Shown here: in pieces, positions 1 to 30,562 of the stretch
Position numbering within the stretch: the stretch's first letter is position 1
Layout: each line of letters begins with the position of its first letter
DNA from: a virus
Taxonomy: Duplodnaviria; Heunggongvirae; Uroviricota; Caudoviricetes
Direction: 5' to 3' (one strand)
DNA: 30,562 nucleotides
IMG/VR virus record: IMGVR_UViG_2703718870_000021
Notes under the pieces: generated by a model
The model's input: the letters and a program-made list of their open reading frames with translations, nothing else
Databases searched by the model: none
Told to the model about the DNA's origin: nothing
Made by a program: the position numbers and the translations under genes

Positions 1-7
1 CATCCAA

Positions 8-40
8 CCGCAGCACGTTCTTGCTTAAGACGTGCTGCGG
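8..40. other. inverted repeat / stem-loop just beyond the 3' end of tfa
   Basis: ccgcagcacg (8-17) is the exact reverse complement of cgtgctgcgg (31-40), with a 13-nt loop; no U-tract on either strand, so not a canonical intrinsic terminator. Confidence 0.3.
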
Positions 41-54
41 CATAATCCCAATGA

Positions 55-639
55 TTACTCCCTGACAGGGTTCGTAGGCCACTCAATATCAGGTGCAGTT
101 GATGTATCAACACGGTTCAGCAACACCCGATACTTTTTCCAGGCTTCCAGCAATGAGGTTTCTTCCTCCGTTGCGATTTCCAGATCCACAGCATCCTGAA
201 GTGGCGCAATATGCTCACTGGCTACCTGCATCAGGCTGTTTTTTGTTTCTTCCGCCTCTCGGATCCGGAACAGTTTTTCTGCTTCTGCATCTTTCACCCA
301 GGCTGTGCCGTTCCACTTCTGAAACTCCCCTTCCGGCGATAACCAGGTAACATTTTCCGGTAACGGACCGAGTTCAGAAATAAATAACGCGTCCCCTGAC
401 GCTACGTCATAAACCGTTTTACCCCGATGGTCTTCAACGAGATGCCACGATGCCTCATCACTGTTGAAAACAGCCACGAAGCCTGCCGGAATATCTGGCG
501 GTGCAATATCGGTACTGTTTGCTGGCAGACCTGTATGAGGCGGAATATATGCATCACCTTCACCAATAAATTCATTAGTTCCGGCCAGCAGATTATAAAT
601 TTTTATGGTCCGTGGTTGTTCACTCATTCTGAATGCCAT
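55..639 (-). CDS. tfa: tail fibre assembly protein Tfa
   Basis: 194-aa ORF beginning [24 protein letters not shown], recognised as near-identical to lambda Tfa; ATG overlaps the stf stop (ATGA). Confidence 0.9.
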
Positions 640-3600
640 TATGCAAGCCTCACAATGTAGTTAAATGCGATGTTTTTGACGGTGTTTTCCGCGTTACCAG
701 CAGCGTTAACGGTGATGGTGTGTCCATGTGAGCCAATCGCAACCGAGTGCGTATGAGCACCAATACCGACAGTATGTGCGTGTGCACCTGCGCTTGCAGC
801 AGTGCCGGACAGTGAGTGGGTATGTGCGCCAGCAGATGATGTTGCATAGTTTTGATTATGCACAACAGACAATCTTGTCGATGCACTACCAGCACCGGAG
901 TTAGCACTAGCCGTGTTCACGTTGGCTAGTGAGTGTGTGTGTGCTCCAGCCGAGTTTGTAGAGCCGCTCACACTGTGTGTATGTGCCCCGGTGTTATTCG
1001 TGGATTTAGTGCCGTAATCAAACGACGATGTGGTTTTCGTCCCCAAATCCGTACTGGATGCGCTGGCGCTGTGGGTGTGCGATTTAATGCCGTCCTGTTC
1101 CTGAGATAATACGGCCCGACCACTGGCAGGTTTGCCCTTAATCGTCCAGCCACGCATATCAGGGATCACGCCTGACGGATAAGCGGCTGCAAGTTTCGGG
1201 TAAGCAGATTTGTCAAAAGTCTGCCCCTGCATCAGGGCATAGCCAGACGGAACGGTATCTGATGGCCACGGGATTGGTGCGCCGACTGGGTAGCTTTCTG
1301 GCGGAAGATTTTTCGAGGTATAAACTTCTGCCCAGTCTTCCTCAAAACCATAACCGTCTCTTGAAGAACGGTAGAACAGACCACCATTTCTGTAATGCGC
1401 CTTCATCTGCAAAGTCCGGCAACTTCCGACTCCGGTATAGAAGTTAACCAGAATATAGCTGTCGCCAGAGCGGGTGACATTGTAAGCGCCTGATTCGGCA
1501 TTCCAGGGAACGCCCCCATCCGCATCGGCATACGTATCCGTTGCTCTTCTGGCAAAAGCAGCAACATGCGCAGCGGTTAAAGTGATATCAGTAGAACCAT
1601 CAAACGAAACACCAGATATTTTTATTGCTGTCTGAAGTTTCGTAGCTGTATCAGAATTTCCCTTAATCCCCTTAGGCGAATTAAGTGGTGTATTGATCGT
1701 CACTTCACCTGTTGCGTTATTTACAGCAAATGGTCGAAGACCGTTCCAGCCACCGTACTGGTCGCCTTTATCAGTCATGAGCAAGTAAGTGTTTGCTCCA
1801 TCATTTCGCCATATGACACCGTAATCGCCTGCAATCATCCTTAACGCGTTCTGACTACGGACAATAACTTCATCATTAGCGTAAATCTTATTCCCGCTAA
1901 TATCTGACTTACTCAAAACGGGATACGAACTATAAAATCCATTACCTTGTTTAAAATCTAAAATTAAATTTACAGCAACTGATTCAGAATAAGGATCAGT
2001 TGCGCCAAATTTATAAGTTGTTTCAGCAACAACATAATCAGAAGCAGGTGCAGTAACGGAGAGTCCTTCTTCTAAAAAAGCCTCTACGGGAAATGCCCCA
2101 CCTTCTATATAGAATACGCTGTCTACGGTATCGCCTTTATTACTCATCAGAATGGAATGAATAGCGCGTTCCGATGATGAATAAGCCCAGAACATACCAC
2201 AGGCATAGCTACTCCGGTCCGTCCAGCCGCCTGCGCAAACAAAACCATTAAACTCACAGTTATTCATTCTGTGATTAGCTGTGCGACTTGGCGTTGAAAT
2301 GACAACGCGGGATGCCCGATGGCTGTCATTCCTTTTTATCACTAACGGATAATATTTACCTTCCTGGACACCCGCCGGGGCATTTACCACAACGTATCGC
2401 ATCCCCTTTTTCTGATCCACTTCACCTTTGCTGTAAACATTGATGTTACTCAGGAAGCGGCCCTTGTCGGGAATATCAGCACCGTTCTGGTCTTTCTGCA
2501 GACGTTTCTCTGCATTGTCATAGGCTGCTTTTACTGCCTTTGGCGTTGCCGCCAGCGTTTCAGACGTGCTGTTGGTCGCACTGCTGAGCTGTACTATCCC
2601 CTTTTTCGTCGTGCTCGCATCCTCAAGCGCCACGGCGGATGCAATATCCTCTGCCCGTTTTGCTGCTGTCTCGGCGCGCGTTGCCGCGGATTCCGCCGTA
2701 CTTTTGCTCTGAGCTGCCGCCGTCGCACTGCCAGCTGCCTCTGTCGCCTTCGTGGATGCCGTCGTGGCGCTGCCCTTCGCTGCTGACGCCTGTCTGGTCG
2801 CCTCATCTTTTGAAGCAGACGCCGATGATGCCGATGACGCCGCCGAACTGGCTGACGATGCGGCAGCCGTTTTTGAGGATTCTGCGCTGGTTTCCGACGC
2901 TTTCGCGTTCGTTTCGGATGTCTTCGCTGCGGAAGCTGACCTCGCTGCTGCCGTGGCCTGTTCAGTGGCTTCGCCAGCCTTCGTTGTGGCTGTTGAAGCG
3001 GATGATGCGGCGCTTTCTGCCGACTTTCCGGCAGCGGTGGCACTGGCTGAGGCCTGCCCGGCATTTGTTGACGCGGCGCTGGCAGATGAGGCAGCCGCTG
3101 TTTTTGAGTCTGCTGCTGCGGAGGCACTCTGTGCTGCTGCCGTCTCAGAAGACTTAGCGTTCGTCCCGGACGTTTTTGCCGCCTTCGCGGAATTTCCTGC
3201 CGCCGTAGCCGAGGAAGCTGCACTACTGGCGCTTGATGATGCGTTCGTTTCTGATGATTTTGCCGCCTCTTTTGAAGCCGACGCATCCCTGGCTGAGGTG
3301 GCAGCTTCTGACGCTTTCGTGGTCGCGGTGGATGCAGAAGTGGCGGCTGATTGTTGTGACGCTGCCGCATTCGTTTCTGACGTTTTCGCCGCACCGGCAC
3401 TGGTAGCCGCCGCGCTTTTTGAGGACTCTGCAGCGGCAGCACTTTTTGATGCTTCAGTGGCCTTTGCTGATGCCGTTCCTGCGCTGGAAGACGCTGACTG
3501 AGCCGACGACGCGGCCTGTCCGGCTGACGTGCTGGCTGCGCGTGCTGAGCCTGCAGCATCAGTCGCATGGGTTGCCGCCTCACGGGCTGATGTGCTGGCA

Positions 3601-3998
3601 TCGCTGGCTGACTTCTTCGCGGCTGCTGTGTTCTGTGCCACCGCGGACGCGTTACGCGCCACCTCTTCCACCATCAGTTCAAAACGTCTCAGTGCCTCCG
3701 GACGGGCATCATCCTCCGTCATGGCACCGAGAAAATCATTCAGCGTACCGGGTTGAGAATCTTCATACACGGTGATGGTCCCGGCATGTGACGGCGGGAA
3801 TCCCTCCACCAACAGAATAACGCTGTACTGACCGTACTCAACGTCCATACTGTAACGCCCGGCTTCATCCGGATTTTCTGAGGCCAGCGTGTTCACCACC
3901 ACCGTGTTGCTGTTACGTTTTGCTTTCAGTTGGATTGTGCAGTTCTGTACCGGTTTTCCTGTGCCGTCTTTCAGTACACCTGAAATCTTTACTGCCAT
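639..3998 (-). CDS. stf: side tail fibre protein Stf, long (about 1119 aa) form with Ala/Ser/Thr-rich central repeats and His-x-His C-terminal repeats
   Basis: N-terminus [26 protein letters not shown] matches lambda Stf; the ORF track starts 2 codons upstream at a GTG (4004), I place the start at the ATG at 3998; C-terminus ...[18 protein letters not shown] is lambda-like. Confidence 0.9.
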
Positions 3999-4009
3999 AT
4001 TCACCCCAC

Positions 4010-4036
4010 AAAAAAGCCCGCCTGAACCGGCGGGCT
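4010..4036 (-). terminator. intrinsic terminator downstream of lom
   Basis: on the minus strand an 8-bp stem (agcccgcc/ggcgggct) is followed by UUUUUU (plus-strand A-run 4010-4015). Confidence 0.55.
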
Positions 4037-4062
4037 GTCATAACACTGTGTTACCTGGCTAA

Positions 4063-4662
4063 TCAGAATTTATAACCGACACCCACGATGAAACCGTCAG
4101 TGCGCCAGTCACCACTGCCGGAGCCTTCATAAGCAATATCAATGGCCACGGATTCGGTCGGGTTAAACTGCACGCCAGCCCCCCACGCCAGAGACGTGTT
4201 GCTGTGGCGACCGTCATCACTTCCGGTCAGCACATCGTGCTTTTTCCCCTTGTTGTCAGTTACGCGGATATAATCTCCGGAGAAAGTCGAAACACGGCTG
4301 TAAGCCATACCCGCCATCGCATACGCGCTGAACCATTCATTCACGCGCACAGACGGCCCCGCCATCACGCTGAACCAGCGGTTACGCACGGAATCTTCAT
4401 GCCAGCGGGTATCGCTGTAACGGGTAAGCTGGCGATTCTTGTCTCCTGCATAGCTGAATGACGTCACCAGCCCCAGTGTGTCCGTAAACTCATAACGGTA
4501 TTTCACGTTAATCCCGTTAAGATCATCGCTGCCGGGAACGTTCGTCCGGGCATGAAGATACCCCGCGCTCAGCGTGGACTGATGTTCAGACGCCCATGCA
4601 GGCGCACCGGATACGGCCAGACAAATGGCTGCGGACAAAATGGCGGCATAAAGTTTACGCAT
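4063..4662 (-). CDS. lom: Lom outer-membrane protein (Ail/Lom family)
   Basis: 199-aa ORF with signal peptide [24 protein letters not shown] and C-terminal aromatic ...GVGYKF; ATG at 4662 preceded by GAGAGGT. Confidence 0.9.
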
Positions 4663-4686
4663 AATTACCTCTCGCTTTTCTGCAAT

Positions 4687-4710
4687 AAAAAAGGCGTCAT
4701 TTCTGACGCC
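4687..4710 (-). terminator. intrinsic terminator downstream of J (tJ-like)
   Basis: minus strand stem GGCGUCA / UGACGCC with 4-nt loop followed by U6 (plus-strand A-run 4687-4692). Confidence 0.55.
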
Positions 4711-4728
4711 CGTTCTGGGTTATAAAAT

Positions 4729-8130
<3,402 letters not shown>

Positions 8131-8187
8131 TCATGCTCCATAAACGATAAAACCGCCCGGAGGCGGTTTCACATAAAACATTTTGCA

Positions 8188-8859
8188 TCAGCGACCAATC
8201 ACCACAACCTGACCACCATCCCCTTCGTCTGCCGTGCTGATCTCCTGAGAAACCACGCGTGACCCCACGCGCATTTCACCGTACAGAACCGGCAGAACAT
8301 TACCCTGGGCAACCATGTTATCCAGGGAGGAGAAATAGGTGTTCTGTTTGCCGTTATCCGTTGTCTGTGTACGGGGAGTTCTGGCTTTCGGTGCCAGCAT
8401 CTGCGCCACACCACCGAGCACCATACTGGCACCGAGAGAAAACAGGATGCCGGTCATACCACCGGCCCCAATGGCTGCCCCCCATGCTGCAAGGGTGGCT
8501 CCGGCGGTAAAGAATGATCCGGCAATGGCGGCAGCCCCCAGGACAATCTGGAATACGCCACCTGACTTGGCCCCGGCGACTCTGGGAACAATATGAATCA
8601 CAGCGCCATCAGGCAGAGTCTCATGTAACTGCGCCGTTAACCCGGACGTGCTGACGTCCCGCCCGGCAATCCGTACCTGATACCAGCCGTCGCTCAGTTT
8701 CTGACGAAACATCGGGAGCTGTGTGGCCAGTGCGCGGATGGCTTCAGCCCCCGTTTTCACACGAAGGTCGATGCGGCGGCCAAATCGTTGCAAATCCCCG
8801 TAAAGGCAGATGCGCGCCATGCCCGGTGACGCCAGAGGGAGTGTGTGCGTCGCTGCCAT
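8188..8859 (-). CDS. I: tail assembly protein I
   Basis: 223-aa ORF, lambda I length; overlaps K by 103 nt out of frame as in lambda. Confidence 0.9.
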   Translation of the reverse strand: MAATHTLPLASPGMARICLYGDLQRFGRRIDLRVKTGAEAIRALATQLPMFRQKLSDGWYQVRIAGRDVSTSGLTAQLHETLPDGAVIHIVPRVAGAKSGGVFQIVLGAAAIAGSFFTAGATLAAWGAAIGAGGMTGILFSLGASMVLGGVAQMLAPKARTPRTQTTDNGKQNTYFSSLDNMVAQGNVLPVLYGEMRVGSRVVSQEISTADEGDGGQVVVIGR

Positions 8860-9500
8860 TTGTCGGTATACCTCTCTCGTTTGCTCAGTTGTTCAGGAAT
8901 ATGGTGCAGCAGCTCGCCATCACCACAGTAAATGGCGGCATGATTCGGCACCGATGAACCAAAACAGCACAGCAGCACATCGCCCGGTTGTGCTGATGAC
9001 AACGGCACCTGATACAGCCCTGTGGCCTCCAGATTATCCAGATAGAGATTCTGACCGTGACGCCACCAGTCATCCTCGCGATGAAAATCCGGCATCTCAA
9101 TCCCCGCCAGATGATAAGCATCCCGGAACAGCGTGTAACAGTCCGTCACCCCGTGCTCAAAGCGCCGCCCGGTGAGATGCGGCACACAGCGGAACTTATG
9201 AATCGTCCCCCGGCAGACCAGCCACCACGGCAAATCACTCTGCACCTGCAGCCGCCGGTCGGCCTCACTCAGCCAGGGCAGACCACCGGGGTGGCTGTGG
9301 ACCAGCGCCACAATCTCACCCTGCATTTCTGCCTGCAGCCAGTCTTCCGGCGACATACGGAAATACGCCTCCGGCTCACCGGAGATATTCACGCAGGGGA
9401 AATATCTTTCCCCCTCCGGCGTGCTTACCACGAAGCCGCACGACTCCGCTGGCGCACATCGCCGGGCGTGCGCCAGAATCGCTGATTCTGTCTGTGTCAT
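8757..9500 (-). CDS. K: tail tip assembly protein K (JAB/MPN plus NlpC/P60 domains)
   Basis: contains HSHPGGLPWLSEAD (JAMM-type motif) and a C-terminal Cys/His region; the ORF is open from the ATG at 9500 (247 aa), while the classical 199-aa lambda K would start at the ATG at 9356. Confidence 0.85.
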   Translation of the reverse strand: MTQTESAILAHARRCAPAESCGFVVSTPEGERYFPCVNISGEPEAYFRMSPEDWLQAEMQGEIVALVHSHPGGLPWLSEADRRLQVQSDLPWWLVCRGTIHKFRCVPHLTGRRFEHGVTDCYTLFRDAYHLAGIEMPDFHREDDWWRHGQNLYLDNLEATGLYQVPLSSAQPGDVLLCCFGSSVPNHAAIYCGDGELLHHIPEQLSKRERYTDKWQRRTHSLWRHRAWRASAFTGICNDLAAASTFV

Positions 9501-9505
9501 GGGAT

Positions 9506-10204
9506 TTACTGCGAAAGTTTGTTAATGGAAAGGAAGCCGCCAAAGTTGCCGACATTATTGCGAAACTTACAGCCACTCAGGCATTTGCTGCATTTATCCT
9601 TCGTGATATCGGACGTCGGCTGGTCATATTCATCCGCGACCGCCGGACCGTTATAACCGCACTCATCACCGCGATAGGTCCAGGTGCAGGTGTTGGCCAG
9701 CATGATGCGCCCCGGAAAAACGGCACCATCCGTTTCAGTCGGCGTGGACAGTACAAAGGAGGCACTGACCGCGCTCAATTCGCTGCACTGCTCGATGCGC
9801 CAGCGGCTAATCACCTCCTGCTCCGGATCGGCGTCGCTGTTTCCGTTGACGAAGTTCACCGCATCCAGAAAACGGGCATAAACCTTACGCCTGACCACCG
9901 TTCCGCCGACCAGACTCTGCAGATCTTCCGCCATCCCGGTGACCATGCCATACAGGTTAGAAACCGTCAGCGTGGGGCGCGTACTGGTGCCTTTGCCATT
10001 CAGTTCGAAACCACTCCCCTGAATGGGATACGCCTGATACTGTCGCCCCTGCCAGGTGACCGGCTCACCTTTTTCGTTCTGCTCATTACAGAAAAAATAA
10101 CGTTCTCCACCAACCTCTGTCAGATCGATTTCCCAGAGCACCACGCTGGCCGACTGCTCCGCACGGGTGCATTCATTCAGTGTTTCCTGTCGGATATCCT
10201 GCAT
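9506..10204 (-). CDS. L: tail tip protein L
   Basis: 232-aa ORF, lambda L length and sequence; stop/start overlap with M. Confidence 0.9.
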   Translation of the reverse strand: MQDIRQETLNECTRAEQSASVVLWEIDLTEVGGERYFFCNEQNEKGEPVTWQGRQYQAYPIQGSGFELNGKGTSTRPTLTVSNLYGMVTGMAEDLQSLVGGTVVRRKVYARFLDAVNFVNGNSDADPEQEVISRWRIEQCSELSAVSASFVLSTPTETDGAVFPGRIMLANTCTWTYRGDECGYNGPAVADEYDQPTSDITKDKCSKCLSGCKFRNNVGNFGGFLSINKLSQ

Positions 10205-10533
10205 CAGTTCACCACCTGTTCAAACTCTGCGCTGAACTCAACACGCAACATACTGACCCGCGACGACCATTTTGCGCAGGTCACCTTTATCTGCCGGTAG
10301 CCATAAGGCGGCGTCCACAGAAAGGATTTCCAGCCCCCGTGCTCAGCCAGAAACGACTCAAGCGCCGTGGCCTCCCAACGGGGAACAGAAAGCGTCACGC
10401 TGTACGTTTTCAGGTCGGCATTCAGCCCGGCAGGCGCTCGCTGGGAATAGCCATCACCAAAGCGCACCTTTCTTACGGAAGGGGCCGAAGCCACATCCAT
10501 ACCGGGTTTCACTTTCCAGCGGAAGGTTTTCAT
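10204..10533 (-). CDS. M: tail tip protein M
   Basis: 109-aa ORF, lambda M length; ATGA overlap with the H stop. Confidence 0.9.
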   Translation of the reverse strand: MKTFRWKVKPGMDVASAPSVRKVRFGDGYSQRAPAGLNADLKTYSVTLSVPRWEATALESFLAEHGGWKSFLWTPPYGYRQIKVTCAKWSSRVSMLRVEFSAEFEQVVN

Positions 10534-13079
10534 CGTCCACCTCCGGAGAACAGACCACCATCGCGCATCTGCCCGGTCACAACATCCATTGCCGCCTTAC
10601 GGGCTACGTCATAAACAGCCTTCAGTGCCTGTGGCCCTATCTGACCGTTCGTGCCGTCGTTGTTAATCACCACATGGTTATTCTGCTCAAACGTCCCGGA
10701 CGCCTGCGACCGGCTGTCCGCCATGCTGCCCGGTGTACCGACATAACCGCCGGTGGCATAGCCGCGCATCAGCCGGTAAAGATTTCCCACGCCAATCCGG
10801 CTGGTTGCCTCCTTCGTGAAGACAAACTCACCACGGTGAACAATCCCCGCTGGCTCATATTTGCCGCCGGTTCCCGTAAACCCTCCGGTCGCAAAATGGA
10901 ATTTCGCCGCAGCTGCCTGAATGGCTGTACCGCCTGACGCTGATGCGCCGCCGCCAATGGCGCTGCCTATACTTCCGACAATCCCCACCATTGCCTGCTT
11001 AAGCAGAATTTCTGTCATCATGGACAGCACGGAACGGGTGAAGCTGCGCCAGTTCTGCTCACTGCCGGTCAGCATCGCCGCCATATTCTGCGCAATACCA
11101 TCAAAGGTCTGCGTGGCAGCACTTTTAACCTGCGACATACTGTCCGTGGCACTCTCTTTCCACTCGCTCCAGCCGGACTTGAGGCCAGCCATCCAGCTCC
11201 CGCGAAGCAGGTCTTCAGCTGCCCAGGTCTTTTTCTGCTCTGACATGACGTTATTTAGCGCCAGCGGATTATCGCCATACTGCTCCTTCAGACGCTGTTC
11301 CGTGGCGTCCCGCGCTGCCTGCCGGTCAGTAAGCCCCCGGTTTTTCGCCTCAATGGCTGCCCGTTTTGCCCGTTGTTGCTGTGCGAACTTATCCGCCTGC
11401 TGCGCCAGCGCGTTCAGGTGCTCCTGATACGTGACCTTATCGCCAAGTACAGCCAGCTGGCGTTTGTACTCCAGCGTCTCATCTTTATGCGCCAGCAGGG
11501 ATTTCTCCTGTGCGGATAGCTGGCGACGTTGTGCCGCCTCCTCCAGTACCGCGAACTGATTTTCCGCCTTCCACAAATCCCGGCGCTGCTGGCTGATTTT
11601 CTCATTCGCTCCGGCATGCTTCTCCAGCGTCCGGAGTTCTGCCTGAAGCGTCAGCAGGGCAGCATGAGCACTGTCTTCCTGACGATCGCCCGCAGACACC
11701 TTCACGCCGGACTGTTTCGGCTTTTTCAGCGTCGCTTCATAATCCTTTTTCGCCGCCGCCATCAGCGTGTTGTAATCTGCCTGCAGGATTTTCCCGTCTT
11801 TCAGTGCCTTGTTCAGTTCTTCCTGACGGGCGGTATATTTCTCCAGCGGTGTCTGCAGCCGTTCGTAAGCCTTCTGCGCCTCTTCGGTATATTTCAGCCG
11901 TGATGCTTCGGTATCGCTCTGCTGCTGCGCATTTTTGTCCTGTTGACTCTGCTGTTCAGCCTTCTTTCGGGCGGCTTCAAGCGCAAGACGGGCCTTTTCA
12001 CGATCATCCCAGTAACGCGCCCGCGCTTCATCGTTAACAAAATAATCATCCTTGCGCAGATTCCAGATGTCGTCCGCTTTCTTAAACGCAGCCTCTGCCT
12101 TAATCAGCATCTCCTGAGCGGTATCAGGACGACCAATATCCAGCACCGCATCCCACATGGATTTGAATGCCCGTGCTGTCCTGTCTGCCCAAGTTTCCAG
12201 CGTGCCCATGTTCTCTTTCAGGCGTCGGGTCTGGTCATCAAACCCTTTCGTTGCGGCCTCGTTCGCCGCCTGCAATGCCCCGGCTTCATCGCCGGAACGC
12301 TGCAACTGAGCAACATACGCAATCTGCTCCGCCGTCACGTTATGGAACTGGCGCGCCATCGCCGTCAGCCCCGACGTCGGGTCAGTGGTCAGCTTCCCGA
12401 AGGCTTCAGCGACCTTGTCCACCTCCACGCCGGATGCAGAGGAGAAACGCGCCACACTCTGGCTGATGGACGCAATCTGAGCCTCACCGCTTACCCCCGC
12501 CTTAACCAGTGCGCTGAGTGACTCGCTGGTCTGGTTAAACGTCAGCCCTGCCGCCTGCCCGGCTCTGGACAGGACCAGCATGCGATCTGCCGTCAGACCT
12601 GACTGATTACCAGAAAGGACCAGCGTTTTGTTGAAATCGGACAGGGTTGAGTTACCCTGATACCAGGCATACGCCAGCGCACCGGTCGCCACCGCCAGCG
12701 AGGTGGCCCCGACCATCGGCAGGGTGATCGCACCGGCAAGCCCCCTGAACATGGGGATCATCCCGCCGAAGGAGTCCTTCACCTGACCACCCTGTTGCAG
12801 CAGGATCAGCCACGGACTCTGCCCGCCTGCAAGCTGCGTGGCCACGTCGGTGAACTGCGCAGGCAGCATACGCATGGCGGCTTTATACTGCCCGACGGAA
12901 ATCCCCGCTTTCTGTGCAGCCAGCGCCTGCCGGCTCATCGACTGTTCAACGACTGCCGCTGTTTTTTTCGCATCACTTTCCGTACCGGAAAAATGACGCC
13001 TGACTCTGGCCATCTGCTCGTCAAATCTGGCCGCATCCAGACTTAAATCAACGACCAGATCGCCTACCGGTTCAGCCAT
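10530..13079 (-). CDS. H: tail tape measure protein H
   Basis: 849-aa ORF beginning MAEPVGDLVVDLSLDAARFDEQ, recognised as lambda H (about 853 aa). Confidence 0.95.
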   Translation of the reverse strand: MAEPVGDLVVDLSLDAARFDEQMARVRRHFSGTESDAKKTAAVVEQSMSRQALAAQKAGISVGQYKAAMRMLPAQFTDVATQLAGGQSPWLILLQQGGQVKDSFGGMIPMFRGLAGAITLPMVGATSLAVATGALAYAWYQGNSTLSDFNKTLVLSGNQSGLTADRMLVLSRAGQAAGLTFNQTSESLSALVKAGVSGEAQIASISQSVARFSSASGVEVDKVAEAFGKLTTDPTSGLTAMARQFHNVTAEQIAYVAQLQRSGDEAGALQAANEAATKGFDDQTRRLKENMGTLETWADRTARAFKSMWDAVLDIGRPDTAQEMLIKAEAAFKKADDIWNLRKDDYFVNDEARARYWDDREKARLALEAARKKAEQQSQQDKNAQQQSDTEASRLKYTEEAQKAYERLQTPLEKYTARQEELNKALKDGKILQADYNTLMAAAKKDYEATLKKPKQSGVKVSAGDRQEDSAHAALLTLQAELRTLEKHAGANEKISQQRRDLWKAENQFAVLEEAAQRRQLSAQEKSLLAHKDETLEYKRQLAVLGDKVTYQEHLNALAQQADKFAQQQRAKRAAIEAKNRGLTDRQAARDATEQRLKEQYGDNPLALNNVMSEQKKTWAAEDLLRGSWMAGLKSGWSEWKESATDSMSQVKSAATQTFDGIAQNMAAMLTGSEQNWRSFTRSVLSMMTEILLKQAMVGIVGSIGSAIGGGASASGGTAIQAAAAKFHFATGGFTGTGGKYEPAGIVHRGEFVFTKEATSRIGVGNLYRLMRGYATGGYVGTPGSMADSRSQASGTFEQNNHVVINNDGTNGQIGPQALKAVYDVARKAAMDVVTGQMRDGGLFSGGGR

Positions 13080-13910
13080 ACCGGACTCCTCCTGCGATCC
13101 CTTCTGATACTGTCATCAGCATTACGTCATCCTCCGTCATGTCCGCCACATCCGGGGAAGCGGGGATAACTTCATTCCCGTCCGGGCCAAAACGAACGCC
13201 TCCGGCAAGCCCTGCCGCTTTCTGCATCAGCACATCATCTTCAGGCTCTTCGTCAGCCTCGCGCCGGTTCAGCAGACTGAAATCCAGCGGATGCATCTCT
13301 GGATCGCTGAAAAACAGGCTGAGCACAGTGTACGTCAGCCCGGAAAAGTGCATATCCAGCAGAACATCATGAAAATAATGGGTACTGTAAAAGCGGTGCC
13401 AGTCGGCATACTCCGTGGATGACATCCCGGCAAGCATGGCGCGCCAGTCGGGTCGCCCCATCTCACGCGCCAGTTTCAGGGCAAAACTCAGCTCACCGTC
13501 GAACACTTTCCCGCAGAAACAGGCTCTGCAGGCCCGGCGTCCTCTGCCTGTTCAGGAGCATCATTCACCACAAACTCATACATACCGGACAGCCGGTACA
13601 CCACGTTTTCAGCATGAGAAATTGCCTCTGTGGGCCAGGTGGTAAGCACTTCCTGCTCAATCTGTTTAACGGCTTCATTCATGGAAGGCAGCTTTGTCTT
13701 CTTCGGATGGTTATGCCACAGGGACATCGCCACCAGAAACGCGCCGGTTCTGATGGCGTCTTCCACAGTAAACTTCCGGTTGCTGTCTGACTCCGCCTGT
13801 TCTGCCTGCCGTTTCATCAGGGCGAGATGCTCAATACGCTGCAGGGCTGACAGTTCAGAAAGCGTGACGGTCACACCGTTATGTTCAAATGATTCGGTTT
13901 TCAGGAACAT
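13072..13910 (-). CDS. T: tail assembly chaperone G-T fusion made by programmed -1 ribosomal frameshift at GGGAAAG
   Basis: slippery heptamer GGGAAAG on the minus strand (plus 13506-13512) at the end of G; the -1 frame continues as KVFDGELSFALKLAREMGRPDW... (the T ORF, 13072-13506). Confidence 0.85.
13488..13910 (-). CDS. G: tail assembly chaperone G
   Basis: 140-aa ORF MFLKTESFEHNGVTVTL... ending ...SAGKCSTVS, matching lambda G. Confidence 0.9.
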   Translation of the reverse strand: MFLKTESFEHNGVTVTLSELSALQRIEHLALMKRQAEQAESDSNRKFTVEDAIRTGAFLVAMSLWHNHPKKTKLPSMNEAVKQIEQEVLTTWPTEAISHAENVVYRLSGMYEFVVNDAPEQAEDAGPAEPVSAGKCSTVS

Positions 13911-13925
13911 CGCTGACTCTCCGGA

Positions 13926-14666
13926 TTAACTGGCGGTGACGTTGATTTCTGCAACCGCAGCAAACTCACCATTACCAGATACGACCGGAATGTTGACCTT
14001 GCCTGCAGCAACACCTTTCACGGTGATGGTCATACCACTGACCGACACGGTGGCTTTTGTTTTATCCGCAGACACCGCACGGAAGCTCTTGTCGGTTGCG
14101 CCCTCCGGCTGGAATGCCACGGTCAGCGTGGTGCTCTGCCCTTTCACTACGGAAGCACTGGCGGGTGTCACCGTCATGCCGGTTGTCGCCGTCACCGTGC
14201 TGCGATCTTCTGCCATCGACGGACGTCCCACATTGGTGACCTTCACCGTGCGGGTGATCACTTCCTTCGCCGTCACCGCCTTACCGATACTGCTGACCCA
14301 GCCACGGAACACATCGACCGTGCCGTTCGGGAAGCGGATTTTATAGGCACGGGTATCACCTTCATTAAACCACGCCAGCAGCGCCTGCTGCCCCTGCTCT
14401 CCGGGCATCCACGCCAGCGTGAAGCTGGTATCTCCGGCAGATTTCTGCCCCTGCCCGGTCGCAGTCCAGTCTGCATCTTCATCATCGAGATAGCTGTCGT
14501 CATAGGACTCAGCGGTCAGTTCGCCGGGCGTCAGGTCTTTAACTTTTGCCAGACGCGACCAGTCAACGTCTGAAAGCGGGTTCGCATAAGGGTCACCGCT
14601 CCCCTTATAAACCCACAGGGTGGTCCCGGCACCTTTCACCGGCATTGTAGGATTTGGTACAGGCAT
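13926..14666 (-). CDS. V: major tail protein V
   Basis: lambda V starts [25 protein letters not shown] at 14666 preceded by GAGGA; the ORF track extends 10 codons upstream into U. Confidence 0.9.
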
Positions 14667-14673
14667 AGCGTCC

Positions 14674-15069
14674 TCACATTTCATAGGTAATGACATAAGT
14701 CAGATCGGCTGAACTCCACAGGCCCGCATCATCGTCGCGCCGGTAGTCATAGCCACTGGCCACCATACTGGTGATCAAATCTGACAGTGCCGGGATATCG
14801 CTCATCACCGGATAAATCCGGGACTCCATCCACGAATCCAGCTCTGAATCCGGCACCTGAGCAGGCAGGAAAACTTCAATATGCAGCTCCGCCTGCCAGG
14901 TATCGCTGTCCAGCTCTTCGCCCGTGTATTCAGCGCCGGTGAGATAAACGGCAATTGCCGGAAAATCTTCCTCATAAAAAACAGCGGGGCGACCATCAAA
15001 AAGCGTCGCCCCGGTGTCATGCTTCTCCAGTGCATCCAGTACGGCTGCACGGAGTTCAGTATGTTTCAT
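14674..15069 (-). CDS. U: tail terminator protein U
   Basis: 131-aa [23 protein letters not shown]..., lambda U length. Confidence 0.9.
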
Positions 15070-15644
15070 CGCTTTATTACCATTCTCAGTTGATGCTGCA
15101 GCGCATAGCCCAGCTCTTTCGGAAGACGTTCACGCCGTATCCGTTCAATATTCTGTTTAAACGCCGTGGTAAGCGGCACCGCCATCGGGATTTTCACCAC
15201 ATCAATGGGGTAACGGTTTTTCCCGGCCACACGCTGCATAACATGCCACCGGCCATTTTTCAGTTGCTGAATAAACGCGCCGGGAATACGACGGTTACCC
15301 ACCACAAGCACGCTGCCGCCACCTTTCAGGGATGAACGCTGCCCCTTTTTACGACGCCTGCGGCGGGACAGGACAACCCGCGCATTACCCAGCTTGATTA
15401 CGGGCAAATCCCCCCGGTTAACTTTGATTCTGGCCTGCGGATTTTTGACCGTGGCCCTTTTCAGCCTGGCCCTTTCCTTTACCAGTTTTCGGCGTACCTT
15501 TGTCTCACGGGCAACCTGTGACGCAGACTGCGATATCGCGGATGAAGCAACGCGGTTAATGGTCATTGCGGCGGCACCAGGCACCGCCGTTTTGCTGATA
15601 CGGCTGAGGTTTTCAACGGCCTGCTCAAGACCTTTTATGGCCAT
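15066..15644 (-). CDS. Z: tail completion protein Z
   Basis: 192-aa ORF, lambda Z length and gene-order position. Confidence 0.9.
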   Translation of the reverse strand: MAIKGLEQAVENLSRISKTAVPGAAAMTINRVASSAISQSASQVARETKVRRKLVKERARLKRATVKNPQARIKVNRGDLPVIKLGNARVVLSRRRRRKKGQRSSLKGGGSVLVVGNRRIPGAFIQQLKNGRWHVMQRVAGKNRYPIDVVKIPMAVPLTTAFKQNIERIRRERLPKELGYALQHQLRMVIKR

Positions 15645-16009
15645 ACATCCCCCTTTCCGCGGCGACGGTTAACGGCAGGCGGTACGCCCCGTCCAAGCCA
15701 GAGATGACAACTTCCGCCATCATCCGGCGAAACCCGATCTACCCAGAAATTTTCCTCACCGATGGTCAGCGTGTCTCCACGCCGCAGCTGCCGCACCTCA
15801 TCAGTCCGGACAAACAGGGACGGGCTGGAGCCTTCAACGCGCACGCCCTGTCCGGCATAGCTGATATTTTCAGGGTCATCAAAAACACCACGTATCACCG
15901 CACCTGACTGCTCACCGGATGTAATGGTGGCTGACGTTCCCATGTACCCGCGTATCGTTTCATCGGCGCGGGCAATGGCAGCATCGAACAGGTTATCGAA
16001 ATCAGCCAC
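15635..16009 (-). CDS. FII: head-tail joining protein FII
   Basis: begins MADFDNLFDAAIARADETIRGYMG; GTG start preceded by GGAGG, as I recall for lambda FII. Confidence 0.9.
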   Translation of the reverse strand: MADFDNLFDAAIARADETIRGYMGTSATITSGEQSGAVIRGVFDDPENISYAGQGVRVEGSSPSLFVRTDEVRQLRRGDTLTIGEENFWVDRVSPDDGGSCHLWLGRGVPPAVNRRRGKGDVWP

Positions 16010-16020
16010 AGCGCCTCCCG

Positions 16021-16419
16021 TTATTGCATTCTGGCCAGGCCGCGCTCTGTCATTTCGGCTGCCACACCGGCAGAGACACGAAACGCCGTTCCCGGCAGCA
16101 CAAATGCCACAGGTTCATCCCGCGTGGCGTGAAGTGCATCAGTATGCAGCTTCACCAGTGCCACGACCGTGACCAGTTCAGACGTATCCAGAATCACGGT
16201 ATCCGGCTGCGCTGATCCCACCTCATTTTCATGTCCGGTCAGCACATTTTCCCGGCTGAGAGGGGTGTCCTGACCGGCAGTTTCATCCGTGTCATCAAGC
16301 TCCTCTTCCAGCTCTGCCACACGGAGCGCCAGTTCTTCTTTCGTCCCCGTCAGGCTGACATCACGGTTCAGTTGTTCACCAAGCGAGCGGAGACGGGCAA
16401 TCAGTTCATCTTTCGTCAT
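16021..16419 (-). CDS. FI: DNA packaging protein FI
   Basis: lambda FI begins MTKDELIARLRSLGEQL; ATG at 16419 preceded by GGAGGA; the ORF track extends 13 codons further upstream. Confidence 0.9.
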   Translation of the reverse strand: MTKDELIARLRSLGEQLNRDVSLTGTKEELALRVAELEEELDDTDETAGQDTPLSRENVLTGHENEVGSAQPDTVILDTSELVTVVALVKLHTDALHATRDEPVAFVLPGTAFRVSAGVAAEMTERGLARMQ

Positions 16420-16460
16420 GGACTCCTCCACAGAGAAACAATGGCCCCGAAGGGCCATGA

Positions 16461-17486
16461 TTACGCCAGTTGTACGGACACGAACTCATCAGGGTCAGCC
16501 AGCAGCATCAGCGGTGCTGACTGAATCATGGTGAACTCACGCGCCGGATCGCCGGTGGTCACCCAGTTTTTCGGGTAACGGGCAGAGGCGTTAATGCCTT
16601 CGCGCTGTGCGTCCGCATCCTGAATGCAGCCATAGGTGCGCAGACCGCGTGCCTGAGTGTTCCCCAGCACCATCGTGTTGTCCGGCAGGAAGTTCTTTTT
16701 GACGCCGTTTTCCACGTACTGTCCGGAATACACGACGATGGCCACATCGCCATACATCCCCTTATAGGACACCGCTTTACCTAGGTCTTTCACCGCTGTC
16801 TCCAGCTCGGAATTAGAGCCACGACGGGTATCCAGCTTCTCCTTGACGGCTTTGAAGGAACGGAACAGCGCCCAGCCTTTCGGATCGAACACGATGATAT
16901 TCACCACACCGCTGGCGTTCAGCGCGTAGGCTTCGATATCGTCGGTCGGGTCATACGTGGACTTGTCACGCTTGCTCCACTCCGTGCCGCCGGACTGCGT
17001 GATGTTATTCTCCTCACTGCGGCCCATATCCACCTCAACCGGATCGAAGGCTTCACCGGTCATGGTGTATTTGCCCTTAAGCACGGCAGAAACTGCCTGC
17101 ATCTCTTCGACCTGAGCAATGGCCAGCTCTTCGTCACGCATGTTCTGCATGATGATGCGACGGCGGCGGTAAGCCGGGTCCGCCAGATTCTGCGGATCTT
17201 CATCCGGCAGGCGACGCAGGGTCATCTGCGGATTCACTTCATGCTTCGGCTTGACATATCCCGGCGTAAATTCAGAGGTGGAGCCGCCACGGGAACGGAT
17301 AACCTCACCGGAAACAATCGGCGAAACGTACAGCGCCATGTTTACCAGTCCCGGAATTTGTGAGAGATAGACTTTCTCCGTGGTGAAGGGATAGCTCTCA
17401 CGGAAAAAGAGACGCAGAAACAGCGGATCAAACTTAAATTTCTGCTCATTTGCCGCCAGCAGCTGGGCTGTTGTGTACATCGACAT
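16461..17486 (-). CDS. E: major capsid protein E
   Basis: lambda E begins MSMYTTAQLLAANEQKFKFDPLFLRLF; ATG at 17486 (341 aa). Confidence 0.95.
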   Translation of the reverse strand: MSMYTTAQLLAANEQKFKFDPLFLRLFFRESYPFTTEKVYLSQIPGLVNMALYVSPIVSGEVIRSRGGSTSEFTPGYVKPKHEVNPQMTLRRLPDEDPQNLADPAYRRRRIIMQNMRDEELAIAQVEEMQAVSAVLKGKYTMTGEAFDPVEVDMGRSEENNITQSGGTEWSKRDKSTYDPTDDIEAYALNASGVVNIIVFDPKGWALFRSFKAVKEKLDTRRGSNSELETAVKDLGKAVSYKGMYGDVAIVVYSGQYVENGVKKNFLPDNTMVLGNTQARGLRTYGCIQDADAQREGINASARYPKNWVTTGDPAREFTMIQSAPLMLLADPDEFVSVQLA

Positions 17487-17499
17487 AAAAAAATCCCGT

Positions 17500-17520
17500 A
17501 AAAAAAGCCGCACAGGCGGC
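17500..17520 (-). terminator. short GC hairpin plus U7 between D and E (terminator-like)
   Basis: minus strand GCCGC-CUGU-GCGGC followed by UUUUUUU (plus-strand A-run 17500-17506), about 20 nt after the D stop. Confidence 0.35.
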
Positions 17521-17541
17521 CTTTAGTGATGAAGGGTAAAG

Positions 17542-17874
17542 TTAAACGATGCTGATTGCCGTTCCGGCAAACGCGGTCCGTTTTTTCGTCTCGTCGCTGG
17601 CAGCCTCCGGCCAGAGCACATCCTCATAACGGAACGTGCCGGACTTGTAGAACGTCAGCGTGGTGCTGGTCTGGTCAGCAGCAACCGCAAGAATGCCAAC
17701 GGCAGCACCGTCGGTGGTGCCATCCCACGCAACCAGCTTACGGCTGGAGGTGTCCAGCATCAGCGGGGTCATTGCAGGCGCTTTCGCACTCAATCCGCCG
17801 GGCGCGGTTGCGGTATGAGCCGGGTCACTGTTGCCCAGCGGCTGGTAATGGGTAAAGGTTTCTTTGCTCGTCAT
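17542..17874 (-). CDS. D: capsid decoration protein D
   Basis: lambda D begins [12 protein letters not shown]; second ATG at 17874 preceded by AAGGGA. Confidence 0.9.
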
Positions 17875-17883
17875 AAACATCCC

Positions 17884-18489
17884 TTACACTGGTGTGTTCA
17901 GCAAATCGTTAACGGCATCAGATGCCGGGTTACCTGCAGCCAGCGGTGCCGGTGCCCCCTGCATCAGACGATCCAGCGCAGTGTCACTGCGCGCCTGTGC
18001 ACTCTGTGGTGCAACTGCCAGAATGCGGCGGGCCGTTTCCACGGTCATACCGGGGGTTTCGGCCAGCACGCGTGCCTGTTCTTCGCGTCCGTGAGCCTCC
18101 TCACAGTTGAGGATCCCCATAATGCGACTGTTTTCTGCCGCAACCGCTGCGGTGATCTGCGCGTTCACGTCCGGCTGCGCAGCGCTGGCGTTCTCGCCCT
18201 CCGTCGCTTGCACCACGCCAGTAACGTCAGCCTGCGAAGCAGTGGCTGAAACAGTTGTTGATTGAGTCTCTTTGGTCATTCGCCCTCCTGAGAGACGGGA
18301 TTTACGTGCATCCAGTGCATCACGCATGACGGTGATCGCATCGGTACTGTTAACAAGTTCATCAGCCAGTCCGGCATCAATGGCCTCCTGACCGCTGTAC
18401 ACTGCAGCCTCGGTATCCAGCACAGCCTGCACGGACAGGCCGGTATATGCCGACACCTTCTGTGCAAACATCCGGCGGGTTGCATCCAT
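17884..18489 (-). CDS. Nu3: scaffolding protein Nu3, nested in-frame in the 3' third of C
   Basis: in-frame internal ATG at 18489 gives MDATRRMFAQKVSAYTG..., 201 codons to the shared stop, the same arrangement as lambda C/Nu3. Confidence 0.6.
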   Translation of the reverse strand: MDATRRMFAQKVSAYTGLSVQAVLDTEAAVYSGQEAIDAGLADELVNSTDAITVMRDALDARKSRLSGGRMTKETQSTTVSATASQADVTGVVQATEGENASAAQPDVNAQITAAVAAENSRIMGILNCEEAHGREEQARVLAETPGMTVETARRILAVAPQSAQARSDTALDRLMQGAPAPLAAGNPASDAVNDLLNTPV

Positions 18490-19183
18490 CCGGGACTGCA
18501 GTGTTTCCCGGACATCATCCGGTAGATGGCTGTAGGGGTTGCCATCCACCTTATGGCTGCCGCTGTAAATCAGCGTGATTTCCACGCCCTGTTTCTCCAG
18601 CGCAGCACCGTAATTACTGTGAGCCATCATGACGCCGATGGAGCCTGTCCGGGCGGTCTGCGTGACCAGACGTCGGGAGGCGGCGCTGGCAAGCAACTGA
18701 CCTGCACTGCAGTTCATGTCGTTGGCCAGCGCCCATACCGGCTTTATGTCACGCACACGGGCGATGATGTCAGCGCAGTCAAATGCCCCTGCCACCATCC
18801 CGCCTGGCGTATCCATATCGAGCAGAATGCCGTCCACCATCGGGTCGCTGGCAGCCTGTTGCAGACGGGCGATAATGCCGTTGTAACCGGTCATCCCCGA
18901 ATACGGCTGCAGCGCCCGCGTCCGACTGACCAGCGTGCCGGACACCGGCAGCACGGCGATGCCGTTCATGACCTGATAACTGCGGGCCTGTCGTGGTCCG
19001 TCATCATCAACGGATAACGCCAGCGCCGCGGGTGCCTCTCCGGCAGTCAGGCTGTCGCCGGATACCGCATCCGTCAGGCGGCTGATCCCAAGCTGGCCTG
19101 CAAGCGCACAAAAGAAAACCCGCGCATAGGCGGGTTCAAGCATCAGCGGCTCATTAAAGGCCATACTGGCAATATGCGGGAGA

Positions 19184-19203
<20 letters not shown>
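17884..19203 (-). CDS. C: capsid assembly protease C
   Basis: sequence TAELRNLPHIASMAFNEPLMLEPAYARVFF... matches lambda C; start placed at the GTG at 19203 (preceded by GAGGAGGAGAAGA), giving the lambda-like 20-nt overlap with the end of B. Confidence 0.85.
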
Positions 19204-22884
<3,681 letters not shown>

Positions 22885-22910
<26 letters not shown>

Positions 22911-23430
22911 TCAGCAACCCCGGTATCAGTTCATCCAGCGCGGCTGCTTTGTTCATGGCTTTGATGATATCCCGTTTCAGGAAATCAACATGTCGGTTTT
23001 CCAGTTCCGGAAAACGCCGCTGCACCGACAGGGGGATCCCGTCGAGAATACTGGCAATTTCACCTGCGATCCGCGACAGCACGAAAGTACAGAATGCGGT
23101 TTCCACCACTTCAGCGGAGTCTCTGGCATTTTTCAGCTCCTGTGCGTCGGCCTGCGCACGCGTAAGTCGATGGCGTTCGTACTCAATAGTCCCTGGCTGG
23201 AGATCTGTCTCGCTGGCCTGCCGCAGTTCTTCAACTTCCCGGCGCAGCTTTTCGTTCTCAATTTCAGCATCCCTTTCGGCATACCATTTTATGACGGCGG
23301 CAGAGTCATAAAGCACCTCATTACCCTTGCCACCGCCTCGCAGAACGGGCATTCCCTGTTCCTGCCAGTTCTGAATGGTACGGATACTCGCACCGAAAAT
23401 GTCAGCCAGCTGCTTTTTGTTGACTTCCAT
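22885..23430 (-). CDS. Nu1: terminase small subunit Nu1
   Basis: 181-aa ORF MEVNKKQLADIFGASIRTIQNWQEQGMPV... (HTH); lies immediately downstream of cos. Confidence 0.95.
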
Positions 23431-23640
23431 TGTTCATTCCACGGACAAAAACAGAGAAAGGAAACGACAGAGGCCAAAAAGCTCGCTTTCAGCACCTGTC
23501 GTTTCCTTTCTTTTCAGAGGGTATTTTAAATAAAAACATTAAGTTATGACGAAGAAGAACGGAAACGCCTTAAACCGGAAAATTTTCATAAATAGCGAAA
23601 ACCCGCGAGGTCGCCGCCCCGTAACCTGTCGGATCGCCGG
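23431..23640. other. cos: cos packaging site: cosB between Nu1 and cosN; cosN cohesive-end sequence at 23608-23619; cosQ-side flank to 23640
   Basis: plus strand aggtcgccgccc at 23608-23619 is the reverse complement of the lambda 12-nt cohesive end GGGCGGCGACCT; flanking CGCGGGTTTTCGCTATTTATGAAAATT and CCGACAGGTTACG match what I recall of the lambda genome termini. Confidence 0.85.
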
Positions 23641-23655
23641 AAAGGACCCGCAAAA

Positions 23656-23670
23656 TGATAATAATTATCA
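23656..23670. promoter_or_regulatory. perfect 7-1-7 palindrome TGATAATAATTATCA (Fur-box-like)
   Basis: 15-nt palindrome seen directly; matches the TGATAATnATTATCA Fur operator consensus; function unproven. Confidence 0.35.
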
Positions 23671-23818
23671 TCTACATGTCACAACGTGCATCTACGCCAT
23701 CAAACCACGTCAAATAATCAATTATGACGCAGGTATCGTATTAATTGATCTGCATCAACTTAACGTAAAAACAACTTCAGACAATACAAATCAGCGACAC
23801 TGAATACGGGGCAACCTC

Positions 23819-24013
23819 ATGTCAACGAAGAACAGAACCCGCAGAACAACAACCCGCAACATCCGCTTTCCTAACCAAATGATTGAACAAATTAACATCG
23901 CTCTTGAGCAAAAAGGGTCTGGGAATTTCTCAGCCTGGGTCATTGAAGCCTGCCGTCGGAGACTAACGTCAGAAAAGAGAGCATATACATCAATCCAAAG
24001 TGATGATGGATGA
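23819..24013 (+). CDS. ylcI: small DUF3950/YlcI-like protein, predicted ribbon-helix-helix fold
   Basis: 64-aa ORF MSTKNRTRRTTTRNIRFPNQMIEQINIALEQKGSGNFSAWVIEACRRRL...; beta-strand (NIRFP) then two helices pattern typical of Arc/CopG-type RHH proteins; recognised as near-identical to YlcI of prophage DLP12. Confidence 0.7.
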   Translation: MSTKNRTRRTTTRNIRFPNQMIEQINIALEQKGSGNFSAWVIEACRRRLTSEKRAYTSIQSDDG

Positions 24014-24373
24014 ACATCCCGGTTTCTTCCACCATCGCACCGGAAAAGCGACTATGAGGGTAACCCTGCGTCTGTCAGCACAGTAAAACCCGGTGTGCAT
24101 CGTTTTTGATTATTCCCGCACACTCACGCAGAAGGAATTCCCCGTCGGGCTACGGTCATGGTTAATGCGGGAATACGGCGACGATACAGCGCAGCTAAAA
24201 GGGTAATGGACAGATAGAGCGGTTTATTTCATTCCACAGGATTCTGAGTGCCCCCCCTCCTCCAATAGGCTGAGCATCCACCTATATAGTTTTAATTTTC
24301 ATCAATCCATTTAACTATCGTTTAATTGTTGTCACATAGGATTCTGCCGTTTTTAACAATGCAGGATAATAAG

Positions 24374-24667
24374 ATGAAAAAAATGTTGTTTTCTGCCGCT
24401 CTGGCAATGCTTATTACAGGATGTGCTCAACAGACGTTTACTGTTGGAAACAAACCGACAGCAGTAACACCAAAGGAAACCATCACCCATCATTTCTTCG
24501 TTTCGGGAATTGGACAGGAGAAAACTGTTGATGCAGCCAAAATTTGTGGCGGCGCAGAAAATGTTGTTAAAACAGAAACCCAGCAAACATTCGTAAATGG
24601 ATTTCTCGGTTTTATTACTTTAGGCATTTATACTCCGCTGGAAGCGCGTGTGTATTGCTCACAATAA
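24374..24667 (+). CDS. bor: Bor lipoprotein (serum-resistance-associated)
   Basis: 97-aa product MKKMLFSAALAMLITGCAQQTFTV... with lipobox LITGC; recognised as near-identical to lambda Bor; ORF track extends upstream to 24326. Confidence 0.9.
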   Translation: MKKMLFSAALAMLITGCAQQTFTVGNKPTAVTPKETITHHFFVSGIGQEKTVDAAKICGGAENVVKTETQQTFVNGFLGFITLGIYTPLEARVYCSQ

Positions 24668-24698
24668 TTGCATGAGTTGCCCATCGATATGGGCAGCT

Positions 24699-25160
24699 CT
24701 ATCTGCACTGCTCATTAATATACTTCTGGGTTCCTTCCAGTTGTTTTTGCATAGTGATCAGCCTCTCTCTGAGGGTGAAATAATCCCGTTCAGCGGTGTC
24801 TGCCAGTCGGGGGGAGGCTGCATTATCCACGCCGGAGGCGGTGGTGGCTTCACGCACTGACTGACAGACTGCTTTGATGTGCAACCGACGACGACCAGCG
24901 GCAACATCATCACGCAGAGCATCATTTTCAGCTTTCGCATCAGCTAACTCCTTCGTGTATTTTGCATTGAGCGCAGCAACATCACGCTGACGCATCTGCA
25001 TGTCAGTAATTGCCGCGTTCGCCAGCTTCAGTTCTCTGGCATTTTTGTCGCGCTGGGCTTTGTAGGTAATGGCGTTATCACGGTAATGATTAACAGCCCA
25101 TGACAGGCAGACGATGATGCAGATAACCAGAGCGGAGATAATCGCGGTTACTCTGTTCAT
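24699..25160 (-). CDS. Rz: spanin inner-membrane subunit Rz
   Basis: [44 protein letters not shown]... matches lambda Rz; ATG overlaps the R stop (ATGA). Confidence 0.9.
24758..24940 (-). CDS. Rz1: spanin outer-membrane lipoprotein Rz1, embedded in the +1 frame of Rz
   Basis: 60-aa [41 protein letters not shown]... with lipobox and proline-rich segment. Confidence 0.85.
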
Positions 25161-25654
25161 TGCTGACCCCACAAACAGATTTCACGCTCAATCTCACGAC
25201 GAGTCATGAGACCTTTCCATTGCTTACCGCCAGCATATGTCCAGCGACGTAGCTGATCACATGCGCCTTTGATATCGCCCTGGTTTATTTTGCGAAGAAG
25301 CGTCGATGTTCTGAAATTGCCAGCACCCACGTTGTAAACGAATGAGTAAAGAGCGCCGCGCATTGTTTCCGGTATATCGACTTTGATGTACGGGTTAATT
25401 TGTCTGGCGACCGTGGCAAGGTCTTTATTCAGGAGGGCTTTGCATTCTGCTTTGGTATACGTTTTACCGAGCATGATGTCTTTTCCTGTATGCCCGTGAC
25501 ATACAGTCCATACACCAACAATATCTTTGTATGGTATGTAGCTGACACCTTCCAGACCATCGTTACCACTTGGGCCAGTGATTAACACTGATGCTATAGC
25601 AATTGCTCCGCCACCAATAGCAGCAGCAACGGCTTTTCGTAATGATGGAGGCAT
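25157..25654 (-). CDS. R: SAR endolysin (T4-lysozyme-type muramidase, phage 21 R-like)
   Basis: 165-aa ORF; N-terminal Gly/Ala-rich weakly hydrophobic segment [20 protein letters not shown] (signal-anchor-release type) then lysozyme-like domain; not the lambda R transglycosylase. Confidence 0.9.
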
Positions 25655-25869
25655 TATTCACCTCTCGCAGCCTTGCGCTTATCTTCTTTAATCTTGAAAT
25701 AAAGGTTTGTCAGGTACGTCAGCAGGCCAAATACCAGGCTACCCAGCACACCTATTGCTGCCCACTGTGAGGGCGTGACTTTATCGAGCAGCTGTAAAAA
25801 CCAGTAACCGGCACTACCTGCTGAGGTGCCATAGGCGACACCCGTTGTTAACTTATCCATGGATTTCAT
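25654..25869 (-). CDS. S: class II pinholin (phage 21 S-like) with dual-start motif
   Basis: starts [28 protein letters not shown]... (Met1 antiholin, Met4 holin); two TMDs; GAGGTG SD before the ATG at 25869; the ORF track extends 15 codons upstream. Confidence 0.9.
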
Positions 25870-25995
25870 AACCCCACCTCGCAGACAAAGCGGGTGTAAA
25901 TTGAGGGAATACAACGTATCGCAAAAAAGCAGAAACGTAACAGACTCGGAGTCAGTGAATAACTCAGGTATTGGGTTATCAGCTAATATCGAGAC

Positions 25996-26030
25996 TCAAA
26001 AAATGGAAAAACCCGCTCGACGGCGGGTTT
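25996..26030 (-). terminator. intrinsic terminator on the late-operon strand upstream of S (candidate tR')
   Basis: minus strand AAACCCGC-CGUCGA-GCGGGUUU followed by UUCCAUUUUUU. Confidence 0.45.
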
Positions 26031-26458
26031 AAGCTGTGTGACGAAGTAACCACTCTTAACAGCATAACCAATTTTTTACGTACGTAAACCACAAAATGAT
26101 ATTTGCGAGAATGCTACCGAGTATTGAAAACACCACTACAAACACATAAGAAAATCTCAACAAATAACCAACAAATAATTTCCAGTGTTATTTTTAGCCG
26201 ATTTAAATTGAACCTTCAAATTACAGAGCACTTATAAATAACAGCCGTTAATATAAATTGGCTAATAGATTTATTTTTATTCAGCCAAGATCCATGAATA
26301 GGATTCGATAGAAAAAAGTTCAGATAAAAATAGAGATCTACTTCACAAATCAAACGAGAAACCAAAACTTACATCTTGAAATAATCACATTGATTAGATG
26401 AATATTTATCGCGCAGTGACATCATTTTTTAATAATAGTTCAAAAAAAAGGGCTCACG
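26031..26458. promoter_or_regulatory. AT-rich intergenic control region upstream of the porin gene (porin promoter; possibly also the late promoter on the opposite strand)
   Basis: about 430 bp of strongly AT-rich non-coding DNA between the divergent S and porin starts; exact promoter elements not resolved. Confidence 0.4.
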
Positions 26459-27541
26459 ATGAAAAAATTAACAGTGGCAATTTCTGCTGTAGCTGCATCA
26501 GTACTGATGGCGATGTCTGCTCAGGCAGCTGAAATTTATAATAAAGACAGTAACAAGCTGGATCTATATGGGAAAGTTAATGCCAAGCACTACTTCTCCT
26601 CTAATGATGCAGATGATGGTGATACTACTTATGCCCGTCTTGGCTTCAAAGGTGAAACCCAAATCAACGATCAACTGACTGGTTTCGGTCAGTGGGAATA
26701 TGAATTCAAAGGCAACCGCGCTGAATCTCAAGGCTCCTCCAAAGACAAAACCCGTCTTGCATTTGCAGGCCTGAAATTCGGGGACTACGGCTCAATCGAT
26801 TACGGCCGTAACTACGGTGTAGCATATGACATCGGTGCGTGGACTGACGTTCTGCCAGAATTCGGTGGCGATACCTGGACCCAAACAGATGTGTTCATGA
26901 CTGGTCGCACCACTGGTGTTGCAACTTATCGTAACAACGACTTCTTTGGTCTGGTTGATGGTCTGAACTTTGCTGCTCAGTATCAGGGTAAAAATGACCG
27001 CACTGACGTAACTGAAGCTAATGGTGATGGTTTCGGTTTCTCCACTACTTATGAGTATGAAGGATTCGGTGTAGGTGCAACCTATGCTAAATCTGACCGC
27101 ACTAATAATCAGGTTATCTACGGTAACAACAGCCTGAATGCATCTGGTCAAAATGCTGAAGTATGGGCAGCTGGTCTGAAATATGATGCGAACAACATCT
27201 ATCTGGCTACCACCTATTCTGAAACCCAGAACATGACTGTTTTTGGTAATAACCATATTGCCAACAAAGCACAAAACTTCGAAGTAGTTGCACAATATCA
27301 GTTCGACTTCGGTCTGCGTCCATCCGTTGCTTACCTGCAATCTAAAGGAAAAGACTTGGGTGCGTGGGGTGATCAGGACCTGGTTGAATATATTGATGTA
27401 GGTGCAACCTATTACTTCAACAAAAATATGTCCACTTTTGTTGATTACAAAATCAACCTGATTGATAAGAGCGATTTCACGAAAGCATCTGGCGTTGCTA
27501 CCGATGATATCGTTGCTGTAGGTATGGTTTACCAGTTCTAA
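26459..27541 (+). CDS. nmpC: OmpC-family general porin (prophage-encoded NmpC/Lc-like)
   Basis: 360-aa ORF with signal peptide [30 protein letters not shown] and C-terminal ...VAVGMVYQF; recognised as the OmpC/OmpF/PhoE family. Confidence 0.95.
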
Positions 27542-27563
27542 TTTGATTACTAAAAGATATGTT

Positions 27564-27612
27564 GCGGGAGGCTTTGCCTCCCCAACATATAAGTGGCTCC
27601 CTCAAGCCACTT
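27564..27612 (+). other. two tandem stem-loops directly after the porin stop (3' stabiliser / weak terminator)
   Basis: gggaggc-ttt-gcctccc (27566-27582, extendable with one bulge) and aagtggct-ccctca-agccactt (27591-27612); neither has a strong U-tract. Confidence 0.4.
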
Positions 27613-27672
27613 CCTTTAGGAGCACAACCTTGCTTCTAACTATATAAACCTTCTGTTATATATTACCCTTTA

Positions 27673-27702
27673 TTTTTGGGGGCGTTGCAACGCCCCATTT
27701 TT
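27673..27702 (+). terminator. intrinsic terminator: 18-bp perfect palindrome GGGGCGTTGCAACGCCCC followed by ATTTTT
   Basis: palindrome at 27679-27696 flanked by T-runs; the U-tract follows on the plus strand only, so it terminates porin-direction transcription before Q. Confidence 0.5.
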
Positions 27703-27729
27703 AATAATTTTTAGTAAACAATTGGCATA

Positions 27730-28113
27730 TTAATTAGAGTTATTAACAACGATATCCATCTCTAACCGGATATCTAATGCCATTAACATCCCTTCAATTA
27801 TGCCCTCAGCCTTCTGTAACCTTTTCCCGATATAACCATCAGAGCAGCAATGCTTACCTGCCAGTGACATGAATGTCATACCGACTACATAATAATCTAC
27901 TAATAAATCGTGCAAATCGCTGTTGTTCTTTTTCAGACGGGCCATGCACCCGCAAATAATCATCGCGTCATCGTCACAACATTGCGGGCGAGATTTTACT
28001 TTTGAAGTAATTAATCCCTTAAAACCGGCGGCAATGGACGACCAGGTCACATCTTCATGATTATTAGCCGCCCACGCTCCCCAACGCTCAAGAACCATCT
28101 GAATATCACGCAT
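27730..28113 (-). CDS. Q: late-gene antiterminator Q (phage 21/82-type, QuuD-like)
   Basis: 127-aa product [24 protein letters not shown]... with Cys-rich zinc-binding region; ATG at 28113 preceded by GGAG; the ORF track start at 28128 is a TTG. Confidence 0.85.
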
Positions 28114-28335
28114 CAACTTACTCCACAAAAATCAGACCAGAACGCCAATTACAAGCAAAAATCAACAAAACAGTATTAGTTGATTGTTATCTCTGACTTC
28201 ATACTCCTGCTCCTGTCAGGGTTTTGGCGTAATTCTTCAGTATTCGGTAATCGGTCAAAACAGAACCGGGGAAACGATATAAGCGCAGATGCCCCCAGCG
28301 GTGGCGAAGAAGTTCTGCCATATAAAACTCAAACA

Positions 28336-28698
28336 TCATTCATTCCCCATTTCGGTGATGGTCAGTTCCAGCCTCCCACCTTTGGTAACAGGCATCTTCA
28401 CAACGCGGTAATCAACGACCTGAGCATCATCCAGCCAGAAACCTGCTTTGGTGAGTGCGTCAAAAGCGGCTTTTTGCAGATTATCCAGGTCACGGCGACG
28501 GCGATCCGGCATGTGGCACTCAATGCGGATTTTCACAGGCATAGCCAGGCCGATATCCAGCATTGCGTTTTTAATGATTCGGGCGACGTTATCGCGGTAT
28601 GCCTGCCCCTCTGCACTGACGTGCGTGCGCCCGCGATTATGGCGGTAATAGCGATTATTGCTCGGAGGCCAGGGTAATGTGATACTGTAGGTATTCAC
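28336..28698 (-). CDS. rusA: Holliday junction resolvase RusA
   Basis: 120-aa [53 protein letters not shown]...; recognised as E. coli RusA; GTG start overlapping the ybcO stop (GTGA). Confidence 0.95.
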
Positions 28699-28985
28699 GC
28701 CTTAATAACCCCCTCTTTCAGCCAGATAACCTGTGTTCTCGCCATACCTTCCAGCGCGCATTCTTTTGCATATGCAGCATCGACAAAATGTGTGCGGCGG
28801 TCGATTTCGTCGTGGCAGGCAGAACATGCAATGGTGGCAATCAGGTCTGGCGGTTTGATACCGGTACCGCACAATCCAGCCAGCCGGATATGTGCCAGTA
28901 CAGACGTTTCAGAATTGCCATTACATACGCCAGGGATTCTTACCTGGCATTCCCGACCACGCGCTGCTTTTCTCAAATCAGCCAT
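28695..28985 (-). CDS. ybcO: YbcO-like nin-region protein (DUF1364, putative metal-binding nuclease)
   Basis: 96-aa product [24 protein letters not shown]... with four Cys; ATG at 28985 preceded by GGAGG; the ORF track extends 13 codons upstream. Confidence 0.85.
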
Positions 28986-29148
28986 GATTCCTCCTTGCTG
29001 CCAGTCGCAACCATTTTTTATCAACCAGGCTAGCGGTATATCCGAGCAGTGTTGGTATTTCGGATGGCTTCAGCTCAGGCTTACGCTTACGACGATTTGA
29101 TACTCTGTAGATGTGTCCGTTCATGACACGAATAAGCGGTGTAGCCAT
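28978..29148 (-). CDS. ninE: NinE
   Basis: 56-aa [59 protein letters not shown], not in the ORF track (below 60 aa); GGAGG before the ATG at 29148; stop overlaps the ybcO start. Confidence 0.8.
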   Translation of the reverse strand: MATPLIRVMNGHIYRVSNRRKRKPELKPSEIPTLLGYTASLVDKKWLRLAARRNHG

Positions 29149-29150
29149 TA

Positions 29151-30562
<1,412 letters not shown>

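Follow-up and report, generated by a model that had tools for sequence, protein, structure and literature searches.

The window, a 30,562-nt stretch of DNA from a tailed virus (IMG/VR record IMGVR_UViG_2703718870_000021), carries the following features in the region studied.

55..639, minus strand: tfa, tail fibre assembly chaperone, 194 aa (Pfam Caudo_TAP, E = 3e-45)
639..3998, minus strand: stf, side tail fibre gene, a 3360-nt CDS of 1119 aa plus stop
642..1298, minus strand: T4 gp37-type collar and needle receptor-binding tip, aa 901-1119 (phmmer against 2XGF, E = 6.6e-88)
720..1079, minus strand: seven His-x-His motifs, aa 974-1093 (motif list and alignment with gp37)
1299..2438, minus strand: distal shaft modules, T4 gp34-like and Mu gpS/S'-like, aa 521-900 (Pfam and PDB matches)
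2439..2603, minus strand: conserved junction, Mu gpS-like, running from a ten-residue string to TPKAVK, aa 466-520 (PDB matches and lambda alignment)
2604..3695, minus strand: heptad-repeat (xxAxxSA) coiled-coil rod of about 51 heptads, aa 102-465 (period-7 signal and homology)
2775..3089, minus strand: 15 heptads (105 aa) shared with StfR and missing from lambda Stf as a single in-register gap, aa 304-408
3696..3998, minus strand: N-terminal tail-attachment (collar) domain and linker, aa 1-101 (PF08400; limits after Ur-lambda, PMC12617516)
4015..4036, minus strand: terminator-like hairpin between lom and stf, with an 8-pair stem (7 G-C) followed by a T run

The stf reading frame is intact and encodes 1119 aa counted from the ATG in the ORF list; with translation from an alternative GTG at 4004, further upstream, the product would be 1121 aa long. 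The 3360-nt CDS is annotated likewise in RefSeq, at an identical locus, and the corresponding protein, WP_072149431.1, is 100% identical. The start of tfa and the stop of stf share 1 nt, and Tfa shows 95% identity both to lambda Tfa and to TfaR. The gene order J - lom - stf - tfa, as read from the ORFs, Pfam matches and RefSeq annotation, is that of a lambdoid tail module, and together with the Pfam domains of the stf product (phage_tail_N, Gp34_trimer, Collar and Phage_fiber) it bears out the original prediction that the gene encodes the side tail fibre.

The protein has close relatives of nearly the same length. The tail fibre of phage Turner (PP925837) is also 1119 aa long and is 99.4% identical, with 96-100% identity in every module, and the phage 2H10 homologue has 1117 aa. 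Both the order of the modules and the 51-heptad rod are common to Turner and to StfR of the K-12 Rac prophage (b1372), which has 1120 aa; the overall identity of StfR, 87.9%, conceals a shaft cassette (aa 521-811) that is only about 60% identical, with flanks at 94-100%. The gene had been described as enlarged, which is true relative to lambda, but a fibre of the StfR type normally has 1119-1120 aa. By homology, the product very probably belongs to the Rac-StfR allele type of lambdoid side tail fibre and would be a homotrimer built of modules. This Stf is thus already known, being present in RefSeq, of the K-12 StfR type and near-identical to its counterpart in the isolated phage Turner. The gene is an ordinary, catalogued one from a lambda-like prophage of E. 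coli, and nothing new is required to account for it. All Stf domains have solved or modelled homologues.

The predicted lengths of about 1119 aa here and 774 aa for intact lambda Stf proved exact, a difference of 345 aa. The Stf of Ur-lambda shares with the present protein the N-terminal collar domain, the heptad rod, the junction of the ten-residue string and KAVK, the gp37-like tip and the adjacent Tfa, and its stf DNA shows 87% identity over the first 302 codons. An alignment of the window, lambda and 2H10 sequences reveals that the rod is collinear with that of lambda except for one indel, the lambda rod being 15 heptads (105 aa) shorter. Homology to lambda Stf then stops at the junction, just past KAVK, and picks up again at the collar, near residue 529 of lambda Stf. 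In between, the distal shaft of lambda differs as a module and is 268 aa shorter than the Mu-gpS/T4-gp34-like shaft found here. Conversely, lambda has the longer tip, by 28 aa; it contains eight HxH motifs and another distal subdomain. The 345 extra residues are therefore the sum of +105 (rod), +268 (shaft) and -28 (tip). The repeat block supplies only 105 of the 345 residues, and a different, larger shaft module supplies 268. This clean decomposition of the size gap into 15 heptads, a swapped shaft and a loss of 28 tip residues is the useful outcome of the comparison. Residues R393 and S528 of lambda Stf have served as fusion points for engineered chimeric lambda fibres (PMC11338833); they sit near natural module borders seen in this Stf.

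The N-terminal region is covered by PF08400 over aa 1-134 (E = 4e-71), and aa 1-94 match the lambda Stf chain in the cryo-EM entry 9e7m (E = 2.5e-51). The rod that follows contains the block rich in Ala, Ser and Thr (aa 118-450, DNA about 2650-3650), which had been predicted as a low-complexity repeat block. Its composition (38% Ala, 24% Ser, 12% Thr, with Pro, Cys, Trp and Tyr missing) and its location agree with that prediction, but no repeat array is found in the DNA. Tandem Repeats Finder, run on 500-4200, returned no tandem array and only a 25-nt trifle, and the 21-nt units of the block are only about 45% identical in DNA; the repeat therefore exists at the level of the protein, as a heptad.

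These data bear directly on the proposal that the repeat expands and contracts. In its strongest form, the block would be a hypervariable contingency locus whose copy number shifts by slipped-strand mispairing or frequent unequal crossover. Variation in length does exist: the rod spacer takes 8 distinct lengths among 27 diverse family representatives, 23 of which are offset from the present rod by whole heptads (0, -15, -16, -29, -31 or -32), and the anchor spacings of 134, 141, 155, 246, 253 and 358 aa are all mutually in register. Among close homologues, however, 116 of 120 have the same rod spacing and one is shorter by 4 heptads. Of 5426 complete E. coli genomes, 3589 contain a rod segment of this length. 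A sample spread across these genomes yielded 48 full-length matches of 89-100% identity, of which 46 lack any net indel and two differ, by -1 and -3 nt. The rod is thus not a hypervariable repeat. Comparison of close alleles shows that whole modules change, not the number of repeats. The DNA of the rod, with no tandem array and degenerate units, is too degenerate for slippage, and the 15-heptad lambda/window indel was searched for flanking DNA microhomology with no convincing result. A contingency locus is accordingly very unlikely and largely refuted. What stands of the proposed expansion and contraction is that rod length varies by whole heptads between distant relatives and is fixed among close ones. 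The literature yielded nothing specific on an earlier description of such length classes. It is a small, tidy observation, which could guide the engineering of fibre length.

The composition of the block could also be read as that of an intrinsically disordered, low-complexity flexible linker forming no structured rod. In line with this, Ala, Ser and Thr make up 75% of the block, aromatic residues are missing, and the block is masked by the BLAST low-complexity filter, which is why BLAST coverage reaches only 70%. The regularity of the sequence argues strongly against it. In the residue autocorrelation, every multiple of 7 up to a lag of 56 gives a peak, with z of 7-10 against shuffles, and no other lag does; Fourier peaks of the rod lie at periods 7 and 3.5. 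When the heptads are stacked, Ala occupies unit position 3 in 47 of 49, and the register runs without a break across about 350 aa. The indels among family members, as described above, come in heptad quanta. In an AF2 monomer model of aa 92-519 the block is almost entirely helical; the helix bends back on itself, a fold-back artefact also known from the prediction of full-length lambda Stf (PMC12617516), and the model was taken for secondary structure only. The homologous region of lambda Stf, residues 102-393, is described as the proximal coiled coil in Ur-lambda; its published model, a trimeric coiled coil, combines cryo-EM/cryo-ET density with AlphaFold3 predictions of separate segments (PMC12617516). 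A disordered linker is therefore extremely improbable. The Ala/Ser/Thr block is a structured heptad rod, neither disordered nor a tandem repeat of DNA.

The prediction that codon restriction keeps two alternative frames open for 750-1000 nt was confirmed, with 1008 nt (335 codons) at 2594-3601 on the minus strand and 750 nt (249 codons) at 2752-3501 on the plus strand. C stands at codon position 2 in 233 of the 343 codons of the block, which explains the lack of stops in the +1 frame. Frames of this length might be taken for overlapping genes, but when the codons of the block are shuffled, stop-free stretches still average 893 nt (minus frame) and 704 nt (plus frame), and in a control region of stf no open stretch exceeds 261 nt; the frames are thus a by-product of composition, and overlapping genes, hardly conceivable on these figures, were rejected.

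Distal to the heptad rod, the junction and shaft resemble isolated modules of other phages. PDB matches to Mu gpS (5YVQ and 8JU3) cover aa 441-522, Pfam Gp34_trimer covers aa 655-758, and further PDB matches link aa 701-790 to T4 gp34 (4UXE, 5NXF) and aa 812-906 to Mu S/S'. Only these shaft modules are held in common with Mu gpS/S' and T4 gp34, and stf has no invertible segment. A BLAST comparison of the shaft with itself, meant to reveal duplicated internal domains, gave zero matches. An AF2 monomer model of aa 476-905, built on a 15-sequence alignment, reached a pLDDT of 40.5 and was judged unusable.

The tip is 99.5% identical to that of StfR and 100% identical to that of Turner. It carries the Pfam Collar domain PF07484 at aa 906-953 and shows 70.4% identity over 216 aa to T4 gp37 (2XGF), with the same collar and needle and an identical C-terminal string of 13 residues. 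The repeated HxH motifs at the C-terminus and the gtg-rich strings on the plus strand were found as predicted: seven motifs begin at aa 974, 1006, 1020, 1059, 1073, 1082 and 1091, and GTGYGTRTG-type strings lie at 747-986. The further suggestion that they represent the metal-binding motif of T4 gp37 is borne out by the alignment, in which all seven match the seven of gp37 column for column. The T4 needle holds seven coordinated iron atoms in octahedral geometry, with six His per site (PMC6957217).

The resemblance to T4 has limits. The host phage and the remainder of the fibre are unrelated, and the chaperone is a lambda-type Tfa here and gp38 in T4. In place of tip subdomain 932-959 of T4, which makes the LPS/OmpC contacts, the present tip has a sequence unrelated to it. 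The critical residues of the T4 tip are I933, N937, G938, G940, G942, G943, K945, S947, Y949, I951 and Y953 (PMC6957217), and the HMMER alignment shows that only 2 of these 11 receptor-contact residues are kept. Since the distal subdomain is not conserved, the OmpC/LPS specificity of T4 and lambda is not transferable. Judged by alignment, the T4 gp37 fold family applies to the tip and its specificity does not. A literature search gave nothing specific on the receptor of the StfR-type tip.

Taken together, these homologies suggest how the fibre may work. The N-terminal residues 1-101 would anchor it to the tail tip. Residues 102-465 would form a long, thin, parallel coiled-coil rod with a core built from small residues (Ala at positions 3 and 7 of the unit, Ser at position 6); with geometry taken from homologues, its length is estimated at 54 nm, about 15.5 nm beyond the lambda rod. 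The junction and beta-rich shaft modules common to Mu gpS and T4 gp34 would follow at aa 466-900. In the tip (aa 901-1119), seven HxH motifs per chain would create seven octahedral six-His sites along the trimer axis for a metal, probably iron as in homologues. The short distal subdomain (about aa 1023-1050) would touch the host surface, and the downstream Tfa presumably acts as a folding chaperone of the tip. The Stf of Ur-lambda is a trimer, present as four fibres per virion, that speeds adsorption (PMC12617516), and by homology the same may apply here. Such a fibre would provide fast reversible adsorption ahead of receptor binding by J.

The whole-heptad length classes could, on a tentative and rather doubtful reading, represent a selected "reach" trait. 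If so, the form with 51 heptads, which two thirds of the complete E. coli genomes carry, would allow the tip to reach across a thicker O-antigen or capsule than the 36-heptad rod of lambda does, and the gain or loss of heptads would tune adsorption independently of receptor specificity.

The prophage with this stf adjoins ompT/envY/nfrA. Its position differs from that of StfR, which lies at the Rac site and is followed by the invertase gene pinR; in the present prophage, a methyltransferase gene follows the stf-tfa region.

Judged by its sequence, the side tail fibre of the window (Stf) is a member of the lambda Stf/Rac StfR family with a tip of the T4 gp37 type, and it shows every testable feature that defines this family. 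The protein is already known: public databases contain it and an isolated phage carries it; its interest is low. Mild novelty lies only in the quantisation of rod length in whole heptads across the family, of which no description was found in the searchable literature. The original prediction, an enlarged fibre with a repeat block and His-x-His repeats, was accurate in every element it described; its interpretation is supported in part, for the binding of metal but not for an actively variable repeat, nor for enlargement beyond the comparison with lambda. The gene and its neighbours are as follows.

55-639, downstream of stf: tail fibre assembly gene (tfa), 194 aa
639-3998, minus strand: stf, intact open reading frame, 1119 aa counted from ATG
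4036-4015, minus strand: strong terminator-like hairpin between lom and stf
4063-4662, same strand as stf, upstream: lom
4729-8127, same strand as stf, upstream: J, 1132 aa

The start of tfa and the stop of stf share one base. A second strong terminator-like hairpin is located just after J (4692-4711, minus strand), and lom is bracketed by the two, that at 4015-4036 lying just before stf. With hairpins at both ends of lom, late-operon transcription would have to read through (antitermination) for stf to be expressed. Several STEC genomes carry the 3360-nt coding sequence at 100% identity, under the annotation 'phage tail protein' (WP_072149431.1), in a prophage that adjoins ompT, envY, and nfrA. 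The region downstream of tfa was compared beyond the left end of the window (loci L002 11999-13029, L004 7033-7623, and L006 5085-5675). Rac, phage Turner, and phage 2H10 have a DNA invertase gene of the pinR type 3' of tfa, where the window's prophage has a gene for a SAM-dependent methyltransferase and a second, fragmentary tfa.

The predicted Ala/Ser/Thr-rich block is present at aa 118-450 (Ala 38%, Ser 24%, Thr 12%, with zero Pro, Cys, Trp, and Tyr) and is a very regular heptad repeat at the protein level. From aa 111 to about 460, the residues stack in rows of seven that read x-x-A-x-x-S-A, with no register shift; position 3 is Ala in 47 of the 49 units, position 6 is Ser in 36, and position 7 is Ala in 34. 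Residue identity peaks only at lags of 7, 14, 21 ... 56 (z of 7-10 vs. shuffles), the Fourier peaks are at 7, 3.5, and 2.33, and the offsets of all DNA self-matches are multiples of 21 nt. A tandem repeat at the DNA level was rejected, since Tandem Repeats Finder detected no array in the block and its 21-nt units share only about 45% identity. The two alternative frames reported as open indeed run for 1008 and 750 nt. They are no signal, because C occupies the second position in 233 of 343 block codons and codon shuffling reproduces the same two open frames (on average 893 and 704 nt without a stop); no stop-free run in a control stretch of stf exceeds 261 nt. AF2, run on the single sequence, predicts helix nearly everywhere in aa 92-519 (mean pLDDT 70.3, with 54 of the 428 residues under 50); the model doubles back on itself, as expected of a monomer. 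For Ur-lambda Stf, AlphaFold3 segment predictions fitted to cryo-EM/cryo-ET data gave a model in which residues 102-393 form the proximal, trimeric coiled coil of the side fibre (PMC12617516). By homology with this segment, the block is the rod of the fibre.

Intact lambda Stf has 774 aa, and the window protein is 345 aa longer, in agreement with the prediction. Against StfR-type fibres, the term 'enlarged' does not hold: StfR of the Rac prophage in E. coli K-12 MG1655 has 1120 aa and the same architecture, the fibre of phage 2H10 has 1117 aa, and that of phage Turner has 1119 aa, with 96-100% identity to the window protein in every module. Segment lengths were measured between three conserved anchors, among them GAPIPWPSD.

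Segment lengths of Stf in the window and in lambda
Rod: window 358 aa, lambda 253 aa, difference +105
Middle shaft: window 440 aa, lambda 172 aa, difference +268
Tip: window 214 aa, lambda 242 aa, difference -28

The rod excess is exactly 15 heptads, in one in-register gap (window aa 304-408, DNA 2775-3089). At the sequence level, the middle shaft is related to Mu gpS/S' (5YVQ, 8JU3) and T4 gp34 (4UXE, 5NXF), and it contains Pfam Gp34_trimer. Homology to lambda stops just after the conserved KAVK junction and restarts near lambda residue 529, at the collar. Engineered chimeric lambda fibres were fused at R393 and S528 (PMC11338833), two lambda Stf residues that lie near these natural module borders.

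Repeat expansion or contraction had been proposed as a source of variation. Among 27 diverse representatives keeping both anchors, the rod spacer takes eight values (105, 134, 141, 150, 155, 246, 253, and 358 aa) and differs from that of the window by whole heptads in 23; five of the seven other length classes are in register with the window, for which chance is roughly 1 in 1000 at 1 in 7 per class. Therefore, the heptad number changed during the history of the family. Close relatives, however, represent a standard-length allele without such variation: the rod spacing is unchanged in 116 of the 120 closest homologues, and 46 of 48 full-length matches (a spread sample from complete genomes, 89-100% identity) have no net indel. 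The rod is not an actively variable repeat.

The C-terminal His-x-His repeats proved to be seven HxH motifs at aa 974-1093 (DNA 720-1079). Against the chain in the crystal structure of the T4 gp37 tip (2XGF), the last 219 aa score E=6.6e-88, with 70.4% identity over 216 aligned residues, and all seven HxH motifs of gp37 align with those of the window protein; lambda Stf has eight. In gp37, three copies of each His pair coordinate one iron, giving seven irons along the needle (PMC6957217). Given this coordination and the close homology of the tip, the predicted metal binding is well supported. The short distal tip subdomain of gp37 (932-959), which holds the LPS and OmpC contacts (PMC6957217), is replaced by unrelated sequence with 2 of 11 critical residues identical, so that the receptor is not inferable from T4. 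The K-12 StfR tip is the same as that of the window (99.5%).

Sequence features apart, the mechanism of the fibre is drawn here from its homologues. Three Stf chains would anchor at the tail tip through the N-terminal domain, and the heptad rod, estimated at about 54 nm (0.148 nm per residue) and about 15.5 nm longer than that of lambda, would keep the parts beyond it at a distance from the tail. Through the shaft modules and the metal-stapled needle, the distal subdomain may be brought to the cell surface, and Tfa, 95% identical to lambda Tfa, probably chaperones the folding of the tip. Before J binds, the fibre would let the phage adsorb rapidly and reversibly, as was shown for the Ur-lambda side fibre (PMC12617516).

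Of 5426 complete E. coli genomes, 3589 contain a rod segment of exactly the window's length (at least 80% coverage); the complete gene occurs in 140 genomes, owing to module swaps in the distal half. Compared with K-12 StfR, aa 521-811 are only about 60% identical and the flanks 94-100%; this shaft cassette (within window 1299-2438) seems to have been swapped cleanly inside the gene, with sharp borders. In a group of close relatives (proteins P0001-P0043, about 89% identical over the first 519 aa), the shaft begins 44 residues later and Pfam PF03406 is also present; both would follow from an additional unit close to the KAVK junction. Several StfR-type fibre fragments (e.g., P0008, P0019, P0028, and P0033) bear the NCBI name 'short-chain fatty acid transporter, partial', which looks like a propagated misannotation. 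The match of 'Campylobacter phage CJLB-4' (MW057783.1, 48,361 nt) has the identity of the phage lambda match and nearly its query coordinates; the record may contain a lambda genome with Campylobacter entered as its host. The K-12-like Rac stfR of E. coli BS-04 (L001 6001-9362) consists of several pseudogene fragments, its frame being disrupted many times after codon about 557, which could be an assembly error or real decay.

Follow-up and report, generated by a model that had tools for sequence, protein, structure and literature searches.

The DNA analysed here, called the window below, is a 30,562-nt stretch of a Caudoviricetes genome (IMG/VR record IMGVR_UViG_2703718870_000021). The phage is of the lambda type: over positions 23450-24050 it shares 100% identity with phages Turner and PhiR11_1 and 97% with lambda. 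Its packaging genes are read from the minus strand, with Nu1, the terminase small subunit, at 22885-23430 (Pfam Phage_Nu1, E = 3.9e-101) and the next late-operon gene, the gpA-like terminase large subunit, at 20985-22910. The latter is a 641-aa open reading frame (ORF) that overlaps the end of Nu1 as in lambda and was named by synteny.

The elements of cos lie upstream of Nu1 on the same strand. The cosB region, which carries the binding sites for the terminase small subunit and IHF, extends from cosN to the Nu1 start (23431-23607) and was assigned by its position and its near-identity to lambda, DLP12 and Qin; its function is established (PMC4669245). An inverted repeat within it (AGGAAACGACAG...CTGTCGTTTCCT, 23450-23516) gave sub-threshold Rfam miRNA matches on both strands, which are spurious. 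We take this repeat to be the oppositely oriented R sites to which terminase binds. The 12-nt cohesive end of cosN (GGGCGGCGACCT on the minus strand) occupies 23608-23619, with the nick between 23619 and 23620, and the ends of the 434, lambda and phi80 records coincide with it. The packaging termination signal cosQ, which reads GGGTCCT on the packaging (minus) strand, lies at 23643-23649. It is annotated at the corresponding place in the phage 434 record and corresponds to lambda bp 48473-48479; its function is known from the literature of the Feiss laboratory, summarised in PMC4669245.

Beyond cosQ, the plus strand carries a 64-aa ylcI/ynfO-like ORF that is transcribed away from cos (23819-24013; Pfam DUF3950 [YlcI/YnfO family], E = 2e-20), followed 313 nt downstream on the same strand by the bor lipoprotein gene (24326-24667; Pfam Lambda_Bor, E = 5.7e-30). 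Judged from translations only, the adjoining lysis cassette (24699-25914) resembles that of phage 21 and is not of the lambda type. It comprises an S21 pinholin-like short holin (25654-25914), an endolysin whose N-terminus includes a hydrophobic, SAR-like segment (25157-25654) and Rz (24699-25172) with an embedded Rz1 (24758-24940).

The dyad beside cosQ and its match to the Fur consensus

Between cosQ and the ylcI-like ORF, positions 23656-23670 read TGATAATAATTATCA, a perfect 7-1-7 inverted repeat (unstranded). The order of elements on the plus strand is ...GAGGTCGCCGCCC/CGTAACCTGTCGGATCGCCGGAA-AGGACCC-GCAAAA-TGATAATAATTATCA-TCTACATGTCAC..., in which the 12-nt cohesive end (AGGTCGCCGCCC, 23608-23619) is followed by 23 nt, AGGACCC (cosQ), GCAAAA and the dyad. 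The dyad thus starts 36 nt from the cos nick and 6 nt past cosQ, and it ends 148 nt before the ATG of the ylcI-like ORF; its centre lies 233 bp from the Nu1 ATG and about 660 bp separate the dyad from bor. At up to two mismatches, TGATAATAATTATCA is unique in the 30.5-kb window (0.03 matches expected; two matches in 0 of 100 shuffles).

The dyad matches the 7-1-7 Fur consensus TGATAATnATTATCA at 14 of 14 positions. Scored against the 19-bp Fur box GATAATGATAATCATTATC, the locus holds a 16/19 match at 23651-23669 and a 15/19 match on the opposite strand at 23657-23675, and these are the only 19-mers in the window to match at 15 or more positions. By consensus match, positions 23651-23675 therefore form an unstranded cluster in which two 19-bp Fur boxes overlap with an offset of 6 bp, an arrangement equal to the pair that Chen 2007 reports for nohA. 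The initial annotation had described a perfect 7-1-7 repeat matching the Fur operator, about 37 bp from the cosN end and about 150 bp upstream of the ylcI-like ORF; both the match and the measured distances bear this description out.

Other kinds of element were also sought at the dyad. Neither strand of 23600-23720 contained a match to the IHF consensus WATCAANNNNTTR, and the half-sites of an FNR motif are present at the dyad with the wrong spacing, so we rejected it as an IHF or FNR site. A reading as a hairpin, a terminator or a known RNA was likewise discarded: the fold at the dyad is weak (-4.7 kcal/mol, z-score -1.7), no terminator-like site was found there, and the Rfam search returned only spurious sub-threshold matches away from the dyad. 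A sigma-70 promoter-like element does overlap the dyad (23655-23682, minus strand; -35 GTGACA, 16-nt spacer, -10 TATCAT, 10/12). Known from its consensus match only, it points through cosQ and cosN towards Nu1.

Counterparts in the cryptic prophages of E. coli K-12

The dyad is already known as a Fur site: it is the nohB/nohA Fur box of the E. coli K-12 cryptic prophages. In DLP12, the identical 15-mer lies with identical flanks at the same position, between ylcI and nohD (formerly nohB), with its centre at 580601 of NC_000913.3, which is 579824 in older numbering. In Qin, the lambda version TGATAATGATTATCA, which differs from the window dyad by one base, lies between ynfO and nohA, with its centre at 1634624. 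The shifts between genome versions (777 and 1976 bp) were checked on gpmA and nohA. The copy in phage 434 is the same as those of the window and DLP12.

Resemblance to these two prophages extends beyond the dyad. In DLP12 and the window alike, the dyad has the same two flanks, the same cosQ and cosN, ylcI as its neighbour and the Nu1 homologue at 233 bp; DLP12, however, is defective and its packaging operon is truncated, whereas Nu1 and A are intact in the window. The Qin nohA site occupies the homologous position, which in lambda is bp 48452-48466, and is likewise a 7-1-7 dyad, with G instead of A as the free central base. The Qin and lambda copies differ from that of the window by a few flank substitutions, which weaken the -35 of the promoter-like element (GTGATA versus GTGACA).

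Evidence for Fur at these sites goes back decades. Chen 2007 (PMC2189734) placed the nohB cluster at 579824, with four sites and 25.3 bits, third in its genome-wide table; for nohA, the same study gave a 22.3-bit site, predicted a pair at 1634624 and 1634630, 6 bp apart, and showed that an nohA oligonucleotide was gel-shifted with 150 nM Fur. Its '-233' for nohA equals the distance from the dyad to Nu1 in the window. For nohB it cites the Fur titration work of Stojiljkovic 1994. A Sau3A fragment of nohA was obtained in an in vivo Fur selection (Vassinova & Kozyrev 2000), and Myers 2013 counts nohA among Fur-repressed operons. The suggestion in the initial annotation that no Fur control is described at this position is thus wrong (Stojiljkovic 1994; Vassinova & Kozyrev 2000; Chen 2007; Myers 2013), whereas its proposal of a Fur operator is upheld by the identity with the DLP12 nohB site, by the titration and gel shift of the nohA variant, and by a ChIP-exo peak on a diverged copy in strain CFT073 (described below).

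The Fur literature files this site under the names of prophage genes and not as part of cos. From the phage side, no Fur site is marked at the dyad in the carefully annotated records of 434, lambda and phi80, and literature searches for Fur with Nu1 or cosN, and for ynfO/ylcI with iron, returned nothing relevant. That the dyad stands beside cosQ in most lambda-type phages has apparently gone undescribed.

Conservation across lambda-type cos regions

The initial annotation had proposed comparing the palindrome across lambdoid genomes. We gathered cos regions without reference to the dyad, by scanning viral contigs for a cosN 14-mer and, in a second scan, one genome per bacterial species for the cosN-to-cosQ pattern. 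After chance hits in GC-rich genomes and duplicates had been dropped, 43 classes remained, mutually unrelated to the right of cosQ. We then scored each class by its best match to TGATAATnATTATCA within the 29 nt that follow cosQ. The distribution was bimodal, with at least 11 of 14 positions matched in 29 of the 43 classes and at most 8 in the other 14, some of which are clearly functional phage-type modules. By comparison, matches of at least 11/14 occurred in 0.4% of 29-nt blocks from the same loci and in 3.8% of blocks with at least 70% AT, both figures including the true sites. The palindrome is therefore conserved among classes whose flanks are otherwise unrelated.

Where present, the dyad starts 3-7 nt past cosQ, most commonly 5 nt. 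It lies outside the 7-bp GGGTCCT and its spacing varies, so it is not cosQ itself, though it is inherited with cosQ. Phages that carry it include lambda, 434, phi80 and N15, in which it reads CGATAATAGTTATCG and overlaps the gene 59 stop codon; among the host genera are Escherichia, Citrobacter, Kluyvera, Klebsiella, Serratia, Buttiauxella, Trabulsiella and Dryocola. Close relatives of lambda gave only nine haplotypes and are uninformative; the lone variable dyad position among them is the free central base.

Several positions outside the selected 15-mer are also conserved, namely AAA at -10 to -8, TT at +9/+10 and A at +13. These unselected flanks complete the 19-bp Fur box on the left and, on the right, form a second site shifted by 6 bp that matches at 11/14. 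Across 27 classes, mean pairwise identity was 0.80 in the dyad, 0.51 at +8 to +14 and 0.27 from +15 onwards, where composition alone predicts 0.26; in the variable portion of the cosN-cosQ spacer it was 0.57. Because identity falls to the random level from +15, the Fur cluster, judged by sequence comparison, marks the outer end of what is conserved in the lambda-type cos module, next to the mosaic breakpoint.

Little else accompanies the dyad consistently. A YlcI homologue lies beside it in only 5 of the 43 cos classes, so YlcI is not its conserved partner, and we rejected both an operator for YlcI (RHH-like) and the regulation of ylcI as its conserved function. In N15, phi80 and many others, the neighbouring gene is co-directional with terminase. 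A promoter-like element comparable to that of the window was found in only about 9 of 28 dyad-bearing classes, which led us to reject a conserved sigma-70 promoter over the dyad. Since neighbouring genes vary and the promoter is not conserved, cosQ and, at 230 bp, the terminase operon are the only partners that the dyad always keeps. One class without the dyad has a strong intrinsic terminator in its place beside cosQ, oriented against transcription towards cos, which hints, at most, at a recurring need to shield cos and terminase from transcription that enters from outside.

The scans also brought up variant cos arrangements. Loci from Serratia (L158, 7548-7611) and Buttiauxella (L159, 2330-2385) hold two Fur-consensus dyads 41-49 bp apart. 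Eight viral contigs carry two inverted lambda-like cosN-cosQ units 0.5-0.9 kb apart (for example, L014, 4133-4728), with a Fur dyad in neither unit; in one inverted-cos unit, a strong intrinsic terminator (GCCGGAGAAATCCGGC followed by T8) abuts cosQ after a capsid-like gene cluster. Eight loci from Alphaproteobacteria (Paracoccaceae, Ruegeria, Silicibacter, Hyphomicrobiales and others) share CGCCGCCCCGTATAC...GGGAAGGACCC, that is, the left half of a lambda-like cosN and a cosQ at lambda spacing, without a Fur-like dyad; they may represent a distant branch of lambda-type cos. Lambda-type cos sequences nearly identical to the E. coli lambdoid kind were found in six assemblies, among them Oceanobacillus, Neobacillus, Shewanella, Leeuwenhoekiella and Nanosynbacter. 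Such contigs in unrelated organisms are mostly short or of low coverage, and the match often lies at contig ends; an Archangium contig (L162) matches phi80 over the roughly 60 nt compared. These look like contamination with laboratory phage or spike-in DNA.

Fur occupancy, expression and possible roles

In vivo occupancy of a homologous site has been recorded in strain CFT073. Gao 2023 (PMC10164565) lists a Fur ChIP-exo peak, P53, at 1424699-1424711, present under iron-replete conditions only and situated between two transcription units, one of which starts with a terminase small subunit. We found that this 13-nt peak falls inside a diverged dyad (GTGATAATTATTCTC) located 6 nt from GGGTCCT. 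The CFT073 prophage thus resembles the window in its 6-nt spacing to cosQ and its distance of about 230 bp to the terminase small subunit; its binding is specific to iron-replete cells, and its flanking genes rise in a fur deletion. It differs in its diverged dyad (GAGAATAATTATCAC, 12/14), in a right flank unrelated to that of the window and in its neighbours, which include a small Cys-rich secreted ORF and a TonB-family gene instead of ylcI. Both lie in NC_004431.1 1423654-1424664 (155-481 and 845-1165 of our locus L123). The TonB-family gene encodes a lipoprotein and lies about 0.7 kb before the cos-adjacent Fur box. The Cys-rich ORF is unannotated and divergent, encodes a signal peptide and a Cys-rich tail, and starts about 30 nt from the dyad; it may be one of the genes raised in the fur deletion.

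For K-12, the data on occupancy differ between sources. Myers 2013 gives a ChIP-seq summit in MG1655 at 1634625 (U00096.2; position 3602 of our locus L002), listed under 'repressed by Fur'. This summit, 1 bp from the Qin dyad centre, comes from anti-FNR ChIP-seq, where it stands with nine other classical Fur sites. As the half-sites at the dyad are mis-spaced, the anti-FNR peak at nohA is not explained by an FNR motif. The Fur ChIP-exo list for MG1655 (PMC10164565) has no peak at the nohB or nohA positions; the W3110 list, searched by gene name, has none for nohD, and the BL21(DE3) list, searched by flanking locus tags, has none at the lambda DE3 cos, where the dyad lies at 768425-768439. Near-identical prophage copies may cost mappable reads, but there are several base differences near the dyad, which makes this only a partial excuse.

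Transcript levels in fur deletions point in different directions. In CFT073, both units beside P53 are raised (pan-regulon table of PMC10164565): in TU53, C_RS26755 and C_RS07340 change by log2 +2.95 and +2.33, and in TU54, C_RS07355 (the terminase large subunit), C_RS07365 and C_RS07370 change by +1.34, +1.57 and +2.13, respectively. These increases could reflect general prophage induction in the fur mutant. In published RNA-seq data for the MG1655 fur deletion, nohD, nohA, ybcW and ydfO are unchanged, at about 0-5 FPKM in both strains. In the W3110 fur deletion, log2 changes are -3.9 for ylcI (not significant), -5.3 for ybcW, -3.7 for ybcV, -5.1 for ynfO and -2.0 for ydfO, all at very low read counts; these falls are on the ylcI side of two independent prophages. 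Of the genes near the site, borD (NC_000913.3 578600-578893) alone is both well expressed and altered in the MG1655 fur deletion; it falls by log2 1.2 (2.3-fold, p = 5e-21) and is also down about 2-fold in W3110. This fall may well be indirect. Fur binding is thus well supported, and the transcriptional output is inconsistent between MG1655, CFT073 and W3110.

Taking these results together, we favour the view that the dyad is a true operator, bound by Fur-Fe2+ with high affinity, that it belongs ancestrally to lambda-type cos and that it would most likely damp Q-independent transcription around cos and terminase, a composite that we put at about an even chance of being right. Sequence identity with documented Fur sites, conservation across lineages and the ChIP-exo peak on a diverged copy are what this view builds on; the regulatory step is one that we infer, and the data for regulation are mixed. 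The two overlapping 19-bp boxes would leave room for two Fur dimers. When iron is replete, Fur would occupy roughly 23645-23680, covering the promoter-like element and touching cosQ, and basal, Q-independent transcription into or out of the cos-terminase region would thereby be damped in the prophage; in the phage of the window, ylcI and bor might be damped as well. When iron is scarce, the damping of cos-terminase transcription would be released. The 230 bp upstream of Nu1 are taken up by cosQ, cosN and cosB, so the spot just outside cosQ would be the nearest free place to the terminase operon.

The neighbourhood of the dyad might instead point to packaging. Placed ahead of cosQ on the side from which terminase arrives, Fur could act as an architectural factor or speed bump that aids recognition of cosQ and cosN at the end of packaging, or it could mask cosQ in the prophage; either variant, if true, would couple DNA packaging to iron status, much as IHF acts at cosB, and we consider this unlikely. 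In its favour, nothing next to the dyad is conserved except cosQ, at 3-7 nt, while genes on the right vary and the promoter is not conserved; a Fur footprint on 23651-23675 would be expected to reach cosQ; and the 55-bp 'cosQ; aka R4 region' of the phi80 record includes the dyad. A precedent for a packaging accessory is the IHF site I1 in lambda cosB, which is also a conserved site within cos for a host DNA-binding protein (PMC4669245), but I1 is on the far side of cosN from the dyad and has been shown to function in terminase assembly, whereas the dyad lacks an IHF consensus and any part that it plays in packaging is putative. The spacing to cosQ, however, varies by 4 bp, almost half a helical turn, which speaks against a fixed protein-protein contact, and the 14 classes without the dyad include clearly functional phage-type modules. 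Moreover, saturation mutagenesis limited cosQ to 7 bp, and lambda growth is not known to depend on fur. In a stronger form, the Fur box would be a fourth, unrecognised functional subsite of lambda-type cos, with bound Fur joining or gating packaging termination or cos exposure. If so, cellular iron status would bear on virion production in lambda, 434, phi80, N15 and related phages, a prospect that we rate as a long shot.

Other readings give Fur a different task or none at all. By analogy with what has been described for ftnA, Fur-Fe2+ bound 156 bp upstream of ylcI might counter H-NS-type silencing of the AT-rich moron region, so that iron sufficiency would turn on ylcI and the same-strand genes downstream (bor here, ybcV/ydfO in K-12). 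The lowered ylcI-side genes at two independent prophages in the W3110 fur deletion and the roughly 2-fold fall of borD in both MG1655 and W3110 agree with this, yet the read counts are very low, ybcW and ydfO do not change in MG1655, the direction in CFT073 is opposite, and indirect effects are possible, for example through RyhB or growth differences. As YlcI accompanies the dyad in so few classes, activation of this kind cannot be the conserved function, and we regard it as quite improbable. Alternatively, the hundreds of copies that lytic replication makes of this site, among the strongest for Fur known in E. coli, might titrate Fur, just as plasmids do in the Fur titration assay, and derepress host iron uptake to the benefit of the phage, the site being at cos only because cos is the one conserved non-coding block in these phages. 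Fragments of nohA and nohB were first isolated because their multicopy clones titrate Fur in vivo, and the score of the site is among the top of the genome (Chen 2007, PMC2189734). This decoy would nevertheless leave the fixed position beside cosQ unexplained. Furthermore, one site per genome binds few Fur monomers, of which a cell has thousands; we think the decoy, together with its account of the position, very unlikely. Finally, AT-rich non-coding phage DNA often yields weak Fur-like matches, as the 3.8% of AT-rich blocks reaching 11/14 illustrates, and the resemblance to a Fur site might be a coincidence in a chance palindrome or in the site of a phage protein such as the RHH-like YlcI. 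Against this stand the full 14/14 match, its recurrence in 29 of 43 classes with otherwise unrelated flanks, within-group variation at the free central base and the documented binding of Fur to homologous copies. YlcI is moreover absent from most dyad-bearing classes, and the IHF or FNR consensus, a stable hairpin and an Rfam match are all missing. We give coincidence scarcely any credence, and a chance palindrome is essentially excluded.

As a Fur site, the dyad adds nothing new, the identical sequence having been catalogued for decades. Databases enter it as a promoter site for the cryptic nohA and nohB genes, but it in fact forms part of cos in lambda (bp 48452-48466) and in most lambda-type phages of Enterobacteriaceae. 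A binding site for the host iron sensor has been retained by selection next to the signal that ends packaging, while the sequence to its right was all exchanged. Packaging in lambda is among the best-studied processes in virology, which makes a conserved host-factor site at cos without an assigned role worthy of attention. Depending on which reading is true, either a link between iron and the expression of prophage and terminase genes or a new accessory factor in packaging would follow.

Follow-up and report, generated by a model that had tools for sequence, protein, structure and literature searches.

The closest described relatives of the gene analysed here are two prophage genes of E. coli K-12, ylcI (b4589, DLP12) and ynfO (b4533, Qin). 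A literature search retrieved no publication on the function of the YlcI/YnfO family, and ynfO still appears on the list of uncharacterised genes in a 2024 survey (PMC11551758). Binding data are nevertheless available for the DNA upstream of both genes, where the sites have been credited to the packaging pseudogenes nohA and nohB (=nohD). Fur shifts the nohA site in a gel assay in vitro, and among the predicted Fur clusters of K-12 the nohB copy ranks third in strength (PMC2189734). FNR yields ChIP-chip peaks and an EMSA shift at ylcI/nohB and nohA/ynfO, where the FNR box is identical to that of the viral DNA analysed here, and the sole reporter built, in the nohA orientation, was nearly silent (PMC1802558). 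In the tables and excerpts available from a ChIP-seq study (PMC3688515), the K-12 copies show FNR peaks in all data sets (Tables S5, S6 and S9), their FNR box has a PWM score of 16.68, above all other scores in the excerpts of the table, ylcI is estimated by the authors to be the target of the divergent pair, nohA/ynfO is grouped with operons that are also Fur-repressed, and deletion of fnr left the expression of the K-12 copies unchanged in glucose minimal medium (Table S9). Finally, ylcI is listed among the convergently overlapping transcripts (ybcW-ylcI) detected in half or more of the RNA-seq samples from K-12 (PMC12288877).

The viral DNA analysed here (IMGVR_UViG_2703718870_000021; 30,562 nt, hereafter the window) represents the late region of a lambda-like phage in the inverted, prophage-type gene order, with the tail and head genes on the minus strand. 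The small ORF reported by the first-pass annotation was found exactly in the indicated place, with an ATG start and a 64-aa product, MSTKNRTRRTTTRNIRFPNQMIEQINIALEQKGSGNFSAWVIEACRRRLTSEKRAYTSIQSDDG. This product is 97% identical to K-12 YlcI, which also comprises 64 aa and differs only in the last residues, while YnfO shares with it all of the first 49 residues. The ORF is a real prophage gene, strongly conserved, and belongs to the YlcI/YnfO (DUF3950) family of uncharacterised proteins, a relationship that had escaped the first-pass annotation, as had the presence of a copy in lambda itself. As the family is already annotated, the existence of the gene is not new. We infer that its product acts as a dimeric, DNA-binding ribbon-helix-helix (RHH) regulator, probably a repressor, which the prophage would make from a promoter that depends on FNR and may be modulated by Fur; we moderately favour this reading over the alternatives discussed below.

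A conserved gene between cos and the lysis genes

The features of the region are collected in Table 1. Alignment with the right ends of phages lambda and 434, which starts at position 23620 of the window, sets the cohesive end and places the ATG 199 bp from the right end of the virion DNA. The gene is therefore cos-proximal, as had been proposed, and reads away from cos. Its orientation opposite to the late operon and identical to that of bor was likewise borne out by the strands of Nu1, gpA and Bor. Over the 1.3 kb that surround the ORF, phages Turner and PhiR11_1 show 100% identity to the window, and the right end of phage 434 shows 99.4%. The opposite-strand placement between the lysis and packaging genes recurs in lambda, 434, DLP12, Qin and BP-4795.

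Table 1. Annotated and predicted features around the YlcI/YnfO-family gene (window coordinates).
Feature	Position	Strand	Description
gpA	20985..22910	-	
Nu1	22885..23430	-	
cosN cohesive end	23608..23619		12 nt, AGGTCGCCGCCC (complement of lambda GGGCGGCGACCT), read from the sequence
cosQ	23643..23649	-	GGGTCCT, annotation transferred from phage 434 record OL657226
Promoter-like site	23682..23655	-	GTGACA-16-TATCAT, from promoter scan; overlaps the Fur box and points to cos and Nu1
Perfect Fur box	23656..23670		7-1-7 palindrome TGATAATAATTATCA; centre 156 bp upstream of the ATG
Perfect FNR box	23745..23758		TTGATCTGCATCAA; centre 67.5 bp upstream of the ATG; unique in the window, 0.05 expected
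Candidate -10 hexamer	23780..23785	+	GACAAT, inferred from spacing, 21 bp past the FNR box
Weak Shine-Dalgarno	23808..23811	+	GGGG, 7 nt 5' of the ATG; annotated as ribosome-binding site in phage 434
YlcI/YnfO-family (DUF3950) gene	23819..24013	+	64 aa
Conserved RHH core (predicted)	23852..23968	+	residues 12-50, from alignments and AF2 models
Bor	24374..24667	+	
Lysis genes	24699..25914	-	

The profile searches identified the family with confidence: the product scores 72.8 bits against Pfam PF13132 (DUF3950; cut-off 25) and 37.6 bits against NCBIfam NF041551 (YlcI_YnfO_N; cut-off 30), and matches PHROG 949, labelled 'unknown function', with E = 2e-35. It exhibits the family core motif I-R-F-P ... 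N-F-S-A-W-V-x-E/D-A-C within a protein of about 50-80 aa. Among 119 aligned sequences R16, F37, S38, V41 and A44 are invariant, and I15, F17, P18, N36, W40 and C45 are conserved in at least 90%. Lambda's own copy (complement 48115..48303 of J02459) is 97% identical to the ORF; no feature covers it in the reference record J02459, and newer records call it hypothetical or YlcI/YnfO. Of 5426 complete E. coli genomes, 3942 contain DNA of the ORF together with its upstream region, and a single genome may carry as many as 12 copies. A gene absent from the classic lambda annotation is thus carried by phage lambda and by about three quarters of complete E. coli genomes.

An ORF of 64 codons might occur by chance, but the family scores and the codon pattern show that this one is more than a chance product. 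Selection was assessed over the first 49 codons by comparison of lambda-type copies with copies in unrelated flanking DNA (BP-4795 and Lys8385Vzw), which gave pN/pS values of 0.06-0.17, with pS of 0.5-0.7 (synonymous sites near saturation) and pN of 0.04-0.09; against phage Lys8385Vzw, 24 of the 28 differences fall at third codon positions (4, 0 and 24 by position). An antisense ORF (23791..23943), whose wobble positions are in common with those of the gene, was rejected because stops interrupt its frame in two divergent copies. Past approximately residue 50 the C-terminal tails of the YlcI, YnfO, BP-4795 and Lys8385Vzw types are unrelated, which points to the N-terminal 50 residues as the functional unit.

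The family is small, comprising 141 clusters at 50% identity among 1.8 billion representatives, many of these clusters being error-laden copies of lambda control DNA, and is confined to Enterobacterales and Pasteurellaceae, across which intact homologues of 35-60% identity occur. Copies with 97% identity were also retrieved from contigs of ~3.5 kb or 48.5 kb assigned to unrelated taxa (e.g. Streptomyces, Cohnella, Pedobacter and Enterococcus; L020-L049), together with many 103-110-aa 'proteins' from 3.5 kb ENA contigs. Such copies look like lambda control DNA that contaminates assemblies, such as the 3.6 kb nanopore control amplicon. A tblastn match in Pasteurella phage Pmp7, antisense to an annotated repressor gene, was set aside.

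Downstream of the ORF, bor follows as the next same-strand gene after 361 bp, and DUF1398 is absent from the window; a 37-aa ORF at 24093..24206 is without any family match. In lambda and DLP12 a ybcW-like gene and a DUF1398 (ybcV-like) gene sit between the RHH ORF and bor (L005 395-1750 for lambda), while the corresponding interval of the window (24014-24373) and phage 434 have neither. The junctions of the region without ybcW and ybcV, compared between the window and lambda, have a CCGGTTTCTTCC-like sequence in common. A perfect 10-nt inverted repeat (24111-24120 and 24166-24175; TATTCCCGCA and TGCGGGAATA) precedes bor, and its lambda counterpart (TATTCCCGGA and TCCGGGAATA) carries a compensatory difference; the repeat matched no Rfam family and its fold z-scores were only -1.0 and -1.35, and an Rfam scan of 23300-24800 returned zero RNA families. 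On the other side of the gene, an 85-aa ORF (23546-23803, plus strand) spans cosN and matches PHROG 9395 (E = 1e-26); in phage Turner it carries the label of a hypothetical protein. It probably represents a spurious gene family, possible only on circular or prophage DNA.

Predicted fold and DNA contacts

The RHH fold had been proposed from a basic N-terminus, a short β-strand and two helices. The basic N-terminus is present (K4, R6, R8, R9 and R13), and the two helices agree with those predicted by AF2 at residues 19-32 and 37-60. The predicted RHH core consists of a ribbon strand T12-P18 (T-R-N-I-R-F-P), helix A (19-32), a turn N36-F37-S38 and the early part of helix B. The AF2 monomer shows an extended segment at 12-18 followed by the two helices with a short turn between them, a layout consistent with RHH but predicted with a pLDDT of only 69-70 from 21 as well as from 119 aligned sequences, i.e. 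the larger alignment did not raise the confidence.

The remote similarities point in the same direction. Of 21 family members, 8 match phrog_497 (HicB-like, the RHH part; best E = 8e-5) and 3 match phrog_228 (Arc-like repressor; best E = 7e-4), while a single member matches Pfam RHH_6 (E = 0.09). No significant PDB relative was found by single sequence or profile: the profile search of the PDB yielded, as its only RHH protein, a weak match to CdbA (E = 0.25), and matches to ribosomal protein L16 and pAgo were dismissed as chance. The Foldseek list contains mostly Arc, NikR, ParD, MazE9, NikA, HicB, TacA and plant TCP domains, all with E > 0.8, and a search of a viral structure library with the 119-sequence AF2 model returned only noise. 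In hhalign the segment T-R-N-I-R-F-P falls on Q-F-N-L-R-W-P of Arc, so that N14, R16 and P18 correspond to Arc N11, R13 and P15, with a P-value of only 0.016. Thus, several independent, individually weak lines agree on the fold and none of them is statistically decisive; membership of the superfamily is supported by the predicted structure and the weak profile similarity, and we regard the RHH fold as very probable. No RHH assignment of the YlcI/YnfO family was found in the literature searched.

A mode of action may be proposed on this basis. Two chains would pair their N-terminal strands (residues 12-18) into an antiparallel ribbon inserted into the DNA major groove, where T12, N14 and R16 would read the bases, the latter two being the counterparts of Arc N11 and R13, which are base-contacting residues in the Arc complex. 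The backbone would be gripped by the basic arm (K4, R6, R8 and R9) and by the N-terminus of helix B with its invariant N36-F37-S38, whereas the lineage-variable tail past approximately residue 50 would probably be dispensable. The working mode would then resemble that of Arc, Mnt and CopG-type repressors.

Upstream DNA and expression in the prophage

The 'Fur-like site' mentioned by the first-pass annotation proved to be a genuine Fur box that occurs only once in the window, where chance would give 0 matches. Both the Fur and FNR boxes are identical in the DNA upstream of K-12 ylcI and ynfO, and the whole region is nearly identical to the window; the binding of FNR and Fur is that of the K-12 copies. 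From the spacing between the FNR box and the -10-like hexamer we predict a class II FNR promoter for the ORF, in which transcription would start near position 23792 and the FNR box would be centred at about -41.5. The generic promoter scan found no consensus sigma-70 promoter with a -35 element on the plus strand, and a missing -35 element is as expected for class II FNR promoters. The promoter would likely be activator-dependent, with the Fur box farther upstream, and would drive transcription away from cos and antisense to the late transcript. The protein would accordingly be expected in lysogens under anaerobic, possibly iron-limited, gut-like conditions.

Expression in the lysogen had been suggested from the orientation alone. 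To this can be added the binding of FNR and Fur to the K-12 copies and the listing of the ylcI transcript, which make prophage expression plausible. Such expression would probably depend on anaerobiosis and may depend on iron; the unchanged expression after fnr deletion in glucose minimal medium stands on the other side. A proposal that the FNR/Fur sites 'at nohA/nohB' serve a ylcI/ynfO-type gene was not found in the literature searched. The RHH assignment would provide a plausible target gene for these sites, and leads to the testable hypothesis of a prophage regulator turned on by low oxygen and possibly by low iron.

A search for an operator upstream of the ORF was unsuccessful. The best pair of 12-mers upstream of the ORF agrees in 10 of 12 positions (p = 0.64 against shuffled sequence), and the region upstream of the BP-4795-type copy is no richer in operator-like repeats (p = 0.96); in the absence of a significant upstream repeat in these phage-type copies, autoregulation is unsupported here. 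Several individual candidates were rejected: a 13-nt inverted repeat (23717-29/23737-49) and ACGT-core motifs were not significant, a 9-mer common to the upstream region of a Salmonella homologue has ~0.5 occurrences expected by chance, and a CATCTAC direct repeat is not conserved in lambda.

Satellite relatives, alternative readings and known systems

The regulator role is argued by analogy with homologues located at the primase-operon promoters of satellites. Of 39 divergent homologues from different species, 22 adjoin a P4-type primase and/or an integrase, and 15 adjoin both. The homologue's gene is found on the opposite strand between the primase operon and the integrase, divergent from the former, an arrangement as expected for P4/PICI-like satellites. 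The 150 bp upstream of the DUF3950 genes were inspected for repeats in loci L060-L099. One group of satellites carries two or three 12-nt GTG-N6-CAC repeats, at -100 and -77 (23 bp apart), with the third near the -10 sequence TATAGT, and in the group with the KNIRFE sequence GGTAnnTACC palindromes are located around -46 and directly against the ATG. The p-values against shuffles are 0.02-0.1 per locus, and the positions are consistent across many loci with differing repeat sequences. The repeat centres differ between groups that differ also in the residues just before I-R-F; this co-variation could reflect reading of operators by the ribbon, and equally common descent or primase iterons. Judged from sequence, a satellite repressor not yet described may use these repeats as operators, or else they are primase iterons. 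Satellite-type motifs (GGTG-N6-CACC and GTG-N6-CACGTCAA) are not enriched in the window. No report of the YlcI/YnfO family at satellite switch regions was found in the literature searched.

Other homologues link the family with packaging. In two satellite proteins (L008 6001-6363 and L012 4714-5103) DUF3950 is fused to the N-terminal HTH domain of a small terminase; the fused HTH is 62-66% identical to BP-4795 TerS and closer to it than to the island's own TerS. The fusion gene is preceded by GTT(T)AACAC repeats, which are similar to GTTAACAT repeats in the cos region of BP-4795 (L017 1790-2100). The satellite switch regions and the terminase-HTH fusions together suggest an undescribed family of mobile-element regulators. 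In Stx-type phages the gene lies 41 bp from, and divergent to, an HNH-TerS-TerL module unrelated to Nu1/A, so that the position at the junction of lysis and packaging genes is kept across packaging systems. At L008 (8040-8881) the integrase gene abuts a 93-aa N-terminal fragment that is, judged by eye, large-terminase-like, and the split TerS of a BP-4795-like prophage lies beside it; this island is apparently inserted in the terminase gene of a prophage. Chromosomal homologues show neighbours of another kind immediately upstream on the same strand, namely genes for cytochrome bd oxidase subunits I and II, a CydDC-like ABC transporter pair and a TonB-dependent receptor (L058 2498-5180; L085 1473-5159; L074 2928-5219; L082 4962-6543), and one homologue has an ImmA-like Peptidase_M78 gene after it. 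Such surroundings may be an echo of the phage copy's FNR and Fur signals, or a coincidence.

Could the ORF be a non-functional passenger of the conserved cos region? In favour of this, the copies of E. coli prophages share 95-100% identity, their flanking cos DNA is nearly identical as well, the ORF has a weak ribosome-binding site, and a consensus promoter is absent. However, the protein is kept in unrelated flanks despite near-saturated synonymous sites and has intact homologues in two bacterial groups, and the selection pattern contradicts the passenger reading, which is largely refuted and retains next to no credibility. Many RHH proteins are antitoxins, and the comparison with antitoxins made in the first-pass annotation gains something from the best remote profile match being to a HicB-like family and from the DUF1398 gene (ydfO type) that Qin, phage Chlobot and locus L057 carry on the same strand, 43-58 bp past the family gene; ynfO-ydfO is even listed as an operon (PMC12218254). 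The comparison finds no support in the window, where no partner gene comes next on the same strand, the position being taken by the distant bor. In lambda and DLP12 the convergent ybcW intervenes, the satellites lack a conserved downstream partner, the C-terminal tail, i.e. the toxin-binding part of RHH antitoxins, is short and not conserved, PADLOC gave zero matches to defence systems, and DUF1398 is not a known toxin. With the partner gene missing from the window and the tail not conserved, a type II antitoxin is very improbable.

Two other readings retain the DNA-binding protein and change its target. As an accessory factor, it would bind near cos and modulate terminase action rather than transcription, e.g. 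by protecting prophage cos against terminase supplied by an induced or superinfecting phage, or by influencing cosQ-dependent termination. The gene is indeed found beside packaging genes in two unrelated systems (lambda Nu1/A and the HNH-TerS-TerL module of BP-4795), and the DUF3950-TerS fusions, with the repeats upstream of the fusion gene, agree with such a role. On the other hand, the HNH gene separates it from cos in BP-4795-type phages, chromosomal homologues have no packaging genes nearby, and a gene antisense to the late operon is not co-expressed with the terminase; to our knowledge, cos mapping has not marked the region as necessary for lambda packaging. We consider this role unlikely, although less so than the others discussed here. 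Alternatively, the phage copy could silence a resident satellite via the operators of the latter, or be a captured satellite gene, with phage promoters not targeted at all. Most of the divergent relatives are satellite genes that sit at the divergent primase-operon promoter with its operator-like repeats, and the phage copies have no upstream repeats of their own, suggesting a target elsewhere. However, the residues preceding the ribbon are T-R-N in phages and T-K-G, Y-K-G or K-K-N in satellites, which makes reading of the same operators unlikely, and the satellite-type operator motif is not above chance in the window. This makes cross-talk distinctly unlikely. Equally speculative is a broader version, in which the cos-proximal RHH protein of lambdoid phages would be the phage relative of an unrecognised P4/PICI-like satellite switch repressor and would mediate phage-satellite conflict under FNR/Fur control, either by silencing resident satellites or by acting together with terminase-type HTH domains at cos; if true, phage-satellite conflict would be tuned to the anaerobic, iron-poor conditions of the gut.

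The reading of the product as a prophage-made RHH regulator can finally be compared with known systems. Like the window ORF, ylcI and ynfO are divergent from a Nu1 homologue (nohD and nohA, respectively) across cos. YnfO has its own longer, different tail and a DUF1398 gene downstream, unlike the window ORF, and DLP12, like lambda, carries ybcW and ybcV before bor, which the window lacks. Bor of lambda is encoded on the same strand, antisense to the late operon, within the same lysis-cos module; it is an outer-membrane lipoprotein whose expression in lysogens is documented, whereas the window gene specifies a cytoplasmic protein with predicted DNA binding. Among the remote profile matches the best is to the C-terminal RHH domain of HicB-type proteins, and ParD, VapB and CopA_SO antitoxins are among the structural neighbours, but in contrast to all of these the window gene lacks a toxin partner, and its product lacks both the HicB N-terminal domain and a conserved tail for toxin binding. 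Arc and Mnt of phage P22 are likewise small and phage-borne, with the β-α-α layout predicted for the window product and a Gly-containing turn before helix B, and Arc has the N-x-R-aromatic-P strand motif in register with the window product, although the sequence similarity is not significant (hhalign P-value for Mnt 0.13, weaker than for Arc). The predicted helix B of the window product is longer than that of either of them, and while Arc and Mnt act at defined operators in their own divergent promoters, the window gene has no operator-like repeat upstream.

Follow-up and report, generated by a model that had tools for sequence, protein, structure and literature searches.

An intact Lc/NmpC-type porin gene between Q and a putative late promoter cassette of a DLP12-like prophage

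Porin genes of the lc/nmpC type have been known since the 1970s-80s and occur in nearly half of the complete Escherichia coli genomes; the gene itself is therefore not new, and the AT-rich 5' region and structured 3' UTR accompanying it are likewise already known. The locus studied here raises the question of how such a gene is placed relative to the transcription of its prophage, and whether late transcription runs through it on induction. The window, i.e., the whole stretch of DNA analysed, comprises 30,562 nt of a caudoviral record (IMG/VR IMGVR_UViG_2703718870_000021). Its gene order is lambdoid, with the porin gene located between Q and the lysis genes S-R-Rz and opposite to both in strand. 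This arrangement had been described in an earlier note made from the sequence alone and was confirmed by the presence of Q (PF06530), an S21-type holin (PF04971), lysozyme and Rz. The locus likely represents an intact lc/nmpC-type module of an argU-integrated DLP12-like prophage, which is inserted backwards between Q and a putative late promoter cassette and would act by exchanging porins in the outer membrane. The genes concerned are the following:

24699-25160 (-): Rz/Rz1, after R
25157-25654 (-): R (lysozyme), after S
25654-25869 (-): holin S (S21/EssD type, PF04971), the first of the late genes after the cassette
26459-27541 (+): porin gene (Lc/NmpC type), ATG-to-stop ORF of 360 aa
26459-26527 (+): signal peptide, part of the porin gene
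26855-26869 (+): PEFGG motif (residues 133-137), part of the porin gene
27730-28113 (-): antiterminator Q (QuuD type, PF06530)

Identity and relatives of the porin gene

The ORF extends exactly from 26459 to 27541 (+), and its product matches the Pfam family Porin_1 (PF00267) end to end (E=3.1e-153, profile 1-337/337). It passes the NCBIfam subfamily cut-off for 'porin OmpC' (518.1 bits vs 484) and remains below the NCBIfam equivalog cut-offs for PhoE and OmpF, in agreement with the earlier view of a complete OmpC-family porin gene. The signal peptide comprises 23 residues, with AQA preceding and AEIYNK following the cleavage site, as in the sig_peptide annotated in J02580. PEFGG represents the motif of constriction loop L3, and the C-terminus (...VYQF) ends with a phenylalanine. 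The best solved relatives are OmpK37, OmpC, OmpK36 and PhoE. Homology to OmpC, OmpK36, OmpK37 and PhoE (2J1N, 1OSM, 6V78, 1PHO) covers the full length (E about 1e-130 to 1e-137) and extends to the constriction-loop motif PEFGG as well as the aromatic residue at the C-terminus; in contrast to these proteins, the present porin is phage-borne, has other loop lengths and is not a host gene regulated by OmpR or PhoB. With a mean pLDDT of 29.7, a single-sequence AlphaFold2 model was too poor for use, and a 16-stranded, trimeric beta-barrel with pore activity may be presumed from the strong homology to solved porins. Intact ORF, family match and gene context together are not attributable to chance.

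The RefSeq name 'porin OmpC' and the passed OmpC subfamily model would also fit a host gene, i.e., ompC, ompF or phoE at a chromosomal locus. That this is the case is hardly conceivable, considering that the neighbouring genes are those of a phage (Q, holin, lysozyme, Rz, terminase, tail), that chromosomal ompF aligns to only 20 % of the query (74 % identity), and that the PhoE and OmpF equivalog cut-offs were failed. The similarity search yielded a prophage-borne gene, and a chromosomal ompC/ompF locus is ruled out by the gene context.

The closest named relatives are the porins of phage PA-2 (Lc) and of the K-12 prophage DLP12 (NmpC), with 91 % and 90 % amino acid identity, respectively, which bears out the proposed assignment to Lc/NmpC-type prophage porins. 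The region 25900-27750 is 92 % identical on the DNA level to the PA-2 lc record J02580 over all 1851 nt, 99.8 % identical to the ECOR-collection phage records PhiR68_2 and PhiR34_1, and 100 % identical to the chromosome of STEC2018-607, where the prophage adjoins tRNA-Arg and fimZ. Most of this region is present in about 45 % of the complete E. coli genomes (2465/5426). The same arrangement of Q, porin and lysis genes was found in J02580, K-12, PhiR68_2 and mEp332 as well as in 34 viral contigs among the matches listed.

PA-2 lc (J02580; Blasband, Marcotte and Schnaitman 1986) shares the gene order (Rz, lysozyme, holin, opposite porin, end of Q), and the similarity takes in the entire 5' region and 3' UTR. 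While PA-2 Lc comprises 365 aa, the porin described here has 360 aa, with a 3-residue deletion in variable segment 1, a 2-residue deletion in variable segment 2 and substitutions in three further variable segments. DLP12 (qsr') of K-12 represents the same prophage type in the same integration region (argU/fimZ side), with the same neighbours (ybcO, rusA, ylcG, quuD, essD, rrrD, rzpD, bor), a QuuD accession (WP_001204791.1) common to both, and a near-identical porin 5' region. Overall, conservation of both porin flanks (5' and 3') relative to PA-2 and K-12 amounts to 96-100 %. The two prophages differ in that K-12 DLP12 has lost its structural genes, whereas head and tail genes are present here, and in that K-12 nmpC is cut by an IS5 element near its 3' end (the product diverges after residue 342), whereas the present copy is uninterrupted, as previously noted. 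The gene is thus an intact copy of the phage-borne Lc (PA-2)/NmpC (DLP12) kind. Decay was observed elsewhere in the prophage: intD carries a frameshift, and an IS3-family element interrupts ybcN.

Up to residue 181, the porin is the same as Lc and NmpC except for one or two positions, and across the eight phage alleles compared residues 1-181 are essentially invariant (three singleton substitutions). The alleles form three groups and differ in five short segments of the C-terminal half, four of which coincide with indels relative to OmpK37. Judged from the family topology and the OmpK37 indel positions, these five segments probably correspond to the outer loops L4-L8. Selection on the exposed face would fit the restriction of the variation to these segments.

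Position of the late promoter

The earlier note placed the porin gene within the late region, with late transcription converging on it, such that Q-antiterminated transcription would run antisense through it. Neither proposal agrees with the location of the only pR'/tR'-homologous cassette of the window, which is found between the porin gene and S and is directed away from the former. Three elements of the (-) strand are relevant here:

25998-26088 (-): putative pR'-like late promoter cassette, by homology to 933W pR'/tR'
26407-26442 (-): candidate sigmaE-like promoter toward S, motif read from the sequence
27545-27612 (-): two strong hairpins followed by CUUUUAG on the Q-sense strand, from the fold

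The pR'/tR' block of phage 933W, annotated as 'putative' in record Y10775, aligns to 26089-26003 (-) with a local alignment score of 69, compared to 16-19 for controls. The cassette comprises a -35 hexamer TTTACG (26088-26083), a 16-nt spacer, a -10 hexamer TATGCT (26066-26061), the invariant block TAAGAGTGGTTAC (26058-26046) and a terminator stem (26030-26009) with a T run to about 25998. Both hexamers are weak, with 8/12 consensus matches, and fall under the threshold of the promoter scan. The core 13-mer has a single copy in the window and was present in 9 of 11 loci compared, and the architecture (-35, TAnnnT -10, invariant initial transcribed block, terminator) is kept in at least 69 distinct variants.

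At least 120 viral contigs contain the cassette core. Q was detectable in 100 of them and located upstream on the same strand in every case (100/100 among the matches listed), at a distance ranging from 21 nt to 2.5 kb. Among these matches, the gap measures 21-78 nt in 24 contigs, holds a reverse-oriented porin gene in 34, and is filled with other cargo, including known defence genes, in 42. In all porin-bearing contigs with Q (34/34 among the matches listed), the cassette is located downstream of both Q and porin.

Phage 933W (Q, pR', tR', tRNAs, stx2, S) shares with the present prophage the Q family and the pR'/tR' cassette. The two Q proteins are 77 % identical up to ...RLEMD, beyond which the present Q has a different C-terminus and is 17 residues shorter; the divergence begins exactly where 933W Q overlaps the annotated pR'. 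A distant match of Q to the Q21 structures 6jnx/6p18 was also obtained. The cargo differs in that stx is located downstream of pR', in sense orientation and Q-dependent, while the porin gene is located upstream, in antisense orientation and with a control region of its own. In phage Lambda_2E9, whose Q is 84 % identical, no copy of the cassette core is present between Q and S, so that a given Q type is not strictly tied to the cassette.

An independent hint for a late promoter on the S side comes from the position of a reporter fragment. The DLP12 lysis operon is under control of a Q-type antiterminator, and its '-121 to +650' fragment (PMC7918800) could be placed by its primers, the forward primer matching 26512-26531 (-) and the core of the reverse primer 25749-25762. 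Only this 14-nt core was placed, the complete reverse primer having no match in the window at up to 3 mismatches. The fragment covers the first 73 nt of the porin coding sequence and otherwise extends entirely toward S. The same study cites Rueggeberg 2015 on RpoE.

As the porin gene is inserted backwards between Q and the cassette, it is divergent from the putative late promoter. Most likely, it is located upstream of this promoter and is convergent only with transcription of Q and the early region; late transcription would probably not cross it. The Q-dependent late transcript should be expected to start near 26054 and not beside Q, and with such a start the porin gene would be no simple antisense target of late transcription.

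Alternatively, the late promoter could be located directly after Q (27545-27729), in which case antisense late transcription would turn the porin off during lytic growth, similar to the 'noncontiguous operon' of phi80 tai. The general cassette indeed has pR', pause element and terminator right after Q (10.1101/651190), and the (-) strand beside Q contains a weak TTGCAA-N18/19-(G)TAATAT motif with -10-like repeats as well as the two strong hairpins followed by CUUUUAG. Moreover, reverse-oriented cargo of the late operon is regulated in this way in phi80 (PMC11364771), whose taiEcA resembles the porin gene in being a reverse accessory gene of a lambdoid phage near the Q-controlled region. As described in that paper, however, the phi80 cargo is located inside that region, and a gene silenced in this way would be downstream of pR' on the opposite strand, whereas the porin gene is upstream of the putative late promoter. 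A promoter beside Q is quite improbable also from the sequence of the 188 bp concerned (27542-27729): they are not homologous to the 933W cassette (alignment score 16, while the block on the S side reached 69), gave no promoter-like (-) strand sites in the scan, represent the porin 3' UTR plus terminator, and are essentially confined to porin-carrying records (at a coverage of at least 80 %, 35 records matched a query of Q plus spacer and 36 the porin query). In addition, the complete homologous cassette follows beyond the porin gene. A faint similarity to the post-Q region of Lambda_2E9 was rejected as an indication of a late promoter beside Q, with a score of 19 being no better than that of unrelated pairs (16-19).

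With the late promoter placed on the S side, antisense RNA across the porin gene may still arise on induction, and would then stem from early transcription reading through past Q and not from Q-modified late transcription. Q and porin are convergent and separated by only 188 bp. On the Q-sense strand, the two hairpins (27612-27591 and 27590-27557) belong to a region (27545-27690) with a predicted fold of -50 kcal/mol (z = -4.3), and 27545-27612 may serve as a terminator of transcripts that exit Q, in which case the porin would be shielded from convergent early transcription. Its U run (CUUUUAG) is short and may leak, and in lambda, N-modified transcription from pR carries on past Q. That an antiterminated early rightward transcript actually reads through the hairpins 27612-27557 is a serious possibility of somewhat less than even chance: no N-type antiterminator was found in the window, beyond which the early region is located, and 1.1 kb of untranslated antisense RNA would be open to Rho. 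Such read-through would produce the phenotype predicted in the earlier note by another route, and is compatible with the preferred reading of a reversed module upstream of the late promoter.

The porin module and its expression

The porin module can be delimited to approximately 26090-27750 and comprises an AT-rich 5' control region, the gene of a general-diffusion porin of 360 aa, and a structured 3' UTR ending in a terminator of its own. Besides the coding sequence, the following elements were assigned:

26089-26458 (+): putative AT-rich 5' regulatory region, 30 % G+C, near-identical in PA-2 and K-12 DLP12
26330-26350 (-): CRP-like site ATTTGTGAAGTAGATCTCTAT, annotation transferred from J02580
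26442-26449 (+): A8 tract directly 5' of the porin ribosome-binding site, from the sequence
26472-26478 (+): CAGUGGC in porin codons 5-7, candidate RybB pairing site read from the sequence
27542-27705 (+): structured 3' UTR and intrinsic terminator, from terminator call and RNA fold

The earlier note had attributed to the porin gene an AT-rich upstream region of its own (26031-26458), and the G+C content of 26050-26500 is indeed 30 %, compared to about 45-55 % in the surroundings. Differentiated by element, it amounts to 30 % in the leader, 37-50 % in the porin gene and about 50-55 % in the neighbouring phage genes. A scan of 26031-26458 for sigma-70 consensus promoters yielded no match. On the opposite strand, the sigmaE-like motif consists of TGAACT (26442-26437), 17 nt, and TCACT (26419-26415), with a predicted start near 26410; a promoter at this position would be antisense to the porin 5' leader and not to the coding sequence. 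CAGUGGC at 26472-26478 could pair with RybB, a sigmaE-dependent sRNA whose seed at the 5' end is taken to be GCCACUG. In E. coli, nmpC mRNA is a target of RybB (PMC3333887).

Downstream of the stop codon, the (+) strand has a pronounced predicted fold (z = -7.9 for 27538-27680, z = -4.0 for 27600-27710), and the terminator at 27679-27705 consists of GGGGCGTTGCAACGCCCC and a T run (stem 27679-27696). Compared to PA-2, K-12 and mEp332, the 3' UTR has a mean column identity of about 96 %, with several of the differences falling in hairpin loops. No Rfam family was assigned to the porin 3' UTR or leader (gathering threshold or E<=1); the sole Rfam match was a chance-level Trp_leader (E=0.49) over the terminator of the late cassette. 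With both the AT-rich 5' region and the terminator being the porin's own, the designation as moron is a fair one. Its insertion is reflected by the distance between Q and cassette, which is 21 nt in 933W-type phages and 1672-1691 nt with the porin gene.

The proposed working of the module is modelled on PA-2 Lc and DLP12 NmpC/IpeX. PA-2 uses OmpC as receptor, and in PA-2 lysogens Lc is a major protein while OmpC and OmpF are reduced. IpeX inhibits OmpC/OmpF post-transcriptionally; Castillo-Keller, Vuong and Misra reportedly identified it in 2006 as the 3' UTR of nmpC/lc, and the RNA presumably maps to the nmpC-quuD spacer of K-12, the counterpart of 27542-27705. The spacer between stop codon and terminator found here agrees with those of K-12 and PA-2 (mean column identity about 96 %) and is predicted to fold into the same hairpins; only a few bases differ from IpeX, several of them in hairpin loops. 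By analogy, the lysogen would express the porin from its own promoter, placing a phage-encoded porin in the outer membrane, and the 3' UTR of the porin transcript would lower the synthesis of host OmpC/OmpF. The net result would be a porin swap, which changes permeability and removes the OmpC receptor of PA-2-like and other OmpC-dependent phages. Expression, OmpC repression, phage exclusion and the transcription start sites are all predictions of this model.

A different outcome would be an intact but quiescent porin gene, silenced in the lysogen, e.g., by H-NS acting on the AT-rich leader, and without physiological effect. NmpC/OmpD is unexpressed in many E. coli strains (PMC3333887), and nmpC and ompN of laboratory strains are given as quiescent parallels. 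The 30 % G+C of the leader, its lack of a sigma-70 consensus promoter in the scan, and the decay of the prophage (intD, ybcN) would also agree with silencing. Quiescence is nevertheless considered unlikely, given that ORF and both flanks are evidently constrained across dozens of phage records and that Lc is a major protein of PA-2 lysogens. Moreover, in CFT073 porin genes annotated as nmpC reach high expression at 37 °C on the RNA and protein level, their products ranking among the most strongly induced outer-membrane proteins (PMC12890032).

Cargo in the Q-to-cassette gap and annotation of the locus

More tentatively, phages with a Q of the 933W/DLP12 type may use the stretch between this gene and its cognate late promoter as a dedicated slot for cargo, holding mostly reverse-oriented, lysogen-expressed genes, which would be insulated from Q-dependent late transcription and face the early transcript. 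A shallow literature search retrieved no description of such a Q-to-pR' slot. In sister phages among the matches listed, the gap is filled with the anti-phage systems Kiwa, PDC-S20, PDC-M53 and PDC-M68, of which porin plus 3' UTR would represent the receptor-swap counterpart. The shut-off of the porin could then be tied to induction and envelope stress, by early transcription reading through from the convergent side and by the divergent candidate sigmaE promoter in the porin leader. In view of the known defence systems in related phages, the Q-to-pR' gap is a convenient place to seek further cargo.

Re-examination of the locus is useful for annotation as well as for experimental design. The RefSeq label 'porin OmpC' hides extra phage-borne porins, one or more of which are present in many strains and can change antibiotic permeability and the display of phage receptors. 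Furthermore, the sequence annotated as CRP site in the PA-2 record of 1986, when placed at 26034-26054, overlaps the invariant core of the cassette, and this site merits re-interpretation.

Porin gene and its relatives

An uninterrupted ORF for a 360-aa porin was identified in the window, located among genes of the opposite strand and preceded by 400 bp with a G+C content of ~30 %.

26459–27541, + strand: porin gene, 360 aa (ORF call)
27730–28113, strand opposite to porin: antiterminator gene Q (PF06530, profile match)
25654–25869, strand opposite to porin: S21-type holin gene S
strand opposite to porin: lysozyme, Rz/Rz1, RusA and YbcO genes
24374–24667, + strand: Bor-family (Bor/Iss) lipoprotein gene downstream of Rz, RefSeq name iss (increased serum survival)

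The porin matches Pfam Porin_1 across the whole profile (E = 3.1e-153) and passes the NCBIfam OmpC subfamily cut-off (518 vs 484 bits), the NCBIfam equivalog cut-offs for PhoE and OmpF not being reached. It has a 23-residue signal peptide, a PEFGG motif and a C-terminal phenylalanine. The intact OmpC-family porin gene with AT-rich 5' region, described in the earlier note as lying between Q and the lysis genes on the opposite strand, was thereby confirmed in every particular (ORF, Pfam/NCBIfam, G+C). The Bor/iss gene represents a second reverse-oriented accessory gene of the prophage, its orientation being opposite to that of the late genes.

Along its full extent, the region 25900–27750 shows 92.1 % identity to the phage PA-2 lc record of 1986 (GenBank J02580), which spans leader, signal peptide, 3' flank and start of the lysis genes. 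Identity amounts to 99.8 % with phages PhiR68_2 and PhiR34_1 (hosts ECOR13 and K-12 MG1655), 91–98 % with about thirty further lambdoid coliphages and 100 % with the chromosome of E. coli STEC2018-607. In the latter, the copy resides within a DLP12-like prophage adjoining tRNA-Arg and fimZ, in which head, tail and replication genes are present, intD is frameshifted and ybcN is broken by an IS3-family element. The similarity to the PA-2 record and this prophage context uphold the porin as prophage-borne. The homologue of a K-12 derivative is cut by IS5, its protein diverging beyond residue 342, in agreement with the IS-disrupted K-12 copy mentioned earlier. Some match exists in 3930 of 5426 complete E. 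coli genomes; in 2465 of the 5426, 80 % or more of the query is covered, and a single genome has up to five matching places.

By its sequence, the window porin can be assigned to the long-known Lc/NmpC group, the members of which are variously named OmpD, NmpC or OmpC by annotators. The gene, its position, the IS5-cut K-12 counterpart, the 3' UTR RNA and the PA-2 lysogen phenotype are already known (GenBank J02580 and PMC3333887, among other sources).

Many E. coli chromosomes carry, at other sites, copies of the porin leader and first codons (window 26121–26499) with ~82 % identity. The single copy inspected (locus L005, 4001–4375) has no annotated gene; it lies between yedK and fliE, beside ybcM, ybcL and emrE paralogues, and appears to be a remnant of a further DLP12-like element that lost its porin.

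Probable late cassette on the S side of the porin

The window Q shares 77 % identity with Q of Stx2 phage 933W through ...RLEMD. Beyond this point, the 933W protein has 24 further residues, the codons of which overlap a promoter carrying the Y10775 label 'putative; homologous to pR''; 'tR'' follows ~35 nt further on. This promoter-terminator block aligns to window 26089–26003 (− strand), between porin and S, with a local alignment score of 69, all other pairings, including the Q-proximal spacer, scoring 16–19. The proposal of a late promoter directly after Q, from which Q-modified polymerase would proceed in antisense across the porin, was not supported by this comparison: cassette homology is confined to the S side.

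26088–26083, − strand: −35 TTTACG (homology to 933W block)
16 nt, − strand: spacer between −35 and −10
26066–26061, − strand: −10 TATGCT (homology to 933W block)
26058–26046, − strand: invariant core TAAGAGTGGTTAC
26030–26009, − strand: terminator stem, then T run (terminator scan)
26034–26054: first CRP site annotated in J02580 (1067–1087)
26407–26442, − strand: sigmaE-like promoter TGAACT-N17-TCACT, reading towards S (motif read from sequence)

The −35/−10 hexamers are weak. The core 13-mer occurs once in the window and is also present in PA-2, K-12, mEp332, PhiR68_2, 933W, TL-2011a, phiP27 and SfII. Across 69 distinct cassette variants, the −35 stays weak, the −10 follows the pattern TAnnnT, the core is invariant and a terminator is kept, its T run ending ~45–50 nt past the predicted start. 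Window block and variants share this anatomy with the Q-dependent late cassette described in 10.1101/651190. The 188 bp adjoining the window Q occur essentially only in records also carrying the porin and can be assigned to its 3' UTR and terminator. Most probably, insertion of the porin module separated Q from pR' and replaced the last Q codons; if so, late transcription would start beyond the porin and run away from it. Phage Lambda_2E9 possesses a Q 84 % identical to that of the window, also diverging right after ...RLEMD; a lipocalin (Blc) gene in reverse orientation occupies the same junction. No copy of the cassette core was found in this phage between Q and S, and the Q-cassette pairing is therefore not absolute.

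The DLP12 lysis operon is under control of a Q-type antiterminator, RpoE and Hha (PMC7918800). The forward primer of that study maps to 26512–26531 (− strand) and the reverse primer core to 25749–25762; the lysis-operon fragment thus lies on the S side and overlaps the porin coding sequence by just 73 nt. This position is an independent hint for an S-side late promoter; the +1 of the fragment is located near 26410. The TGAACT-N17-TCACT motif near this +1 is plausible as a sigmaE promoter, which would add antisense transcription of the porin leader under envelope stress.

Another route to antisense RNA starts from the convergent arrangement of Q and porin. Transcripts leaving Q meet two strong hairpins (27612–27557), followed by CUUUUAG. 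Early transcription, if antiterminated as is N-modified pR transcription in lambda, could read past these hairpins and yield antisense RNA over the porin on induction, which would be compatible with a late start beyond the porin. The mechanism proposed in the earlier note has a documented case in the phi80 tai gene, where the cargo lies within the Q-controlled region (PMC11364771).

A side result is perhaps worth noting: the first CRP site of J02580 overlaps the most conserved part of the cassette, its invariant initial transcribed block. Conservation across 933W, SfII and phiP27 suggests a Q-loading or pause element, either instead of a CRP site or in addition to one.

Cargo between Q and the late cassette

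Scanning IMG/VR for the core retrieved at least 120 viral contigs, the counts representing a sample. Among the matches listed, Q is located upstream of the core on the same strand in all 100 contigs with a detectable same-family Q; of those without, nineteen have <2.6 kb of upstream sequence, contig L074 being the exception. The distance from Q end to core, again among the matches listed, is 21–78 nt in 24 of the 100 contigs (slot empty), 1672–1691 nt in 34 (porin, always reverse) and 633–2480 nt in 42 (other cargo, longest ORF reverse in 36). Overall, 70 of the 76 occupied slots among these matches are reverse-oriented. The gap between PF06530-type Q and late cassette is best described as a variable cargo slot, equivalent to window 26090–27750.

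PADLOC assigned slot genes to KwaB of Kiwa (E = 2e-150, contig L027, accompanied by a small membrane protein), PDC-S20 (E = 1e-177, KAP-type NTPase, L036), PDC-M53A (L126) and a PDC-M68A/HNH protein (L064); several two-gene cargo sets in the slot had no PADLOC match. Sharing the gap with these systems would place the porin module among lysogen-expressed protective cargo. Defence genes at this site of other phages are perhaps worth noting as a side result. In Shigella phage SfII (locus L008, 2772–4386), the interval from Q to this late cassette, immediately before S, contains two hypothetical genes in reverse orientation; the architecture equals that of the porin module, whereas the cargo differs.

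Porin flanks, alleles and further elements

The porin 5' region is virtually identical among window, PA-2 and K-12, and a promoter scan of it found no sigma-70 consensus promoter.

26330–26350: second CRP-like site annotated in J02580, porin 5' region
26442–26449: A8 tract directly upstream of the ribosome-binding site of the porin (A7 in K-12)
26472–26478: CAGUGGC, porin codons 5–7

Envelope stress also induces RybB, and CAGUGGC is complementary to the 5' seed of this RNA. The nmpC mRNA is a RybB target (PMC3333887).

The 3' flank (27542–27705) is strongly structured (fold z = −7.9 and −4.0), closed by an intrinsic terminator and shares ~96 % mean column identity with the PA-2, K-12 and mEp332 spacers, several differences being located in hairpin loops. 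Castillo-Keller et al. (2006) are said to have mapped ipeX to the nmpC/lc porin 3' spacer, the RNA reportedly constituting the 3' end of the lc transcript and lowering OmpC/OmpF synthesis. Rfam contains no model for the porin 3' spacer or ipeX.

In several phage records, the annotated porin CDS is 1143 nt long owing to an in-frame extension of 60 nt at the N-terminus; in others, the gene is given as two separate 'OmpD' CDSs, starting later. Both look like annotation artefacts rather than real frameshifts; our guess is that the extended annotation is linked to A-tract length.

Among eight porin alleles, all from phages, two groups have 360 aa and a third, the Lc/NmpC type, has 365 aa. Except for three singleton substitutions, residues 1–181 do not vary, all other differences falling into five short segments (~182–190, 216–231, 263–267, 302–312 and 335–347). 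Indels relative to the solved porin OmpK37 coincide with four of the five. According to the topology of the porin family, each of the five segments is flanked by long amphipathic strands, with short turns (EGFG, DANN, DFG, NKN) interspersed between them; they are therefore read as putative outer loops L4–L8. Confinement of the variation to loops is in keeping with phages, colicins or antibodies selecting on the exposed face.

At 29148–30562, ybcN is split by an IS3-family element reaching the window end. An Rfam isrC match (29381–29503, 150 bits) lies within it at the transposase gene start; it is therefore IS sequence and was rejected as a separate sRNA gene. An Rfam IS009 match (98–296, − strand, 226 bits) is located inside a 194-aa ORF (55–639, − strand), which adjoins a long tail-fibre-like ORF (639–4004).
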